64,000 bases of DNA from Thermodesulfobacteriota bacterium (GTDB lineage Bacteria > Desulfobacterota > Desulfarculia > JACQYL01), in NCBI GenBank assembly GCA_963675595.2, contig CAXXLZ010000001.1, positions 704,001 through 768,000 on the forward strand, given 5' to 3'. The notes beneath the pieces are model-generated. The model ran no database searches. It was given only the letters and a program-made list of their open reading frames with translations, and was not told the DNA's origin. Shown here piece after piece: positions 1 through 64,000 of this stretch (the stretch's first letter is position 1; every line of letters begins with the position of its first letter). A program made the position numbers and the translations under genes.

Positions 1-53
1 AATGACCTATTTCAACTGCTATGCCATAAAATGGTGCTCAAACAGGGATATCT

Positions 54-424
54 ATGGAAGAAAAAATGAACAGGTGGGGTTTCGGGCCGATTTTTGCCAC
101 ACTGTCTATAGTTTTAGGACTCATTGTTTTGGCAACGAGTCGATTTTCTTATTCAAGATTCAATAATGCCTTCGTTAACGGTCGACTTATGTTATTTTCT
201 GGAATTTTGGTGATAATTCCTGGAATGAGCTCCTTTATTTTCCAAGGACGATTGCAAGTGCCTACATTACCGACGAACTTCTTACTGGAGGCGTTTTCAG
301 ATGGTGTCGCCATCCTCTGTATGCATCATGGGTGGTCCTCATCTTGCCGGGTATCGCTCTTGTGATGAGTAGTTGGCCGGGACGGAGGCGGCCGACTGCT
401 TTCACCGGGGGACACCGCTTCTAG
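54..424 (+). pseudogene. Frameshifted/truncated isoprenylcysteine carboxylmethyltransferase (ICMT/PEMT-like) membrane methyltransferase
   Basis: Hydrophobic N-terminus in ORF 54..365. A different frame from about 280 reads LTGGVFRWCRHPLYASWVVLILPGIALVM (RHPxY family motif) and stops at 424. Region is AT-rich. Confidence 0.6.
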
Positions 425-688
425 CTACAACGGCCCGGGCGATCTGACCCGTCGCACGGAATCGGGCGCCACCATGGGGCGTCCGTTGCGCCTCACTCGG
501 GCATGAACCTCCACACCCCAACGTCCGGTACCGGCTGCGTCGGCGGAGGCGGGAGGACTTCGGATACGGGACACGAGCTTCAACGCAATCGGACCAAAGA
601 ATTGTGGTTCTGAGGTGGGGGGCGAAGGCCGCAAGCGGAAACAGGGGGTTACCTTCACTCGGTAACCCGCTGTTTCAGATTTCTCATA

Positions 689-735
689 TGGCTGGAACGA
701 CGAGACTCGAACTCGCGAACTCCGGCGTGAAGGCC
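689..735 (-). other. 3' half of tRNA-Asp (att-like remnant, not an intact tRNA)
   Basis: Reverse complement GGCCT-TCACGCCGGAGTTCGCGAGTTCGAGTCTCGTCGTTCCAGCCA gives anticodon arm remnant (G of GTC missing), T-arm GTTCGAGTC, G discriminator and CCA. No D-arm or 5' acceptor strand upstream. Confidence 0.75.
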
Positions 736-955
736 CCCGGGGATGAACAAAGGGGAGGCCCTGGGCTTTGTACCGTTCCCCGAGCCGCGAAGCACCCTTT
801 CGGGGAAGTGGGTGGCCGCCACTCGGAAGGGGATTCCGCCCGCCGTCGTCGGATCGGCGGGCGGCGGGTGTTTCTTTCACGCGACGTTGCCGCCGCTCCC
901 GAGTTGTTTTTCGGTGAACCGAATTCAAGGAGAGGCGCAACCCCTCCTAATGCTT

Positions 956-1708
956 TTACTCTCCATGGATCGGGGTCACTTGACGCAGTAGGAAAGTGCC
1001 GTCGCCTTCATCCTCCAACTCGGCTCCATAGGCCGAACCGTCGGATACAAAGGCGTCGGGGATATGCAGGATGCCGTTCTCGTCCAAATACGGGATGGCT
1101 CGCGCGCTGAATTTGTCGATGGAGGGAAGAAACTCCAGATTGACAACGGCCTGGGGCCGAAGAGCGCTTTGGAAAAAGGATTTCTGCTCGTCGGTCGCTT
1201 CTCCCGTTTTCACCAGGGTACGGTAGGTGAAAAACTCTTTGGGATAAAGGGTTTCATTCGCTTTGACTTTCCAAACCATCCCCGTTGATTTCTGAACGAA
1301 GAAAAAGACCGCGTCCCCGATGGTGAGATAGTACGGGCCTTTGGCTCCCGTTACGAACGCGAGATCGGAAGGGGACCAGCCCATCGCATCGACGAACAGC
1401 TCTTCGGCTCCGCGGGTCGTCCAACCTGTGAAGATATTGATGTCGTCTCTTGGAACGACGCCGTCCGAGAATTGAGCCGCCAGCAACTGAAGCGCCCTGA
1501 AGCAAAGGCATCTGCAAATGCAGACTTTGGTCTTACCGTCTTCGACTTCCGTTTTAACCTGGTCCAAATCGTAGGTGGTGATGACGTCGTTTGCCTTAAC
1601 CCGGATCTGATTCCCGGTGATGGTTTCGCCGTGAACCGAGGGCGCCATGTAAACGGCCACGGCCAGTATCGACAGCGCGATCCATCCTTTCATCATTTTC
1701 TTCGACAT
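956..1708 (-). CDS. Secreted Cys-motif protein, FmdE-like putative metal-binding protein
   Basis: AAGGAG RBS before ATG 1708; signal peptide MSKKMMKGWIALSILAVAVYMAPSVHG; VCICRCLCFRAL...RDDI motif reminiscent of FmdE-like domains. Confidence 0.55.
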   Translation of the reverse strand: MSKKMMKGWIALSILAVAVYMAPSVHGETITGNQIRVKANDVITTYDLDQVKTEVEDGKTKVCICRCLCFRALQLLAAQFSDGVVPRDDINIFTGWTTRGAEELFVDAMGWSPSDLAFVTGAKGPYYLTIGDAVFFFVQKSTGMVWKVKANETLYPKEFFTYRTLVKTGEATDEQKSFFQSALRPQAVVNLEFLPSIDKFSARAIPYLDENGILHIPDAFVSDGSAYGAELEDEGDGTFLLRQVTPIHGE

Positions 1709-1768
1709 GACTGACTCCTTGCGTAATGGTGAGCAGTGACAATACGACCCGGGCGGTCTGCGCCGCCG

Positions 1769-1820
1769 AAAAACGAAAAGGCGTAACATGGACGCATGTT
1801 GCGTGCCCCTGTTACGCCTT
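1769..1820 (-). terminator. Intrinsic terminator-like hairpin in the 5' leader of the 956..1708 gene
   Basis: AAGGCGTAACA...TGTTACGCCTT 11-bp stem with paired interior, followed by TTCGTTTTT on the minus strand. Confidence 0.55.
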
Positions 1821-1872
1821 CAATTTCTTCGCGCCCGCCGCGGGCCGAAAATCGTAAGACGTCCCGATGATT

Positions 1873-1931
1873 CTTAGAGATATCTAAGTAACTAAGAGCG
1901 ATTAAATCGCACGGTGCGATGTTCTTGTCAA
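1873..1931 (-). promoter_or_regulatory. Putative sigma70 promoter with palindromic operator(s)
   Basis: TTGACA (minus, 1926-1931); palindromes ATCGCAC-G-GTGCGAT (1906-1920) and CTTAGA-GATA-TCTAAG (1873-1888). Confidence 0.45.
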
Positions 1932-2052
1932 GGTTTTTTCAGGCCGTTCAAGCGGATTGAGAAAAAGAGTGAATGCCTGATCGCAAGGCCGACACAGCGT
2001 ACGAACGTGAAACGGCGGGAACGGAACCCACGAAACTTTCGACGGCGGACTC

Positions 2053-2331
2053 TTAATATTCGACCGTGCGTCGGCCTTGTCGGCAGTGGGTGTCTTTCTC
2101 CCGTTCGAAACGGCTCAAGCCCTTGGGGAGAGATTTCTTGAGCCGATCAAAGGCTCTCCGGGCTCTTGGAGAGGAGGAAACCACCAAGTGCGTTCCCGGG
2201 ATGAGGAAAATCAGGCCCAAGGGTACGGGAAGGATATATAGAGGGATTCCGACGATAATCAAGGTCACACCCAAAATGAGTTTGACACGAGGAGAAGGCG
2301 ACCACCACCGGCGAATGTTTTGTTGATCCAT
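2053..2331 (-). CDS. Small two-helix membrane protein (PGPGW-like)
   Basis: LILGVTLIIVGIPLYILPVPLGLIFLIPG hydrophobic hairpin followed by a basic tail. Confidence 0.55.
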   Translation of the reverse strand: MDQQNIRRWWSPSPRVKLILGVTLIIVGIPLYILPVPLGLIFLIPGTHLVVSSSPRARRAFDRLKKSLPKGLSRFEREKDTHCRQGRRTVEY

Positions 2332-2585
2332 GGGGAGCGGACACGTCCGTTTATGACAGAGTTGAAGAATCAAGTACACTCCCAGTATGCACACCGGTTG
2401 TTGCGGATGGGTGACGAAAGGATGAAAGTTAAGCGGGAGAAGGGAAAGACTTTTCGGAGGGCGCTCCGTCTTCGCTGCGTGCGTCGACGTGAAGCTCGGA
2501 AAAACGCGGACCCGACCACGGATAAGGCTCTAAAGAACCTGTTCCGGTTGACCGAACGGGCAATGCACTCCGCCTGAAGGGGGGA

Positions 2586-3731
2586 CTATCCCGCCAGCCT
2601 AGCCGCGTATTCCCGGATGACTCGGGTACGGTCCATGTTGGCCAGGATAAGTTCTTTTCGGATTTCGTAGTCTTCCCAGGCCGGTTGAAAACCCACTTCC
2701 CTGGAAGCCTTAATGGGATCTTGCTCACCGGGGCTCCTGAGCTTTTCCGCCATATGGGTGTCGTCTCCCATAAAGACCAGGAGGGGGCGGTGAGAGGGGC
2801 CGCGTCGCTTATTCTTGCCGTTGAGGACGGAGATGAGGAATTTGGTATACTTTCGGGACTGAGGATTCCATACCTCGTAACCATCCACGTCGTACTCCGC
2901 CAACAGAATCGGCCAGAACTGCTCGGGGTGGGGGATAACGATTCCTCCTCCCAAGGACCTGGCTTCCTCGATGACTTCCGACGTCCTGTAGAAGTAACGA
3001 AGCGGGAACTCCTCCTTGACGGTTCTTTTCACGGCCGTCAAAAACGTTTGAGCTCTGTCGATCCATGGGTCCCCGTAGTCGGCGCGTAGTCCGTCGAAGA
3101 AATTTCGAAGCAGCTTGTTCTTGATGGACTCCGGCGGCACGGAACTTTCATGGCGCTGGAGAAGTGTTTCGATTTTTCCGACGTAGACCTGCACGAAATG
3201 GATGAGAGTCTCGTTGGCCCCGGTTTCCTTGGCGGCGAACTCGATGCGATGTGCCACGGGGCCGGTAATGGTCTGCATGAATTCGTAGAGCTGAGATGAA
3301 CGGTATTTGAAGGTGTGTCGGAGCATCGACCTGAGCACGTCCGCATGTTCCAGTTTGGGGGTTTCGAAATGCAGCAGCAATTGAACCTTCTGATTGAATC
3401 CCCTCGAATAGCAGTCCACCTCCACGCCGGTGTATCCGTTCCACGAGGTCAACGCGTTGTGTTGGGTCGGAATAATCAGATCAAGCTGCTTGTGGGGAAA
3501 ACAAGCGGCGATGCGCTTCCGGATGAGTTCCTTCGGGACGAATTCGGGATGCCAGTGGACCGCTAGTACCGACTCTTGTTTGGGGAAGGCATGGCCGACG
3601 GTTACAACTCGAGATTCTTCCTCGGGGCTGAGTTCGGTGGATACCACCCTGAGGAAGAGCCGTTCATCGTCATCGGAGATCTCCTCTGAGACCTTGTCCG
3701 GAACCAAAGATAGCCAATCGGTCTTATGCAC
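2586..3731 (-). CDS. GAK-system-associated protein with PHP-like phosphoesterase C-terminal motifs
   Basis: GGGIVIPHP, DGYEVWNP and MGDDTH match PHP-family motifs; extra HWHPE and TQHN; GAAGGAG RBS; downstream of the GAK genes on the same strand. Confidence 0.7.
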   Translation of the reverse strand: MHKTDWLSLVPDKVSEEISDDDERLFLRVVSTELSPEEESRVVTVGHAFPKQESVLAVHWHPEFVPKELIRKRIAACFPHKQLDLIIPTQHNALTSWNGYTGVEVDCYSRGFNQKVQLLLHFETPKLEHADVLRSMLRHTFKYRSSQLYEFMQTITGPVAHRIEFAAKETGANETLIHFVQVYVGKIETLLQRHESSVPPESIKNKLLRNFFDGLRADYGDPWIDRAQTFLTAVKRTVKEEFPLRYFYRTSEVIEEARSLGGGIVIPHPEQFWPILLAEYDVDGYEVWNPQSRKYTKFLISVLNGKNKRRGPSHRPLLVFMGDDTHMAEKLRSPGEQDPIKASREVGFQPAWEDYEIRKELILANMDRTRVIREYAARLAG

Positions 3732-3866
3732 GGAGAACTCCTTCCACCTGAATCGTAGGTGTTAAGGGGGCATACCGACGAGATTCCACCAAAGAAAGGA
3801 CCGTAGAAGTCACCACGCAATGTCCGTCCACCGTGGTCGCAACCGCACCGACCTTTTTGGTCGGAG

Positions 3867-4412
3867 TCACTTGTGTTCGCGATGGCAGTGACCTCTGATT
3901 TTATCGATCTCGTCTATCGTGCCGACGAAAGTCTCGATATCCCCTTCGCTGAATGTTGTCCCCAACGTTTCGCATGCCTTGATGAACGGGTCATAGTAGT
4001 TTTCGCCCCGCTCATGAAAGCTAATCATGGTCCGGGCATCCCGCAAGAAACGATCGACCTCGGAGGCCCGGGGAAGCAATCCTGTGTCCCGGCTTTTTCG
4101 AATCGTCCTGAAGTTCTTCTGCATCCTTTTCTTCAGGGCCTTGTACCCGATGACCTCACGTGAGGAAAGCTCATCCCCATCTTCCTCGTCTTCGAGCGGC
4201 TCTTCCGTATCGCGAACTCCCGAGGATTTCGTCCTGATTTTCATGACGAAACCTTCCGCTTCCTTCTTCACGATGAGCTTGAGTTCACGGAGGTCCTGCA
4301 CGGGAATGAGGCCCAACTCCGTCCCGGTTTGTGTTGCGTCGACCAGCACGGCGACGAGTCCGGCGGCCTGTTCCGGGGTCAGGAGTTTTTCGATTTTGGC
4401 ATCTTTGCCCAT
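3867..4412 (-). CDS. GAK system XXXCH domain-containing protein
   Basis: Helical C-terminal domain ending RGHCHREHK; position in the operon. Confidence 0.8.
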   Translation of the reverse strand: MGKDAKIEKLLTPEQAAGLVAVLVDATQTGTELGLIPVQDLRELKLIVKKEAEGFVMKIRTKSSGVRDTEEPLEDEEDGDELSSREVIGYKALKKRMQKNFRTIRKSRDTGLLPRASEVDRFLRDARTMISFHERGENYYDPFIKACETLGTTFSEGDIETFVGTIDEIDKIRGHCHREHK

Positions 4413-4431
4413 GGGGTCGTCCTCTCAGGGA

Positions 4432-5622
4432 TCAGGTTAAAGAAAGGAGAACGGGAACAAGGAGCTTTTCGTCGATCAGCGGTGTGCCGGCTTCGCCGAC
4501 GAGGGGACAACTCAATATTTGCACACCCAACCCTCTCAACTTTTCCCGATCCACGCCTCCTGGATATGCGTCGTGCCTGTCGTCCACAATCACGAGATTC
4601 AACACGTCCCGGAGTGAAATTCGATCCGGATCGTCTTGTATCAAGGTGTTTGAGAGTATCCTGACCTGTTCGGAAAGATCGAGGCCGTAAAGTTCCGGGT
4701 CGTGGCCCAAATTGGGAATGAACACCTTGGGGCAGGGATTCCGGCTCACGGCCCGGCCGACTCCTTTGGGCAGCAGGTTCGCGATCAAGCTGGAATAGAA
4801 GCTTCCCATGGGATAGCAGATCAGTTCCGCCTGGGCGATAAGTTCCTTCATCTTCGTACGCAACGGAACCTCCAAGGGACCCGTTTCTCCGCACCCGTCA
4901 CTGAGAAAGACTCCCCTAATTGCGGAGGAGATCGGGGGTGCTTCCTTCCCGGTGAGCAGGTGCTGCCCTACCAGAATATTCCCGTCTTCGAGCTCTGCGG
5001 CAAGGTGCACGTCTCGGTTCACCACGGGTCTCACCGTGCCTAAGACTCGAACCAGCTTGGAGAAAATAAAGATCACCGTATCGAAGCGACGGCGATTTTC
5101 CAGGTAACCGGCCGTAAGAATCAGGTTGCCTATGCTCGCTCCGGCCAAATCGAAGTCCACCGGCATGGAGTCTCGAAAGAGCTGAAGATGGCGCCGAATG
5201 ATTTTTCGCATGGGGTCGGGGATGCGGGACACAAGAGGATGGCGGCCCCGAATCATCTGTTCGAGTTCATTGGAGAGTGCTCTCCTCGGGTCGGTCTGGG
5301 AAAGGCGGTAGGCGAACAGCTCAAATATCTCGGGATTGCCGTGCAGGCTTCGGTCGGCGAGCGCCATGAGGCGGTTGCGCACATCTCCGATGGCGGGCAT
5401 GTGAAACGCCCTACGCAGTTTTGCGGAACTGCCTCCCGAATCGAAAGGTGTAATGACGTGAATGGAGTTGTGCGTGAAATGAATCAGTTCCCGGCTGACA
5501 TCCTTAAGGGCGGTTCCCCCGCTGAAGAACAGGATTCGAGGTCCCAAGTCGGGGCTCCGGGCGTACAAAGCCGATTTCACGGGGTCGGGGATCCTAACTC
5601 TCCGACTGAGTCGAATGTACAT
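4432..5622 (-). CDS. GAK system CofD-like (YvcK/UPF0052 family) protein
   Basis: FFSGGTAL, TPFDSGGSS, GDVRNRL, SIGNLIL, YPMGSFYSSL motifs. Confidence 0.9.
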   Translation of the reverse strand: MYIRLSRRVRIPDPVKSALYARSPDLGPRILFFSGGTALKDVSRELIHFTHNSIHVITPFDSGGSSAKLRRAFHMPAIGDVRNRLMALADRSLHGNPEIFELFAYRLSQTDPRRALSNELEQMIRGRHPLVSRIPDPMRKIIRRHLQLFRDSMPVDFDLAGASIGNLILTAGYLENRRRFDTVIFIFSKLVRVLGTVRPVVNRDVHLAAELEDGNILVGQHLLTGKEAPPISSAIRGVFLSDGCGETGPLEVPLRTKMKELIAQAELICYPMGSFYSSLIANLLPKGVGRAVSRNPCPKVFIPNLGHDPELYGLDLSEQVRILSNTLIQDDPDRISLRDVLNLVIVDDRHDAYPGGVDREKLRGLGVQILSCPLVGEAGTPLIDEKLLVPVLLSLT

Positions 5623-5658
5623 GGGACGGTCCTGTGGATTGAGTTCGGCGGAGGCTCT

Positions 5659-6747
5659 CTAAACGAATTCGGATTTGGCGATGGAGATGCAGGTGGCGGC
5701 CGCCTGCTCGAAATGAATTCCTCCACTGAATTCCCAAACGGAACACCGCGACAGTAATTCTACATAGTCCTTGAGAATCGGTTCGGCGACCGGACAAGCG
5801 GGTGAGGGCTGGAAGAAGAGGCCGGTGGATTTCATGAGGGCCTGCATCAGGTCGGGGCGATCAGCGGGGTTCATCCTTTCCACCGCCAGAGGGGTCCGGT
5901 CTCGTTTCCAGCTCAGGATGATCAGGCAGTCCATAGGTGCATCGAGCACGAATCTACCGGGTCCGAAACACCGATCTATCGGAACGTCGTATTTGTGTTC
6001 CACATCCCAGAGTTCTTCAGAGGGGAGCTTGGAGAAGCGTTCCCAGTCTTCCGACGGCATCACGCTTCTGAGCTTAGGATTGTTCATCGCCGTTCCCGGG
6101 TTGATTCTCGGGAATTTCACTACGCCGTGCATCACCGGTCGATCGTCCTCCAACCGGATCACCAACCGGTCGTTGCTGACGAAGATCGCGTCCTTGCCCA
6201 TCAGGTGCATGGCCAGGGTGGACTTACCCGCCCCGGAGAAACCGGCTATGGCCAAGCCTTTGTTCTCCAGGATGACTCCCGAAGCATGACCCAGCAGTCC
6301 GCCCTTGCACAGCAACCATTCAATGTAACGGTTGTTGATGAAGTTGACTACCTGGTTGATGTTATCCAAACAGGGGCCCACGGCCAGTTGTTCTTTTTCG
6401 CCGAGTACGAACAGCATACCGGTCAACCGCTTTCTCACCACACGACCGCCGGGGAGATCGGCGTATTCTTCCTTGATCTTGGATTTGCCGGGGTCCGGCT
6501 CTTTGATCTTCAGCGGCAGCTTCGGATTCGGGGGGAGCGCTTCGTGCACCGTGATGGTGATCTCGGGGGTTGCCCGGCCCACGGCGAAGTCGCCGAAATA
6601 GTCGAGAAGAGCGCGCGCGACTCGGCTGTCGTTGACCGCCACTTCCAACACACACGTACCGAAACGCAAATAGAGCGAGTCCACGGTGGGGAAGCGCTCA
6701 CGGAACACACGGGCAATAGTGGGTACGTCTCCTGCAATTTGATTCAC
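5659..6747 (-). CDS. HprK-related kinase B (GAK system)
   Basis: HASGV...AGFSGAGKST P-loop and VSNDRL, an HprK/PEPCK-like signature. Confidence 0.85.
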   Translation of the reverse strand: MNQIAGDVPTIARVFRERFPTVDSLYLRFGTCVLEVAVNDSRVARALLDYFGDFAVGRATPEITITVHEALPPNPKLPLKIKEPDPGKSKIKEEYADLPGGRVVRKRLTGMLFVLGEKEQLAVGPCLDNINQVVNFINNRYIEWLLCKGGLLGHASGVILENKGLAIAGFSGAGKSTLAMHLMGKDAIFVSNDRLVIRLEDDRPVMHGVVKFPRINPGTAMNNPKLRSVMPSEDWERFSKLPSEELWDVEHKYDVPIDRCFGPGRFVLDAPMDCLIILSWKRDRTPLAVERMNPADRPDLMQALMKSTGLFFQPSPACPVAEPILKDYVELLSRCSVWEFSGGIHFEQAAATCISIAKSEFV

Positions 6748-7619
6748 GAGCCCAACCTTCCCAAAGTATATTGGACAAACATGCGTGCAACGTCCATATT
6801 CCTTGCCGCCTGAATTCCCCTGAATCCTCCGAAGGCGGAAACCTCGAAAACCACGGGACCCTCTTCAGTGAGCGCGACGTCCACACAGGTGAAATCCAAT
6901 CCGAAAAGGCTCTGGGCATTCCGGGCCAAGGTGATGATGTCCTTGGGGGGATCAAAAGGAGCATACTTCCCACCGGATCGCGTCGTGGTGTTCCAGGAGG
7001 CCTCATTTCCGCAACGAGCATAAGTGGTGAGATATTCACCACCCAGAAAGGCGATCCCCAAGTCTCTGCCCTGGTGGTCGATGCGTTTCTGAATGTACAT
7101 AATGGGGTGTTCGCTCTTGAACACGTCGATTTGCCGCTTTGCCTCGGGTCCGTCGGCAATGACGATCATTCCTTTGGCCTTGGAGGAGTACAGAGGCTTG
7201 AAGACCGCCTCGCCGTATTCCCTCACCGCGTTGAGTGCCGCATCGGCTTCTTCGGTGACGGTGGTGGGGGGCATGGGGATCCCTGCCAAGCCGAGGGTCA
7301 CCGTGCAGCTCAAACGGTCCAGCACTCGGGTGATATTGATGGGAGAGGAAAACATCTTCACTCCGTTTTCGTAAAGAAAACGGAGGATTTCGAGGCGATC
7401 CAGAAGATCGGGAGAATATCTGGCGCCTATCTTCTTGATCATCAGGGCGTCGAAGCTCGAAAGATCCAGTTCTTCGTATAAGACCTTCCCTCTGTGCAGG
7501 TCCAACACCACTTTTTCCATATCTATGAGATAGCGTTGTCCGGTCAGTTCCCCGACAGTGTCGGCCAGTTTCTCGGACGACCATCCCCCGGGGGTACCGA
7601 CGACTCCGATTCTTGTCAT
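6744..7619 (-). CDS. GAK system ATP-grasp enzyme (RimK-like ligase)
   Basis: VFKPLYSSKAKG, YIQKRI, RDLG, FTCVDVA, VVFEVS RimK/ATP-grasp motifs. Confidence 0.88.
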   Translation of the reverse strand: MTRIGVVGTPGGWSSEKLADTVGELTGQRYLIDMEKVVLDLHRGKVLYEELDLSSFDALMIKKIGARYSPDLLDRLEILRFLYENGVKMFSSPINITRVLDRLSCTVTLGLAGIPMPPTTVTEEADAALNAVREYGEAVFKPLYSSKAKGMIVIADGPEAKRQIDVFKSEHPIMYIQKRIDHQGRDLGIAFLGGEYLTTYARCGNEASWNTTTRSGGKYAPFDPPKDIITLARNAQSLFGLDFTCVDVALTEEGPVVFEVSAFGGFRGIQAARNMDVARMFVQYTLGRLGS

Positions 7620-7642
7620 TTTCGACCCTCTGCTCGGTAGTG

Positions 7643-9283
7643 CTAGTAATAAAGTACGCTTTCAGGAAGCCGAAATGTTTCGGCGGGTCGATCCCTCTGA
7701 GCGATCAGCTTTTCCATCAGGAAGTGCGAGCGCAGCAGCATTTCCTTCGCAAAGGACTGATTCAGTTCAAATCGGGTCGACGTGAAAAAGGATCTGGCCA
7801 ACGCCAGAGTCATTCGAAACTCGAAAGTAACGTCTTGGTTCTCACGGGCATAATCACCGAAGAACGAGTAGAAACGTTTTATGGTGCCGTTCAGACGTTT
7901 TCGCAGCTCCGGTTCAAACACGGGGAGACGAAAATTGGAGACCAGGAAAACGGAGGCGTCCTGCACGTAGTCGGCTCTTTGAGAACGATACAGGTCAATG
8001 AATCGAATCTTTTTCCGACTGTAATCGTACACCACGTTGCTGATGTTGAAGTCTCCGTGGATAAACACCGTGAAAGGTGCGGGGACGTTTCCCTCCAATT
8101 GGGCGCACTCCTCGACGAGCCGACGTGATGATGGTAGGTCCAAATCGTCGATTCCGGCCTGAGGCCTCAGAGAGGCCGGGTGCACTTGAGAAACGCCGGA
8201 AAGCCGGGATTTGAGCTGTCCAAAGTAATCCGTGGAAACGGGCCCGTTGGTTCGCGTGAGTCTCCATGCCTGTAGAAGCGTTCTCTGGAGCGCTTCGCAG
8301 GCTTCGTAGAGGAGATCGTCCCCCGAGGTCAGCACCACTTCGTCCAAAGTCTGCCCCGAGATGAATTCAACGAGGAGGGAGGCCTTGTCGTCCTGTTCAT
8401 GATAACCGAAGACGCGGGGTGCGATTCCGGGCAGAATCGCGTCCCATTCTCGGATGTTGTTTTTTTCCTTCAAAATTTTCTGAACGTTTCCTTCTTTGAA
8501 CACGCCTTCGGATTCGGTGCCGGATTCCAGCTTCTGATGCACCTTGCTGATTCTGCAACCGGAACGCGATCCCCAGATGGCCTGAAAATCGATGTCCGAT
8601 AAGGGGCCGTCAAAACCCGACTTGGAGAGGGTCTCCCGAAGAGCTTCGAATTGTCTGATTTTAATTCGCTCTCCCAGGATCGAGAATAAGAGGGCCTCGC
8701 CGATGTTTAAGAGGGAGTCTCCGATCCGTTCCAAATACCGGAAGATGAACAGGGTGGTCAGCAGATTGGGGATATCTCCTGATTGTCTCAGCTGGTCCAT
8801 GATCCAGTCGAAGCTGGTCTTGTACATCTTGTCCAGGGTCAATTCCACTTTGCAGATATCCAAAGCCCCGGATAAGTCCCTGGTTACGTAAACGGGAAGG
8901 ATTTTGGAGAGCGCGGTCCTGATTTCCGAAAACATTTCCTTGGTATCGAGCTTCTGGAGCGGAGAATGATCGGCAAGATAATCCGTTTGTTTGGCTATGT
9001 TGACAAAGAAGTCCGCAATCCTTTCCAAGTTGACACTGATGACATGTATGGCCCTTATTCGCTTTATGTGCTTATCCGTCAATCCCGAGGAAGAGTGAAT
9101 CATAGAAAAGCATTTGTCCTCGACGCGATTCTTCAGATTATCCACATAGTCATCTTTGGAAATTATTTTGGATATATCGTGTTCGTTTCGGTTAAATAGT
9201 ACACCAAGCGTAAGGTTCAATTGTGCTTGAACCTCAATGACAATGAATTCCATTATTTCTTCTATGGTGTCTAATGATATCAT
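7643..9283 (-). CDS. PhoU domain fused to aminoglycoside-phosphotransferase-like kinase (GAK system)
   Basis: Two PhoU repeats (LERIADF, YLERIGD) followed by kinase motifs HGDFNISN and FIDL. Confidence 0.85.
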   Translation of the reverse strand: MISLDTIEEIMEFIVIEVQAQLNLTLGVLFNRNEHDISKIISKDDYVDNLKNRVEDKCFSMIHSSSGLTDKHIKRIRAIHVISVNLERIADFFVNIAKQTDYLADHSPLQKLDTKEMFSEIRTALSKILPVYVTRDLSGALDICKVELTLDKMYKTSFDWIMDQLRQSGDIPNLLTTLFIFRYLERIGDSLLNIGEALLFSILGERIKIRQFEALRETLSKSGFDGPLSDIDFQAIWGSRSGCRISKVHQKLESGTESEGVFKEGNVQKILKEKNNIREWDAILPGIAPRVFGYHEQDDKASLLVEFISGQTLDEVVLTSGDDLLYEACEALQRTLLQAWRLTRTNGPVSTDYFGQLKSRLSGVSQVHPASLRPQAGIDDLDLPSSRRLVEECAQLEGNVPAPFTVFIHGDFNISNVVYDYSRKKIRFIDLYRSQRADYVQDASVFLVSNFRLPVFEPELRKRLNGTIKRFYSFFGDYARENQDVTFEFRMTLALARSFFTSTRFELNQSFAKEMLLRSHFLMEKLIAQRDRPAETFRLPESVLYY

Positions 9284-9284
9284 G

Positions 9285-9554
9285 TCATTTAGTACTGATA
9301 GTTAGTTTGTCCTTATCGTCGTTACCTGAGACGTTTTTCCATGATATTCTCAGACTTAATCTGCTTCTGTCCCCTTCATTCTTTGCCTTTATTTTAATCT
9401 TAAGCAAATCTTTTGGAAAAAGAATGATTTCATTTTGCTCTGAGGTGAAGGTTAGCTTACCACTCTCAAAACCATGGATAAGAGATTCCAAGTATTTCTT
9501 TATAGTCTCGGAGTCTTGATAGGATTCAAATTCAAATTCTTCCTGTTTGGGCAT
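9285..9554 (-). CDS. amphi-Trp domain-containing protein
   Basis: Short protein with an alternating amphipathic strand ending LSLRISW; first gene of the GAK operon. Confidence 0.85.
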   Translation of the reverse strand: MPKQEEFEFESYQDSETIKKYLESLIHGFESGKLTFTSEQNEIILFPKDLLKIKIKAKNEGDRSRLSLRISWKNVSGNDDKDKLTISTK

Positions 9555-9989
9555 TGAGAATTCCCTTTATTCCATTAGGTCTTATCAGAAAAATATGCTG
9601 AAATGAATCATCGTGTCAAGTCGGCTCAGGAAATGTAACAAATAAGAAAGGTTTGCATCAATCAACTCAGGATCCGGGGGATTTCAGAAGCAGGTGCTTT
9701 CATTTCCAGATGATGATTGCAGGTAATGTTAGTCGACTCTATTCAGTACTTGGTAAGAGTCGAGAAGGCACCGCGAACGGCATCCTGTCAAGAGTCGGTG
9801 GGATTTGGGAGAGTAAGGTTTCACCTTTCGGTCACCGAGAACGATCATGCGGGAATACCCGCAGGAAGTCCGTCCGAGCCGACGACGATTTCGGAGTGAA
9901 AGTGAGATGGGAAGATGGGGTGTCCACCTCGTTCGTCGGTCCGTAACCGGTTGTGAGAAGCAGGGATGTGGGGCCGAATATTCGGGAGG

Positions 9990-10406
9990 TCAGGTTTCGA
10001 CTTCCGTCCCGTCCTCCTCGGGACTTTCCAGGTCCGGCAATGGTACTTCGGGTGGCGACTCCTTCTCCGCTTTGTATTTCTTGGCGGGCGGACGAGGGAC
10101 GTATCGTTCCCCGAAGTCTTCATAAATCCGGGCGGCGCATTCAGGATTGTGTCCGACGAAAAGCTTGAATGAGAAGAACCCCTGTTCCTGCAGGTCTTCG
10201 TCCTGGAGCCGCAGAAGCAATCCCCTCACTTCGTCGGCGCTTCGCGCCATTTCCATACGTGCGGGAAAAAACGAGCCGTCCAGCAATTGGATCACCGCGT
10301 TGGAGTAATTACGGTCAATGTACTTGCCGAAGTTCTCCTTGGTGGCCGGCTGCATCGCGGCACGGAACTTAACGAGCTTGGCAACTTCTTCCCAGGGACC
10401 CACCAC
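9990..10406 (-). CDS. Hypothetical protein
   Basis: GGAGG RBS before GTG; protein-like composition with Pro/acidic tail; follows bamD. Confidence 0.65.
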   Translation of the reverse strand: MVGPWEEVAKLVKFRAAMQPATKENFGKYIDRNYSNAVIQLLDGSFFPARMEMARSADEVRGLLLRLQDEDLQEQGFFSFKLFVGHNPECAARIYEDFGERYVPRPPAKKYKAEKESPPEVPLPDLESPEEDGTEVET

Positions 10407-10504
10407 GGATACCGTCCTCCATAAATCAGGAAAAACATCCTGCGACGATGCCGACGATGCGACGTGCCGATACGGAAAGCGCGAGAGGTCGCACCGCCGT
10501 CATA

Positions 10505-11251
10505 TTACCGGCTTTCAGCCGTATCCGTCTCTTGGCTTTCCCGCTGCTTTTCCTCGACACGCGCCTGTCGTTGTTCGATTTCGTCCAGATATCTCAGGGC
10601 TTCCCGATATTCCCCCTGGTCGGGAAAATTCCGAATCACTCCCTGAAATCTCGCTCGGGCCGCTTCGTATTTCTTTTGGACGTAGTAGAATTTCCCCACG
10701 TACATTTCATATCGGGCCAAGTGATTCAGGCTTTCGTTCAGCCTGTTTTCTCCTCGGATGGCGTAGGGGCTGTTGGGATAGGTCTTGATCAGTCGGTCGA
10801 ACTCGGCAGCCGCCTTTCGGGCGACTTCCTGGTCCTGATCGATGTCGGGCATCTGTTTGAAGTAGCACATGCCGATTTGGTAAATGATGTACGGAATGAC
10901 CGGATTTCTTGGATGCAGCTTCTCGAAATCCTGATAGGCGTAAATCGCTTCCGGGTATTCCTCACGAAGGTAGTGGGCGTCGGCGATTTTCTGCTCGGCC
11001 AGGAGCACGTGTCTGCTGAAGGGGAACCTGTCCTTCACCGCCTGGAACAGCTCAATGGAGCGTTTGTAGCTTCCTGAATTGAAGGCTTCGATTCCCTGCT
11101 GAATCAACACGTCGTCGGATTGGGGGAGGGGTTCCCGGTCAAACAGGGCGCATCCGCCAAGGTTCAGGGTTCCCAGAATCCAAAGCACACCCAGCAGGGC
11201 TGCGAGACCGCGAGTCCGTCTCGGCATGTTTCTCAGCGCCATATAAGGCAT
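10505..11251 (-). CDS. bamD: Outer membrane protein assembly factor BamD
   Basis: Lipobox LGGC, TPR-like helices, FEKLHP, YPNSPY, HLARYEMYVGKFY, AARARF. Confidence 0.9.
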   Translation of the reverse strand: MPYMALRNMPRRTRGLAALLGVLWILGTLNLGGCALFDREPLPQSDDVLIQQGIEAFNSGSYKRSIELFQAVKDRFPFSRHVLLAEQKIADAHYLREEYPEAIYAYQDFEKLHPRNPVIPYIIYQIGMCYFKQMPDIDQDQEVARKAAAEFDRLIKTYPNSPYAIRGENRLNESLNHLARYEMYVGKFYYVQKKYEAARARFQGVIRNFPDQGEYREALRYLDEIEQRQARVEEKQRESQETDTAESR

Positions 11252-11460
11252 CGGCCTTTTCTCCCGTGGCGTCCGCGATCCGTCGAAAATCCCTTGTGCG
11301 GCGTCATCAAACGCCACATGCCCCAGCGGGGGGGGCCATGAGAACTCGGGAACTCCGAAAACCCTCGACGCTCTCGTTTCCGGTGAACTTGGAGCCCCGC
11401 CCCGCGCCCGGCGGGTCTCCTTTGTTTGACATTGGATCACGAGTCAAGGGACGTATCCCC

Positions 11461-11790
11461 TTATACCACCTTCTTGATGGCTTCTTCGATGTGGCTCTTG
11501 GAGACGGCGCCGGTAATCTGGTTGGCCACGTCGCCGCCTTTGAACAAAATCAAAGTGGGGATGGCACGGATTCCGTACTTACCCGGGGTCTTGGGGTTTT
11601 CATCCACGTTCATCTTCGCAACTTTGATTTGACCGTCATACTGATCTGCGAGCTCATCGATGACGGGCGCAATGGCTCTGCAAGGTCCGCACCAAGCCGC
11701 CCAAAAGTCCACAAGGGAGGGTAAGTCGGAGTTCAGTATCTGTTCTTCAAAGGTATCGTCAGTGACCTGAATGATGTTTTTTCCAGCCAT
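11461..11790 (-). CDS. trxA: Thioredoxin
   Basis: VDFWAAWCGPC and YGIRAIPTL. Confidence 0.97.
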   Translation of the reverse strand: MAGKNIIQVTDDTFEEQILNSDLPSLVDFWAAWCGPCRAIAPVIDELADQYDGQIKVAKMNVDENPKTPGKYGIRAIPTLILFKGGDVANQITGAVSKSHIEEAIKKVV

Positions 11791-11971
11791 TCGGGACTCC
11801 TTCCTGTCTTGTTGGATGAGCGCGAATCCGAGTCTGTTTCCTTGCCGGGTATCAATAACGCTTTTGGCCTGGACGTGTCAAACTCTCAAACCGTCGGCCG
11901 GCGACGGGTGACCCGTCATCTCGGTGCTTTCCGATGCCGCGGGCGCGGCGAACGCCGGATGAATCTGAATT

Positions 11972-12003
11972 TTGCTTGACTATCCCACCTGCTGTGATAA
12001 TCT
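11972..12003 (+). promoter_or_regulatory. Putative sigma70 promoter of the bS22-like gene
   Basis: TTGACT at 11976 and extended -10 TGTGATAAT. Confidence 0.4.
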
Positions 12004-12042
12004 AATTCGCTTATACCATGATTCCATGAGAGGGGGGATAGG

Positions 12043-12132
12043 ATGTCCAGTGTCGTCAAAAAGCGTCGGAAGAAAATGAGCAAGCATAAACACCGCAAAT
12101 TACGACGCAGAAATCGTCACAAGAACAAGTAA
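12043..12132 (+). CDS. Small basic ribosomal protein, bS22/mS38 (AURKAIP1/COX24) family, 29 aa
   Basis: Hand-translated MSSVVKKRRKKMSKHKHRKLRRRNRHKNK*, the family signature; GAGGGGGG RBS. Confidence 0.88.
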   Translation: MSSVVKKRRKKMSKHKHRKLRRRNRHKNK

Positions 12133-12243
12133 GCTCAGGTCTTTTGGGCTATTATCCGCCCAAGTGCAACGGGCCGACCGGGCGCCTCACCCGGTCCGGC
12201 CCGGACCGGGCGTGCCGCTTGCCGTACCGAATACCTCCCACGG

Positions 12244-12975
12244 TCACTTCATCAGGTCATGAAAGTACTCAACGGATGGAAATTCATCGTGGTACCGGGG
12301 TGGTCCGGTAAGCGTGGCTCGAGCCTTGTACAATACATGCGCCACACCGTGATTTCTCGCCGCTCGAAGAGCCTCCGTGTTATCGTCCACCAGTACCGTG
12401 ACGGCCGGATCAAAACCCAGCAACTTCTCGGCGCGCTTCCAGAATAGAAGGTCTTCCTTAGGGCGGCCCACTTCGAACGCGCTAAGCACCGCGTCGAAAT
12501 GGTCGAGAATTGGACACCGCTCCATTTTGGTCGCCAGAGTGAGAGGGTGGGCGTTGGTCACCAGGTGCAGCGGCTTCCCCAGTTCCCCCACGAAACGGAG
12601 AAACTCGATCACCCCGGGAAGCAATGCCACTTCATGGGCCGCCGCACGCTGGAGTTTCACCAAATCCAGGCGGAAAGCGGCACTCCAGTACTCCACGTCG
12701 TACCACTCCAAAGTACCGCTCATTTCACTATAAGCGGCATGAGTGTGGGCTTTGGCCTCTTCCAGGGTAATGCCGTGCGTCTCGCTGAGGGCGTTGGGAA
12801 CTCTCTCGCGCCAGAAACGATTGTCGAAATCAAGGTCGAGGAGTGTGCCGTCCATGTCCAGAAGAACGTGCGAGACCTCAGCCCACTCGAAACCTCGTCC
12901 CGTATCCGCTTGGTTCTTCCTGTCGGACGGATTCACTCGTGTCGTCCCGGTAGTCTTCTCAGCAGCTTTCCTCAT
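12244..12975 (-). CDS. HAD-superfamily hydrolase (YrfG-like GMP/IMP nucleotidase)
   Basis: LLDMDGTLLDL, LVTNAH, GRPKE, VDDN; ATGA overlap with the upstream stop. Confidence 0.85.
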   Translation of the reverse strand: MRKAAEKTTGTTRVNPSDRKNQADTGRGFEWAEVSHVLLDMDGTLLDLDFDNRFWRERVPNALSETHGITLEEAKAHTHAAYSEMSGTLEWYDVEYWSAAFRLDLVKLQRAAAHEVALLPGVIEFLRFVGELGKPLHLVTNAHPLTLATKMERCPILDHFDAVLSAFEVGRPKEDLLFWKRAEKLLGFDPAVTVLVDDNTEALRAARNHGVAHVLYKARATLTGPPRYHDEFPSVEYFHDLMK

Positions 12976-13529
12976 TCCGGAAGTTCCACTTGCTCCGGTT
13001 TGCCGCGACGTATCCCGAACATCTCTCTGAACCATCTTGGAAATTGTCCCGTCAGTCGGTCTTCGATTACCAGACCGCATCCCGCCGCGGCTCCGTCAAC
13101 GCGAAGAAACACATATCCTTCCTCGCATGGGCGAGTCAGACGCAGGACCTCTCCTTGCAGAAGACGGATCAGTGTGGGTTCATCCAGTTCCAAAACGTTC
13201 TTGGTGGCCGCCGTACCGATCCATTGAAGGGCTGCGCTTGTGGGTTTCAGATACTTTCGAATACGACGCAGTACGGGGAGTCCCGGTGAAACCATGTCGT
13301 AACCGGAGACTTCCTCAAGATGTTCGCTCTTCAGGATCATGTAGTACGTATTGCCTCTCCTGGCGATGTGAACGTCTGAGAACTTCTGCGGAGAAACCCC
13401 GAATCGAGCCTGGAAATAGGAGACCGTTTCAAGATGAGGTTTCGGGTCTGACCACGCAGGCCACGAAGAATCCGACCGAGTGCACTTGGTGCGGGTAGAT
13501 TCGTGCGCATTTTTCAACGTTTCTTTCAT
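12972..13529 (-). CDS. PUA/NIP7-like protein resembling the RsmF C-terminal region (start uncertain)
   Basis: ARFGV, GLPVLR, LKPTSAALQWIG.AATKNVLEL, GYVFL...GCG; overlaps the methyltransferase gene. Confidence 0.6.
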   Translation of the reverse strand: MKETLKNAHESTRTKCTRSDSSWPAWSDPKPHLETVSYFQARFGVSPQKFSDVHIARRGNTYYMILKSEHLEEVSGYDMVSPGLPVLRRIRKYLKPTSAALQWIGTAATKNVLELDEPTLIRLLQGEVLRLTRPCEEGYVFLRVDGAAAGCGLVIEDRLTGQFPRWFREMFGIRRGKPEQVELPE

Positions 13530-14349
13530 AAGATCGACCCTGATATTCGGTAATACCTCTGCTGTGAGAAAGCGGGGGAGATACGGTTTCCATTGACGCG
13601 TCCGTGCGGTCCAGCAATTGGGCGACCACGGCCTCATTCTCTTCCGGATTGAAGGTGCAGGTACTGTAAACTAGTCTGCCGCCGGGCTTGAGTACCTCAT
13701 AACCTCTTGAGATGAGTCTTTTCTGGAGTTCGGTCAGGCTTCGTGAGGCCTTTCTGAGGCGCGAAGGTCGATGATAGGCCTTATAGCCCTGTTTGCCCTC
13801 CCCCGAACACGGCGCGTCCACAAGGACTCGGTCGAATAAGGTCCTTTTGGGGAAATCCTCGCCTCCATATCCGACGGTAATCGTATTCATCACGCCCAAA
13901 CGTGTCAGTGTGTTCCCTAAAGCAGGCATTCGGCCGGCCTTTTTCTCGTTGGCCACGATCAGGCCAGAGTTGTCCATTTCCTGGGCCATCTGACTCGTCT
14001 TGCCGCCCGGAGCGGCGCAAAGATCCAGCACCTTCATTCCCGGACCCGGCTCCAGCATCCATACGGGTACGTGGGAAGTCAGGGCCTGAATATGACACAA
14101 TCCCATCAAGAATTCCAAAGAGCTTCCGGCGGCCCAGTGGCCGGGCGCTGAAAAAAGATGGGGGTGGACCTTTAGCGGCTCAAGAAGGATTCCGGACCTG
14201 GAACACCGGCTTCTTAGCTCTTCCGGAGAGCTTCTCAGTGTATTGGCCCTAACGACCGTCCTCGGAGGGTCGCGAAAGGCCTCCATGAAGTCGTTGAAGT
14301 CCGGAATGAAATCTCGGTAACTATCGAACGGATGTGGTTCCGACATCAT
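13429..14349 (-). CDS. RsmB/NOP2 family RNA m5C methyltransferase (RsmF-like catalytic domain)
   Basis: VLDLCAAPGGKT, VLVDAPCSGEG, LVYSTCTFNPEENE. Confidence 0.93.
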   Translation of the reverse strand: MMSEPHPFDSYRDFIPDFNDFMEAFRDPPRTVVRANTLRSSPEELRSRCSRSGILLEPLKVHPHLFSAPGHWAAGSSLEFLMGLCHIQALTSHVPVWMLEPGPGMKVLDLCAAPGGKTSQMAQEMDNSGLIVANEKKAGRMPALGNTLTRLGVMNTITVGYGGEDFPKRTLFDRVLVDAPCSGEGKQGYKAYHRPSRLRKASRSLTELQKRLISRGYEVLKPGGRLVYSTCTFNPEENEAVVAQLLDRTDASMETVSPPLSHSRGITEYQGRSYERNVEKCARIYPHQVHSVGFFVACVVRPETSS

Positions 14350-14750
14350 ACGGGTCGCGGGTTCCGGTTCTCGGGAAAAACGTTGTTGACCAAACGCGAT
14401 AAACTCTTGGTGGGAGAAAGATGCGGGCCGTGCGGCTCATGAGCGGCAGTTGCACCGCTCGCACAGCTTTCTCCGGCACGGCGGATTGGGTCGAAAAGTG
14501 ATCGGAAAAGGGAATTTGCGAAAACCGGCCGACTCGTTCCCTCTCCCGTTCGTCCGGCGGCTGCGGCGGATTGCCTTGCCGCGGCATGACCCGGGAAGAA
14601 TCGAACCGACACGGTGCGAGCCCGGGAAAGTCTGCTCCGCCGAATCACTCGGAAGCAACATTGGGGCTGACAAACCCTGCAGCCCTCAACGCCTCGGACG
14701 ACCCGGCCCGGGAGCGCCGACGAATTCAAACTTCCCCGTTTCTTTGCCCA

Positions 14751-15059
14751 TCAGTCCATGTCGTCTTCGTCCTCGGACGACATTTCCGAGGAGGACCATT
14801 CGGGGTCGTCTTCGTCCTCGGACGGTTCCATATCCTCGTCCAGCAATTCTTCATCCTCTTCCTTGGAGTCGACCTCAAGGCTGACCGGAGACGACTCCGG
14901 TTCCTTGAAGATCGCATCTACCGCTATGCCTTTTTTCCTCAACCAGGATTTGGAGATTTTCTTCGACTCCGAGCCTACTTGACACAAAATCCAAGTTCCT
15001 CCGTCCTGGAGTACTTCGATGGCTCCCCAAGTGGGATGTTCGATGGTCGGGTTCGCCAT
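14751..15059 (-). CDS. Small protein with a very acidic C-terminal tail
   Basis: Globular N-terminus (EHPTWG...) followed by a D/E-rich tail; purine-rich RBS. Confidence 0.65.
   Translation of the reverse strand: MANPTIEHPTWGAIEVLQDGGTWILCQVGSESKKISKSWLRKKGIAVDAIFKEPESSPVSLEVDSKEEDEELLDEDMEPSEDEDDPEWSSSEMSSEDEDDMD
14760..14824. repeat. 20-bp direct repeat encoding SEDEDD
   Basis: GTCGTCTTCGTCCTCGGACG at 14760-14779 and 14805-14824. Confidence 0.7.
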
Positions 15060-15234
15060 AGTTTGCCGCCGCCCCTTTCTATGGATTCATCTCGAACCCC
15101 GCCGTGGTGAACAGCAGGGAGGCTTCCGTATATCATCAACCGCGGGCGTGAGCAAGGAGTGAATCTTATCTCCCGACGGTTTCGACGAGTCTCCCATGAC
15201 AGACCAAGGCCGGTTCAACGCAGGGTTGGAATAT

Positions 15235-18200
15235 TCATTGACGCTGGACCGATGAGGGGCGTGGATCGTCGGCATCGCCCAGGAGCCGAACAATCAGGTT
15301 TTGTCCGAGGTCCGATTCACCTCCTTGGCTTTCGCCCAGCCACGACAGGGGCAGGATGAGGTCCGCGGTCACGTTCATGTCCGGCCAATAAGTCGTTCCT
15401 ATAATTTTCGCGGAGGGTTCGTCGTGCTTGTCCAACCGCAGTTCGAAGTTCACCATCCCTTGATGAATTTGGTATGCGCCGTGCAAACCGGAAAGCCGCA
15501 TGGGCTCGCTTGCCCGTCTGTTCAGAACTGCGGCTTCCGAGGTTGGTTCCGTCACCTTACGGAGATAGTCGAACCCCAACCGGATGCCTTCGGACCCGTC
15601 AAGCGTGCCTTGCCCGCTCAGCGTGGATCGAAAGGCCTGCGGATTACCGCATTCCCCTGAGAGTTCCGTTTGAAAACGGAATTTGCCCAGAAGCGTCGAG
15701 ACGGGGAAACCAAACAAAGGGAAGGTTCGCCGAAGCGACGCGAATGTTTCGGAGTCCGATTTTATGTCTTCCCCTTGAAGACTCAGTCGGGCAACGGAAC
15801 TCCGGCCATTCAACGACACCTTGCCGCTTCCCGAAATACTCCCGCCGAAGGGATGCCCTTCCACGTTCGTCAGACGGAGTTCTTTTTCTCTCAGGGATAA
15901 CGAAACGGAGAAATCGGGGATGGGCACGTCCATCGTCAAAAGGGTTTCGGCGCCGATATTGAGATCGGCACCAAAGGTGCCGGGCGGGTTCATGAGAAAT
16001 CCGTCGGCCATATGTTTCGGGCCGTCGGACGGTATCGGACGTCGCAGGGCTTCGAGTGCGTCGGCGAGTGAAAAGAACAGGTCCGGCTCCAACACATCCG
16101 CGAAGGCGTTCACGCTTAGATGGGAAGAGGGCCATTCGGCGTAATCTCGGACTTGTCCTGAGAGGCTCATGGTGTGGCCCGCCATGGTGATCGAAAGGCT
16201 TTGGGATTTCAAGGCGGCCGGATCGGCCGAGATCACTCCGGTCAGTTCGGGCACGAAAGCGTGGGGCATGGATTCAACATAGCTCAGCACATGGGGCGGC
16301 AGGGCGGGCAAACCCGGCATCGAGTCATCCGGGTCGGGTATCAGCGAATAACGTACCCGGTCCAATTCCACTTGACCCTTCAAACGGGGTAGCCCGAATG
16401 AGAGGCTTGGCTCTCGGTCCATCGGTATGCGTCCCTCAAGGTGGAATCCGAGCCTGCCCGAAGCTTTGCGTTGGGCCATTCTCGGGCAGTATGTCGAGAA
16501 CTCGTCCAGATCCAGTAGGGGAAGATCGGCTTTGGCGTCAAGCTCCTTCCAAGGCGGCATGGCGGAGGCTTCAACGTTAAGGGTCAACGGACCCAAAACG
16601 AACAGACCGTCGTCCACGTGAAACTCTTTGCCCCAACGTCCGATGATGTTTACTTGCGCCGGGACTCCCCGAGGTTTCATCAACCGGTCGTCTATCCGGA
16701 TGCCGGCGTCCGCCAACGCCGTCTTCAAGTCTATAGAGGAATTCGCTGAGTCGTATCGCGCGACGCGGGCGGACAGCACGGCGGATCCGGATAGAATCAG
16801 AGACTCCGGCTTCAGACCAAGGCCGGATAGGAGCGCATCCAGGGAGTCCAGGTCAGCTTTGGCTTGAACGTTCATTCCTCCGGCATCACCCGCCACGCTT
16901 CCGTGGGCGCTCATCTTGAGAGTCCTAGACGACACCTCGGCGAACCGGACCTCCGTGAGACTTTCAGCGGCATTTGTGGAAACGTCGAACTCAAAAGAGG
17001 CCTTGGGCTCCCGAAAGGGTCGAGCCCGTTCTTCCCCGGTTATCTCGACGTCGACAAAGTCCATTCTCCCACTGCAGTGTCTTGTGCCTTGCTCATCCGG
17101 AGATTGGATGGATCCTTGAAAGCTATAAAGTCCTCTGAGCCTACCATCGAGTCCGAGAAGCGGCCCCAAGCAACGTGCCAAGCTTTCCAGGTTTACGCTC
17201 CATTCATTTTCCGCGTTGAGGATCGTTCGGTGCCAAGGCAGGGGAATTTCGGCGTTCAGGTGACCATCCAGTCCCGCCGAGGTGGAATGAACCAGCAACC
17301 GAATGGGTTTGGTCCCCTCTGCGGAAGGGGCGGCGCGCGTTTCCATGCGTATCAGAAAATCGTCGAAAGAAATCGCCTTGCCTCTGAAAGCGTCGGCGGT
17401 CAACATCAGGCCGTTTGCCGTCAGTTCGACCTTGAGAGGTTTTTCAGGTGAGTTGCGGGGCACATCCGCGTGCAGTTCGACGAAGCCCTCGGACCTGAAA
17501 CCCGGAAACAAGGATTGCAGCGAGGACTGAAGATGCTCCGGAGTCAGGAGTAGATCTAATTGGGTACCTTCTTTCCAGGAGTTTCCGTGAGGGCCGAGAC
17601 GCACGGTGCCACGCCACGCCAGTGTCAGACCCGGGAGCGACAGTTCTCCCGAGGAGCTCAGTCGATTCGGCTCCGATTCAAAGGAACCCTCGAGCGCATC
17701 CACGGCAATTTGGGACGAAGCCCCAGTGGCCTGATTATGCAGGTGCAGAACCGCGCCCCGGACCGCGGTGTCGGCTACCCTGAGAGAAGAAGAGTCCGCT
17801 CCAAAGACGGAGGCCGCTACCGGAGACGGAACCGGCATCTTCCACCATACGCCCGCTTTGCCCGGCAAATTGAAACGTCCATCGGACATCCGGACAACGG
17901 ACAGCACGGGTTGCTCTACCGAGAGGGACGAGATGGACAGCCTGGAACGCAGCAGTGGAAGCAAACGGACGTGAGCCTCGATTTTCGCCGCGGTGAGGAA
18001 AGGTTGGTCGTATCCCACGTCCCGACGTTCCTCCACTACCAGATCGGAAGCGGAAAGTGTCAGGCCCCAAAGGAGGCTTGCTGTGACTTCTCCCACGTGT
18101 ACCCGACGACCCGTCAGGTGGGAAATTCGATCGGCCAGGATGGACTCCAGGGGAAGGAACCACAGAACCGCCTGAAGCAGGAGCCAGAGCCCGAGCAAAG

Positions 18201-18246
18201 ACGCCGCGCCTCCGATGACCACATGCCTGATTGTCTTGCGTTCCAT
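15235..18246 (-). CDS. AsmA-family protein
   Basis: N-terminal TM anchor, TGRRVHVG, VRLLPLL, DGRFNL, long beta-rich body. Confidence 0.75.
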   Translation of the reverse strand: MERKTIRHVVIGGAASLLGLWLLLQAVLWFLPLESILADRISHLTGRRVHVGEVTASLLWGLTLSASDLVVEERRDVGYDQPFLTAAKIEAHVRLLPLLRSRLSISSLSVEQPVLSVVRMSDGRFNLPGKAGVWWKMPVPSPVAASVFGADSSSLRVADTAVRGAVLHLHNQATGASSQIAVDALEGSFESEPNRLSSSGELSLPGLTLAWRGTVRLGPHGNSWKEGTQLDLLLTPEHLQSSLQSLFPGFRSEGFVELHADVPRNSPEKPLKVELTANGLMLTADAFRGKAISFDDFLIRMETRAAPSAEGTKPIRLLVHSTSAGLDGHLNAEIPLPWHRTILNAENEWSVNLESLARCLGPLLGLDGRLRGLYSFQGSIQSPDEQGTRHCSGRMDFVDVEITGEERARPFREPKASFEFDVSTNAAESLTEVRFAEVSSRTLKMSAHGSVAGDAGGMNVQAKADLDSLDALLSGLGLKPESLILSGSAVLSARVARYDSANSSIDLKTALADAGIRIDDRLMKPRGVPAQVNIIGRWGKEFHVDDGLFVLGPLTLNVEASAMPPWKELDAKADLPLLDLDEFSTYCPRMAQRKASGRLGFHLEGRIPMDREPSLSFGLPRLKGQVELDRVRYSLIPDPDDSMPGLPALPPHVLSYVESMPHAFVPELTGVISADPAALKSQSLSITMAGHTMSLSGQVRDYAEWPSSHLSVNAFADVLEPDLFFSLADALEALRRPIPSDGPKHMADGFLMNPPGTFGADLNIGAETLLTMDVPIPDFSVSLSLREKELRLTNVEGHPFGGSISGSGKVSLNGRSSVARLSLQGEDIKSDSETFASLRRTFPLFGFPVSTLLGKFRFQTELSGECGNPQAFRSTLSGQGTLDGSEGIRLGFDYLRKVTEPTSEAAVLNRRASEPMRLSGLHGAYQIHQGMVNFELRLDKHDEPSAKIIGTTYWPDMNVTADLILPLSWLGESQGGESDLGQNLIVRLLGDADDPRPSSVQRQ

Positions 18247-18486
18247 GGTGATCCAATTCGGGATTTCGGTCGGCGGTCGGCCGGAGAGCTTTCTTTCAGG
18301 GAGACTCCGGAACATTCCACAAATCTCTAACAGAAGCCGTTTTCCGGGGTCAACTCTCTTAATGATGGAAGAAAAGACGGGGCGGGATTAGGTTTAACTT
18401 TGAGGCTTTTCCGCAGGGCCGGGATTACCGGTGGGAATGGACAACGCGATTTTGTAAGGAGAAGCGATGAATGCGAAGGGGGGCCT

Positions 18487-18523
18487 GAAGAAACGCAACA
18501 CCCATCATAGAGTGTTGCGTTTC
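18487..18523 (-). terminator. Terminator downstream of the porin gene
   Basis: GAAACGCAACAC/GTGTTGCGTTTC inverted repeat. Confidence 0.55.
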
Positions 18524-18544
18524 CTGTTGCCGGTTTACGTGCGA

Positions 18545-19369
18545 TTAGAAAGCGATGCCCAGAACCAAACCACCGTAGAAGAAGTCGGAGTCTTTGCCGT
18601 TGAAGCTGCTGGACTTGATCAGATTCTCCGCATCATCCGTCAGCGGGAAGGAATAAGACGCGGTAGGCGTCACGCTGAAGTAACCGAAGGTCATCGGGAC
18701 GGACAGGGACACAACGCCGTCATGGAAGTTGCTGTAGTCCTCGTCGGTCACGTTAAAGTTGTCGTCGAGTTCGGGATAGGTTCCATTGTCGCTCATCAGG
18801 TAACTCGCCGTGACGGACCCGTCGATGGAAATCCAATCCGCGAGCTGCAAAGAATGGCTGATGCCGAACAGGAAGTACCAGGCCGGAGCCTGAGCGATGT
18901 CTCGGTATACCGTAAAGGTAGGTTGCAGAATTACGTCCAGACCGATGCTGGCGTAGATTTCCTGCGTGTCTTCGAGTCCACTGGCGCCGAAGGCGTCGCT
19001 GTCGTAAGCATAATAAAGGTAGCCGCCTTCGAAATTGAACGGTCCCACGGAGTTTCCATAGGCGACCGTGATGTCGGTCTCGTTCCACTTGGCTCCGCCG
19101 GTTCCCTGTTCCCAATAAGGATCGGTGTCGATGTTGCTCCAGAAGTTGATATAGAACCCATAATAGCCGACGCTCATGCTCGGCTGCACCACGATGCTGT
19201 CTTTACTGAACTGAAAGCCACGCCAAATGTAGGAGCTGAGTGCGGCGACCGAGAAATCGGCCCAAGGTTTTTCTTCCGCTTGAGACTGTGCCGGCACAAC
19301 GAATGCCGCGCAGAGCAGCAAACATACAAATGCAACCAGAACCCGCTTCATACCTATTCCTCTCTTCAT
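18545..19369 (-). CDS. Outer membrane beta-barrel, TorF/Gcw_chp-like putative porin
   Basis: Signal peptide, SSYIWRG, VVQPS, NETD, GGYLYYAY, C-terminal Phe. Confidence 0.8.
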   Translation of the reverse strand: MKRGIGMKRVLVAFVCLLLCAAFVVPAQSQAEEKPWADFSVAALSSYIWRGFQFSKDSIVVQPSMSVGYYGFYINFWSNIDTDPYWEQGTGGAKWNETDITVAYGNSVGPFNFEGGYLYYAYDSDAFGASGLEDTQEIYASIGLDVILQPTFTVYRDIAQAPAWYFLFGISHSLQLADWISIDGSVTASYLMSDNGTYPELDDNFNVTDEDYSNFHDGVVSLSVPMTFGYFSVTPTASYSFPLTDDAENLIKSSSFNGKDSDFFYGGLVLGIAF

Positions 19370-19593
19370 TCCTCTTCTCCTTAATCTGATATCTTACCGG
19401 TTTTTTCGGGAACCATTCACCCGCATCGCGGCTCTGTGAGCATCACGATGAAACTCTACAACCGAACCCGGGGCTCGGCGAAAATTACCTCCCGTCGGTT
19501 ACACCCCTCCTTTCGTTTGGTATCGCACCCTCATGAGTCGAATCAACCACAATCCGACCTCCCGAAGTCGAATTTCGGGAAGGGTAATGCACT

Positions 19594-19623
19594 TTTATAG
19601 CACATGAGTCAATTCTATGGCAA
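19594..19623 (-). promoter_or_regulatory. Putative sigma70 promoter upstream of the porin
   Basis: TTGCCA-N18-TATAAA with TG extension. Confidence 0.4.
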
Positions 19624-19719
19624 GACCCGCGCCATTACGGGTACGCCCGATTGAATCCAATAAGCGTCCCCGGTTGTGTTCAAACGTTAGTGAGCCGGCC
19701 GGTATTAAGCTCTTGGGTA

Positions 19720-19736
19720 AGCAAGCAACGGGCCAA
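19720..19736 (-). promoter_or_regulatory. sigma54 (-24/-12) promoter facing the porin
   Basis: Minus strand TTGGCCCGTTGCTTGCT with GG-N10-GC spacing. Confidence 0.65.
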
Positions 19737-19829
19737 GGTAAGAGAGAAGCCGTTTGTGGGCGGAGTGCCCATGGAAAGCCTTGCGACGGACAAACGTCAT
19801 GGAAGGGTAAACCATCGGATACCGCTTCG

Positions 19830-19847
19830 TCCTACGGAATCGTAGGA
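19830..19847. promoter_or_regulatory. Candidate upstream activator sequence
   Basis: Palindrome TCCTAC-GGAATC-GTAGGA about 100 bp upstream of the -24 box. Confidence 0.55.
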
Positions 19848-19861
19848 AGAATCTTTCAAAC

Positions 19862-21424
19862 CTACTCCGGGGTACGAAACCGCCTGGGGTCGATTCCATA
19901 GCCTTTGACGCGCAGGCCCATTAGTCTCTCCGTGATTCCCAGGGCACGGGCGGCCTTGGCTTTGTTGCCTTTGCAGGTCTTCAGGGCGTCCTCGATCAAA
20001 TCTCTTTCCACGGCTTCCAAGGTGGCGGTGAGCGTTCCGCGGTGCACCGTGCCGCTGGCCTCGGCGGTCTGGAGACTGGGAGGCAGATGGTGCGCTCGAA
20101 TCACTTCGTCTTGAGTAAGGAGGACCGCTCGTTCGATGCAGTTCTCGAGTTCCCGAACATTGCCCGGCCAATGGTAGGCCATAAGCATGTCGATGGCGGG
20201 CGTGGATATTCGTTTGATCTTTTTGGCATTGGCTTTGGCGTATTTTCCGACGAAGTGATCGGCCAAGAGCAGAATATCCGATTTCCTTTCCCGCAGCGGC
20301 GGCATGTGGATGGGAAAGACGTTCAACCGGTAATACAGGTCTTCGCGGAACTGGCCTTGACGGATCAGGTCCTCGAGGGGTCGATGGGTGGCGGCGATGA
20401 TCCGGACATCGGTCTTGATCGTCTTGATCCCTCCCAGTCGTTCGAACTGGCGTTCCTGAAGAACTCTCAGAAGCCGCACCTGGGTAGCGGGGGAAAAGTC
20501 GCCCACCTCGTCCAAAAAGACCGTGCCTCCATTGGCCATTTCAAAACGACCGATCCGGCGGTTGAGGGCACCGGTGAACGCCCCGCGCTCGTGTCCGAAC
20601 AGCTCGCTTTCCAGCATGGTTTCCGGAAGTGCCGCGCAGTTCACCTTGACAAAAGGCTTTGAGACACGGTGGCTCCCATAGTGGATGGCGTTGGCGACGA
20701 GTTCTTTTCCGGATCCGCTTTCTCCGGTGATCAGGACGGTGGCGTCGCTCTGTGAAACCTGTGCGATGAGCGCGAACACCTCCTGCATGGGCTTGGAACT
20801 GCCGATGATATTGTCGGGCCGGTAGCGCTCTTTGAGCTTCTCACGCAACCGGGTGTTTTCTTCTTCCAGGCGTCGCCGTTCGGTCAGCAACGCGTGTCTC
20901 AGCCGAACCGGCTGCGAGATCATGGAGGAGATGATGGAGAGGAGGCGTACGTCGTCCTCGAGAGACATTTCTTTCTGAAACGAACGCAGTGCGCTCAATG
21001 CACCGATAACCTGATTTCCCATTTTGATGGGAACGCAGACAAAGGAGAGGTCTCGATCCGGGAAAGCCTGCCGCACCCCTGTTCGATCTAAGAAACGAGG
21101 CTCCCTCGTGATATGAGGAACGATGATCGACTCTCCGGCTTCTATGACCTTGCCGGTTACTCCCTCACCTTTTTGATAACGGATCAGGTCCTGTCGGTCT
21201 TTCGAAATGCCTTGTGCTTCTTCAATGTTGATTTCGCCGGTTTCCCAGTTCAGGAGGGTCAAAGTGGTTCGCAGAAGGTCCGTATGCTCCGAAATGAGCT
21301 GAAGGACCCCATCCACTACATCCTTCAGGTCTTTGGCGGCGTCCAGCCTGCGGCTGATCTCAAGGAGCAAGGTCAGCTCCCGGATTTCCCTCCCGCTCTT
21401 TTTCGTTTGGCTGTTGGTCTCCAC
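19862..21424 (-). CDS. NifA-like sigma54 enhancer-binding protein (GAF-AAA+-Fis HTH)
   Basis: GAF domain (GEGVTG, SFVCVPI), [25 protein letters not shown]-terminal HTH. Confidence 0.93.
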
Positions 21425-21797
21425 TGAGAAGCCTTCCGCATTGAAAACGGCTTATTCGGACCGGCGGACGGGAAGTACGCGTATCCCGTGCCGCAGGGTA
21501 CTTGGGGGGCGCCTTGTTCGGGGAAAGTCCTTGTTTGAAGAGGCGTTTTCACCAGACTCCCGAACCTGGATTCTACCTCGAACGGTCCGTCAAGGCGTCT
21601 CGTAAATCCACTAGACTAAAACAGAAGCCTTAAGCCGTCAAGCCAATACAGGTGAAGAACGGGGGGGGAGCGGGTGCTCCCCGGCCGTCAATTCAAGGTG
21701 GAGCGTATGGATTACCCGGATACCCCGGCCTTCAAGCCATGCATGTGGGTGCTTCAACTCACCGAACGTGCCGGAGGGGCGCCATGCAACGGACGGA

Positions 21798-22394
21798 TCA
21801 GCCATAGAGGTCCGTTCCGTCCGTGGACTCGTCGAGCAGCCGCGGTGAATTCTCAACGTGAATCCGAACATCGGATACGGACGAACGTGATAGGGGTGTG
21901 AGCTTTCTCTCGTAGCGGCGAACATCAGAGATCGTGCAGACCTCCGGCAAAGGAGGCCCCGGTTTGGCTTCCTGCTCGTTCCGTTCCGCGGGCTTTGGAG
22001 TCCGGTTCTTCATTTCACCGGCCAACCACGCAATCATCAAGGAGAGCATGAATACCCAGAAGACCGAAGCCAGACTGATCATCAGTATCCTTCTTCTTTG
22101 AAGGTCCCACTCGTCCGCCTCGGCGGAGATTCTTCTTCGCGCTCGACCGACCAGGAAAGCGATCGGAAACAGAAGGAGAACGAGTCCGATCACCGGAACG
22201 GGAATTCCTCCTTTGCTCGAGGATACGGAATCCGGCAGAAGAATCCACGCACCCGCAGCCAAAGTGATCAGAAGTGCCGCAGACAAAAGCCTGGCGGGTC
22301 GCGCCCCGACCTTACGTCTGCGATGCGCAAGTCCGATGAGCCCCGCAAAAATCGAAGCCGCCGCGATCGTGAAAATCCACCCTTCGTTAGTCAT
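21798..22394 (-). CDS. Hypothetical membrane protein (about 4 TM)
   Basis: Four hydrophobic segments; GGAG RBS. Confidence 0.55.
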   Translation of the reverse strand: MTNEGWIFTIAAASIFAGLIGLAHRRRKVGARPARLLSAALLITLAAGAWILLPDSVSSSKGGIPVPVIGLVLLLFPIAFLVGRARRRISAEADEWDLQRRRILMISLASVFWVFMLSLMIAWLAGEMKNRTPKPAERNEQEAKPGPPLPEVCTISDVRRYERKLTPLSRSSVSDVRIHVENSPRLLDESTDGTDLYG

Positions 22395-22563
22395 CGTTCC
22401 GCTCCACGGCGCCCAGCTTAACCGGAACGTTCCGACAAAGGCAAGGCGGCGAACCGTTGTGACCGAGTTCGATCAGCGAGAGCCAAGAAAGGATGATCGT
22501 AGATTATGTTGAGATCACGAACCGTTAATCAAAAAGTCTCCCGGCCGCTTTTGTGATGTCTGC

Positions 22564-23484
22564 TCAGGACGGTATGATCGAAACGGCAAAGGACAAGGAA
22601 ACCATGGACAACAGGGTGGAAAGCACTATGACGGCCGAGGCCATGTCCGGATCGCTGTTCATTTGCGACGACAGCACATAGCTTGACACTGAGGTGGGTA
22701 GGGCGAAGAAGAGCATGGTGGTCCAGAAGGGAAGCCCTTCCACGTTGAACAGGCGGAGGGTCGCGTAGCCCAAGAGCGGCAGCAGGGCGACTTTGAAAAG
22801 AGAGGCGGCGAGTGCCTTTTTGAAATAGCCTTGGAGGCGTTCCAGTGCGATGGCCCCCCCGACGGACACGAGAGCCAAAGGTAGCGCGACGGCCGAGACC
22901 AGGCGAAAAGTGTTGTCCAGGAATACCGGGAGCGGCCGGCCGGTCCGGGCGTATACCAGACCCGCCATGCATGCGAGTATCAACGGATTTGAAATGATGG
23001 CCTTGAGTGTCAGTCGAGCCCTTTCCCTGCCGTTGTACTCGCCGCCGGAAAACCAGATCAGAGTGGAAACGGCCAGAAGGTTGATGAAAGGAATGGCGAG
23101 GCTGATAAGCACTGCGAAAAGTCGCACTGCGAAATCACCCTTGGCGCTCAGTAGGATGGCCATGCCGATGTACGTATTAAAGCGGTAGCAGCACTGAGAG
23201 AAGGCGCCCATTTCGTAGTTCGAGATGCCGAACAAAGGCTTACAAGCGAAGGTGAGAAGCCAAGCGAGAAGAATGGCCGAATAGACGGCGACAAACACAC
23301 TAGGATCCAAATGGGCGTCGTTGGACGGGCTGCCGATCTTCCAGAAAAGCAGGGAAGGGAAGAAGAAATAGTAGGTAAGGCGGTCCGCTTTCCGTAGAAA
23401 GGAATCGTCGGTGAACCTCAGACGCTTCAGGAAAAAACCGATCCCGATCACCAGGAAGACCGGTAGAACGCCGTCCAATACCAT
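22564..23484 (-). CDS. AEC (auxin efflux carrier) family transporter
   Basis: VLPVFLVIGIG, RFNTYIG, NPLILA, ALPTS, STLLS; about 10 TM. Confidence 0.9.
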   Translation of the reverse strand: MVLDGVLPVFLVIGIGFFLKRLRFTDDSFLRKADRLTYYFFFPSLLFWKIGSPSNDAHLDPSVFVAVYSAILLAWLLTFACKPLFGISNYEMGAFSQCCYRFNTYIGMAILLSAKGDFAVRLFAVLISLAIPFINLLAVSTLIWFSGGEYNGRERARLTLKAIISNPLILACMAGLVYARTGRPLPVFLDNTFRLVSAVALPLALVSVGGAIALERLQGYFKKALAASLFKVALLPLLGYATLRLFNVEGLPFWTTMLFFALPTSVSSYVLSSQMNSDPDMASAVIVLSTLLSMVSLSFAVSIIPS

Positions 23485-23658
23485 ATATGCACCGGCATGA
23501 GCACGAAGTGTTTTGGTTGAACGCTCGAGGCGCTTGCCGCTCGAGCGAAAAATCAGTATAAATTGGGGAGGGAGACGATGCAAGAAGGTCGAAGACCGAA
23601 TCCGGCTCCGATTTGAGGGGCGGAGTGTTTTTCCTCCAAACGACGAAAGGGGACCCTC

Positions 23659-23745
23659 ATGTTCCGCAAGTACGGGTCGACGCTCATATTGATTCTGGGT
23701 GCAATAGTGGTGCTGTACATTTTCTTACGCATGAAGCAAATGTGA
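23659..23745 (+). CDS. Putative 28-aa single-TM small protein
   Basis: AAAGGGGA RBS; MFRKYGSTLILILGAIVVLYIFLRMKQM*. Confidence 0.5.
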   Translation: MFRKYGSTLILILGAIVVLYIFLRMKQM

Positions 23746-23901
23746 CGTCTGTGCCATGGGTCGAGTGTATCCCATGGTCGTTCGGCCTTGCCGCAGAACA
23801 GGACTTCTCAAAACCAAGGATGTTATACGGTCCGTCCAAGAAGATCATGGAGGGAACGCAGGAAAGGTGTTTGCCGGACCACAAGGCCCGGAAGACTATC
23901 G

Positions 23902-24252
23902 ATGAAGCTGTTCATTTCGAATTATGCGTCCGGCGGCGCTTTTGAGCGGGTCGGGGTAAAGCGTAGAGTACGAATATCCCGAGGCAAAGATCGATTGGGC
24001 CGGTTTGACGTGTCGATTCTTGAATTGGCTCCCAGTCGGTCTCTTCTGGAGGGCTTTCGGAGCGGGCGCCTGTCACTCCGCGACTACGACTCTCGTTTCT
24101 GGGAGGAAGTGGAACCGAACTGGGCATCGGCCACTAAGCGGATACGGGAAGGGGATTGTCTGCTTTGTTTCTGTGCGGGGGGTTCCCACTGCCACCGGTA
24201 CCTGGTGGCCGACAGGCTCAGGAGTGAGGGACACGATGTGACGGAAATCTGA
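23902..24252 (+). CDS. DUF488-like protein
   Basis: ELAPS...LL, CLLCFC...HCHR.LVA motif. Confidence 0.7.
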   Translation: MKLFISNYASGGAFERVGVKRRVRISRGKDRLGRFDVSILELAPSRSLLEGFRSGRLSLRDYDSRFWEEVEPNWASATKRIREGDCLLCFCAGGSHCHRYLVADRLRSEGHDVTEI

Positions 24253-24406
24253 TCATCTAATTCCTCAGGGTGACCCCCAAAAAATGAATCGTTCTTTATC
24301 GAGGCGACCTTAGTCCCCCCTCGCCGTGCCCTCATGGCGCGGTTGTCTCGATACGGATTTCGATGCCTCTGATTCCTTTTTTAATACTCACGCGCTTACC
24401 TTTCAT

Positions 24407-24448
24407 TTGACAAACCTTAAAAGTTTTCTTAAATTAGAATTATTCCAA
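24407..24448 (+). promoter_or_regulatory. sigma70 promoter with overlapping Fur/PerR-type box
   Basis: TTGACA-N17-TAAATT; 7-1-7 near-palindrome TTAGAAT-T-ATTCCAA at 24434-24448. Confidence 0.65.
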
Positions 24449-24462
24449 AAGGAGAAACGCTC

Positions 24463-24909
24463 TTGAGGGTAGATTCAACCCACGAGCTGATTAAACAGGC
24501 CGGCCTGATGGTCACCCCGCAGCGGGTGGCGATTCTTGAGGTCCTCATGGAAGAAGGGACTGGGCATCCCAGCCCTGAATGGGTCTACAGGCAGGTTTCC
24601 GAGCGGTTTCCTCATCTATCTCTCGCTACCGTGTACAATACGTTGGATCGTTTCGAGGAAGTCGGCCTGATTAGAAAGGTCAACCCACTTTTCGGAGTGG
24701 CGCGCTACGACGTGAAATCGGAACCTCACCTTCATGCCGTTTGCACCAGTTGCGGTGAAATTCGCGACGTTCCCTGGAACGAAGAGCTGGTTGTACAAAC
24801 GGCGAAATCGGGGATTGAAGCGTTTCAAGTGCAATCGGTTTCCGTCCATCTGCTGGGATTGTGTGATGCCTGCAGGGAACGGGAAAAATTGAAGAACCTC
24901 GGAAAATAG
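24463..24909 (+). CDS. Fur-family transcriptional repressor (PerR-like)
   Basis: TPQRVAIL, HPS, SLATVYNTL, RYD, HLHAVCTSCG, GLCDAC. Confidence 0.9.
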   Translation: MRVDSTHELIKQAGLMVTPQRVAILEVLMEEGTGHPSPEWVYRQVSERFPHLSLATVYNTLDRFEEVGLIRKVNPLFGVARYDVKSEPHLHAVCTSCGEIRDVPWNEELVVQTAKSGIEAFQVQSVSVHLLGLCDACREREKLKNLGK

Positions 24910-24969
24910 GTTTTCGAAACCGACGGGGCATTCCTACAGTATTCAACACCAAACGGGAGGTATATTTGG

Positions 24970-27009
24970 ATGTCTGCTGAAGAAACCAAGGTAAAAGGCG
25001 TTGTCGCGAAGGCCAAGGTCGCGAAGAAGGCGCAGGAGCTGACGGTGGACAGCGCGTCGGCGAAGATGATCGAGCAATCACGGAAGATGGGCATCGAAAC
25101 GATTTTCGATCGAGCGGAGTCCATGAAGCCGTGCAACATCGGTGTGCAGGGCATTTGTTGTAAGGTCTGTTCCCAGGGTCCGTGCCGTTTACCGCTGCCC
25201 AAGGGAGGGATCGAGGGCGAGGATACGAGGAAGGGCTTGTGCGGAGCCACTCCCGAGACCATCGCGGCCAGGAATTTCGCGCGCATGGTGGCGGCCGGCG
25301 CGGCGGCTCACTCGGACCACGGACGAGGCGTGGCGGAAACCTTCCTGGCGGCGGCCCGCAAGGAGACCCACGACTACACCATCAAGGATACGGTAAAGCT
25401 GCTGGAGATCGCCGCCGACTTTGAGGTGGATACTCAGGTGGAAGTGGACGGCGAGATGAAGGATCGGGATATCTTCGAGATCGCCGAGGAAGTGGGAGTC
25501 AAGGCGCTGGGCGAGTGGGGCAAGCAGGACGGAGAGATTTACTACGCCAAACGTGCGCCCCAGGCCCGATATGATTTGTGGAAGAAGCTCAACGTGATTC
25601 CTCGGGGCATCGACCGGGAGATCGTGGAGATCATGCACCGCACGCACATGGGCGTGGATCAGGACTACAAGAACATCATCAAGCAGTGCAGTCGCGCGGC
25701 TCTGGCGGACGGCTGGGGCGGGTCCATGATCGCCACGGACCTGCAGGACGTGATGTTCGGTACGCCCTACCCGGTGCACGGTGAGATCAATCTGGGCGTT
25801 TTGAAGCAGGACCACGTGAACATCATCGTGCACGGTCATGAGCCGCTGCTTTCCGAGATGATCGTAGTGGCGGCGCAGAGCGCCGAAATGCAGGATTACG
25901 CCCGAAGCAAGGGCGCCAAGGGGATCGTTTTGGCGGGGATGTGCTGTACGGCCAACGAGATTCTGGTTCGTCACGGCATGCCCATCGCGGGGAACTACCT
26001 GTCCCAGGAGCTGGCCATCATCACGGGCGCGGTGGACGCCATGGTGGTGGACGTGCAGTGCATCATGGAGAACGTGGCCAACGTCGCCACCTGCTACCAC
26101 ACCAAACTGATCACCACGAATCCGAGGGCGCGGATCGAGAGCGGAGACACGGTGCACATCGAGTTCGACGAGCACCACGCGTTCGAGGACGCCAAAGAGA
26201 TCGTGAAGACGGCGGTGGACAATTTCCCGAACCGTCGAGCGGACGTGATGATTCCGCCGGAGAAGGAAAAGATGGTGGCGGGCTTCTCCTACGAGGCGAT
26301 CAACTATCATCTGGGTGGAACGTTCCGTGGCTCCTACAAGCCGCTGAACGACAACATCATCAACGGCCGGATTCGAGGAATCGGCGGTGTGGTGGGCTGC
26401 AACAACGCGCGTACGTGTCATGACAGCGCGCATCTGATCATCGTGAAGGAACTGTTGAAGAACGACATCATCGTATTGACCACGGGCTGCAACGCCATGG
26501 CATGCGGCAAGGCGGGCTTGTTGACGCCGGAAGCGGCGAAAGTCTACTGTGGAGACGGTCTGGCGGAAGTGTGCGAGACGGTGGGAATTCCGCCGGTGCT
26601 GCACATGGGATCGTGCGTGGATAACAGCCGGATTTTGATGGCCGCGGCGGAAGTGGTGAAGACGGGCGGACTGGGCAACGACATCAGCGATCTGCCGGCC
26701 GCGGGTTCCGCTCCGGAATGGATGAGCGAGAAAGCCATCAGCATCGGTCACTACTTCGTGAGCTCGGGAGTGTACACGGTGTTCGGCGTGGGCCTGCCGG
26801 TGAGCGGAGCGCCGAGGCTGCAGAAACACCTGTTCCAGGAACTGGCGGACATCTACGGAGGTATGTGGGACCTGGTGGAAGATCCTTACGAGCATGCTCA
26901 GAAGATGATCGACCACATCAACATGAAGCGTAAGGCTCTGGGCATCGATAAGAAGAGAGAACGCGTGCTCATGGATATGGCCGACCGTCAGAAGCTCGAC
27001 GCCGCTTAA
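24970..27009 (+). CDS. cooS: Anaerobic Ni-dependent carbon monoxide dehydrogenase catalytic subunit
   Basis: PCNIGVQGICCKVCSQGPC (D/B clusters), HSDHG, HGHEP, MCCTANE, DVQC, GCNN, TTGC, GSCVD, EWMSEKA. Confidence 0.97.
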   Translation: MSAEETKVKGVVAKAKVAKKAQELTVDSASAKMIEQSRKMGIETIFDRAESMKPCNIGVQGICCKVCSQGPCRLPLPKGGIEGEDTRKGLCGATPETIAARNFARMVAAGAAAHSDHGRGVAETFLAAARKETHDYTIKDTVKLLEIAADFEVDTQVEVDGEMKDRDIFEIAEEVGVKALGEWGKQDGEIYYAKRAPQARYDLWKKLNVIPRGIDREIVEIMHRTHMGVDQDYKNIIKQCSRAALADGWGGSMIATDLQDVMFGTPYPVHGEINLGVLKQDHVNIIVHGHEPLLSEMIVVAAQSAEMQDYARSKGAKGIVLAGMCCTANEILVRHGMPIAGNYLSQELAIITGAVDAMVVDVQCIMENVANVATCYHTKLITTNPRARIESGDTVHIEFDEHHAFEDAKEIVKTAVDNFPNRRADVMIPPEKEKMVAGFSYEAINYHLGGTFRGSYKPLNDNIINGRIRGIGGVVGCNNARTCHDSAHLIIVKELLKNDIIVLTTGCNAMACGKAGLLTPEAAKVYCGDGLAEVCETVGIPPVLHMGSCVDNSRILMAAAEVVKTGGLGNDISDLPAAGSAPEWMSEKAISIGHYFVSSGVYTVFGVGLPVSGAPRLQKHLFQELADIYGGMWDLVEDPYEHAQKMIDHINMKRKALGIDKKRERVLMDMADRQKLDAA

Positions 27010-27046
27010 TCGTATCGCGAGCTAAGCCATAAGTCAGGGAAGATCG

Positions 27047-27084
27047 AAAGGGAGGGACCGAAAACGGTTCCTCCCCTTTTCTTT
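27047..27084 (+). terminator. Intrinsic terminator after cooS
   Basis: GGGAGGGACCG-AAAA-CGGTTCCTCCC followed by CTTTTCTTT. Confidence 0.75.
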
Positions 27085-27131
27085 CCGAGTAGAAAGAGCG
27101 AAGGGCAGGTTTCCCGGATGAATCGGTCCGA

Positions 27132-29246
27132 TCAGGTAGAGCCGGACAGTAGGGCTCTCACCTTTTCCAGTTCTTCGAAAAGCTTCGGCAGGAGGCTGTG
27201 GACATCGTCCAAAGATCCCTCTCGCGCATGCGTTTCGATTTGTGCTGCGATGGCGGAGCAGGAATCCGCGCCGATGGCGCCGGTCGAACTTCTGAGGGAG
27301 TGGGCGTGTCGTTCGAGGGATTTGATGTCCGCCGCATCGGACGCCGCTTTGAACTCCGAGATGAGGTTGGGGAGTTCAGTGGAGAACAGGTCCAGGAGTT
27401 CCTGGAATATTTCTTCACTCCCGTCAAGCCTCAGGAGAGCTCTTCGTCGATCGAGCACCCTACCGGACGGATGCACCTCTTCCGACGGGTCGTCGGGCAT
27501 TGCGGCCTTTCCATCGGTGAACCGGTTTAGTATGGCGGCGAGATCGTGCAGATCGAGGGGTTTCGATATGTAGTCATCCATGCCGCTTTGAAGGAATCGC
27601 TCTCGGTCGCCGGTGAGCGCGTGGGCCGTCATGGCCACGATGGGGATGTTTCGGCATTTTTCACCCGCTTCGCCTTCACGAATCCTGTGGACCGCCTCGA
27701 TACCGCCCATGCGAGGCATCTCCACGTCCATGAATACCAAATCGAAGTCGCCGTTGCGTAGAGCCTGGACGGCTTCCCACCCATTGGAAACCACCAGCAG
27801 TTCCCGCGTCCAAGGGTCGAGCACTCCTTCCGCAACCCTTGCGTTCAGGGGTTCGTCCTCGGCGACGAGGACTCTTAGCGAAGCTCCGGGAGACGGGACC
27901 GATCGGCTCGTTTCTTGATCGGCGCTCTCCGGCGGGTTTCCTTGCTCTAAAGTCAACGTGAAGGAGAAAACGCTTCCCTCCCCAGGCCGGCTCCGGAGTT
28001 GGATTCTCCCGCCCATCTGTTCCACCAGACTGCGAGAGATGGCCAGACCCAATCCGGTACCTTCGCGTTTCCCGCCTTCCTGTCCGGTGACTCGCCGAAA
28101 CTTCTCGAAAACTTGGTCTTGTTGGTCGGTGGGAATGCCGATTCCCGTGTCCTTTACGGCAAACAGCAATTGATGTCGAGCGGGCCTCGTACCGGATGCA
28201 GGTTCGGATGAAATCCGTTGCACGTTTACGTATACGCCGCCCGTTTCAGTGAACTTTACGGCGTTACCAATCAGATTGATCAGTACTTGACGGACTCGGC
28301 CGGAGTCCCCCCTAAAGAACAGCGGCAGTTCAGGGTCGAAAAAGGCCTCGAGTTCCAGACCCTTGGCTCGAGCCTGTGATTTCATGATTCGAATCGGTGT
28401 ATCGAGCTGTTTCCGAAGATCGAAATCCACATGCTCGAATTCCAGCTTTCCCGCCTCTATCTTGGATAGATCAAGAATGTCGTTGATAAGTTTCAGCAGG
28501 ATATCCCCGGAGCTTTTTACCGCCTCAAGGTATTCTTTTTGCTCGTCGGTGAGATCGGTCTGCAGCGCGAGGGAGGTTAACCCGATGATGCCGCTCATAG
28601 GCGTCCTGATTTCATGGCTCATGCTCGCCAGGAAATCGGACTTGGCCCGATTGGCGATTCGGGCTTCAATGGCCATGCGCTCGGCTTCTTCGGTCTTGAT
28701 TTCAAGCTTTCGGTAAGATTCCTCGACTTCCTCTTTCGCCTGTCTCAATGATTCCTGAGCTTGTTTCCTGAGTTCGATTTCCTTGCGAAGTTCCATGTTC
28801 GCCGCGCCCAGTTCGTTGGTTTTGGCAGCCAGCAACTCGAGCTTCTCTTTGAGAGCTCTCTCGCGTTCGTCCAGAGTGATCACCATACGATTGAACGCGG
28901 TGGAAAAATCTCCCATGAAATCAACTCGTTGACTGTAGTCTCCGTCGGCGATTTGCTGGGCCTGCCAAGTCAGGTGAGAAAGTCGGGCGTGTAGTTCCTT
29001 GAGGGGGCCTGCAATCAGGTTCTGAGTCCTGGGAAGCTGCTTCCGGAGTTCACCTTTGGACAAGGGAATGGCGAAGTCCCGAATTTCCGCCACGCACTGG
29101 ATGAGGCGATTGATGACTTCCGCGTACTGACGCTCATCGTCCTCCTCGTAGGAGTCCGGGTTGAGGTTCGCGGGAATACCGCCCCTAAGCAGCTCAAGGA
29201 CGGCCATGCCGGTTTCGAAAAGGATTCTTTGGCGCGGCTGGTCCAT
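27132..29246 (-). CDS. Hybrid sensor histidine kinase (HAMP-like, HisKA, HATPase, REC, Hpt)
   Basis: SHEIRTP, NLIGNAVKFT, DTGIG, GTGLGL, VFMDVEMP, AHSLRSS; no TM segment. Confidence 0.93.
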   Translation of the reverse strand: MDQPRQRILFETGMAVLELLRGGIPANLNPDSYEEDDERQYAEVINRLIQCVAEIRDFAIPLSKGELRKQLPRTQNLIAGPLKELHARLSHLTWQAQQIADGDYSQRVDFMGDFSTAFNRMVITLDERERALKEKLELLAAKTNELGAANMELRKEIELRKQAQESLRQAKEEVEESYRKLEIKTEEAERMAIEARIANRAKSDFLASMSHEIRTPMSGIIGLTSLALQTDLTDEQKEYLEAVKSSGDILLKLINDILDLSKIEAGKLEFEHVDFDLRKQLDTPIRIMKSQARAKGLELEAFFDPELPLFFRGDSGRVRQVLINLIGNAVKFTETGGVYVNVQRISSEPASGTRPARHQLLFAVKDTGIGIPTDQQDQVFEKFRRVTGQEGGKREGTGLGLAISRSLVEQMGGRIQLRSRPGEGSVFSFTLTLEQGNPPESADQETSRSVPSPGASLRVLVAEDEPLNARVAEGVLDPWTRELLVVSNGWEAVQALRNGDFDLVFMDVEMPRMGGIEAVHRIREGEAGEKCRNIPIVAMTAHALTGDRERFLQSGMDDYISKPLDLHDLAAILNRFTDGKAAMPDDPSEEVHPSGRVLDRRRALLRLDGSEEIFQELLDLFSTELPNLISEFKAASDAADIKSLERHAHSLRSSTGAIGADSCSAIAAQIETHAREGSLDDVHSLLPKLFEELEKVRALLSGST

Positions 29247-29254
29247 ATCGCGTT

Positions 29255-29782
29255 TCAGCGTTCGGGTTTGATCTCAAACCGGCACACCCGATCTCCCGTG
29301 CACCAGCAGTCCACTTCCTTCACGCTGAATTCTTTCCCGGTATAACGTAGAAAGATGCCCGCGAGAAATCCTTCGTCGAAGGTGCACACCGTCTTCCCAT
29401 CAATGGGAAGACCGGCGCAGTCCAGATCCTCCGCCACGGAGACGGTCAGTTCCCATCGCGCCATGTCGGCCTGTTCAACACGGAAAAGGCCGATGCGAAG
29501 GTCCTTCAGGCTCTTTTGGATTTGAGCGAGGAATTTATCGAACTCGAGAGTCTTGTCGAGAACATGGTCACAGAAGTGCTCTCCCGCAAGTTTGCCCGAC
29601 TGATAAATGACTCCTTCCGCAGCCTCCGGGCCGAAGCGGGAAGTCAGCACGTCTTTCATGGCATAGTGGAGCAGTCGGTAGATCAGGACGGGGACATCGG
29701 TGCCGAGGTTCGGGCGTCCAACGCACACGTCGCCGAGTTGTTCCCAGGAGAATCTATTGCTTGCGGGATCTTCCAATAACAT
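29255..29782 (-). CDS. V4R (4-vinyl reductase) domain protein
   Basis: GRPNLG, EDLDCAGLP, CTFDEGFLAG, EVDCWCTGDRVCRF. Confidence 0.85.
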   Translation of the reverse strand: MLLEDPASNRFSWEQLGDVCVGRPNLGTDVPVLIYRLLHYAMKDVLTSRFGPEAAEGVIYQSGKLAGEHFCDHVLDKTLEFDKFLAQIQKSLKDLRIGLFRVEQADMARWELTVSVAEDLDCAGLPIDGKTVCTFDEGFLAGIFLRYTGKEFSVKEVDCWCTGDRVCRFEIKPER

Positions 29783-30010
29783 GTCGGCTTCCAAGAAACC
29801 CTTACGAGTAGGGCCAATAGAATATTTTTGGTATCCAATGAACTTCGAAAGTCTTCCTATCCAACATCCTGCATTTTGGGAATGATAGATAAAACACGAA
29901 GAAACATCAACGATTCCCACCCCGGTTCTCGGCGAGCCGCTTCGCAGGCATTTCGGGGATCACAAGGTGTCGATGCGCCGTTTCAGGAAAAGGCGTCCAC
30001 GGAGTCGGAT

Positions 30011-30670
30011 TCATCCGGCTGCGGAGGCCTCAAACGCTTGCTTCGGGAAGATCGCTCCCACAGGGCACACTTCCGCGCACTTGAGGCAGCCTAGGCAAGG
30101 TGATTCCTCCGTTCGGGATTCTTCGGCAAAGTGGATGATCGTCTCGTAACCGCGACGTGCGAAGCTGAGGAAGGGCTGCGCGTGATTTATTCGACACACG
30201 TGGACGCACCTGCCGCAAAGGACACATCGGCCGGGTTCCCAGCCCAGACACGGGTGATCTTGAGACGGTTCTTCGGCATGTTCCAGATGCTCAAGATTTT
30301 TCACCTTCAAACCTACGTTCAAGAACTTGGCGATCTGCTGGAGAGCGCAACCCTTGTTGGCCGGGCAGGTCTTGCAGGCAATTCGATGGGTGGAAAGAAG
30401 CAAACGCAAGGCGGAACGTTGAAGCCTTCTGACGGCTTCCGTATCCGTATGAACGGTCATTCCTTCCTGAACGGTTACCGTACAGGAAGGAATCGGGCCC
30501 TTGAAACCGTCGATTTCCACGAAGCACAGCCTGCATGAGGCGTGGGGCGATTCAATGTCCTCCAGCCAACACAGATTGGGGATATATATCCCGTGGTCCA
30601 GGCATGTTTTCAGCAGGTTCGCACCGTCATCGGCCCGGATTTTACGACCATCGATGAGAATCTCAGGCAC
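30011..30670 (-). CDS. HoxU/NuoG N-terminal-like Fe-S subunit (2Fe-2S, His-ligated 4Fe-4S, 2x4Fe-4S); no catalytic domain
   Basis: IPNLC...SCRLC...SC; HRIACKTC...C; CVLCGRCVHVC; CLGCLKCAEVCP; GAAGGAG RBS before GTG. Confidence 0.88.
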   Translation of the reverse strand: MPEILIDGRKIRADDGANLLKTCLDHGIYIPNLCWLEDIESPHASCRLCFVEIDGFKGPIPSCTVTVQEGMTVHTDTEAVRRLQRSALRLLLSTHRIACKTCPANKGCALQQIAKFLNVGLKVKNLEHLEHAEEPSQDHPCLGWEPGRCVLCGRCVHVCRINHAQPFLSFARRGYETIIHFAEESRTEESPCLGCLKCAEVCPVGAIFPKQAFEASAAG

Positions 30671-32603
30671 GGCTTTCTCCTTCCCGGGGAGGCTCGATCC
30701 GCGGCGCCAATTCCGGCGGCGACACTTTGACCACCGCGTCGTATTCGGGCGGACAGGCAACCACGCATTCTCCGCACTTTACGCATTTTTCCTGGTCGAT
30801 CCCCTTCTTGCGGTTGGAGGTGGTGAAAATTGCCTCCACCGGGCAGCATCCGACGCAGGCGTCACAGCCCCGGGCACACTTCTCAAGGTCAATGTAGAAT
30901 GCGGTTAAAGAGCGACATTTTTTCGCGGGACACCTTTTTTCGAAGATGTGGGCTTCGTACTCATCGCGAAAATATTTCAAGGAGGTCAGGACCGGATTGG
31001 GAGCCGTCTTGCCCAGCCCGCAGAGGGAACCGTTCCGTATATCCATGCTGAGTTCCTCGAGTATCTCCAGATCACCTTCCTTGCCTTCGCCTTTGGTGAT
31101 ACGGTCCAGGATATTCAGCAAATGTTTGGTTCCGATTCTGCAGAATGTGCATTTACCGCAGGACTCGTCCTGGGTGAATTCGACGAAGTAGCGGGCCACG
31201 TCGACCATACAGGAGTCTTCATCCATCACGACCATCCCGCCGGATCCCATCATGGCGCCGGCCTCCACCAACGAATCGAAGTCCACCGGCGTGTCCAGGA
31301 ACTTCTCCGGCAGGCATCCTCCGGACGGACCTCCGATCTGTACCGCTTTGAAACTTTTCTTGTTGGGAATTCCTCCGCAAATATCAAAAATCAGGGTTCG
31401 CAGAGTGGTTCCCATGGGAATCTCAACGAGCCCCGGGTGCAAAACGTCTCCTACTACGGAGAAAATGGCGGTTCCCGTGCTTCCTCGGGTACCTATGCTC
31501 CGGTACCAGTCGGCCCCGCGTTTCAGCACTGCGGGAACTGCGGAAAGCGTCTTCACGTTGTCCACCACCGTGGGAAGTCCGCGCAGCCCCTTTTGCACAG
31601 GGTACGGAGGACGATGCTGCGGCATACCGCGTTTTCCCTCGATGGACTGAATCAGTGCCGTTTCCTCGCCGCATACGAAGGCCCCCGACCCAAGAAACAC
31701 GGAAACATCCAAGTTGAAGTTCGTGCCCAGGATGTGTTCACCAAGAAACCCCAGTGCCCTGGCCTCATCAATGGCTCGTTGGATCATTCGCACCGCCAAG
31801 GGGTACTCGGCGCGCACATACACGATGCCTTCCCCCGCTCCGACGGCATAGGCGCAAACGGCGAGTCCTTCCAAAAGTTGATGGGGATTGCTTTCCAGGA
31901 CGGTGCGGTCCATGTAGGCTCCGGGATCTCCCTCATCCGCGTTGCATATAACCACCTTTTGTTCGGAAGGCACGCCTGCCGCCATTTCCCACTTCTTCCC
32001 CGTGAGAAAGCCGGCTCCGCCTCTTCCCCGGAGTCCCGATTCGTAAACGATGCGCGTGACCTCCTGCTGTGGGAGGGACAGCGCTTTGACCAAGGCCTCA
32101 TATCCACCGGCGGCCAGATACTGGTGAATACTTTCCGGGTCGATGTCGCCGCAGCGTTCCATAACGACCCGTTGCTCCATGCTGAACCTCGGAAAGTCGG
32201 ATACCGCCGGCAAGAGATCGTTGGCTTCCATTGCTCCGAGAAGGAATTCCTGGAGAGGATCCCCCTCTTCGAGAAAAGCCTTCACCAAAATCCGGGCACG
32301 TCCGGGGGTGACATTGTAGTAGCACAAAGGCGGATAATCCGGCGTTCTGATCACCACAAGAGGCTCCGCGTAGCAATGCCCCAGGCAACCTACGGCAACG
32401 ATACGGGCCGCGATCCCATGCTCCTCCAACGCCTTTTCGAAGGCTTCCCGCGTCTCCGCCGCACCCGCGGCCAGTCCGCAAGTGGCCATCCCTATATAGA
32501 TCACCGGGGCGGAGTCGGAATCCTGTTGTTCGACGTATTCCCGGGCCTCCCGAATCAGATCGGCGTATCGTTCAGTCATTGCTTGCGAGTTCATTTCCCT
32601 CAC
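30663..32603 (-). CDS. NADH-binding FMN subunit, NuoF/HoxF/HydB family (start may be 32594 or 32579)
   Basis: GLRGRGGAGF, NADEGDPG, CGEETAL, ESCGKCTFCRIG, N-terminal 2Fe-2S, C-terminal 2x4Fe-4S. Confidence 0.93.
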   Translation of the reverse strand: MREMNSQAMTERYADLIREAREYVEQQDSDSAPVIYIGMATCGLAAGAAETREAFEKALEEHGIAARIVAVGCLGHCYAEPLVVIRTPDYPPLCYYNVTPGRARILVKAFLEEGDPLQEFLLGAMEANDLLPAVSDFPRFSMEQRVVMERCGDIDPESIHQYLAAGGYEALVKALSLPQQEVTRIVYESGLRGRGGAGFLTGKKWEMAAGVPSEQKVVICNADEGDPGAYMDRTVLESNPHQLLEGLAVCAYAVGAGEGIVYVRAEYPLAVRMIQRAIDEARALGFLGEHILGTNFNLDVSVFLGSGAFVCGEETALIQSIEGKRGMPQHRPPYPVQKGLRGLPTVVDNVKTLSAVPAVLKRGADWYRSIGTRGSTGTAIFSVVGDVLHPGLVEIPMGTTLRTLIFDICGGIPNKKSFKAVQIGGPSGGCLPEKFLDTPVDFDSLVEAGAMMGSGGMVVMDEDSCMVDVARYFVEFTQDESCGKCTFCRIGTKHLLNILDRITKGEGKEGDLEILEELSMDIRNGSLCGLGKTAPNPVLTSLKYFRDEYEAHIFEKRCPAKKCRSLTAFYIDLEKCARGCDACVGCCPVEAIFTTSNRKKGIDQEKCVKCGECVVACPPEYDAVVKVSPPELAPRIEPPREGESRA

Positions 32604-33147
32604 CGGCTTTGCTTTCTCGCTCTTGTCTTTCCCGCTCGATTTGAAAGCCCATAATGAGACCTTCGACCTTGCTGGGCTGCATATGTCCTTCCACTTTTTC
32701 GTCCACGAGGGCCACGGGCGCCAAGGCGCAACAGCCCACGCAGGCTACCTTTTCGAGGCTGAATTCCCGATCTTCCGTGGTTTCCCCCTCTTTGATGCCC
32801 AATTTACGCTCGAAGTTCTCCAATATGATGTCCCCACCGCGAACGTGACAGGCGGTTCCCAGACACATCTTGATCTGGTGCTTGCCCGGGGGGTTGAAGC
32901 GGAATTGGTTATAGAAGGACGCCACGCCGTAGACTTCACCGCTGGATATGTCCAGATGTTCGGCCACCAAACGCATGACATCCGGTGCCAGGTAGGAGTG
33001 TTTGCGTTGGATCGACTGGAGAATGGGAATCAACTCACTGCGTTCCTTGCTTCGGGTCGACAGCAGATCAACGACGTCTTCAAACATGGCGGCTTCTTCT
33101 GCGGCCGGACCCTCCAGAACCATAGGACTTGTTTGTGTATTCGCCAT
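32572..33147 (-). CDS. NuoE/HoxE/HydC family 2Fe-2S subunit
   Basis: GVASFY, CLGTACHVRG, ACVGCCALAP. Confidence 0.93.
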   Translation of the reverse strand: MANTQTSPMVLEGPAAEEAAMFEDVVDLLSTRSKERSELIPILQSIQRKHSYLAPDVMRLVAEHLDISSGEVYGVASFYNQFRFNPPGKHQIKMCLGTACHVRGGDIILENFERKLGIKEGETTEDREFSLEKVACVGCCALAPVALVDEKVEGHMQPSKVEGLIMGFQIERERQERESKAGEGNELASND

Positions 33148-33341
33148 GATCGGATTGAGCGTCCGGCCGGAATCGCCGGAAGCGTTGCTCCTTTCGTCGG
33201 GATTTGGGGCCGGAGAATTTCACGGTACCGGTCCGTGAGTGGGGAAAACCAAGGCAAGGGGAGTAAAATCAGTATGTTATCATACAGTCCGCAGACCGGA
33301 TTGTCAAGTCTGCTTCGGGCGAAATGTGGAACAACGATGCT

Positions 33342-35375
<2,034 letters not shown>

Positions 35376-35453
35376 TTATCCGGCGCTTCTTGGGAGGACT
35401 CGCCGGCCGGGCGATGCATGAAAAGTGACTTGTCGTCCGTTGAAAAAGGCCTG

Positions 35454-37421
35454 TTATCCTCTGAGCTTTCGGATGGCTTCCTTAGCCTCTTTCAGCCGCG
35501 CGTAGGCGTTTGGAAACAGGGTATCGCATTCCGTGTGAGGCAGGAACTGACTGCTGGTGTAATTCTCCATGTAGCCGGGGGCTACGCTGAGTTCGAAGTT
35601 GGTCATTTTGTCCACGAGTTCACCCACTTCGGCCCTCAGACCGTTACACAAGGCCACCAGCCTGGCTCCCAGAAGCGACCCGTTACCCACGAATGTGAAA
35701 CGATCCACCGGAAGGTCCGGCAAGAGCCCGATGAGCACCGCCCTTTCGATGTTGACGGACTGCCCGAAGCCACCCGCCAGGATGACTCGTTCCAGGTCGT
35801 TGACGTTCAGGCCTACGGACTTCATCAGGGTCATATAGGCTGCGTACATAGCCCCTTTGGCACGGATCAGGTTGTCGATGTCCACCTCGGTCAGCGAGAT
35901 GTCGCGCCCGATTTCCGTGTCTTGTGACCACGCCAGGACATATTCGGGTCCATCATCTCCGGATCGGATGCGCTCGCAGGGATGGTCCAGATCGAAGTGC
36001 CCGCTCTCGTCGATAATTCCCGCCATGAGAAAGGCGGCTACGGCGGCTATGAGTCCTGAGCCGCAGATTCCTTTGGGGAGCGCATTTCCCACGGTCACGA
36101 TAGCAGGCTCTCCGGTGACGGGGTTGACCGAGAAGTTTTCAATGGCTCCTTTGGACGCCCGCATGCCGAACTTGATGCCGCCTCCTTCGAAAGCCGGTCC
36201 GGCGCTGGCTGCGGCACAAGCCATCCAATCCTTGGAACCCACCACCACTTCGCCGTTTGTCCCCATGTCGATGAACAAGGTCAATCTTTCATCCCGGTGC
36301 ATCCCCACGCCCAGCACGCCGGCGACCACGTCTCCCCCAACGTAGGACGCTACACTGGGGAACAGAAGCATGGGCGTGTGTTCGGGCAACTCCAAGCCTA
36401 GCTGGACCGCCTTAATGGGAGGGTAATAGGTGGCGGCGGGTACGTAGGGTTCGAGTCGGATATACTTGGTGTCCATGTTCAAGAGCAGGTGAGTCATGGT
36501 GGTGTTGCCGGCCAGTGTTACCAAGTTGACGCATTCCCTGCGGGCGCCGGTGCGCTTGAAAAGCAGGTCCAAGAGCTTGTTGATGGAGGCCGTGGCCGCA
36601 TGCTGCAGGCGTTTGGAACCTTCTTCCTTACCCGCGTAGATGATCCGACTGATCACATCTTCTCCGAAACTGATCTGTCCGTTGAAATCTCCTTCGGTGT
36701 CCAAAATTTCGCCCGAGTTCAGATCCAAGAGTTGAGCCCACACCGTGGTGGTGCCGAGATCCACCGCAACGGCGAGGTTTGTGGCGGCGGTATCCCCCGG
36801 TTCCACTCGCGTCACGGTGTTGCGGCCGGCTTTACGGCCCACCGGGCGCATGATGGTGCTGGTAACGGTCCATTCTCCTTCGCGCCAAGCCTTGGGCAGA
36901 TCGCGGATGGCCTCGAAATCGAAGCCGAAATTGGACTCTCCCGAGAAATGCAGAGAGTCCAGAAGCCTGACGACGTCGCTACGGTTGTCTTCGAGCGTGG
37001 GAGCGGGAGCTTTGCTGACGATCTTCTGCACGGCGGGAGTGAACCGACATTGTTCTTTGAGCTCCCTCCCACCGATGAGTTGGGCTTTTTGCGTGGTTCC
37101 CGAAGCGAGGGCTTTGAGTGCGGTCTTATCCAAAGTCTGTTCCGCGGGTAGACGGACGACAACGTCTTCAACGATTCTCGAGCGGCAGGCCAGTCGAACT
37201 CCGTTTTCTATGTCCTGCGCACTCAACTTCTCCGAAGTCCCTCCTTCGACCTTGCCTTCTTCCAGGATGACCCTGCATTTTCCGCACACGCCTTGGCCGC
37301 CGCAAGAGGCGTTGATATGGACGCCCGCGGCAAGCGCGGTTTCCAGCAAAGTGGCGTTGTGAGGGGCCGAGGCTTCAATCCCGAAGGGTTCGAATCGGAC
37401 GAGATGACTATCGCGTTCCAA
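35454..37421 (-). CDS. ASKHA-domain reductive activator of corrinoid proteins (RACo/AcsV, DUF4445)
   Basis: N-terminal 2Fe-2S CGGQGVCGKC...LAC; DLGTTT, GEDVISRI, DMGTNGE, AGPAFEGG, GICGSG. Confidence 0.92.
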   Translation of the reverse strand: MERDSHLVRFEPFGIEASAPHNATLLETALAAGVHINASCGGQGVCGKCRVILEEGKVEGGTSEKLSAQDIENGVRLACRSRIVEDVVVRLPAEQTLDKTALKALASGTTQKAQLIGGRELKEQCRFTPAVQKIVSKAPAPTLEDNRSDVVRLLDSLHFSGESNFGFDFEAIRDLPKAWREGEWTVTSTIMRPVGRKAGRNTVTRVEPGDTAATNLAVAVDLGTTTVWAQLLDLNSGEILDTEGDFNGQISFGEDVISRIIYAGKEEGSKRLQHAATASINKLLDLLFKRTGARRECVNLVTLAGNTTMTHLLLNMDTKYIRLEPYVPAATYYPPIKAVQLGLELPEHTPMLLFPSVASYVGGDVVAGVLGVGMHRDERLTLFIDMGTNGEVVVGSKDWMACAAASAGPAFEGGGIKFGMRASKGAIENFSVNPVTGEPAIVTVGNALPKGICGSGLIAAVAAFLMAGIIDESGHFDLDHPCERIRSGDDGPEYVLAWSQDTEIGRDISLTEVDIDNLIRAKGAMYAAYMTLMKSVGLNVNDLERVILAGGFGQSVNIERAVLIGLLPDLPVDRFTFVGNGSLLGARLVALCNGLRAEVGELVDKMTNFELSVAPGYMENYTSSQFLPHTECDTLFPNAYARLKEAKEAIRKLRG

Positions 37422-37696
37422 GGGTCTTCTCCTGTTATAGGTTTTTCAAGTGAATGCCCTATCATTTCATAGTCGTTGTCTCTTTTCCAGTTCCAAAGGA
37501 CGGTCTGTCCAATTCAACGGCTCTCTGATTCCGCTCTCCGGCGGACTCCGCGGTTCACCGGACCTTCCGAGCGGGAACCTCGGTCGGGGTTCCGATCGGG
37601 TGTTCAGAATCCGGACCTGTGTGGTATACTTGTTGAAGATCAGAGGAGAAATTTCGTTCGTGGCTCAAGGTTTCGGCACGGGGAAAGGGGACGGGC

Positions 37697-39190
37697 ATGT
37701 CCATGTCGGGAAGCGCTTACCAGGAAAATACGGTCTATTCACGAAATCGCCTTTCCGGGCGAGGGCTTGACTGGTCCAACCAGCCGTCGCCGTACAGAGA
37801 ATATCCTTCCGCGATACATGTTCCTTTGCCGACGGAAATTGCCTGGCCCACGGCCTCCACTCGGCAGGTGATGTCCGTTTCTTCTCGCACTGCGAGCCGA
37901 CTCTCCGGCCTTGAAGAGACGGCCATGATCCTTCATCTTTCCGGTGGTCTCACCGCCCGTTCCGGACATTCGGGGGACGTTTTCTATTTTCGGTCTTGTC
38001 CTTCGGCCGGGGCGCTCTATCCGATTGAGGTCTACCTCGCATCAAGGAATCTTTACGGGCTTCCCGACGGCATGTACCATTTCACCGTGAACCGCTTCGC
38101 TCTGGCCGAGTTGCGACGGACGGAGGAGGTGGATTCCGGTCGGAAGGAAGACTCCGCCGGGGGCCCGTCCGAGGACCCATCGGTGCTGTTCCTGCTTTCC
38201 GCCGTGTTTTTCAGAAGTGCCTGGAAATATGGAAAGAGAGCCTATCGTTATTGTCTTTTGGACGCGGGACATTTATTGGAGAATCTGATGTCGGCGTTAA
38301 AGGCGGGCGGCATAAGGGCAGGACTCCATGATTCTTTTCCGGACTTCGCGGCGCAAAGAGCGGCGGGGATAGCGGATCCTCGGAACGAGGGGGTGTTGGC
38401 TGTTGTGGAAGCGGGCGCCTCCGGCCTATATGAGTCCATCATCGGCTCAGCCGAGGCTCCGCCGGACGTCCAAAGCGGGATACCCGAACCCACGCCGTCG
38501 GCGGTGCGCATCGAGACCTTTTCGGAAATTTCCGGTGTTCAGGAAGGGACGAGCGTTGCTCTTTCACCGTCGGCTCCCGAGGAGAGGGAAAATGATCCTT
38601 CAGAGAAGCGGGACTGGATTCCTTTTCCCCAACCCACGGTTCAGGAAACCCCCCCATTTGTGGATGCCGTTCGTGCGCGACGCTCCAAGAGGAACTTCGT
38701 GGTGGGGCGGCTCCGACGAGATACGCTGGGGTTGCTGCTTCACTTGGTTTTTGGCGATGACGAACACGGTCTGTTCGACTCACCCCGTCCGGAAACGGGA
38801 TTGATTGTGGGGAAGGTGGAGGGCGTGGACCCCGGGTATTACGCCCTGGACGCTTCCCGAAAAGGCATGGCGCTTCTGAAGCCCGGTGATTTAACAAGTC
38901 CCATGGCCGAGGCATGTTTGGACCAGATGTGGTTGGCCAATGCCGGTGTTCATTTCGTTTTCCATGCGGACCTGGGGCGGCACGAACAGCTTCATGGGGC
39001 CAGGGCCTATCGCTCCCTGCTCATGAAGGCCGGTCGAATGGGAGAACGAGTCTACCTTGCGGCCGCCGCTCTGGGTTTGGGGGCGTGCGGCATCGGAGCC
39101 TACTATGACGATGAGGCGGGACGTATCCTGGGGCTGAAAGCCGGTGAACGGCTGCTCTATCTCGTGGCCGCGGGAGCCGTCAAGCGATGA
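37697..39190 (+). CDS. SagB/ThcOx-family FMN dehydrogenase, two nitroreductase domains
   Basis: RSCPSAGALYP, AWKYGKRAYRY..LDAGH; second domain RRSKRNF, GACGIGAYYDD. Confidence 0.88.
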   Translation: MSMSGSAYQENTVYSRNRLSGRGLDWSNQPSPYREYPSAIHVPLPTEIAWPTASTRQVMSVSSRTASRLSGLEETAMILHLSGGLTARSGHSGDVFYFRSCPSAGALYPIEVYLASRNLYGLPDGMYHFTVNRFALAELRRTEEVDSGRKEDSAGGPSEDPSVLFLLSAVFFRSAWKYGKRAYRYCLLDAGHLLENLMSALKAGGIRAGLHDSFPDFAAQRAAGIADPRNEGVLAVVEAGASGLYESIIGSAEAPPDVQSGIPEPTPSAVRIETFSEISGVQEGTSVALSPSAPEERENDPSEKRDWIPFPQPTVQETPPFVDAVRARRSKRNFVVGRLRRDTLGLLLHLVFGDDEHGLFDSPRPETGLIVGKVEGVDPGYYALDASRKGMALLKPGDLTSPMAEACLDQMWLANAGVHFVFHADLGRHEQLHGARAYRSLLMKAGRMGERVYLAAAALGLGACGIGAYYDDEAGRILGLKAGERLLYLVAAGAVKR

Positions 39191-39221
39191 AACCGAAATT
39201 CCGGTTCGAAAGGGGGGCTTC

Positions 39222-40022
39222 GTGTTGACGGAAGAGGAGTTGGCCCGATATGAACGTCAGATCATTCTTCCCGAAATCGGACCGAGCGGACAGGAAAAAC
39301 TGAAGGAATCGAAGGTCCTGATCGTGGGCATGGGAGGCCTCGGATGTCCGGCGGCCCTCTACTTGGCGGCGGCCGGCATCGGCACCGTTACGTTGGCCGA
39401 CTTCGACTCCGTTCACCCGAGCAATCTGAATCGGCAGGTTCTATACTGGGAAGAAGACGTCGGCAGACTCAAGGTGCGTTCCGCAGCGGAAAAACTCAGG
39501 AGATTGAACTCGTCGATCAAACTGTCCACGGTGACGGAGACCCTCGATGAGGATAATCTACCGGGAATCGTCTCCATGCACGACGTGGTATTGGACGCCC
39601 TGGACAATTTGGAGACCCGCCGCCAAGTGAACCGGGTCGCCGTCGAGTCCGCTACTCCCTTCATTTACGGAGGCGTTCGGGGGATGGACGGGATGACCAC
39701 CTGGATCATGCCCGGCAGGACTCCCTGCCTGCACTGCCTGTTCCCGACCGACGATCGCAAGACGATCTTCCCGGTGCTCGGCACGACTTCCGGCATGATC
39801 GCCATGATCCAGGCCACGGAAGTGATCAAGTATCTGACGGGGATGGGGGAGCTGTTGTGCGGCCGACTGCTTTTCTATGATGGAATGCGGATGGTGTTTT
39901 CCGAGGTTCAAGTCACTCGGGATCCCCAATGTGCCGTCTGCCGGACAACGGAGAACGGTTCCATAGTCGGGAACGCAGATGAAACGGAAGAGGAAGGAAA
40001 CCGTCCCGATGCCGATTTATGA
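39222..40022 (+). CDS. HesA/MoeB/ThiF family adenylyltransferase
   Basis: RYERQ, GMGGLG, SNLNRQ, DALDN, PCLHC, CAVC. Confidence 0.92.
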   Translation: MLTEEELARYERQIILPEIGPSGQEKLKESKVLIVGMGGLGCPAALYLAAAGIGTVTLADFDSVHPSNLNRQVLYWEEDVGRLKVRSAAEKLRRLNSSIKLSTVTETLDEDNLPGIVSMHDVVLDALDNLETRRQVNRVAVESATPFIYGGVRGMDGMTTWIMPGRTPCLHCLFPTDDRKTIFPVLGTTSGMIAMIQATEVIKYLTGMGELLCGRLLFYDGMRMVFSEVQVTRDPQCAVCRTTENGSIVGNADETEEEGNRPDADL

Positions 40023-40365
40023 GTATGTGGCCGAAGATGCGGATTCGGGTTGCCCGGAATGCGGACACGGATTTGAAGTTCTGCAGAAAGTCGGTGAGTC
40101 TCCTGTGGAAACATGCCCTCGATGTCGGGCCCGAGTCAAAAGGGTGCTCTCTCTGTGCCGGGCCAATGTTGTTGAGAATTCGGAAGCCTCGGTGAGAGTC
40201 GAGAGTCGAATTTCAGGCTATGAAAAGGAGGGGAAATGGAGTCATGCTGCGGAATTAGCGGATAAGTTCTCTGAGAAGAGCAAGAACTCCTCCATGAAGA
40301 CCAGAGCTTTGGAGAACTATAAGAAGGCGGGATATAATACCGATTCCATGGAGTCGAAGGACTGA
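40009..40365 (+). CDS. FmdB-family zinc-ribbon protein
   Basis: MPIYEY...CPECG...CPRC. Confidence 0.85.
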   Translation: MPIYEYVAEDADSGCPECGHGFEVLQKVGESPVETCPRCRARVKRVLSLCRANVVENSEASVRVESRISGYEKEGKWSHAAELADKFSEKSKNSSMKTRALENYKKAGYNTDSMESKD

Positions 40366-40684
40366 CGGTCCCCGGAAGATTCCCTCGCTCTCCCCCCGAA
40401 GTCGGCTGACTTCAAGCCGTCGAGGACCATGATGCATAGCCGGAGGATCCTCAGGAAAGGTCTTGTAATATTCATAAAGAGATGCGCATTTTTCATCCCG
40501 CCATTGAGAGATTGCGGTCATTGGGGAGCGGAGACAAACGATGTCATTTAGGGCGCCGACATCCCAATCAGTCATTGGCACCTATGAGTGCGCCGCAGGG
40601 GAACGTGACGCGGCGTAAGACCCGCGCGTTTCCTCCGTCTATTGTGCCCGACTCCCGTAGGCGGATGGTGGAGGTCGATGGAAC

Positions 40685-41350
40685 ATGATCAAGCTCGATG
40701 AGGACGATTATCCTAGCGCACGCGAACGTATGGTTCGCGACCAAATCGAAAGGAGGGGCGTGTCCGATTACAGAGTGCTCGAAGCCATGAGGGAGGTCCC
40801 CAGACACCTGTTCGTACCAAGGGACCTATGGCCCGAGGCATATGACGACAGGCCTTTGCCCATCGGTAGGGGACAGACCATTTCACAACCTTATATTGTC
40901 GCCTATATGACGGAGGCTCTGAACCTGAAAGATGATGCCAGGGTGCTGGAAATCGGCACGGGTTCGGGCTACCAAGCCGCCGTGCTCAGCCGAATCGCAC
41001 GGGAAGTCTACACCATCGAGCGAGTCCCGGAGTTGTCGCGAGAGGCTCGACAACGGTTCGAAGAGCTTGGTTATACCAACATATTCTGTCACCTCGGGGA
41101 CGGCACTAGAGGCTGGGACGCCGAGGCCCCCTTCGATGCCGTTATGGTGACGGCCGGAGGAACACAGATTCCGATGCCCCTGACCGAGCAGTTGGCCTTG
41201 GGGGGCGTGCTCGTAATTCCCGTGGGGCGGAACGAATACGGTCAGAACCTCATGCGGGTCACCAGGATGCCCGACGGAGATTTCCGAGAGGAAGCTCTGT
41301 TGGGCGTGGCCTTTGTACGATTGATCGGCGAACACGGGTGGAAGGAATGA
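40685..41350 (+). CDS. pcm: Protein-L-isoaspartate O-methyltransferase
   Basis: VPRHLFV, GQTISQPY, VLEIGTGSGYQ, APFD, FVRLIG. Confidence 0.96.
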   Translation: MIKLDEDDYPSARERMVRDQIERRGVSDYRVLEAMREVPRHLFVPRDLWPEAYDDRPLPIGRGQTISQPYIVAYMTEALNLKDDARVLEIGTGSGYQAAVLSRIAREVYTIERVPELSREARQRFEELGYTNIFCHLGDGTRGWDAEAPFDAVMVTAGGTQIPMPLTEQLALGGVLVIPVGRNEYGQNLMRVTRMPDGDFREEALLGVAFVRLIGEHGWKE

Positions 41351-41483
41351 TCCGTCAAGCAAGGACTTCTTGGCCGGCGTACGGCTGATGCGCGCCGGGA
41401 GAACGAAACGACCGGCCGTTACGCGTGTTTCATTTGGTGCATGTTTCAATAGTTGGGTGCATTTGTCGCTCCAGGGGATTTTC

Positions 41484-41523
41484 GAAAATAAAAGAGCCGA
41501 CCTGAAATCAGGTCGGCTCTTTT
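41484..41523. terminator. Bidirectional intrinsic terminator
   Basis: AAAAGAGCCGACCTG-AAAT-CAGGTCGGCTCTTTT perfect 15-bp inverted repeat. Confidence 0.85.
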
Positions 41524-41549
41524 GAAGGAGAAGAGAGGGTTGGTTGTAC
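41484..41549 (-). ncRNA. Candidate sigma54-dependent small RNA (about 65 nt)
   Basis: Near-consensus sigma54 promoter, then a short CU-rich stretch, then a strong terminator; no ORF between them. Confidence 0.55.
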
Positions 41550-41559
41550 ACGTTGATAT

Positions 41560-41576
41560 AGCAAGTACGGTGCCAA
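41560..41576 (-). promoter_or_regulatory. sigma54 promoter
   Basis: Minus strand TTGGCACCGTACTTGCT versus consensus YTGGCACG-N4-TTGCW. Confidence 0.78.
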
Positions 41577-42066
41577 TTCTTTTCCTTGGACGTGAAATGT
41601 CTCGAGAACCGCCACAGTGGCCCATTTCCGGCTGATCGGTTTTCAGGTGCCGCGCGAAAAAGAATCTCTGCGATAAAAAAAACTTTACCTTTTTCGGCAA
41701 TTGGGGGATGGTTTTTATATAACAGGCTGATAATATTGTATGAATTTTCTGTAAAAAGTTTTTTATCATGTGGTCGGTAGTTTTTTCTGATTCGGTCGGA
41801 AACAGCAATATAGACATTCTTATTGTTTTATATTGTGATTTCAATTTCTTATCCGGATCACGGCGGAAAGTGGGGACATCGGCAATGGGTCGTATTTTTG
41901 ACGGAGAAGTAGGACAAACGGAAAACATCGTACCGGGTCGTCGTGATTGATGGTAATCGGGGCGTTGTAGCCTGAATATTTCGGAAGGCACGGCCTCTCA
42001 CCGGAACATCCCGGGGAACGAGCGGGATTTGCCCAAGAGCGCGGCTCAACATGAGCGGAAAGGAAC

Positions 42067-42729
42067 ATGGGAATGCAGGAACGTCAGCAGTACGTGGTGG
42101 ACTATCTATCAGCCAATGAGTCGTGGCGTGTATTTCGGATCCTATCGGAACTGGTGGAAGGAATCGAGACTCTGAGTGAGTTGGGTCCTGCAGTGACCAT
42201 ATTCGGCTCCGCGAGAGCGTCATCGGATTCGGTCATATACAGGAGAGCCGAGGAGATTGCGCGCCTTCTGGCCAAAGAGGGGTTCGCCGTCATTTCAGGC
42301 GGAGGCGGGGGCGTTATGGAGGCCGCCAACAAGGGAGCGACCGAGGCGGGAGGCCGGTCCGTCGGACTGAATATTGAACTTCCCCTCGAACAGGAAGCCA
42401 ATCCATACTCGAACATCCAGGTGAGTTTTCGCTACTTTTTCGTCAGAAAGCTTATGCTCGTCAAATACGCTATGGCGTATGTAATCCTGCCCGGCGGTTT
42501 CGGAACGTTGGACGAGCTATTCGAAGCGGTGACCCTGATCCAAACCAAACGTGCGAAACCGTTCCCGTTGATTCTTGTAGACAGCGATTACTGGAGCGGA
42601 CTTCTTGATTGGATTCGTCGGCGGTTGCTGGATGAAGGAAGAATCTCGCGCGAAGACCTTGACATCATCGAAGTTCTCGACGACCCTCATGAAGTGGTTC
42701 ACAGGATCAAGAAGCAGGTGATCTTCTAG
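42067..42729 (+). CDS. LOG family protein (TIGR00730-type Rossmann fold)
   Basis: IFGSAR, GGGGGVMEAANKG, FFVRK, PGGFGTLDE. Confidence 0.93.
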   Translation: MGMQERQQYVVDYLSANESWRVFRILSELVEGIETLSELGPAVTIFGSARASSDSVIYRRAEEIARLLAKEGFAVISGGGGGVMEAANKGATEAGGRSVGLNIELPLEQEANPYSNIQVSFRYFFVRKLMLVKYAMAYVILPGGFGTLDELFEAVTLIQTKRAKPFPLILVDSDYWSGLLDWIRRRLLDEGRISREDLDIIEVLDDPHEVVHRIKKQVIF

Positions 42730-42878
42730 TTTCGAGGATGGGTGAGTGTCGCGATTCGATTGCCGATCGGCATCCGCCGTTGGAGGCGTCCGAAGACGTG
42801 AGTTCGCCAAATGCTGGACAACGGCCTGAGACTATGCCATTTTATTGATAATTCGGTGTAATCGCGAGAAATACTTTT

Positions 42879-43646
42879 ATGAATTCTGCTGAAGAGATCA
42901 GACGTTGCATGGAACCGGCCGCTTCTCGTGCGGCCGCTTTGGATGCGCTTTATGCGTCATTGCCCGATACGAACTGCTTGTGTGATTCACCGGGAGTTTG
43001 CTGTACTTTTTTGCCGGAGATGACCGCCCTCGAAGCCTTCCGATGGCTTAAAAGGATATATGACTTGGGGCCGGAAGCGGGAACGGAGGCGACGAAGCGT
43101 TTCGTGGAGTTCTATCTTACGAGCCTGGCACGCCTCGGGCATTGTCCCTTCCTGGACGGAGGGAGATGTACCGCATACGATATTCGGACGTTCGCGTGCA
43201 GGGCGTACGGTCTCTGGAGTCCGAAACTGGGAGAGGAGCGCACCGAGAAGAGCAGGGATGATAAGCGCGCATTTCGGCGTATGTGGAAGAAATTCGGTCT
43301 CGAAGTGCCCAAGGAAGTGGTCGAATTCGAGATCGATTACTGCTCAGAGGTGAGTCACGAACCGGGTAAGAGGGTGAACGACGATTTGCTCATGGATGTT
43401 CTGGGGAAGGTTTACCGGTTGAGCCGATCCATGGGTGATTTCCAAAGCCGGTTCGAAGAAGACTATCACTCCGATTTCAGCTTTCTGGTATCGAGTTTGG
43501 CATTGGGCAAACGTGAAGCTCTGATGGCTAAGATGTTGATCACCAAGGAGATTCTGGATGCGGGTACCGACCGCAACCTGCGCAGGACTCTGGAAATGAT
43601 CTCGCCGGAGAAGTTGGGAATGCGTATGCGGGAGAGCGAGCCGTGA
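42879..43646 (+). CDS. YkgJ-family cysteine cluster protein
   Basis: CLC...CC, CPFL..GRCTAY..RTFACR.YG. Confidence 0.8.
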   Translation: MNSAEEIRRCMEPAASRAAALDALYASLPDTNCLCDSPGVCCTFLPEMTALEAFRWLKRIYDLGPEAGTEATKRFVEFYLTSLARLGHCPFLDGGRCTAYDIRTFACRAYGLWSPKLGEERTEKSRDDKRAFRRMWKKFGLEVPKEVVEFEIDYCSEVSHEPGKRVNDDLLMDVLGKVYRLSRSMGDFQSRFEEDYHSDFSFLVSSLALGKREALMAKMLITKEILDAGTDRNLRRTLEMISPEKLGMRMRESEP

Positions 43647-43695
43647 TGGAACGGTGCCGCCTCTCGAAAACCACAATGAGTGTGAGGTAGCGCAT

Positions 43696-44007
43696 ATGTT
43701 CGGCTTGGGTGCCCTGGAAATCGCCATCATTGCCGTGATCATTCTGTTTATTTTCGGCGCGAAAAGAATTCCGGACATCGGTGAGGGGCTGGGTAAGGCT
43801 ATCCGTGAGTTCAGAAACGTGAAGAAGGAATTCGCCAAGGAAGAGTCGGCCGAGAAATCCCAAAAGGGCGAGACGGGTGAGCCTTCGGCGCTTGAACGCA
43901 AAATTGCGGGAAAGGTGGCCGAGGGTGTGTCCAACCGGATTCCCGCAGTGAAACAGGCGAAAAAGATCAAAGAAGGAGCGGACAAGGTCAAGAACCTGCT
44001 GTCGTGA
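43696..44007 (+). CDS. tatA: Twin-arginine translocase TatA/E subunit
   Basis: MFGLG..EI...FIFGAKRIPDIGEGLGKAIREF. Confidence 0.9.
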   Translation: MFGLGALEIAIIAVIILFIFGAKRIPDIGEGLGKAIREFRNVKKEFAKEESAEKSQKGETGEPSALERKIAGKVAEGVSNRIPAVKQAKKIKEGADKVKNLLS

Positions 44008-44196
44008 TGCCTTTTGGGCGTCGGAGATAAGGGGAGCCGGCCCCCCGTAACCTCCTCGGTCCGGACAACCTTGACCCGGCGGACGTTGGGACGGGAAGAA
44101 CCCTGTATCACGGGCCGTTCCCCGGGTCCGGATGTCCCAGGAACCGATCCTGATGGTGCAAGACTCGTCTGGAAAGATTCTCAAAAAAACGCAGCC

Positions 44197-45315
44197 ATGA
44201 CCCAACCTTTTTCCGTCGACGAAAGCGTCCGCCCGGACGCGTTTCGCGCCTCTCTCCTCAAATGGTACGCGGCCAACCGGCGGTGTCTACCCTGGCGAGC
44301 CCACCGTGATCCGTATGCGGTGTGGGTTTCCGAGGTGCTGCTCCAACAGACCCGTGTCGACCAGGCGGAGTCGTACTTCCACCGCTTCCTGACCGCGTTC
44401 CCCTCCTTGTTCGCTCTCTCCGAGGCTCGGCAGTCCGAAGTGCTGAAAATATGTGAAGGAATGGGATATTACGCCCGGGCACGCAATCTCCACCAAGCCG
44501 CAAAAGTGGTGCGGGAACGCTATCAAGGCGTTGTTCCCGATCGCCTGGAAGACCTTCTCTCCCTACCGGGTGTCGGACCCTATACCGCCCGAGCCATATT
44601 GAGCATCGCTTTCGGCCTGAAACACGCGGTGGTGGACGGCAACGTCAAGAGGGTCTTATCGCGTGTCTTCAACCTGGATGGAGAAATCGGGTCCGGCGAC
44701 CATGAAAAGGCTCTCTGGAATCTGGCGGAGTCACTGGTCGATTCCGGCGACCCCGGCGGGTACAATCAGGCCCTCATGGATTTCGGCTCCCTGGTATGCA
44801 GGCCCGGAAAGCCTAAATGCCCGGAGTGCCCTTTGCAGTCCGTGTGTCTGGCCAGGAAGGCGGGCAAAGAGAATATCCTGCCGCGGAAGAAAGTAAAGCC
44901 CCAAAGACCCCATTACGACGTATCGGCGGGCATCATCATGGGAGACGACCATGTGTTGATCACCAAACGTTTTCCTCAGGGGTTGCTGGGAGGCCTGTGG
45001 GAGTTTCCCGGTGGCAAGAAGGAGGCTTCCGATGAAAGCATGGAGGCTTGTCTGACGCGGGAGATTGACGAGGAACTCGCCATACGAATTCGTGTGGGGC
45101 CTCTTTTCATGAAGGTCCGGCATGCCTACACTCACTTCCGCATCACCTTGCATGCCTTTCTTTGCAGGCACACCGGAGGCGAACCGCAGACCATAGGTTG
45201 CGCGGACTACAGATGGGTCGAGGTGTCCGAGATTCGCGACTATCCTTTTCCCAAGGCCGACAGGAAAATCCTGGAAACTCTGGAAACGGTGAATCCGTTT
45301 CGAATGATGCCCTGA
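44197..45315 (+). CDS. mutY: A/G-specific adenine glycosylase
   Basis: LPWR, VWVSEVLLQQT, GYYARARNL, LPGVGPYTA, VDGNV, 4Fe-4S Cys motif, NUDIX-like C-terminus. Confidence 0.96.
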   Translation: MTQPFSVDESVRPDAFRASLLKWYAANRRCLPWRAHRDPYAVWVSEVLLQQTRVDQAESYFHRFLTAFPSLFALSEARQSEVLKICEGMGYYARARNLHQAAKVVRERYQGVVPDRLEDLLSLPGVGPYTARAILSIAFGLKHAVVDGNVKRVLSRVFNLDGEIGSGDHEKALWNLAESLVDSGDPGGYNQALMDFGSLVCRPGKPKCPECPLQSVCLARKAGKENILPRKKVKPQRPHYDVSAGIIMGDDHVLITKRFPQGLLGGLWEFPGGKKEASDESMEACLTREIDEELAIRIRVGPLFMKVRHAYTHFRITLHAFLCRHTGGEPQTIGCADYRWVEVSEIRDYPFPKADRKILETLETVNPFRMMP

Positions 45316-45367
45316 TCGGTTGCCGTCGACGAGCGACGCCGCTTACGCCGTTTGAGAAGATCGGGAC

Positions 45368-45404
45368 AAAAAAGCCGGCCCACCGTTATTCGGTGGGCCG
45401 GCTT
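45368..45404 (-). terminator. Terminator between convergent mutY and the rnfB fusion
   Basis: AAGCCGGCCCACCG/CGGTGGGCCGGCTT with a T-run on the minus strand. Confidence 0.8.
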
Positions 45405-45429
45405 GGATGATCAACGGGTGTGCGCGGGC

Positions 45430-47529
45430 TCAGGCTGCGGAGTCATCTCTGCGGTAGCAGATCAGGCCGCAATCCAGGCATCTCGCCGCTTCGGCTTTTG
45501 CCATTTCTTGAGTCAATCCCAATTCTTCCTCAGTGAATCGGTGCACTTCATCGCCCAATTCAACGGATTCCGGCTGCCGGCGAGGAGCCGGGGAAATGCC
45601 GGAGACTTGGTCTACGTTGAGGAGACACGAGTCGGGTCGGATCATGCGCTCGGGCAAGGTCACCGGCTGTCCCTTCAGGGATTGATGTACCGACCGAGCC
45701 AGCCTTCTTCCCGCGCCGATGGCTTCCACTGCGGCTTTGTAGTCGCTTACGGTGGAAGAGGGATCGAAGAGGCCGATCTGCCCGGAGGGAGAAGGTTGTT
45801 TGTAGGCATCGACGGTACGCCACTGGAGCGGACCGGAGGTTTCTTCCTCGGATTCCGCATCCCCTTGCTCCGAAGCGACAGGTACGAAAATCAGCTCGGG
45901 ATATCGGACGAGTGAGGTGATGACCCAGTCCACTTGGAGTATCTTTTCCGATTCGGGGATGAGGCAGGGACGGGCAAGTTCTCCGGCGGAGTCGGCAGCC
46001 GGTTCGGCATTCATGATTTCCAGGCCTGTGAGCCGGTCTTCCTCACCCAGCAAACCCGTGGGAACCGTACCGAACTCGAAGACCACGCCCTTGCCTTCGG
46101 CGGAGGCCACGTCAATTCCCGCACTCTGCATGGCTTCTCGTGTTTTGGCCGCAACCAGGGTGACCGCACGTTTTCCGTCGCCGCGCAGTTTTACCGCCAT
46201 GTCCACCGCGGCCTTGGAGTGTCCCACGACGGCAACGCTCTTCTTTTCCGGGACCAAGTTCTCACCCCGGGCCATGGCCATGGCCAAAGGCATCAACAAA
46301 AGGTTCCCGGGTATCGACACCTCGGGTTTTCCTTTTTCCCGGAGAATCATGCTGTCCCATCCACCCGCGGCCAGGGCCACCGCCTGGTAGCCTTCCTTGA
46401 ACAGGCCGGCGAGGCTGAAATCACGGCCCATGGTGACGCCGGTCCGAGCGGTGACGCCGGTCTCGAGGATGCCTTCGATCTCCCAGTCCAGGACTTTCAC
46501 GGGCAGTCGGTAATCCGCGATGACTTTTCGCAGGATTCCGCCCAGTTCCGATTGGGCTTCGAAAACCGTCGGGTGGTGACCCAGGCGAGCAAGAAAGTAA
46601 GCCGCGGTCAGACCTTCCACGCCGCCGCCGATAACGGCCGCCTTCTTTCCCGTGTCCGGAGCTTTGGGGGGCACAACACGGCTTCCCGACTGCATCTCGT
46701 AGTCTGCGGCGAAGCGTTTCAGATGATTGATATTGATCGGTTCATCGGCCATGCCGCGTCGGCATTCATATTCGCACGGATGAGGGCAGATTCGGCCGCA
46801 AACCAACGGAAACGGATTGCTCTGCTTAATAACTTCGACGGCCTTACCGTAGTCACCCTCGGCGATGGCGCGTATGTAGTCGGGAATGCGGATTTCGGCC
46901 GGGCAGGTGCGCTGGCAGGGGGCCGTGCATTCGTCGTCCTGGTAAAGATGCTCGATCTTTTCCGAGTTGGAGGACAAGCGGATGATGTGTTTGGGGCACA
47001 CGCGCTCGCAGGTACCGCATCCGGTGCAGAGATCGGCGTTTACCACCGGCAGACCGGAAGGAGACAAAGTCAGGGCTCCAAAAGGACAGGCCGCCACACA
47101 GGTCCCCAAACCTAGACACCCCACGGAACATTCTTTTGCTCCACCGCCGAGCAACATGGCGGCTCTGCAATCCATGACACCGCCGTAAGCGTACTTGAGG
47201 TCGGCCGCGTCCAAACCGTACTTGCATCCTGGTTGGGCGATTACGGGTTCGGTTTCGCCCACTTCCATGCCCAGAATGGCCGCAACTTTTACCGCGACGT
47301 CGGCGCCCCCCGCAACACAGGCGTTGGGGGCCAGTTTTCCGCTCACCATGGCAGCAGCAGCCGAGCTGCACCCGGCGCTTCCGCATCCGCCGCAGTTGGC
47401 TCCGGGAAGGCACTCTTCCACTTCAATGATTTTCGGGTCAACGTAGACATAGAATAACTTGGAAGCGATACCGAGACCCAATCCGGCCACCAGTCCCAGA
47501 CCGCCGATAGCTAAGGCCGCTGACAACAT
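45430..47529 (-). CDS. RnfB-like polyferredoxin fused to a GltD/NfnB-like FAD oxidoreductase
   Basis: TM anchor, LPGANCGGCG..GC, GCLGLGTCVAACP, CTGCGTCERVCP; then PCQRTCP, CGRICPHPCEYECRR, GGGVEG, EAARCLDCG. Confidence 0.9.
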   Translation of the reverse strand: MLSAALAIGGLGLVAGLGLGIASKLFYVYVDPKIIEVEECLPGANCGGCGSAGCSSAAAAMVSGKLAPNACVAGGADVAVKVAAILGMEVGETEPVIAQPGCKYGLDAADLKYAYGGVMDCRAAMLLGGGAKECSVGCLGLGTCVAACPFGALTLSPSGLPVVNADLCTGCGTCERVCPKHIIRLSSNSEKIEHLYQDDECTAPCQRTCPAEIRIPDYIRAIAEGDYGKAVEVIKQSNPFPLVCGRICPHPCEYECRRGMADEPININHLKRFAADYEMQSGSRVVPPKAPDTGKKAAVIGGGVEGLTAAYFLARLGHHPTVFEAQSELGGILRKVIADYRLPVKVLDWEIEGILETGVTARTGVTMGRDFSLAGLFKEGYQAVALAAGGWDSMILREKGKPEVSIPGNLLLMPLAMAMARGENLVPEKKSVAVVGHSKAAVDMAVKLRGDGKRAVTLVAAKTREAMQSAGIDVASAEGKGVVFEFGTVPTGLLGEEDRLTGLEIMNAEPAADSAGELARPCLIPESEKILQVDWVITSLVRYPELIFVPVASEQGDAESEEETSGPLQWRTVDAYKQPSPSGQIGLFDPSSTVSDYKAAVEAIGAGRRLARSVHQSLKGQPVTLPERMIRPDSCLLNVDQVSGISPAPRRQPESVELGDEVHRFTEEELGLTQEMAKAEAARCLDCGLICYRRDDSAA

Positions 47530-47881
47530 AGAATTTCTCCTTTGAGGGGACACAATGGTACGGTGCCTAAAGGCAACGTCGAATTATACACAAATAAATC
47601 CTGAGAGCAAATTCTTTGTGAAAAATGACTCATAATATAGGTTCCTCCTCGCCTCCGAAATGGAGCCGATCCCGGGAAGCGCTCGAACCGGCAAGAGCTG
47701 TGCGAGCAGCGCATTCAATCGCGTCCCGAAAAAAATCATTTCTTGTCCCGGAACGGAAGTCAATAATTGTATTGATATTCTGATACTAGGTAAGTTATAT
47801 TTCCTGATTCATTGTTTCATGGATTTTTCCAGGCGTCCGACTGCGGCGTCTGTTCATTCAGATCTCAAGGAGGGACCAGCA

Positions 47882-48073
47882 GTGAGCCGAGTCTGCGAAA
47901 TTTGCGGGAAAAAACCCGAGGTGGGCAACAACGTCAGCCACGCCAACAACAAAACGAAGACCCGTTGGCTTCCCAATCTCCAGAAGGTCCGCGCCAACGT
48001 CAACGGAACCAACCGACGCGTCACCGTGTGCACTCGTTGTCTCAGGTCCGGAGAATTGGTCAAACCCTCCTGA
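47882..48073 (+). CDS. rpmB: 50S ribosomal protein L28
   Basis: GTG start after AAGGAGG; SRVCEICGK...[19 protein letters not shown]...CTRCLRSG. Confidence 0.96.
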
Positions 48074-48632
48074 AGCTCTTTTCCGGTCTCATCGAACGTC
48101 ACCGTCCGCCAAGTGCGGCGTGCCCGCCTACGAGGCGGCCCCGATTCAATGAGTTCGGTGGACGGTGGGACCTATTCCTGCAGACCGGACGCGGAGGTTC
48201 GCCAAAGGGGGGGCCTTCTCCCCGGTAGCCTGCTGAATGGCTGATCGCCGTCGGGAGTGGGGCGGCGATCCCGTGCGTCCAACCTCCCATCCTCGACCCG
48301 GACTCCCCGGAACGCGCCGATATGCTTTTCGGGTCGGTTCCGTCCCCTCCGACAACACCTATCGCACCTTCCCGGCAAGCCTCCTCTTACGGGCACCCGG
48401 CAACCCATATCGGTTTTCTCGATTCGGTACGAACGTCCGAACGGTCATCACGGAGCCGTGGCGACCGTTGATTCCCATTCTCCAATCATGCCGATGATCC
48501 TTCAGGCAGGTTCCTTTGAAAAAAGGCTTGGGTCGGTCCGCGAGTTTCAAGAAGGGAGAGGGGCACCCGTTTCGAAACGGCTGGAATCGTGGTCGATGAA
48601 GAGTCGCTCGACCACGCGCGTTCGAGGACGGC

Positions 48633-50774
48633 CTAATGAAGGCGGGTCACCTGCATGACTTCCTTGACTTTCTTAAGAGCAGTGATCAGTCGATCCAGTT
48701 GCTTTTTGTCCCGGACCTCAACGGTGAAGTCGCAAAGAGCCTTCTTATCCGCCGTGGTGTCAATGCTGACACGGGTGATGTTGGCTTCGTTCTTGGCGAA
48801 GACGTTGCTGATGATGCCGAGGAGGCCTTGGCGGTCATCCGCTATCAGTTCCAAACGAACGGGATGGAGAGATTGGTCGGCCGCCGTATCCCATCGGACT
48901 TCAACCCATCGCTCGGTGTCCGAGTTGAGGAGGTGAGGACAATCCGCTCGATGGACCGTAACTCCTCGGCCGCGAGTGATGAATCCTGTAATGGGATCAC
49001 CGGGCAGCGGCGTGCAGCATTTGGCCATTCGGATGAGCACATCCTGTATTCCCTTGACCAGGATTCCTCCGTCATCGCGGTGCTTGAGCTTCCGGATGGT
49101 CCGTTCGAACAGGGTCTCCTTGCTCTCTTCCTCGGTCTCTCGAGGGAGGAGCTTGTTGATCAACTGTCGGGGTGACACCTTTCCATAACCCAGGGCGGCA
49201 TAAAGGTCCTCCAGAGTCTTGAGGGAGAACTCCTCCGCCATGGGTTGCAGTTTGCCTTCTTTGAGGACTCTGGAGAGTGAGGTCTGTTTTTTTCTCAGCT
49301 CCTTGTCCAAGATGTCTTTGCCCAGACTTACGCTCCGAACCCGTTCTTCGTCCCGCACCCAGCGCCGAATCTTGGCTCGTGCCTTCGGAGTCTTGGCGAT
49401 CTTGAGCCAGTCTTTGCTGGGAGTGGCTTTGGGGTTGGTCAGGATTTCGATGATATCCCCGTTTTTGAGTTGGGATTTCAAGGGAACCAGCTTTCCATTG
49501 ACCTTGGCCCCCACGCAGGTATTCCCGATATCCGTATGAATCTTGTACGCGAAATCCAGGGGGGTGGCGTCACCCGGCATTTCGACCACCTGGCCGTTGG
49601 GAGTGAAAACGTAGACTTCGTCCTGGTAAAGGTCCATCCGGAGGCTTTCCAGGAACTCGCCGGGATGTTCCATGTCCCGTTGCCAGTCCAGAAGTGAACG
49701 AAGCCAAGCGAATCGTTCACCTTCTTCCTGTTCCGGGCCGCCGCCCTCTTTGTACTTCCAGTGGGCGGCGATGCCTTCTTCAGCGATCAAGTGCATCTCT
49801 TGGGTGCGAATTTGAATCTCCATACGCTGACCGTAGGGACCGACCACGGTAGTATGTAGAGATTGGTAGCGGTTGGCTTTGGGGACCGCCACATAGTCTT
49901 TGAAACGGCCGGGAATGGGCTTCCAAAGGGAATGGATCATACCCAGGGTCTGATAGCAGCTCCGGATGTTGTCGACCACGATACGGAATGCGATCAGGTC
50001 GAACACTTGATTGATGTTGATGTTCTGCGCGAGCATCTTTCGATAGATGCTGTAAATGTGCTTGACCCGTCCCTGCACTTCTCCTTCTATTTTGTTTTCC
50101 GTCAACTTGCTGGTGATGATTGACTTGATATCTTCAATGATCTTTCTTTGTTCAGCTTCCTGCTGTGCGATGCCCTGCCGAATCTGACGGTAGGTGTCGG
50201 TTTCGAGATAGTAGAAAGCTAGATCTTCGAGCTGAGATTTCTTGTTACCCAAGCCGAGCCTGCCGGCCAACGGCGCGTAGATATCCAGGGTTTCCCGTGC
50301 GATTTCTCTCTGCTTCGTCTCGGCCAGATAGCCCAGGGTTCGCATGTTGTGAAGGCGGTCCCCGATCTTCACGAGGAGGACTCGGATGTCGGTTGCCATG
50401 GCGACGATCATTTTGCGGATGGTCTCACCGGCTCGTTCTTCCCGGTTGGCGAACCGAAGCTGAGTGATCTTGGTGACTCCGTCCACGATGGCGGCCACTT
50501 CGGGTCCCAGAACCTCCTGGATGTCCTCCAGAGTGGCTTTGGTGTCTTCCACCACGTCGTGCATGAGACCGGCGGCGATACACACCACGTCCAACTTCAT
50601 TTCGGCCAAAATGTGAGCCACTTCCAGGGGGTGGGAGAGATAGGGCTCTCCGCTCAACCTGAGTTGCCCGTCATGTACCTTGGCCGAAAATACATAGGCC
50701 TTCTGGATGAGGGAAACATCGGCTTTTGGGTTGTAGGAGAGCACCAGCTCGATAATGTCGTTCAGGCGAACCAT
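48633..50774 (-). CDS. rel: Bifunctional (p)ppGpp synthetase/hydrolase, RelA/SpoT family
   Basis: HD domain (HDVVEDT, DRLHNMRT), RFKDY, YQSLHT, TGS, CC and ACT domains. Confidence 0.96.
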   Translation of the reverse strand: MVRLNDIIELVLSYNPKADVSLIQKAYVFSAKVHDGQLRLSGEPYLSHPLEVAHILAEMKLDVVCIAAGLMHDVVEDTKATLEDIQEVLGPEVAAIVDGVTKITQLRFANREERAGETIRKMIVAMATDIRVLLVKIGDRLHNMRTLGYLAETKQREIARETLDIYAPLAGRLGLGNKKSQLEDLAFYYLETDTYRQIRQGIAQQEAEQRKIIEDIKSIITSKLTENKIEGEVQGRVKHIYSIYRKMLAQNININQVFDLIAFRIVVDNIRSCYQTLGMIHSLWKPIPGRFKDYVAVPKANRYQSLHTTVVGPYGQRMEIQIRTQEMHLIAEEGIAAHWKYKEGGGPEQEEGERFAWLRSLLDWQRDMEHPGEFLESLRMDLYQDEVYVFTPNGQVVEMPGDATPLDFAYKIHTDIGNTCVGAKVNGKLVPLKSQLKNGDIIEILTNPKATPSKDWLKIAKTPKARAKIRRWVRDEERVRSVSLGKDILDKELRKKQTSLSRVLKEGKLQPMAEEFSLKTLEDLYAALGYGKVSPRQLINKLLPRETEEESKETLFERTIRKLKHRDDGGILVKGIQDVLIRMAKCCTPLPGDPITGFITRGRGVTVHRADCPHLLNSDTERWVEVRWDTAADQSLHPVRLELIADDRQGLLGIISNVFAKNEANITRVSIDTTADKKALCDFTVEVRDKKQLDRLITALKKVKEVMQVTRLH

Positions 50775-50776
50775 AT

Positions 50777-52501
50777 TCAGACTTTCAGGGCCTCCGAAAG
50801 CCGATCGGAAATCAGCGCCGCAGTCTCACTTACCGGAACGAGTTCCGTATCTCCCGTCTTCCTGAAGCGTACCTCGAGCACCCCGGCCTTCAAATTCTTG
50901 GGGCCGACGGTGACTCGTATGGGCACCCCGGTCAGATCCGCATCCTTGAATTTGACCCCTGGACGTTCGTCCCGGTCGTCCAACAAGGTTTCGATTCCCA
51001 GAGCGGTGAGATCGCGGTAAAGATTCTCGGAGGCCTGCACGACTTCGGTGTCTTTTGGGTGGATCGGCAGCAGGTAAACATGAAAGGGAGCGATGGGAAC
51101 CGGCCAGATGATTCCGCCCTCGTCATGGTTCTGCTCGATGGCGGCGGCGGCGGTACGCCCGACGCCGATTCCGTAACAGCCCATGATCATGAGTTTCTCG
51201 GCGCCGTCGGCATCCAGGAAGACCCCTCCCATGCTTTTTGAATATTTGGTGCCCAATTTGAAAACATGGCCCACCTCGATTCCGCGGTGAAACTGGAGTT
51301 CGCCGCCGCAACGGGGGCACAGGTCCCCTTGTCGGGCGTTCCTCAGGTCCAAATAGCGGGTGACATGGAAATCCCTTTCAGGGTCCGCTCCGGTCCAATG
51401 GAAGTCGGTTTCGTTCGCCCCGACGACACAGTCGGACATCCGGGCCACCGCGGTGTCGGCAATGACGGGTATCTTCAAGCCCACAGGGCCTGCGAATCCC
51501 ACCGGAGCTCCCGTTACGCGCTCAGTGACTTTGGGATCGGCCAACTCCACCTGTGCGGCGTCCAAGGAGTTGCGAATCTTCACTTCGTTGGCGTCGTGAT
51601 CGCCTCGCACCAGCACGGCCACGGGGCTGTCGTCGACCTGATAAATCAGTGTTTTGACCAGACGATCCGGCGTGATGCCGAGGAAGTTGGTGACTTGTTC
51701 CACAGTTTTCATCCCCGGCGTTGAAACCTTTTCCAGTGGCCGGGGCGCAGCTTCCGGGGCTTCCACCGAATCCTCTTCCGTTCCTTGGATTTCGGCCTTT
51801 TCGAGATTGGCGGCATAGTCGCACTGTGAGCAGCTGACCACCACGTCCTCGCCCGTATCCGCCAACACCATGAATTCGTGCGAGAAGCGGCCTCCTATGG
51901 CTCCCGTGTCGGCTTCCACGGCCCGAAAATCAAGGCCGCATCGAGTAAAGATTCTCGAATAGGCCTCCCTCATGGCCTCATAGCTTCTATTCGCCCCTTC
52001 CTGGTCCGCATCGAAGCTGTAAGCGTCCTTCATGATGAATTCACGGCCCCTCATCAGTCCGAAGCGGGGACGGATTTCGTCTCGAAATTTCGTCTGTATC
52101 TGATACAGGTTCACCGGGAGTTGGCGATAGGATCGAATCTCGTCTCTCACCAAAGCGGTGATCACTTCTTCGTGGGTCGGCCCGATACAGAATTCCCTAT
52201 CGTTTCGGTCCGTGAACCTTAGCAGTTCCTTACCGTACTCCTCCCAGCGGCCGCTTTCCTTCCAGAGCTCGGCGGGTTGCACTGCGGGCAGCAACAGCTC
52301 TTGGGCGCCGGCCCGGTTCATCTCTTCCCGGATGATGTTCTCTATTTTGCGAATGACCCTGAGCCCCAAAGGCAAGTAGGAGTATACGCCGGCGGCGACC
52401 CGCCGGATCATGCCCGCCCTGAGCATCAACTGGTGACTGACGACTTCCGCATCGGAAGGGACTTCCCTCAATGTTGGAGCATGTAGCCTGGATAAACGCA
52501 T
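50777..52501 (-). CDS. proS: Proline--tRNA ligase
   Basis: [19 protein letters not shown] editing domain, MGCYGIG. Confidence 0.98.
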
Positions 52502-52634
52502 GATGATTTCCTCTTCGACTTGAAGAATCCGGCGAGACTAATATTCAGCACCGGTGCGGGAGAGTTGCGTATCGGCGAGCGCGCAACCCGACTCAGGAAT
52601 GGAGAAGGCGAATAGTCTTCTTAGTTGTCGGGAA

Positions 52635-53717
52635 TTAAGGGCCCCCGGCATCGATATCCCTGGTCATGGACTCGACTTCGGAAACGAGGGCGTCTACCAG
52701 CTCGGCTTCCCCAATCTTCCGAATCCGTTCCCCCTTCTTGAACAGGATACCGATTCCTTTGCCTCCGGCGACACCCACGTCGGCTTCCCTGGCTTCGCCG
52801 GGACCGTTGACCACGCATCCCATAACCGCAACTTTCAACGGGGATCGGATGTGGGCCAATTTACGTTCCACGTCGTCGACGATGGACAAGAGGTCCACGC
52901 GGCACCGGCCGCAGGTGGGGCAGGAAACCAGTTCGACGCCTCTTTCACGAATACCCAGTGTTCGAAGAATCCCGTAAGCGACCCGCATTTCCTTAATCGG
53001 AGGGGCGGTCAAAGACACCCTGAAGGTGTCGCCGATGCCATCGGCAAGCAGCATTCCGATGCCGATGGAGGACTTGATCGTGCCTTCGGTCATGGAACCG
53101 GCCTCGGTGACCCCTAAATGGAGAGGCGCATCGGTCTTCTCGGAGAGCGCACGGTAGGCGTCCAGGGTGGTCCGAACATCCGATGATTTGATGGATATTT
53201 TGTAATCGGCAAACCCCCAATCTTCGAGCAGGGTCACCTGCCGGAGGGCGCTTTCCACCATTCGGTCCGCCAATGAACGCTCTTTTTGGGCCAGAAGGTC
53301 TTTTTCCAGGGAACCCGAGTTGACTCCGATCCTGACGGCGAGGCCGCGCTCTTTAGCTTTCCGGATGACCTTCTTAAGCCGGTCCGTTCCTCCCAGGTTG
53401 CCCGGATTAATGCGAAGTCCGTCGGCTCCCTGATCTGCGGCCAACAGTGCCAGGCGGTGGTCGAAATGGATGTCGGCGATGAGCGGGGCGGGTATACGCC
53501 GCTTGAGTGCCGGAAGCGCATAAGCCGCCGCCTCGTCGGGGACGGCCACGCGGATGATTTCACACCCGGCCTCAATCAGTTCGTTCGCCTGGGACGCGGT
53601 TGCTTCAACGTCGTCCGTAGGCGTGTTGGTCATGGACTGTACCACGATGGGTGCATCGCCGCCCACCGGGACGTCTCCCACTTGAATCAGACGTGTCTTC
53701 TTCCTGACGATGTTCAT
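52635..53717 (-). CDS. ispG: 4-hydroxy-3-methylbut-2-enyl diphosphate synthase
   Basis: VQSMTNT, ADIHF, RINPGN, HLGVTEAG, SCPTCGR, MGCVVNGPGEA. Confidence 0.97.
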   Translation of the reverse strand: MNIVRKKTRLIQVGDVPVGGDAPIVVQSMTNTPTDDVEATASQANELIEAGCEIIRVAVPDEAAAYALPALKRRIPAPLIADIHFDHRLALLAADQGADGLRINPGNLGGTDRLKKVIRKAKERGLAVRIGVNSGSLEKDLLAQKERSLADRMVESALRQVTLLEDWGFADYKISIKSSDVRTTLDAYRALSEKTDAPLHLGVTEAGSMTEGTIKSSIGIGMLLADGIGDTFRVSLTAPPIKEMRVAYGILRTLGIRERGVELVSCPTCGRCRVDLLSIVDDVERKLAHIRSPLKVAVMGCVVNGPGEAREADVGVAGGKGIGILFKKGERIRKIGEAELVDALVSEVESMTRDIDAGGP

Positions 53718-53839
53718 AAGTTTCACTATCTTATGGGCATGGAATTTTGTCAATGACAAGGATTCGGTCTTTAGGGCGACCTGGGGCATGAGGGGTTCGG
53801 CGATGCGGCCCGGACCTCGGTTATAACATCGGGTGTTTC

Positions 53840-53868
53840 TTGACCGTGAGGACCCCAATCCTTATTGT
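53840..53868 (+). promoter_or_regulatory. Putative sigma70 promoter of the rhodanese selenoprotein
   Basis: TTGACC-N17-TATTGT. Confidence 0.45.
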
Positions 53869-53938
53869 ACAAAATATTGTTCGGTTCGAGGTGAATACCT
53901 CGAAGTTTTTCAACTTTTAGTAGGGAGGTAACGCGTCT

Positions 53939-55300
53939 ATGGTTTCCTCATTCAGGAGGACCGGCCTTGCGCTCGTCGCGGTCGGGATTTTTTTCGGGTT
54001 CGGGCTCGGGGCCGTGCCGGCCAAAGCGGAACAGAACCTGCTTCTTAACGCCAAGTGCCTGAAATGCCATACGGAATTCAAGGAAATGAAGAACGTCATG
54101 GCAGGCGATTTCGAGAGCCGATCGAACAAGGCCATGTCGATCCAGGTGGATGTGGGTGAGCAATCCCAACTGGTCAAGTTCACCCCGGAGACCGAAGTGG
54201 TCCATGCGGAAAGCATCAAGGCTCTCAAAAAACCCATTCCTGTTCTGATCGAGTTTGAGCCGCGCGGTGAGGACCTCATAGCCACCAAAATCACGGCGAA
54301 ACCGGTGATCAAGGTTCCGGAAAATGAACAAGTGAGTGTGGAGGAAGTGGCCGCGCTTCCGACGAGATCTCCGAATTCTTACTTGCTGGTGGACTCCAGA
54401 CCGCCCATCCGTTACCAAGAGGGGCACATCCAGTCGGCGATCAGCATTCCTTTCCCAAAAATGCCTGAAATGATGGACAAACTTCCGCAGGACAAAGATC
54501 GGCTCGTGGTATTTTATTGCGGAGGATTCAGGTGAGTGCTTTCTCCCATGGCCGCCAGGTTGGCGGAAAAAAACGGGTACACCAATGTAAAGGTTTTCCA
54601 TGCCGGTATGCCTGCTTGGAGACAAGCGGGAAAGCCGGTCATAACGACTCGGAAATTCGTGAGCGATTTGTTGGGCTACATCGTGCTGATCGACACCAGG
54701 GGCGTTGAGGCCGCAAAGGCCGGGCACATCCAAGGTGCCGTCGCCATAGCGGCGAATGAGATCGTCGGTGAACGGGAACAATTTCCGGTGGATGCAAAAG
54801 CTCAGATCGTCCTTTACGGCGAACAGACCAACCTCGAAGAACTGGCCCCCATTGTGAAGGCGATCAGTAGTTGGGGGTACGGCAACGTATCGATTCTGGA
54901 CGGCGGGTATGAGGGCTGGCTTGCCGCCGACGGACCCATCCAGAAGGACATGGTGAGAACCAAGATCGTCTACTTCCCGCGCCCCCACCCCGGCGAGATC
55001 AGCGGGGACGAGTTTATGAACATTGTACGGAATCAACCCGAAGGCAAACAGATTCTCGATGTCAGAACTCAGGCCGAAACCGCGGGAGGCATGCTTCCGG
55101 GAGCCGTCAACATCCCGGTGGATCAGCTTCAGGCCCGTCTTAACGAGCTTCCCAAGGACAAAGAGATCATCCTCCATTGTCGTTCCGGGCTTCGGGCGGA
55201 AATGGGCTACAATATTCTGAGGAATGCCAAGTTTAAAGCCAGATTTCTGAATGATAAGGTGGAAATCCTGGAAAATCGTATCTTTTGTTGCTTCAAGTAA
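53939..55300 (+). CDS. Secreted monoheme c-type cytochrome / triple-rhodanese selenoprotein (453 aa, Sec199 at TGA 54533-54535)
   Basis: ORFs 53939..54535 and 54536..55300 are contiguous and in frame. The TGA falls inside a rhodanese domain at FYCGGFR-U-VLSP. Signal peptide, CLKCH, downstream SECIS-like hairpin. Confidence 0.85.
54536..54570 (+). promoter_or_regulatory. Bacterial SECIS-like hairpin
   Basis: CCGCCA-GGT-TGGCGG (54552-54566), G-containing apical loop 23 nt after the UGA. Confidence 0.65.
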
Positions 55301-55346
55301 CGGAACATGAGTGACGAGTTCCACGCGTTGGGGATTCGTCGGTCCT

Positions 55347-55384
55347 GCGCAAGGGGAGTCTTTGACTTCCCTTGCGCTTTTTTG
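55347..55384 (+). terminator. Intrinsic terminator after the selenoprotein gene
   Basis: GCGCAAGGGGAGTC-TTT-GACTTCCCTTGCGC followed by T7. Confidence 0.85.
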
Positions 55385-55614
55385 GGCACCGAAAAGCAAC
55401 GCCGTCCCGAGGACGGAATCATGTGTTGAAGCGTTTCATTGGATTCAAACCCGGACGACACCCGGTTGACGGGAAAAAAGAATTGATCTAAGGGCGAACA
55501 TAGGGGTACATCAATTGCTCGTATACCGGGAAGGCCCGGACGCGATGCCCGTTTCGGGAATATCCGGTTTCTATGGTGAGATAAGGCGTCTTTCGCAGCG
55601 ATGAGGAGAGCAGC

Positions 55615-56466
55615 ATGTGGGAATATACGGATAAGGTCAGAAAATACTTCGAATCACCCGTGAACGTGGGAGAAATCGAAAATCCGGACGGTGTGGGTGA
55701 GGTGGGCTCCATCGCGTGTGGGGACGCGCTCAAACTCACGTTCAAGTTGGGAGCGGACGGCAGGATCTCCGATGCCAAGTTCAAGACCTTCGGGTGTGCC
55801 AGCGCTATTGCGTCGTCGTCGGCTCTTACGGAAATGATCAAGGGAATGACCCTGGACGAAGCCGAGAAGGTCACCAACAAAGACATTGTGGACTATTTAG
55901 GGGGGCTTCCCAAAGAAAAGATGCATTGCTCGGTCATGGGCATGGAGGCTCTTCAGGCCGCCCTGGCCAATTACCGCGGAGAAGAAGTCAAAAAGGAAGA
56001 AGGGGAAATCGTCTGTAAGTGCTTCGGCATTACGGACCGGGAAATCGAGCGGGTGATCCGTGAGAACCACCTGACCACCAGAGAGGAAGTCACCAACTAC
56101 ACCAAGGCCGGCGGAGGGTGTGAGTCCTGCCACGACAAGATTCAGGAAATCGTGGACAGAGTGGTTGCGGAGGAAAAAGGAAAGAAGATCGAACTCAGAG
56201 CGGTGGAGAAGAAGGCCGGGAAGTTGACCAACCTTCAGAAGATCAAGCTCATCGAAGAAACCCTGGAACGCGAGATTAAACCCGCATTGCGCACCGACGG
56301 CGGGGACATCGAACTTATCGACGTCCAGGGGGACCGGGTTTTGGTGGCTCTTCGCGGCACTTGTTCATCTTGTGCTGCGGCCGAGGTGACCCTGAAGGGG
56401 TACGTCGAGTCCAAGCTGCGGGAGTTCGTAACCGATGAGCTGGTGGTCGAGGAGGTGAAGTCATGA
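55615..56466 (+). CDS. nifU: Fe-S cluster assembly protein NifU
   Basis: IscU-like N-domain (ACGD, FGCASA, KMHCS), BFD-like CKC...GCESC, Nfu domain DGGD...CSSC. Confidence 0.95.
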   Translation: MWEYTDKVRKYFESPVNVGEIENPDGVGEVGSIACGDALKLTFKLGADGRISDAKFKTFGCASAIASSSALTEMIKGMTLDEAEKVTNKDIVDYLGGLPKEKMHCSVMGMEALQAALANYRGEEVKKEEGEIVCKCFGITDREIERVIRENHLTTREEVTNYTKAGGGCESCHDKIQEIVDRVVAEEKGKKIELRAVEKKAGKLTNLQKIKLIEETLEREIKPALRTDGGDIELIDVQGDRVLVALRGTCSSCAAAEVTLKGYVESKLREFVTDELVVEEVKS

Positions 56467-57647
56467 ACCCGGTCTACATGGACAACAATGCCACGACCAG
56501 GACGGCTCCGGAAGTGGTCGAGACCATGCTTCCATACTTCACGGAGCTGTACGGGAATCCCTCGAGTATGCATTACTTCGGCGGACAGGTGGAAAAGGCC
56601 GTGAGAGGGGCGAGGGAAAAGATTGCGGCCTTGATCGGCGCCGACCCGGGTGAAATCGTGTTCACATCCTGCGGCACCGAAAGCGACAATACGGCCGTCT
56701 TGGGGACGTTGGAGTCCTATCCTGAAAAGCGGCACGTGGTCACCACTCGCGTTGAACACCCGGCGGTCAGGAACGTGGGGCATCATCTCCAGAAAAAAGG
56801 ATATCAGGTCACTGAATTGTCCGTGGATCGCGGGGGGGCGTTGGACCTCCGCCGGCTGGAGCAGGCAGTGACCTCGGACACCGCGGTTGTCAGCATCATG
56901 TGGGCCAACAATGAGACGGGCGTGGTTTTTCCCATCGAGGAAGCCGCGGCCATTGCCAAGTCCAAGGGTGCGGTCTTCCATACGGACGCGGTGCAGGCCG
57001 TGGGAAAGATCCCCATCGACCTCTCAAAATTGAGGGACGTGGACCTGTTGTCCCTTTCGGGCCACAAGCTGCACGCGCCCAAAGGGATCGGCGTGTTGTA
57101 CGTGCGCAAAGGAACCCGTTTGTCACCCTATATCATCGGTGGACACCAGGAAGGGGGACGCAGGGGCGGCACTGAAAACGTGCCTTACATCATCGGCTTG
57201 GGGAAGGCGGCGGAGCTGGCCGGGACGAGAATGGATGATGAGAATACGCGTGTGCGAGCCCTCCGGGACAAACTGGAAAAGGGCCTCATGGAGCGGATTC
57301 CCAACTCGATTCTCAATGGAGAAGGACAGGTCCGGCTTCCCAACACCTCCAACGTCAGCTTTGAATATGTGGAAGGTGAATCGATCCTGCTGCTCATGAG
57401 CAATCTGGGAATCTGTGCCTCATCGGGTTCGGCTTGCACGTCCGGCTCGCTGGAGCCCTCTCATGTTCTCAGAGCCATGGGGGTTCCTTTCACGGCCGCC
57501 CACGGCTCCATCCGGTTCTCTTTGAGCTATTACAACACGGAAGACGAAGTAGACTACGTCCTCGATCATCTTCCGGGAATCATTGAGAAGTTGCGGGACA
57601 TTTCTCCCTTCTGGTCGGACTACGTTCGGCAAAGCGTTGCCCGGTAG
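56463..57647 (+). CDS. nifS: Cysteine desulfurase NifS
   Basis: DNNATT, FTSCGTES, HTDAVQ, SGHKLH, SSGSACTS. Confidence 0.96.
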   Translation: MNPVYMDNNATTRTAPEVVETMLPYFTELYGNPSSMHYFGGQVEKAVRGAREKIAALIGADPGEIVFTSCGTESDNTAVLGTLESYPEKRHVVTTRVEHPAVRNVGHHLQKKGYQVTELSVDRGGALDLRRLEQAVTSDTAVVSIMWANNETGVVFPIEEAAAIAKSKGAVFHTDAVQAVGKIPIDLSKLRDVDLLSLSGHKLHAPKGIGVLYVRKGTRLSPYIIGGHQEGGRRGGTENVPYIIGLGKAAELAGTRMDDENTRVRALRDKLEKGLMERIPNSILNGEGQVRLPNTSNVSFEYVEGESILLLMSNLGICASSGSACTSGSLEPSHVLRAMGVPFTAAHGSIRFSLSYYNTEDEVDYVLDHLPGIIEKLRDISPFWSDYVRQSVAR

Positions 57648-57651
57648 CATC

Positions 57652-58578
57652 ATGGAACAGCGATTGGGCGCGTCCACGTGCTGGAGAGCCGCGGACCTGA
57701 ACGACGGCGAAGAACTGCTCGGGGCGATGGAACAACTGCCCCTGTCCGGGCTCGAACTGGAATACCGAACCACCGGCCCCATGTACCAGAAAATGAGGCC
57801 GATTCTTCGAAAGAACTATTTCCAGGTCCTTTCCATCCACAATTTCTTCCCTCTTCCTCATGGAGTGCCGAGGAACAAGGCGTCGGGAGACCTCTACAAT
57901 CTGGCTTCCTCGGACCGGGACGAGAGGGATCTGGCGGTCGGGCATCTCATTGGTACCATGGAAATCGCCAACGATCTGGAAGTGGACCGCGTGGTGGTTC
58001 ACGGCGGGTTCAACGAAGGACTGGAACGAGAAGTGAGCGATTTGAGAGAGGTCCGGGACCTGGGATTGTCCGACGTGAGGATGACGGAGACCCGGGACCG
58101 GCTTTTGGACAAACGCAGGCGGAACTCGAGCAGGTTTCTGGACCGGCTTCTAAAAAGCATCGACGAGTGTACCCGTACCGCGGAACGTCTGGGCGTTACT
58201 TTATGCATGGAAAACCGGTCCGATCCTCACCAACTTCCCGACCTGGAAGAGATGTGGCGAGTCTTCGAAGTGTTCGAGGGGGCCCCGGTGGGCTTCTGGT
58301 TGGACCTAGGTCACACGGTGAGGCAGGAAAGACTGGGGTTGTGCGACGTCGAGGATTGGCTGAAGTTTCCCGACGAAATGCTGAAGGGCATCCATGTGCA
58401 CGACTGCAAGGGATTCTCGGACCATCGGCCTCCCGGACAGGGAGACGCGGACCTGACCCGGTTTCGCTCCGTGTTGACCCGTTGCCCGGTGCTCATTTTC
58501 GAGATTGAGAAATCCTTTGAACGATCCATGTTCATCGATGCCGTCGCCTACGTCAAGAATGAGATTCTCAAACCCTGA
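57652..58578 (+). CDS. Sugar phosphate isomerase/epimerase-family TIM barrel
   Basis: SIHN, VVVHGG, MENR, DLGH, IHVHD, DHRPPG, IFE metal ligands. Confidence 0.85.
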   Translation: MEQRLGASTCWRAADLNDGEELLGAMEQLPLSGLELEYRTTGPMYQKMRPILRKNYFQVLSIHNFFPLPHGVPRNKASGDLYNLASSDRDERDLAVGHLIGTMEIANDLEVDRVVVHGGFNEGLEREVSDLREVRDLGLSDVRMTETRDRLLDKRRRNSSRFLDRLLKSIDECTRTAERLGVTLCMENRSDPHQLPDLEEMWRVFEVFEGAPVGFWLDLGHTVRQERLGLCDVEDWLKFPDEMLKGIHVHDCKGFSDHRPPGQGDADLTRFRSVLTRCPVLIFEIEKSFERSMFIDAVAYVKNEILKP

Positions 58579-58587
58579 AGGAAGCGG

Positions 58588-58974
58588 ATGAAACCGTTTG
58601 ACTGCAAAATGTGCGGGGAGTGCTGTCGCGGCGAAGGAGGCGTGTTCGTCACAGCCGAGGAACTCGAAAGGATATCCTCCTTTCTGCGAATGACCTCGGA
58701 AGCGTTCCTTGATCAGTATTGTGATCGTCGGAATGGAAAGATCTATCTGGCCACCGGAGACGACGGCGTGTGCCTCCTGTACGACCATGGATGCGGAATT
58801 CATCCGGTGAAACCGACTCCCTGCAGGCAATGGCCTTTTTTCGACGCCATGATGAAGGACCCGGCCAACCTCGAAGTGGCGAAACACAACTGTCCGGGCG
58901 TTGATCCGGACTGTACCTATGAGGAATTCCTGGCGCAGGGCCGGAAGCACCGGGCCTCCCTTGAAGAAGGTTGA
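58588..58974 (+). CDS. YkgJ-family cysteine cluster protein
   Basis: CKMCGECC, C...GCGIH..KP.PCRQWPF, CPG. Confidence 0.88.
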   Translation: MKPFDCKMCGECCRGEGGVFVTAEELERISSFLRMTSEAFLDQYCDRRNGKIYLATGDDGVCLLYDHGCGIHPVKPTPCRQWPFFDAMMKDPANLEVAKHNCPGVDPDCTYEEFLAQGRKHRASLEEG

Positions 58975-59038
58975 CCGCTTTCACCAAGGGCGGGAGAAAC
59001 CGCCGGAACGTGATTCTCTCCGCGCCCCCCCGAAGACG

Positions 59039-59824
59039 ATGCAATCACCCCTGACGCCCATCGTTTCGCCCGTTCTCGGCATATTGAAAAAGATACCGGA
59101 CCTCGGCCTGCTCGACTTCGTATTCCCGCGAAAATGCTATGGATGCCGGGTAGTTATCAGGAATTCCGACCCACTGTTCTGTACCGACTGCGCTCGGACT
59201 TTCCGTCGAGTGGAGCCTCCCCTTTGCACTTCCTGCGGCATTCCTTTCAAGGCCCGGGCGGGAGCGGACCATGTCTGCCCCGATTGCTCCGAGAAACCGC
59301 CGCTTTTCGATTTGGCGCGTTCCGCCATGGTTTACGAGGGGGCCGTGCGAAAAGCGATTCATAGGTTCAAGTATTCCGGTCATGTGTATCTCCACAAAGG
59401 GCTTGGAGACCTGTTGGCCGATTTCGCGGAGAGCATATACGAACGGGAACCCTGGGACACCGTGGTGCCCGTCCCTTTGCATCCATCCAAGCTTAGAGCC
59501 CGGGGGGTCAATCAGGCTCTCATGTTGGCTCGACGGGTGTCGAAGCGAATTCCCGCGCGAGTCCTGCCGGATTCCCTGGTGAGGGATCGAAGGACACCGG
59601 CGCAAACGGACCTTTCTCGTAAGGATCGGGCGCGAAACGTGCGAGGAGCCTTCCGGGTCGTGCGAACAAACTTGGCCTGCAACCGCGTCCTTCTGGTGGA
59701 CGATGTGATGACTACCGGCGCCACCATGCGTGAGTGCGCCAAAACCTTGAAAAGGGCCGGAGCGGAGTGCGTGGTTGCCGTCAGTCTCGCGCGCAGCGTC
59801 GAATGGCATTGGAGATGGGAATGA
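59039..59824 (+). CDS. comF: ComF family protein (double zinc ribbon plus PRTase)
   Basis: FPRKCYGC, further CxxC pairs, PVPLH, NQA, LLVDDVMTTGAT. Confidence 0.9.
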   Translation: MQSPLTPIVSPVLGILKKIPDLGLLDFVFPRKCYGCRVVIRNSDPLFCTDCARTFRRVEPPLCTSCGIPFKARAGADHVCPDCSEKPPLFDLARSAMVYEGAVRKAIHRFKYSGHVYLHKGLGDLLADFAESIYEREPWDTVVPVPLHPSKLRARGVNQALMLARRVSKRIPARVLPDSLVRDRRTPAQTDLSRKDRARNVRGAFRVVRTNLACNRVLLVDDVMTTGATMRECAKTLKRAGAECVVAVSLARSVEWHWRWE

Positions 59825-60312
59825 TATCCACTGCGGAAAAAATCATGGAAGGCAAGCGACTCACAGCCTTCTTGGACGACCGACGGGCATCGGGCGAAGG
59901 TATCGTATTTACCAATGGGTGTTTCGACATTATCCATGCCGGGCATGTGGACTATTTGGAGAAGGCCCGGAACCTGGGGGGGGCTTTGATCGTGGGGCTG
60001 AACACGGACCGCTCGGTGCGGGAGATCAAGGGCCCTACGCGACCCATCGTGCCTCAGGAACAAAGGGCGCGGGTGGTGGCCGCGTTGGCCTGTGTGGACT
60101 GCGTGACCCTGTTTGACGAGCCCGACCCGTTGAAACTCATCATGTCGGTTGGGCCCGACGTGCTGGTAAAGGGCGCGGACTGGCCTTTGGAGAAAATAGT
60201 GGGCGCGGATCGGGTCATGGCCGGGGGAGGCAGGGTGGAACGCATCGAGTTCACCACCGGTCTTTCGACTTCATCCATCATTGATCGAATTCGTCGTCTT
60301 TCCGAGAAATAG
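59821..60312 (+). CDS. rfaE2: D-glycero-beta-D-manno-heptose 1-phosphate adenylyltransferase (HldE domain II)
   Basis: VFTNGCFDIIHAGHV, GLNTD.SV..KG..RP, VKGADW, STSSII. Confidence 0.93.
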   Translation: MISTAEKIMEGKRLTAFLDDRRASGEGIVFTNGCFDIIHAGHVDYLEKARNLGGALIVGLNTDRSVREIKGPTRPIVPQEQRARVVAALACVDCVTLFDEPDPLKLIMSVGPDVLVKGADWPLEKIVGADRVMAGGGRVERIEFTTGLSTSSIIDRIRRLSEK

Positions 60313-60402
60313 CGGCGGGGAATCGGTATGCCGCGCCGTCTCTAGTCTCCCCGCCATTTTGTACGGTCGAGCCGCCGGCGATCCGGCCGTGCTCGGGAAG
60401 CG

Positions 60403-61209
60403 CTAACCGGTCGCACCCGCGGCCATGCTTTTGAGCACTTCCGCCTGCACCGTGTCCCACACCAGTTCCTTGAGTTCGATATACCTTTTGGAAAGTTGGA
60501 CGGAAGCGTTCCTGGGACGGGGCAAATCGTTTTCAATGTCCTGGGAAATTTGTCCGGGGCGGGCCGTCATGATGACGATTCGGGAAGACAACAGTAGGGC
60601 CTCGTCTATGGAATGGGTGATGAAAACCATGGTCTTGCCCTGTCTTTCCTGAATCCGGATCAGCTGTTCCTGCAGCACCTGGCGGGTCATGGCGTCCAAA
60701 GCGGCGAAGGGCTCGTCGAGCAGCATCACCCGGGGATCGTTGGCAAGCGCTCTGGCGATGGAGACTCTCTGTTTCATGCCGCCCGACAGCGTGTTGGGAT
60801 ACGAATCCTCGAATCCCTTCAAACCCACCAGTTCGATAAATCCTTCGGCCGTTTCGCTTCGTTCCTTCTTGGGAACCCTTTTCATCTTGAGGCCGAACTC
60901 GACGTTCTCCCGCACCGTCTTCCAGGGGAACAAGGCGTACTGCTGAAAAATCATGCCGCACTTGGGATGGATGCCCCGCACGGGCTCCCCTTTCAGAAAG
61001 ATTTCTCCGTGTGTGGGCCGTTCGAAGCCCGCCACCAGGTTGAGAAGGGTGGTCTTTCCGCATCCGGAGGCACCCACCACAACCACAAACTCCCCCGAAT
61101 GAATCGCCAGGTCCACGTTCCGAAGCGCTTCCACTTCTCCCCGATCCGTTCGAAAAGTCTTGGATAGCCCTCTGATTTCAATTTCCGGGGAGCCGTTCAT
61201 GACATCCAA
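60403..61209 (-). CDS. NitT/TauT-family ABC transporter ATP-binding protein
   Basis: GASGCGKT, LSGGMKQR, LLDEPFAALD, ITHSIDEA. Confidence 0.93.
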   Translation of the reverse strand: MDVMNGSPEIEIRGLSKTFRTDRGEVEALRNVDLAIHSGEFVVVVGASGCGKTTLLNLVAGFERPTHGEIFLKGEPVRGIHPKCGMIFQQYALFPWKTVRENVEFGLKMKRVPKKERSETAEGFIELVGLKGFEDSYPNTLSGGMKQRVSIARALANDPRVMLLDEPFAALDAMTRQVLQEQLIRIQERQGKTMVFITHSIDEALLLSSRIVIMTARPGQISQDIENDLPRPRNASVQLSKRYIELKELVWDTVQAEVLKSMAAGATG

Positions 61210-61964
61210 GGCAGCACCTTGCGTTCGATGCGTTTGAAGACCGCGTCGATGATCATGACGGTCAGGCTGATGAGCACCATGCCCAGCATGACCGTATCCG
61301 TCTGAAAATATTCCTTTCCGTTCATGATCATGAATCCCAGGCCGTTGCTCGCCGCCACCAATTCGGCCGAAATGACGCAGGTCCAGGCAATGCCCAGCAT
61401 GACCTTAAGCCCTGCGATGATCTGTGGTAGAGCGCCCGGCAGGATGACCTCCCTCATTACGTCCGCCCGTCCGGCTCCGAGGTTCTGCGCGGCTCTCACA
61501 AGCACCGGGTCCACACTCTTGGTGGCCTCGATCACATACAGCAATGAGGGAGCGAAAGAACCCATGAACACGATGGAATACTTCTGAGTTTCACTGATGC
61601 CCAACCAGAGAAGAGACAGTGGAATCCAGCTCATGGACGGCAAAGGCCTGAGCAGGGAGATGACAGGGTCGAAAATCGATAGAAAGAGTCTCGACGTACC
61701 CAGAAATATGCCGAAGGGAACCGCCGCCAAAGCGGCCGCGAGAAACCCCACCATGACTCTCCGGCAGGATGCCAGGATGTGGATCAGAAGCTCGCCTCGT
61801 TCCTGAAGAGCGATCGCCCGCAGCAGAACTCGAGAAGGGGAGGGAAGAAACACCGGTTCGATGAGGCCCAGTCTGCAAATCGCCTCCCACAGAAGCACCA
61901 TGCATACGAACGACACGGCGCTTATGAGAAGATAACGGGGACTTTTGTGCATGGGAGTAATCAT
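61197..61964 (-). CDS. NitT/TauT-family ABC transporter permease
   Basis: LPSPS, LRPLP, AAQNLGA, SAELVAA. Confidence 0.92.
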   Translation of the reverse strand: MITPMHKSPRYLLISAVSFVCMVLLWEAICRLGLIEPVFLPSPSRVLLRAIALQERGELLIHILASCRRVMVGFLAAALAAVPFGIFLGTSRLFLSIFDPVISLLRPLPSMSWIPLSLLWLGISETQKYSIVFMGSFAPSLLYVIEATKSVDPVLVRAAQNLGAGRADVMREVILPGALPQIIAGLKVMLGIAWTCVISAELVAASNGLGFMIMNGKEYFQTDTVMLGMVLISLTVMIIDAVFKRIERKVLPWMS

Positions 61965-62028
61965 AGGATTTCCGTCGGGGGATACTTGGGAGAACCGGCC
62001 TTCGGCGGATCCACTCTCGTGTGAACGG

Positions 62029-63057
62029 CTACGGCAGGAGATCGGGTCGGAGCCAATCCTTCACATGGGGCGCCCGATCGATTTGCCCGTGTTTTTCGAG
62101 AAACGACGCCAACTGCTGCAGCCCCCCGGCGAAGGCTCCGGGATTCACCAGCATGCGTTGTTGTTTCTTAAGGTCGTTCCATTTCACATCCTTCAGCACG
62201 GCCGCTTGGTCCTCCAAATTCAGGCCCGTCAGGTCGACCAGCAGAGCGGCGCTTTCCTCAGGATCGGAAATCAGAAAATCCACGCTCTGGAAATAGGCTT
62301 CAAGAAAGGCTTTTGTCGTTTCCGGGCGGCGTTCCGGCATCTTTTTGCTTACCACGAGCAAGTCCGGGCCGGGACCGATCTCGTGTGATCGGTAAAGGCT
62401 GAACGCGGTGTCGTCCATGAGCGTGTGGGCGCCCTCCACGGCCAACAGCCGATTGAAGAAGGGGGTCCAAACGCCGCATGCGTCCACTTCGCCGGAACGG
62501 AAGGCCGCCGGCATTTCGGACACCTTCAGGTTGATGAGGCTCACGTCCCGTCCGGGGTCCAACCCCTCGCTTTCAAGGGCGTCCAGCACCAGTACATGGG
62601 AGCTGGATGCAAAGGTCACGGCGATTTTCTTTCCTTTGAGGTCCCGAATGTCGGAAATATCCTTGGTTGCGATGATTCCCTCCACCGTGGCGTACGAATC
62701 CTGGGTGGCGACGACATAAAAGGAATGAACGCCGTAAGCCATAAGGGCAAGGGCGGAAATGGACCCCGTGGAGGCGAAGTCCAGGTCCCCGGCCAACAGA
62801 GAGCCCATGCGCGCCGATGACGCGTGAAACTGCTTGAAGGAGATGTCCAGTCCCTTTTGTTCGAAATAGCCCTTCTTCATGCCCACCCAGACCGGATAGT
62901 GGCCCAGCCAAGTGGAGCCGCCGTAAACCACGGTCTCCTTTTTCGGTGATTCGGCGACGGAGAGTGAAGGTCCGAAGGCTGCGAACAGGACCAGGAGCGT
63001 GCAACAGAGTGAAACGATGCAACGGCCCGGGTGGGGGTGGGGCGTTTTCAAAGTCAT
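62029..63057 (-). CDS. NitT/TauT (SsuA/NMT1-like) ABC substrate-binding protein
   Basis: Signal peptide, KGYFEQKGLD, DLKGKKIAV, GEVDA...W.P. Confidence 0.88.
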   Translation of the reverse strand: MTLKTPHPHPGRCIVSLCCTLLVLFAAFGPSLSVAESPKKETVVYGGSTWLGHYPVWVGMKKGYFEQKGLDISFKQFHASSARMGSLLAGDLDFASTGSISALALMAYGVHSFYVVATQDSYATVEGIIATKDISDIRDLKGKKIAVTFASSSHVLVLDALESEGLDPGRDVSLINLKVSEMPAAFRSGEVDACGVWTPFFNRLLAVEGAHTLMDDTAFSLYRSHEIGPGPDLLVVSKKMPERRPETTKAFLEAYFQSVDFLISDPEESAALLVDLTGLNLEDQAAVLKDVKWNDLKKQQRMLVNPGAFAGGLQQLASFLEKHGQIDRAPHVKDWLRPDLLP

Positions 63058-63805
63058 GAAAAATCCTTACCGGAATGCGGCCGGGACGCCGATTTGAGGG
63101 GCGCCCGGATGAAAATGCGCTTTTAATCCGTACCTATTCACGGGGCGTGCCGCAGGGGGACACCGTCCCCCTGCACCTCCTGCCGGGGGACCAATGGCCC
63201 CCCCCGGACCCCCATTGCACTTTTGCAAATCTCGTACGCCATTCGCAAAACGAGCGGATACCCCTCCGAATGCTCACTCTGATCTTTTCCCGGAATTATC
63301 ACAGATGGTCATTCGCGTCCACGCTTTTGGAAATCGGTTCCGGTACGCTCAAAGAGTTGCCTCGAGTGTGTGGCGACGATTGAAGGAATCTTGGGTTTTA
63401 CTGGAGGCGTGAAGCAGGATGTTGGACGCCTACCATTTCCTGTTCACCCGGTTCCGTCCGCTTCTCGAAACCGGAACGGGAAAGCGCCGCCGCGGATTTA
63501 ACCCATGCCGGCATCGAAATTCATGCGGGACGTGAAGGAATACCGAGGAGGTGCCGCCGGCCATCCCCTGTCGGAAGAGGATCGGCTATTTGGGCTCCGA
63601 TTTTGCTATTGAGACACAGTATGGTTTCCGACTAAATGTATTGAAGGAGAATCGAAACTGCAACAGGATCGAGACGTGGAGTGGAAGCGGATCTGCGCGG
63701 GCCGCCCGTTCGGGCAAGGAGTTCCGGAAGCGATCATCCTAACGTTTTAAGGAAATGCGGACCGGTGGCTGTAGAAGGGGACACCGCACAGGGGAGGAGG
63801 ACGTC

Positions 63806-64000
63806 TTGAAAGAGTGGGCAATCATTTTGATCGCAGCGATTTTGTTCATACCCGCATTGCAGGGGTCCGTCCTTGCAGATCGGCGAGACTTGACCGTGAC
63901 GCCGGAGGAGGTGGGTTTGTCATCTGAGCGCTTGGCCAACGTGGAAAGGCTGATGAACCGGCACATTGAAGAGAAGAAACTGGCCGGCGGCGTGGTCTTG
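63806..64000 (+). CDS. Serine hydrolase / class C beta-lactamase-like protein, N-terminus (runs off the window)
   Basis: GGAGGAGG RBS and TTG start; signal peptide, then TPEEVGLSSERLA...KKLAGGVVL, a typical family N-terminus. Confidence 0.7.
   Translation, partial: MKEWAIILIAAILFIPALQGSVLADRRDLTVTPEEVGLSSERLANVERLMNRHIEEKKLAGGVVL

Follow-up and report, generated by a model that had tools for sequence, protein, structure and literature searches.

Comparative sequence analysis suggests that GAK, a gene set already known in bacteria and, to our knowledge, never studied, is part of the response to phosphate starvation; two or three of its enzymes, of kinase type, would add phosphate groups and an interchangeable phosphatase would remove them. 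An intact copy of the operon occupies positions 2053..9554 of a 64,000-nt stretch of DNA from a Thermodesulfobacteriota bacterium (the window; Table 1). We consider a role in phosphate homeostasis very likely and a phosphate write/erase cycle probable; the whole statement, a cycle within the Pho regulon that makes and breaks down a phosphorylated small molecule (a candidate substrate class), is tentative and a little short of an even bet. New here are a Pho-box-like repeat ahead of GAK operons, the replacement of the PHP gene by two phosphatases in three alphaproteobacterial loci, a GAK ATP-grasp enzyme without the glutamate-binding R189 and N262 of RimK, and a predicted fusion of an amphi-Trp domain to a cytochrome c'/b562-like bundle in XXXCH.

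Table 1 Features of the GAK region in window coordinates (profile scores given as score/curated cut-off in bits, NCBIfam 20.0)
Feature	Position	Strand	Basis and remarks
Small hydrophobic ORF, 92 aa from ATG 2331	2053..2331	-	hydrophobic stretch; no NCBIfam or Pfam family found
PHP-fold metallophosphoesterase with helical insertion (predicted), 381 aa	2586..3731	-	AlphaFold + Foldseek/VIA; core GAK gene
XXXCH protein, 181 aa	3867..4412	-	XXXCH TIGR04358 87/40; least constant GAK gene
CofD/YvcK-fold protein, 396 aa, accessory	4432..5622	-	CofD_rel_GAK TIGR04357 551/340; CofD Pfam match
HprK-related kinase B (HprK-B), 362 aa	5659..6747	-	HprK_rel_B TIGR04355 477/200; HPrK best PDB match, E 1.9e-5
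GAK ATP-grasp enzyme, 291 aa	6744..7619	-	grasp_GAK TIGR04356 444/300; RimK alignment
PhoU (two repeats)-APH/PKL kinase fusion, 546 aa	7643..9283	-	Pfam PF01895 + PF01636 above cut-off
amphi-Trp protein 1, 89 aa	9285..9554	-	amphi-Trp TIGR04354 70.8/31
Sigma70-like promoter candidate	9590..9619	-	TTGACA, 16-18 bp, CATATT/TATTTT; 35-65 bp ahead of amphi-Trp

As the initial annotation had described, the region consists of eight co-oriented, tightly spaced ORFs, all on the minus strand, with intergenic gaps of 1, 23, -4, 36, 19 and 135 bp from amphi-Trp through the PHP gene. Five genes exceed the TIGRFAM GAK cut-offs, which confirms the proposed membership; NCBIfam 20.0 holds no GAK model for the PhoU-kinase and PHP-like genes. 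Both are nevertheless core members, more constant beside the ligase gene than the CofD-like and XXXCH genes (PhoU-kinase in 70/72 informative loci, PHP-like in 61/64, CofD-like in 55/63, XXXCH in 40/56; amphi-Trp and HprK-B are found in 64/68 and 64/70). As in the GAK system of TIGR04354-TIGR04358, the five modelled genes are adjacent and the gene set matches that of relatives, whose majority order is XXXCH-PHP-amphi-PhoUK-grasp-HprK-CofD(-amphi2); the window order is a circular permutation with XXXCH-PHP last, and unlike relatives with amphi2 it has no second free amphi-Trp gene. Overall, the GAK assignment, PHP conservation and write/erase logic of the initial annotation stood, its F420-like option was weakened, and its inclusion of a small membrane gene was mistaken.

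The link to phosphate comes from upstream motifs and neighboring genes. Briefly, a Pho-box-like pattern, TGT(T/C)A-N6-(T/C)GT(T/C/G)A, was sought no more than 300 bp ahead of the first GAK gene and occurred in 10 of the 36 upstream regions left after pruning, those of 35 loci and of the window's own copy (mean 0.28, maximum 3 in shuffles), with a signal seen only at period 11. A position weight matrix (PWM) built from 13 non-GAK sites placed 13 of 35 independent GAK heads at or above 12 bits (0.23 expected), both enrichments being partly circular because the motif was written after the first scan and the training sites were chosen with it; 16 of the 35 heads score below 10 bits, about 7 of them behind pst/phoU/phoB genes. 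Across 1.22 Mb the pattern occurs 57 times: by our own classification 32 matches precede GAK heads, 11 precede a pstS, ppk2, phoB, pit, Na/Pi-phoU, phoH, phnC or ugpB-like gene, 2 precede PHP-GT4, 2 precede mgtA and 10 lie elsewhere. The repeat fits the D. vulgaris PhoB repeat (c/t)GT(n)AC, which has been validated by EMSA (PMC3333781). Furthermore, a pstB gene occurs no more than 10 kb away in 11/80 GAK loci and some phosphate gene in 19/80, the GAK head follows pstB-phoU within about 200 bp in 6 loci, and 2 clusters contain Pit + DUF47; pst-adjacent loci are scattered over the ligase tree, a quick tree whose supported branches require at least 4 changes. For the window's own copy no upstream Pho box was found (best PWM score 3.9 bits, p 0.28 against shuffles), and a scan of long ORFs elsewhere in the window showed no phosphate gene. 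Alphaproteobacterial matches are weak (11/14 in 2/3 loci, a score reached in 2-6% of 300-bp segments). No GAK gene was found by name in the G20 phosphate-limitation and DvH fitness tables, which thus lend the phosphate role no phenotype support.

The removal step would fall to the PHP-like gene, whose product matches no Pfam or NCBIfam family. Its AlphaFold model (pLDDT 92) supports a PHP fold, matching TrpH/RNase AM-type structures (Foldseek E 2.5e-5; VIA best Z 16.4, rmsd 3.6, 248 aligned). It appears to share with the TrpH/YciV-type enzymes RNase AM, Cv1693 and BAD_1165 (nearest folds, Z 15.6-16.4) the PHP barrel and helical insertion, and differs in its 16-18% identity, larger insertion and 50-residue N-terminal arm. 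Putative ligands H59, H61, H91, E104, H121, H268, D324 and H326 are invariant in 62/62 sequences (D324 in 61/62) and match RNase AM H13, E72, H83, H198, D255, H45 and H257 by motif order; the Asp at RNase AM D20 is missing (the residue there is P66, and the invariant E63 may stand in), TQH is found in place of TDH, and R144, K204, K206, K235 and K239 are invariant basic residues. Cv1693 has been solved with AMP + Pi (PMC9410882), and the PHP protein-tyrosine phosphatases CpsB and YwqE score far lower (Z 5.6-6.2). Since the model is nearer to nucleotide and small-molecule enzymes than to PHP protein phosphatases, we lean toward a small-molecule substrate, as do the affinities of the kinase (to APH) and of an alphaproteobacterial histidine phosphatase described below (to PGM/CobC). 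The gene has 1608 homologues, and its predicted conservation beside GAK was borne out, including in the reduced loci L053 and L058. It is found in 0/3 alphaproteobacterial (Rhodobacterales, plasmid) loci, and all three of these operons carry a histidine phosphatase (nearest PGM/CobC) and a calcineurin-like phosphoesterase, one also a Nudix gene. Desulfobacterota thus appear to rely on PHP as the eraser and Rhodobacterales on two unrelated phosphatases, in support of the write/erase logic initially proposed.

Two kinases would supply phosphate. The PhoU-kinase fusion is near-universal (also 3/3 in Rhodobacterales), and its kinase domain is nearest APH; K263, E273, H409-x-D411-x-N413, N416 and D430 are intact in the window and invariant in 73/73 sequences. 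Four acidic PhoU motifs are likewise intact, kept in about 68/70 Desulfobacterota-type sequences and degenerate in 3/3 alphaproteobacterial ones. HprK-B shares with HPr kinase/phosphorylase and the lasso-peptide kinases PadeK and ThcoK the His, the Walker A Lys and one Asp (H154, K175-S176 and S191-N192-D193-R194 are invariant in 67/67), and differs in an Asn that replaces the first Asp of the DD pair of the His-Lys-Asp-Asp set throughout. Characterized HPrK relatives act on proteins or peptides, lasso kinases stepwise polyphosphorylating peptide Ser (PMC9266682); neither HPr nor a lasso precursor was seen among the GAK flank genes examined. Amphi-Trp 1, with near-invariant F7, S11-x-Q13-D14 and W72, is a candidate scaffold and/or phospho-acceptor.

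These proteins frame the main rival explanation, a phosphate-responsive protein-modification circuit in which HprK-B and/or PhoU-kinase would (poly)phosphorylate amphi-Trp Ser11 or a transporter or regulator partner (Pst, PhoR, Mg2+ importers), a second modification would come from the ATP-grasp enzyme, and erasure from PHP or its alphaproteobacterial counterparts. Retention of S11 in 57/59 amphi-Trp-1 proteins and 3/3 alphaproteobacterial copies, the lasso-kinase precedent, protein modification by RimK and LysX, the calcineurin-like enzyme in the Rhodobacterales slot and MgtE or MgtA adjoining 7/80 loci all argue for such a circuit. However, S11 is Ala in 2/59, including a locus with intact HprK-B (L019); no amphi-Trp gene lies near the PHP, kinase and ligase genes that L053 and L058 retain; HprK and CofD are both missing in 4 loci; and the Asn substitution and the PHP fold affinities also argue against it, so that we regard this explanation as rather unlikely.

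The remaining enzymes bear on the F420-like option. The ATP-grasp enzyme shares its fold and ATP/Mg residues (K141, R202/203, D247/248, E259/260) with RimK, LysX, MptN and CofF, and K141, R202, D247 and E259 are kept in 83/83 sequences. In contrast to RimK-type enzymes, R189 is Gly (G188), N262 is Ser (S261), K100 is Arg, R64 is Lys-Lys and the Gly loop contains basic residues, all in 83/83; K62, K63, R75 and K147 are extra basic residues. In RimK, R189 and N262 hold the terminal Glu (PMC10092738), and their loss therefore weakens an F420-like reading. The CofD-like protein has as its nearest solved relatives YvcK/GlmR (PDB 2ppv, 2o2z, 2hzb; E about 1e-23), with no CofD chain at E<=1, and scores under the TIGR01826 cut-off (114/196 bits). 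It shares the fold and N-terminal GG / D-x-GGS motifs of YvcK/GlmR (and CofD), and differs from GlmR, a reported uridyltransferase (PMC10128056), in an insertion of about 50 residues and in reduction of the D40-D41 pair to one Asp (F60-D61). A biosynthetic pathway to a cofactor or metabolite resembling F420 or sarcinapterin, in which the CofD-like protein would convert an NDP-activated hydroxy acid into a phosphodiester and an MptN/CofF-like ligase would add an amino acid, draws on MptN being the nearest other ligase family (147 bits), on the CofD Pfam match and on a grasp-HprK fusion (P0124) suggestive of sequential steps. We consider it quite improbable: 8/63 informative loci and one of 3 plasmid loci (Tritonibacter) lack the CofD-like gene, which is divergent in the other two alphaproteobacterial loci, its product is nearer YvcK, no CofC-type nucleotidyltransferase occurs among clustered or Pfam-scanned flank genes, the DxR + ExN kept by MptN-like proteins is absent from the GAK ligase, and such a pathway would need neither interchangeable phosphatases nor Pho control.

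XXXCH is modelled as an amphi-Trp-like domain (about 5-63; hhalign probability 88, E 3e-6), a disordered linker and, at 90-180, a four-helix bundle like that of class II cytochromes. Its top fold matches are cyt c', b562 and Kusta0087-0088 (Z 11-12, a level not specific for helical bundles), and weak Pfam matches to b562 and cyt c' occur in 15/37 and 13/37 members. As in these cytochromes, x-x-x-C-H lies near the C-terminus in the same register. In XXXCH four residues follow the His (spacing kept in 39/41), and K94 and H177 are invariant, with C176 in 36/37; the protein differs from the cytochromes in a Lys/Arg for the first Cys and in a cytoplasmic-type amphi-Trp start in place of a signal peptide. 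Aligned range starts, if no gap intervenes, place K94 opposite c' Leu16, b562 residue 7 and Kusta C32, which we take to be distal heme positions, and XXXCH possibly binds heme. Neither its amphi-Trp domain and cytochrome-like bundle nor the Pho-regulon link figured in the initial annotation. A system not primarily concerned with phosphate status, namely a module for signalling or storage that responds to redox state or a gas through an XXXCH heme and was placed under PhoB control only in some lineages, would fit the Cys-His bundle, the Pho boxes absent from the window copy and many loci, and the PhoU motifs lost in Rhodobacterales. It is very improbable, given that no GAK gene is less constant than XXXCH (0/3 in Rhodobacterales), that nearly all loci have the PhoU-kinase fusion, and that Pho boxes or neighboring pst genes reappear in separate clades.

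We favor GAK as a putative accessory arm of phosphate homeostasis, with a multiply phosphorylated small molecule as phosphate buffer or signal and the enzymes gathered on amphi-Trp proteins. In many carriers, as motif and gene order suggest, phosphate starvation would lead PhoB to turn the operon on; an abundant amphi-Trp protein in Dissulfuribacter (among the 20 most abundant proteins in ordinary growth; PMC13490349) would, if a GAK member, fit poorly with starvation-only expression. The PhoU part may gate the APH-type kinase, which would phosphorylate a hydroxyl acceptor, in response to cytoplasmic phosphate or the Pst transporter. Judging by its residue changes, the ATP-grasp enzyme would use ATP on an already anionic, probably phosphorylated acceptor instead of building alpha-glutamyl chains; HprK-B, from its family, may add a further phosphate or remove it by phosphorolysis; and the YvcK-like protein could provide an optional nucleotide-sugar step. 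PHP, or the two Rhodobacterales phosphatases, would hydrolyse the product and return phosphate, with XXXCH as a possible optional input domain. As a works-like analogy only, this cycle recalls eukaryotic inositol (pyro)phosphate/SPX signalling, in which several kinases, including ATP-grasp enzymes, make a phosphate-status signal that phosphatases of unrelated folds remove; GAK differs in conserving no inositol-specific gene, and no ITPK1/PPIP5K chain occurs among the 23 PDB matches of the ligase profile (E<=0.001).

At the downstream end, the small hydrophobic ORF initially counted into the GAK set was ruled out as a member, with homologues in 0/80 GAK loci and 0/3 plasmid loci. It lies 191 bp beyond the PHP gene (254 bp to its ATG) and is preceded by a terminator-like hairpin (2520-2505), weak on its own at 19 such sites against 10.1 in shuffles. 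At the upstream end, the promoter candidate is a 10/12 match and similarly weak (9 such sites against 4.5 in shuffles).

All five genes of the window's operon for which curated GAK (grasp/amphi-Trp/kinase) models exist scored above the cut-offs of those models, confirming their initial assignment to this system. Eight ORFs were found on the minus strand with successive gaps of 1, 23, -4, 36, 19, 135 and 191 bp (-4 to 135 bp among the GAK genes), and their co-orientation is conserved among relatives' loci. The 546-aa gene encodes two PhoU domains plus an APH-type kinase (PhoU-kinase), while family searches returned no match for either the 381-aa PHP-like gene or the small membrane ORF. Relative to the usual GAK order, that of the window is a circular permutation; the locus is a genuine, intact, permuted copy of a known but uncharacterised system and is otherwise ordinary. 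An Rfam search of the window gave no match, repeats within 1700-10200 were chance-like, and long ORFs elsewhere mostly encode housekeeping and anaerobic metabolism (CODH, hydrogenase-like subunits, RelA, NifU/NifS); none of those scanned was a phosphate gene (39 window ORFs in total). The operon head is AT-rich (amphi-Trp GC 0.35, GC3 0.38; remainder GC3 0.61-0.71).

Features of the window operon and of relatives' GAK loci (L numbers), with model scores and neighbour counts; informative loci are those with sufficient flank
Feature	Coordinates (strand)	Family model, bits vs cut-off	Beside ligase, informative loci	Beside ligase, raw
GAK system genes, window	2586-9554 (-)
Amphi-Trp, adjoining ligase	9285-9554 (-)	TIGR04354, 70.8 vs 31	64/68	69/80
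PhoU-kinase			70/72	78/80
ATP-grasp ligase		TIGR04356, 444.2 vs 300
HprK-related kinase B (HprK-B), adjoining ligase		TIGR04355, 477.4 vs 200	64/70	72/80
CofD-like		TIGR04357, 551.3 vs 340	55/63	60/80
XXXCH		TIGR04358, 87.1 vs 40	40/56	45/80
PHP-like			61/64	64/80
Small membrane ORF	2053-2331 (-)
AT-rich operon head	9285-9554 and 5' part of 7643-9283
277-aa protein	956-1789 (-)
Top Pho-box-like score of window	1925
ParA-like gene, then third amphi-Trp protein	L024:5581-6794
Pit and DUF47 genes in hprK's place	L057:2815-4824
Pit, DUF47 and transposase genes in hprK's place	L072:10920-14856
PHP-GT4 fusion (example)	L031:3742-6183 (-)

The value added by analysing the window lies in findings at the level of the family. 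Searching GTDB genomes with an alignment of 23 ligase sequences recovered at least 584 genome stretches encoding the ligase, of which the closest 80, nearly all Desulfobacterota-like, were examined; the small membrane ORF had a homologue in none of these 80. The commonest gene order was XXXCH-PHP-amphi-PhoUK-grasp-HprK-CofD, frequently with a second amphi-Trp gene. Two reduced loci (L053, L058) contain nothing but PHP, PhoU-kinase and ligase, and two others (L010, L055) add only amphi-Trp to these, which marks PHP, PhoU-kinase and ligase as the minimal core in this sample. The system also gains a previously unmodelled PHP family.

Conservation of the PHP-like gene beside GAK, proposed as a check in the initial annotation, held in Desulfobacterota and failed in Rhodobacterales, where other phosphatases take its place. 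A plasmid search gave five alphaproteobacterial matches, and each of the three loci analysed encodes PhoU-kinase, ligase, HprK-B and amphi-Trp, lacks PHP and XXXCH, and contains two phosphatase genes within the operon, one for a histidine phosphatase of branch 1 and one for a calcineurin-like phosphoesterase; a Nudix gene joins them in one case. The CofD-like gene has diverged in two of these loci and is missing in Tritonibacter. Loss of PHP by replacement with other phosphatases supports an eraser role for the PHP-like protein, and the GAK core can be redefined as PhoU-kinase, ATP-grasp enzyme and a phosphatase. Neighbouring LMWPc genes were considered as a second phosphatase and rejected, their products having kept the three-Cys arsenate-reductase pattern.

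The PHP-like gene has 1608 homologues, the named ones being Desulfobacterales hypothetical proteins, and no solved relative emerged from its alignment by sequence. A structure model (alignment of 110 sequences, pLDDT 92) supports a PHP barrel fold and predicts a phosphoesterase: top Foldseek matches were RNase AM, BAD_1165 and Cv1693 (E 2.5e-5 to 8e-4), and VIA gave Z 16.4 for BAD_1165 (rmsd 3.6, 248 aligned), 15.6 for RNase AM, 10-12 for polymerase PHP domains and 5.6-6.2 for the protein-tyrosine phosphatases CpsB/YwqE. ESM Atlas returned unnamed clusters of the same family and, as a lead only, PHP clusters at 0.83-0.85. H59, H61, H91, E104, H121, H268 and H326 are invariant in 62 of 62 sequences and D324 is present in 61; by motif order rather than coordinates, these candidate ligands of a trinuclear metal site correspond to those of RNase AM as given in PMC9410882, except that the position of RNase AM D20 is not Asp. 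An insertion bears the invariant basic residues R144, K204, K206, K235 and K239. In RNase AM a second phosphate is buried by arginines lying between the barrel and the insertion (PMC9410882), so by analogy the substrate could plausibly carry more than one phosphate. Longer fused forms were sought for both the PHP-like protein and the kinase domain and none was found, which is weak evidence.

Furthermore, the surroundings of GAK point to phosphate. Flank scans (121 of 286 candidate flank ORFs, plus sets of 16 and 18 proteins) identified pstSCAB, phoU, phoBR, pit with DUF47, an Na/Pi transporter, alkaline phosphatase and psiE, as well as phoH, ppk2, phnC, arsC, mgtE and mgtA. Any phosphate gene occurred in 19 of the 80 loci and pstB in 11; assuming that every 4 Mb carries one or two pstB genes, fewer than one would be expected in the 1.22 Mb scanned. 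In six loci, pstB-phoU runs into GAK within about 200 bp, and on a quick ligase tree the pst-adjacent loci need 7 changes, at least 4 of them forced. Scored with the plain E. coli Pho box, GAK heads (the first genes of the operons) stood out poorly, with 2 of 60 at or above 10.5, and this score was set aside; though weak, the scan revealed a recurrent TGTTA repeat. A pattern built post hoc from that repeat was found in 10 of 36 upstream regions versus 0.28 in shuffles, with signal at period 11 only. This set began as 50 loci offering a usable 300 bp, from which 15 near relatives were pruned before the window was added. Another 6 loci, whose first gene was unclear, had already been excluded. 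Across loci the pattern matched 57 times: 32 before GAK heads, 11 before established phosphate genes, 2 before PHP-GT4 fusions, 2 before mgtA and 10 elsewhere. With a scoring matrix derived from 13 non-GAK sites, 13 of 35 GAK heads reached at least 12 bits versus 0.23 expected, the motif being partly chosen post hoc; 6 more scored 10-12 bits and 16 lower.

The repeat agrees with the consensus for PhoB sites in D. vulgaris, (c/t)GT(n)AC (PMC3333781). Judged by a PhoB box or a position behind pst, phoU or phoB, the Desulfobacterota GAK family would belong to the Pho regulon, from which we infer induction by PhoB. The window copy has no such box upstream (best 3.9 bits, p 0.28), and the pattern has no match in the 64-kb window. 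In the alphaproteobacterial loci Pho-box matches are weak and the acidic motifs of PhoU are degenerate. Phosphate starvation and resupply would offer a physiological setting for GAK, turning a cluster of unknown function into a directly testable phosphate-homeostasis hypothesis.

Regarding what is phosphorylated, we tentatively favour a cycle that makes and breaks phosphate links on a small molecule. All catalytic residues of the PhoU-kinase are kept in 73 of 73 sequences; its nearest solved sequences are those of APH(3') (E 4e-4), a likeness that says little about substrate. HprK-B carries His-Lys-Asn-Asp in 67 of 67 sequences, as opposed to the His-Lys-Asp-Asp of HPr kinase/phosphorylase, and lies below the TIGR00679 cut-off (18.5 versus 240 bits); lasso kinases need His-Lys-Asp-Asp and can polyphosphorylate Ser, according to PMC9266682. 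HprK-B and Ser11 of amphi-Trp lean towards a protein modification circuit, the other option of the initial annotation, which we consider unlikely though still a serious contender; most components (APH, TrpH-type PHP, PGM/CobC-type phosphatase, Nudix, YvcK, MptN) lean towards a small molecule.

The ligase is nearest to MptN and RimK and retains ATP/Mg residues, yet falls below the family cut-offs of TIGR00768 (101.6 versus 143.4), NF040720 (147 versus 350) and TIGR02144 (81 versus 276). In 83 of 83 sequences RimK R189 is replaced by glycine (G188) and N262 by serine (S261), whereas both residue types are kept in MptN-like neighbours. These two RimK residues hold the terminal glutamate (PMC10092738), and bioRxiv 2021.03.09.434688 describes a conserved carboxylate-binding Arg of PsnB as critical. 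That Arg may be the equivalent of RimK R189. The GAK ligase has gained invariant K62, K63, R75 and K147. Three divergent GAK-like ATP-grasp proteins among the ligase relatives (P0129, P0137, P0165) have degenerate catalytic loops and are possibly inactive paralogues, and a grasp-HprK fusion was found in another (P0124).

The CofD-like protein is nearer to YvcK than to CofD of the F420 pathway: all five PDB matches at E<=1 are YvcK/UPF0052-type, although it scores 114 versus 196 bits against TIGR01826 and keeps one Asp (D61) of the D40-D41 pair in the D40-D41-N198 triad. YvcK/GlmR is reported as a uridyltransferase in PMC10128056. The initial annotation's analogy with CofD and a RimK-like ligase, implying an F420-like product, therefore appears rather improbable, given a ligase without R189/N262, a CofD-like protein nearer YvcK and no CofC among the flank genes examined.

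XXXCH starts with an amphi-Trp-like domain, giving two or three such domains per locus. The bundle at its C-terminus is like that of cytochromes c' and b562 in fold (Z 11-12, a generic range for bundles) and, weakly, in sequence; the TIGRFAM text presumably notes the c' likeness already. CxxCH is absent from XXXCH, which has K/R-x-x-C-H instead, and no export signal was found, the N-terminus being the amphi-Trp domain. Invariant K94 aligns, by range starts with no gap assumed, with c' Leu16, b562 residue 7 and Kusta C32, which we take to be distal heme positions. XXXCH could hold either a His/Lys heme site or a basic pocket that accommodates a phosphorylated ligand; a mainly redox role for the system, towards which the cytochrome-like bundle would point, is improbable, and what probability remains falls to something else. 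Met97 as sixth ligand was dropped because the aligned ranges place Lys94 there, and a LysW-like C-terminal carrier was rejected because the fixed C-terminus fits the cytochrome register. The complex predicted between amphi-Trp and the N-terminal domain of XXXCH had a median of 0.30 against a mark of 0.32, which counts as evidence neither way, and in fold searches for the amphi-Trp domain the helical domain filled the lists of matches.

A more specific form of the small-molecule cycle, improbable as a whole, would have GAK make and break a novel compound with many phosphate groups that serves as second messenger for phosphate status or as its store, working like the inositol-pyrophosphate system. 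A phosphate-gated PhoU-kinase would prime this compound, the RimK-derived ATP-grasp enzyme without its carboxylate clamp would act as phosphotransferase rather than ligase, HprK-B would extend the product, and XXXCH, as a cytoplasmic His/Lys-ligated single-cysteine heme domain, would couple the cycle, in sulfate reducers, to signals from redox state or gases; the gating, reaction order and substrate in this scheme are conjectural. If true, the small-molecule reading would mean that sulfate reducers and marine Rhodobacterales have a previously undescribed phosphorus pool or signal. Tritonibacter mobilis F1926 and Nitratidesulfovibrio strains are tractable hosts in which the specific residues named here could be tested. 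No functional study of GAK was found in the literature searched, mostly outside subscription papers, and no GAK gene was found by name in the parts seen of a G20 phosphate study (PMC5193443) or a DvH fitness study supplement (PMC10102598); an amphi-Trp protein, possibly a GAK member, is among the 20 most abundant Dissulfuribacter proteins (PMC13490349).

Several further neighbourhoods were recorded. Desulfamplus magnetovallimortis carries two loci, of which one is complete, with ppk2 and Nudix close by (L022), and the other is reduced to PHP, PhoU-kinase and ligase (L058). Two full operons, L039 and L040, come from genomes bearing the labels Ignavibacteria and Zixiibacteriota; in the ligase tree they group with each other within a set dominated by Desulfobacterota. 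The ParA-like gene directly behind one operon (L024) suggests that amphi-Trp assemblies may be positioned within the cell. Fusions of about 800 aa joining a PHP-like part (N-terminal H-x-H) to a GT4 glycosyltransferase lie near GAK in about 12 of 80 loci (L018, L019, L021, L022, L031, L039, L041, L042, L059, L062, L066, L069), several with a Pho-box-like repeat, and are a candidate enzyme for phosphorus-free glycolipid or envelope. Mg2+ importers adjoin GAK in 7 of 80 loci (mgtE after cofD in L005, L006, L011 and L074; mgtA-like in L017, L035 and L042); Pho-box-like repeats accompany two of these, a hint that control of phosphate and of magnesium may be coupled. In L057 and L072, Pit and DUF47 genes sit where hprK would be, between ligase and cofD, together with transposase genes in L072. 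The window's 277-aa protein has a likely signal peptide, a CICRCLC cysteine cluster and no family match, and the top Pho-box-like score of the window (12.1 bits, about chance for 64 kb) lies upstream of its gene. Finally, arsC occurs near GAK in 9 of 80 loci, and in two (L004, L038) it heads the operon, overlaps the PHP start and bears a Pho-box-like repeat.

Follow-up and report, generated by a model that had tools for sequence, protein, structure and literature searches.

An exported rhodanese-type selenoprotein with a candidate haem c motif, probably encoded across an in-frame UGA, in a Thermodesulfobacteriota bacterium

Introduction

A review already catalogues both the general class of rhodanese-type selenoproteins and the [C/U]-x4-U loop of TsoB, which it lists as 'rhodanese-like form 5, UxxxxU' (PMC13188914). 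TsoB carries DsbD membrane and thioredoxin domains in addition to its exported rhodanese domain, in which two selenocysteine (Sec) residues are found in the active-site loop. In the LYCAU type (NF041203, 'form 3, CxU') the rhodanese domain likewise holds a Cys and a Sec in this loop, at C-x-U spacing and in a single domain of ~126 aa with no haem motif, and in form 1 (UxxS, WP_010941598.1) the Sec is followed by x-x-Ser. Sud of Wolinella (PDB 1qxn) is a periplasmic rhodanese which carries sulfane sulfur to a respiratory reductase. In the ext cluster of Geobacter (PMC6148476, PMC5877670, PMC13510729), the rhodanese-like lipoprotein ExtH is encoded together with MccSep/ExtKL, ExtM, ExtN, ExtO (Rieske) and ExtP (cytochrome b), a cluster that pairs an exported ~49 kDa rhodanese-like protein with multihaem cytochromes, Rieske/cytochrome b components and a Sec-dependent chalcogen reductase. 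In Geobacter, deletion of extI leaves selenite and tellurite reduction impaired (PMC6148476, PMC5877670), and recent work has shown the selenoprotein of the cluster, MccSep, to act as a polysulfide reductase (PMC13510729).

The locus described here lies in a stretch of 64,000 nucleotides from a Thermodesulfobacteriota genome, hereafter the window, and consists of two open reading frames which are almost certainly a single gene with an internal UGA encoding selenocysteine. The same genome encodes, elsewhere, its own TsoB (942.7 bits for NF045694, with two TGA codons), whose rhodanese domain, the nearest relative known, is 41% identical to the first rhodanese domain of the window protein over 98 residues (E 3e-19), in the same register. 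Both are exported rhodaneses with two redox residues four apart, in the loops FYUAGLTUVRS of TsoB and FYCGGFRUVLS of the window protein. The two Sec residues of TsoB align with C194 and U199, so that U199 corresponds to the second Sec, the first position being a Cys here. The window protein lacks the DsbD and thioredoxin domains of TsoB and has in their place a CxxCH motif, two additional rhodanese domains and a DUF5666-like barrel; it scores 79.6 bits against NF045694 (cut-off 805), through the rhodanese domain only, and thus falls outside the TsoB family. It also falls outside NF041203 (68.3 bits, cut-off 115), from which it differs by its C-x4-U spacing. Form 1, whose domain architecture the reviews do not set out, is comparable by motif only, U-V-L-S standing here for its UxxS, and Sud, a single-domain protein with no Sec, haem motif or second redox residue, weakly matches the third rhodanese domain (29.5 bits). 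ExtH, described as a lipoprotein without Sec or haem, can be compared by description only, and unlike ExtH the window gene has no ext-type neighbours. In NCBIfam, no Ext family matched the window protein or six relatives, and no model covers the whole protein; a haem-less lipoprotein relative (L050), considered as a possible link to ExtH, showed no cytochrome or porin neighbours in 19 kb and no NCBIfam Ext match. Literature searches returned no description or characterisation of an architecture combining CxxCH, barrel and three rhodanese domains, in agreement with the initial annotation, which had not recognised the combination as characterised.

Results

The first open reading frame extends from 53939 to 54535 (+) and closes on the TGA at 54533-54535. 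The second runs in the same frame from a directly adjoining GTG at 54536 to a TAA at 55298-55300, and translation through the TGA joins both into a protein of 453 residues. We estimate a probability of about 85% that 53939-55300 is a single gene whose product is an exported, 453-residue selenoprotein. The features of the locus, all on the + strand, are the following.

53840..53868, +, weak sigma-70-like promoter candidate TTGACC-17-TATTGT (consensus scan only, 9/12 matches)
53923..53928, +, Shine-Dalgarno GGGAGG, 10 nt upstream of the ATG (read off the sequence)
53939..55300, +, probably one coding sequence, 453 codons and a TAA, in which UGA199 is read as selenocysteine (open reading frames, Pfam, homologue alignments)
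53939..54028, +, Sec-type signal peptide, residues ~1-30, probable cleavage AKA/EQ (judged by eye)
54056..54070, +, CLKCH, candidate haem c motif (C40, C43, H44; nearly invariant in the family)
54086..54313, +, small beta-barrel akin to DUF5666/CusF, residues ~50-125 (profile search)
54332..54652, +, rhodanese domain 1, loop C194-G-G-F-R-U199 (Pfam; alignment with TsoB)
54533..54535, +, predicted UGA selenocysteine codon, U199 (TGA/Cys column in homologues, Sec machinery)
54552..54566, +, bSECIS-type hairpin CCGCCA-GGU-UGGCGG (conservation and covariation in homologues)
54653..54973, +, rhodanese domain 2, LYGEQT in place of a catalytic Cys (Pfam; no active-site Cys in alignments)
54995..55258, +, rhodanese domain 3, canonical loop C414-R-S-G-L-R, Cys414 at 55178-80 (Pfam; alignment)
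55286..55291, +, C-terminal Cys-Cys of the CCFK tail (conservation confined to the close clade L053-L089)
55347..55383, +, intrinsic terminator, 14-bp stem and T-run (found in the window)

Coordinates and frame, when re-read, agreed with the initial annotation that the two listed open reading frames form one frame across the TGA, and that this codon cuts a rhodanese active-site loop (VVFYCGGFR-TGA-VLSPMAA), the Pfam Rhodanese match at residues 147-229 spanning residue 199. The accompanying remark that the second frame has no ribosome-binding site was inexact, because a Shine-Dalgarno-like GGAGGA (54521-54526) sits 9 nt before the GTG, although the continuity of the frame stands. These six nucleotides are two Gly codons and are not retained in homologues whose loop reads CQGFR or CEGFR. 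In the same window, nifU and proS end on TGA as an ordinary stop. The gene stands alone in the source genome, with its own candidate promoter and terminator. In contigs of two other studies, X3 and X4, which extend over the whole stretch, there are 34 and 49 differences, and contigs from an RNA library (X11) cover 54347-54640; contigs as such cannot show expression, and these are given no weight either way.

Within rhodanese 1, residue 199 belongs to the active-site loop, five residues past Cys194. A sample of the phylum comprising 401 genomes gave 36 with a match, from which 30 loci were fetched, and the corresponding codon is TGA in 24/30 and Cys in 6/30. Likewise, among loci on named genome contigs it is TGA in 67/79 and Cys in 12/79, and alignment of full-length database homologues placed a Cys at this position in 12 of the 13, a Ser in one (P0005) and a Trp in none. 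Accordingly, the comparison suggested in the initial annotation yields Cys or TGA throughout the loci, with Ser as the exception in a single database protein. The conserved TGA is spread over two phyla, Thermodesulfobacteriota and Nitrospirota, and the TGA form is carried by the cultured Desulfocarbo indianensis (L063) and Thermodesulfovibrio sp. N1 (L129). A sequencing error, against which a check had also been advised, is excluded because the identical TGA recurs in dozens of independent genomes. The in-frame UGA thus stands opposite Cys in homologues, the Cys/Sec pairing expected of bacterial selenoprotein genes. Among the 120 database matches listed, 106 are C-terminal pieces of 250-258 aa, and the first frame alone retrieved from the ESM Atlas only clusters of ~197-199 aa with a Rhodanese match, at scores of 0.80-0.81 that lie below the level of more than a lead; these clusters seem to be members of this family truncated at the TGA.

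Downstream of the TGA, at a distance of 17-31 nt, the strands CCGCCA (54552-54557) and TGGCGG (54561-54566) enclose the loop GGT (54558-54560). The hairpin is found where the initial annotation had placed it, and it accompanies TGA forms only: in the phylum-sample loci a GC-rich hairpin of -8.0 to -16.2 kcal/mol is present in 24/24 TGA forms, and an equivalent is absent from 6/6 Cys forms. Pair 21/33 covaries (CG 18, UA 3, GC 2, UG 1), loop G26 is invariant in the TGA forms, and standard pairs occupy 86.3% of cells, compared with 22-62.5% when the 3' partners are slid; none of 500 shuffles reached the observed covariation score. It is this conservation across homologues that identifies the hairpin as more than chance, since the 76-nt fold of the window sequence itself is no better than that of shuffled sequences (z = -0.20). 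No Rfam family reached its gathering score anywhere in the window. A stem-loop shortly 3' of the UGA with a G in its apical loop, here GGU, is the arrangement of a bSECIS element, and its position within 'AAR.A' codons looks shared with a second paralogue of the genome, in which a C-x4-U loop is fused to an AhpC/TSA-like CSTC domain.

The genome also encodes the components needed for decoding. Each of SelB (404 bits), SelA (621 bits), SelD (386 bits) and tRNA-Sec (77 bits) exceeds its curated cut-off, so that the four genes selA, selB, selC and selD, whose presence had been named as a check, were all recovered; selD itself contains one TGA. Taken with the Cys/TGA column and the covarying hairpin, this machinery supports the selenocysteine reading of the initial annotation, and the prediction that UGA 54533-35 is decoded by SelB and tRNA-Sec under the direction of hairpin 54552-66 is strongly supported by the comparative sequence evidence.

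The remaining architecture that had been described (signal peptide, CLKCH, C-x4-U rhodanese 1, Cys-less rhodanese 2, CRSGLR rhodanese 3 and C-terminal CC) was found in the sequence. The signal is of the AXA type with no lipobox, and the N-termini of homologues are also hydrophobic, mostly without RR. The domain previously noted as beta-rich proved to be DUF5666/CusF-like: proteins built of tandem repeats were retrieved with a profile of the region, and of the 15 that were scanned, 12 match Pfam PF18914 (DUF5666), with additional matches to CusF_Ec, under its cut-off, in many. Pfam PF00581 (Rhodanese) matches the protein in three stretches with 141 bits, above the cut-off of 22.2, and Cys194 and Cys414 occupy the loop positions, which places the protein within this family. 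Across 33 sequences, rhodanese 3 keeps C414 and G417 without exception and R419 almost always. Outside the close clade the C-termini read ...EGC or have no Cys at the end. A PDB sequence search gave generic rhodanese matches only, and nothing for residues 1-125.

A relative is encoded in 498 candidate stretches (one genome per species), distributed over Thermodesulfobacteriota and Nitrospirota, and the hosts of the relatives are sulfur-cycling anaerobes. Among 79 loci of relatives, 23 hold a sigma-54 activator, 14 a cytochrome with at least six CxxCH motifs and eight a YedE-like gene, none of which adjoins the window gene. The relatives include some with a divergent PAS/sigma-54 activator. In L089 and L092, ExtM-like cytochromes occur with a Rieske gene, joined in L092 by a cytochrome b, and these cytochromes adjoin a gene for a Sulf_transp membrane protein, which in L092 has a YedE/FdhT-like score. 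The neighbours of the window gene, ispG, nifU and nifS, were rejected as functional context because 0/79 of the relatives' loci keep them. Sigma-54 control of the window gene was also set aside, no TGGCAY-N5-YTGC (-24/-12) element being found within 500 nt upstream; such an element lies upstream in 19/74 relatives.

Discussion

We hypothesize that the window protein probably acts in the periplasm, its substrate being sulfane sulfur or a selenium species; the relatives' gene neighbourhoods fit a role in sulfur or selenium redox chemistry. Rhodanese 3, with its CRSGLR loop, would take up the chalcogen as a persulfide or perselenide, which the Cys194/Sec199 pair of rhodanese 1 would resolve through a Se-S bond; this bond would then be recycled, with electrons exchanged through a covalent haem c with periplasmic multihaem cytochromes. 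The full sequence of uptake by rhodanese 3, resolution by Cys194/Sec199 and recycling by haem c is a tentative proposal. The initial annotation had suggested a protein coupling a haem c centre to Cys/Sec-based sulfur or selenium transfer; the neighbourhoods of relatives agree with such a role, and both the role and the attachment of haem are kept here as proposals.

The substrate could be selenium and not sulfur, the protein capturing or reducing selenite (or tellurite) in the periplasm and passing selenium on, for example to a YedE-type importer, a possibility that we regard as rather doubtful. Among family models, ExtM, which NCBIfam assigns to a 'selenite/tellurite reduction operon', comes closest to the cytochromes of L089 and L092 (277.7 and 184.7 bits), and the neighbouring membrane protein scores best for the YedE/FdhT 'selenium metabolism membrane protein' (154 bits), but all these values lie under the cut-offs (800 and 350, respectively), and this membrane protein shows a match to TsuA, a thiosulfate transporter, too. 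The Geobacter ext cluster itself points both ways, the extI phenotype towards selenite and tellurite and MccSep towards polysulfide (PMC6148476, PMC5877670, PMC13510729), while the sulfur-cycling hosts speak for sulfur; the present evidence does not discriminate between the two elements.

The nature of the CxxCH motif bears on the source of electrons. C40, C43 and H44 are nearly invariant, and clades in which the spacing becomes CX4CH retain the CH. Keeping the CH in this way is typical of haem c sites, those of cytochrome c3 among them, but not typical of CxxC redox motifs. The protein is predicted to be exported and the genome has cytochrome c assembly genes (PF01578 proteins at 201 and 144 bits), so that a CxxCH in an exported protein and a maturation system, two attributes of c-type cytochromes, are both present; in addition, multihaem cytochromes recur as neighbours of relatives. 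On these grounds we infer that CLKCH may be a site of haem attachment. It is nevertheless conceivable, though improbable, that in this selenoprotein the CxxCH serves the CusF/DUF5666-like barrel as a thiol-disulfide or metal site and would pass electrons or metal to the Cys/Sec loop, a role that would fall to the thioredoxin-type partners in the paralogues. Such a site would suit the adjoining domain, the want of any match to a cytochrome c family or recognisable cytochrome fold in Pfam and NCBIfam, and the homologue alignment, in which no sixth (distal) haem ligand is conserved in the OB-like barrel after CxxCH. It would also suit the paralogous C/U-x4-U rhodaneses, whose fusion partners are either DsbD and thioredoxin or an AhpC/TSA-like CSTC domain, but the almost invariable His after the second Cys argues against it. 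Relatives without the CxxCH (3/30), which likewise fit such a site, still keep the C-x4-C/U loop, and therefore the putative haem is not essential to the rhodanese chemistry.

The last alternative, in which the TGA is a true stop that leaves an exported CxxCH/half-rhodanese protein of 198 aa and a second one, of 254 aa, starting at GTG 54536, or simply a broken gene, is barely credible: gene callers do split the family, as the many C-terminal pieces among the matches listed attest, and the GTG does have its GGAGGA, but the split would fall within a rhodanese domain at the active-site loop, the second product would have no signal peptide, the TGA is kept in most loci over two phyla with Cys in the remainder, the hairpin goes with TGA forms only, the GGAGGA amounts to Gly-Gly codons that homologues with CQGFR or CEGFR lack, and the genome has complete Sec machinery.

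With the selenoprotein reading preferred, the family has consequences for annotation as well as for biochemistry. In public protein sets it appears as two fragments, which no NCBIfam model would rejoin, and therefore the selenoproteomes of sulfate reducers and Nitrospirota are undercounted. In the source genome, the fusions found in TsoB and in the second paralogue show a loop of this kind joined to an electron-delivery module. A redox Cys/Sec rhodanese loop is thus joined, in one genome, to a DsbD-type, a thioredoxin-type or a haem c-motif partner, which suggests that, beyond carrying sulfur, rhodanese domains can serve as reductase modules in the periplasm. The ExtM-like, Rieske/cytochrome b and YedE-like neighbours of relatives tie the family to the question, raised only recently, of how elemental sulfur, polysulfide or selenium oxyanions are respired by anaerobes, and the cultured hosts of the TGA form make it testable. 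A bolder and unlikely extension is that the window protein is the prototype of a new periplasmic chalcogen reductase, in which a single covalent haem on the OB-like barrel would feed electrons from quinol, Rieske/cytochrome b and multihaem cytochromes directly into the Cys-x4-Sec selenenylsulfide of a rhodanese active site. If true, a sulfur carrier would have been turned into a haem-driven persulfide, polysulfide or selenite reductase, and a second, rhodanese-based route would run parallel to the haem-Cys/Sec polysulfide reductase MccSep.

Gene layout and the in-frame TGA

The initial annotation had described the gene as two ORFs split by a TGA in the same frame, an arrangement borne out by the ORF listing and the raw sequence.

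53939..54535 (+): upstream ORF, 198 codons, ending in TGA 54533-54535
54536..55300 (+): downstream ORF, 254 codons, from GTG 54536 to TAA 55298-55300, frame identical to that of the upstream ORF
54521-26 (+): GGAGGA, the two Gly codons, 9 nt ahead of GTG 54536
54552-54566 (+): hairpin CCGCCA-GGT-TGGCGG, 17-31 nt past the TGA
55347-55377 (+): strong terminator 3' of the gene

When the TGA is read through, 53939..55300 translates into a 453-residue protein, P0001, and the codon interrupts the loop VVFYC194GGFR-U199-VLSPMAA; the best of three rhodanese stretches matched by Pfam (residues 147-229) includes residue 199, in agreement with the proposal that the TGA cuts a rhodanese active-site loop. 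The hairpin also lies at the distance originally described, but the statement that the second ORF has no ribosome-binding site was inexact, given the GGAGGA ahead of its GTG. The gene's own ribosome-binding site is GGGAGG, and a weak sigma-70-like promoter candidate was found. An antisense open frame of 483 codons (53948-55399, -) faces the whole gene, with comparable frames in 23 of 79 relatives' loci; it looks like the shadow ORF of a GC-rich gene rather than a gene in its own right.

TGA as a selenocysteine codon

The TGA very probably encodes selenocysteine, as had been proposed, and four independent lines favor this reading: Cys/Sec pairing in proteins, the same pairing in genomes, a conserved hairpin and the presence of the machinery. 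Among the 120 best database matches, 106 are pieces of 250-258 aa starting right past the TGA; the other 14 are full-length proteins. In the alignment of 13 of the latter (P0022 was left out), position 199 is Cys in 12 and Ser in one, P0005. This serine-bearing protein (FYCNGFTSALSP) has close relatives, L033 and L034, with TGA. A search of 401 same-phylum genomes with stops read through gave matches in 36, and in the 30 loci fetched the U199 column holds exactly one TGA in 24 and Cys in 6. Named genome contigs (n=79), a set that overlaps the 30 loci so that the counts are not additive, displayed 67 TGA and 12 Cys; they derive from Desulfarculaceae, Desulfobacteraceae, Desulfatiglandaceae, Desulfobulbaceae/Desulfocapsaceae and Nitrospirota/Thermodesulfovibrionales. 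Apart from the single serine, homologues therefore carry Cys or TGA at this residue.

Downstream of the TGA, 63 nt align without gaps in 24/24 TGA forms, with a stem of 5-7 bp (columns 19-35; -8.0 to -16.2 kcal/mol) and an invariant loop base, G26. Pair 21/33 is CG in 18 forms, UA in 3, GC in 2 and UG in 1; standard pairs occupy 86.3% of cells, a share that falls to 22-62.5% once the 3' partners are shifted along, and none of 500 shuffles reached the observed covariation score. No comparable hairpin was found at the equivalent place in the 6 Cys forms. The argument rests on conservation and not on energy, because the window's own 76 nt fold no better than shuffles (z = -0.20).

All of selA, selB, selC and selD, whose presence the initial annotation had proposed to check, were found in the genome above curated cut-offs (selB 404 bits, selA 621, selD 386, tRNA-Sec 77). 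The selD gene itself carries one in-frame TGA (G000:C2:3335545-3336462, locus L010), and the SelD of this organism is probably a selenoprotein. A reassigned genetic code is ruled out, since nifU and proS in the window end on ordinary TGA stops, and a sequencing error is excluded because the identical TGA occurs in dozens of independent genomes.

Domain organization

Residues 1-30 resemble, as judged by eye, a signal peptide (AKA/EQ). The CLKCH sequence near the N-terminus, presented from the start as a heme motif, is a candidate heme c site: C40-L-K-C43-H44 is nearly invariant in 33 aligned family members and, wherever the N-terminus is covered, in the set of 79 contigs. Thermodesulfovibrio-type members have C-x4-CH, retaining the CH, and the motif is absent in 3 of 30 distant members, one of them a lipoprotein. 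Pfam and NCBIfam scans of P0001 gave no cytochrome family match, and no conserved distal heme ligand was found in the beta domain; we nevertheless consider it improbable that CxxCH is not a heme site. The beta-rich domain noticed initially could be specified further. When residues 36-130 were used as a profile against 1.84 billion representatives, 519 proteins were retrieved at E <= 0.001, some of which repeat the beta part 5-12 times in tandem. Since 12 of the 15 tandem-copy proteins scanned matched Pfam DUF5666 (many also CusF_Ec, below cut-off), the domain is a small DUF5666/CusF-like barrel and not a classical cytochrome c fold.

The rhodanese domains are as originally described: C194-x4-U199 in the first, no Cys at the catalytic position of the second, and a canonical loop, C414-R-S-G-L-R, in the third, with C414 and G417 invariant and R419 nearly so. 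The C-terminal CC is present in the window protein but is not a family trait, the CC[FY]K tail being limited among the 79 contigs to a close clade; Nitrospirota forms lack a terminal Cys, and Cys-type long forms of 559-563 aa (Desulfovibrionaceae, Desulfohalobiaceae) terminate in ...EGC. Taken together, these data establish or strongly support a single exported Sec-containing polypeptide with a CxxCH motif, a beta barrel and three rhodanese domains.

Paralogues and known rhodanese selenoproteins

The same genome encodes a TsoB, a rhodanese/DsbD-fusion selenoprotein (NF045694, 942.7 bits, cut-off 805; G000:C2:2111031-2112740, locus L134), with two TGA and the loop FYUAGLTUVRS, in which a rhodanese is followed by a DsbD membrane domain (DsbD_TM) and thioredoxin. 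Rhodanese 1 of P0001 shares 41% identity with its rhodanese over 98 residues (E 3e-19), C194 aligning with the first Sec and U199 with the second. A further paralogue (G000:C2, locus L136:1363-2403, +), a candidate exported rhodanese selenoprotein, has a C-x4-U loop (IYCRSFRULRS; 38% identity to rhodanese 1, E 1e-15), then an AhpC/TSA-like domain with CSTC, and a GGU-loop hairpin of the same kind at the same offset past the TGA. As read from these sequences, the [C/U]-x4-U loop is joined in this genome to a DsbD/thioredoxin, a thioredoxin-like or, in P0001, a CxxCH partner. Mainly because the paralogous loops are joined to partners of an electron-delivery type, we infer that Cys194/Sec199 is a redox pair requiring re-reduction and not a mere sulfur carrier. 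Two more rhodanese-like matches contain one in-frame TGA each (G000:C2:4140722-4141039 and G000:C1:1450534-1450851); the former lies ~15 kb from an ExtM-like multiheme cytochrome (C2:4155127-4156332), with which it may form an ext-like cluster.

Published surveys list five forms of rhodanese-type selenoprotein: form 1 UxxS, forms 2 and 4 UxxG, form 3 CxU and form 5 TsoB UxxxxU (PMC13188914, PMC9312934). The U-V-L-S of P0001 is compatible with the UxxS label of form 1 (exemplar WP_010941598.1). No NCBIfam model reached its cut-off for P0001 (TsoB 79.6 vs 805; the rhodanese-related LYCAU, NF041203, 68.3 vs 115), and none spanning the whole protein did so for six relatives, among which L129 passed the cut-off of a single-domain model alone, PspE (110.1 vs 102). 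Public annotation splits the gene because no such model covers the whole protein. As the initial annotation had supposed, a selenoprotein combining CxxCH, DUF5666 and three rhodaneses was not found described in the literature searched.

Genomic context

In the window, the gene is flanked by a divergent ispG and, behind its terminator, by a nifU (NifU_N, BFD-like, NifU) and a nifS-like class-V aminotransferase gene (55615-57647, +; overlap ATGA 56463-56466). Neither ispG nor nifU-nifS recurs in any of the 79 relatives' loci surveyed, many of them short contigs, and they were discarded as functional context. The neighbors that do recur in these loci are a divergent PAS/sigma-54-activator/HTH_8 gene (23/79), a cytochrome with at least 6 CxxCH motifs (14/79), a Sulf_transp (YeeE/YedE-type) membrane protein (8/79), a Rieske protein (5/79) and cytochrome b (4/79). 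Of 74 loci, 19 have a TGGCAY-N5-YTGC (-24/-12) element ahead of the gene; none was seen within 500 nt upstream of the window gene. Element and divergent regulator occur together in many close relatives (L058, L060, L064, L065, L069, L072, L073, L080, L083, L084 and others), which suggests that these copies, unlike the one in the window, respond to a signal.

For the L089 and L092 cytochromes, the highest-scoring model is ExtM of the NCBIfam "selenite/tellurite reduction operon" (277.7 and 184.7 bits; cut-off 800, not reached), and for the neighboring membrane protein it is YedE/FdhT (154 bits, below 350), TsuA also matching. This neighborhood resembles the Geobacter extHIJKLMNOPQS cluster, in which a rhodanese-like lipoprotein is encoded together with multiheme cytochromes, the Sec-containing pentaheme MccSep and a Rieske/cytochrome b unit (PMC6148476, PMC5877670). 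MccSep has recently been shown to act as a polysulfide reductase required for sulfur respiration (PMC13510729). Two ExtM-like cytochromes are encoded elsewhere in the organism's genome, which also contains genes for cytochrome c assembly.

In L090-L094, the Cys-type long forms (559-563 aa) carry an extra ~110 C-terminal residues terminating in ...KE[ED]EGC, directly followed by a YedE/TsuA-like membrane protein gene; a 10-heme ExtM-like cytochrome and cytochrome b occur in 4 of these 5 (L091 is a short contig) and a Rieske protein in L092 and L093. In the Desulfarculus-related L067:7592-11981 and L070:8238-11978, the gene is followed by two 8-9-heme cytochromes, the L067 pair being weakly similar to the hydrazine dehydrogenase/HAO octaheme family, with scores (98 and 79 bits) well short of the cut-off.

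Proposed role

We favor, with a probability of about 0.6, a role for P0001 in the redox transfer of sulfur or selenium in the periplasm; the results do not discriminate between the two substrates. A specific scheme is much more tentative: heme c would be attached at C40/C43, rhodanese 3 would be loaded with sulfane sulfur, or with selenium, in persulfide form, this would be resolved by Cys194/Sec199 via a selenenylsulfide, and the heme would exchange electrons with periplasmic multiheme cytochromes. The P0001 family represents a new architecture within the known class of rhodanese selenoproteins, and is widespread and systematically mis-annotated. It would connect ext-like electron-transfer clusters with a heme motif and a Cys/Sec loop in a rhodanese, a link that is of interest, albeit hypothetical.
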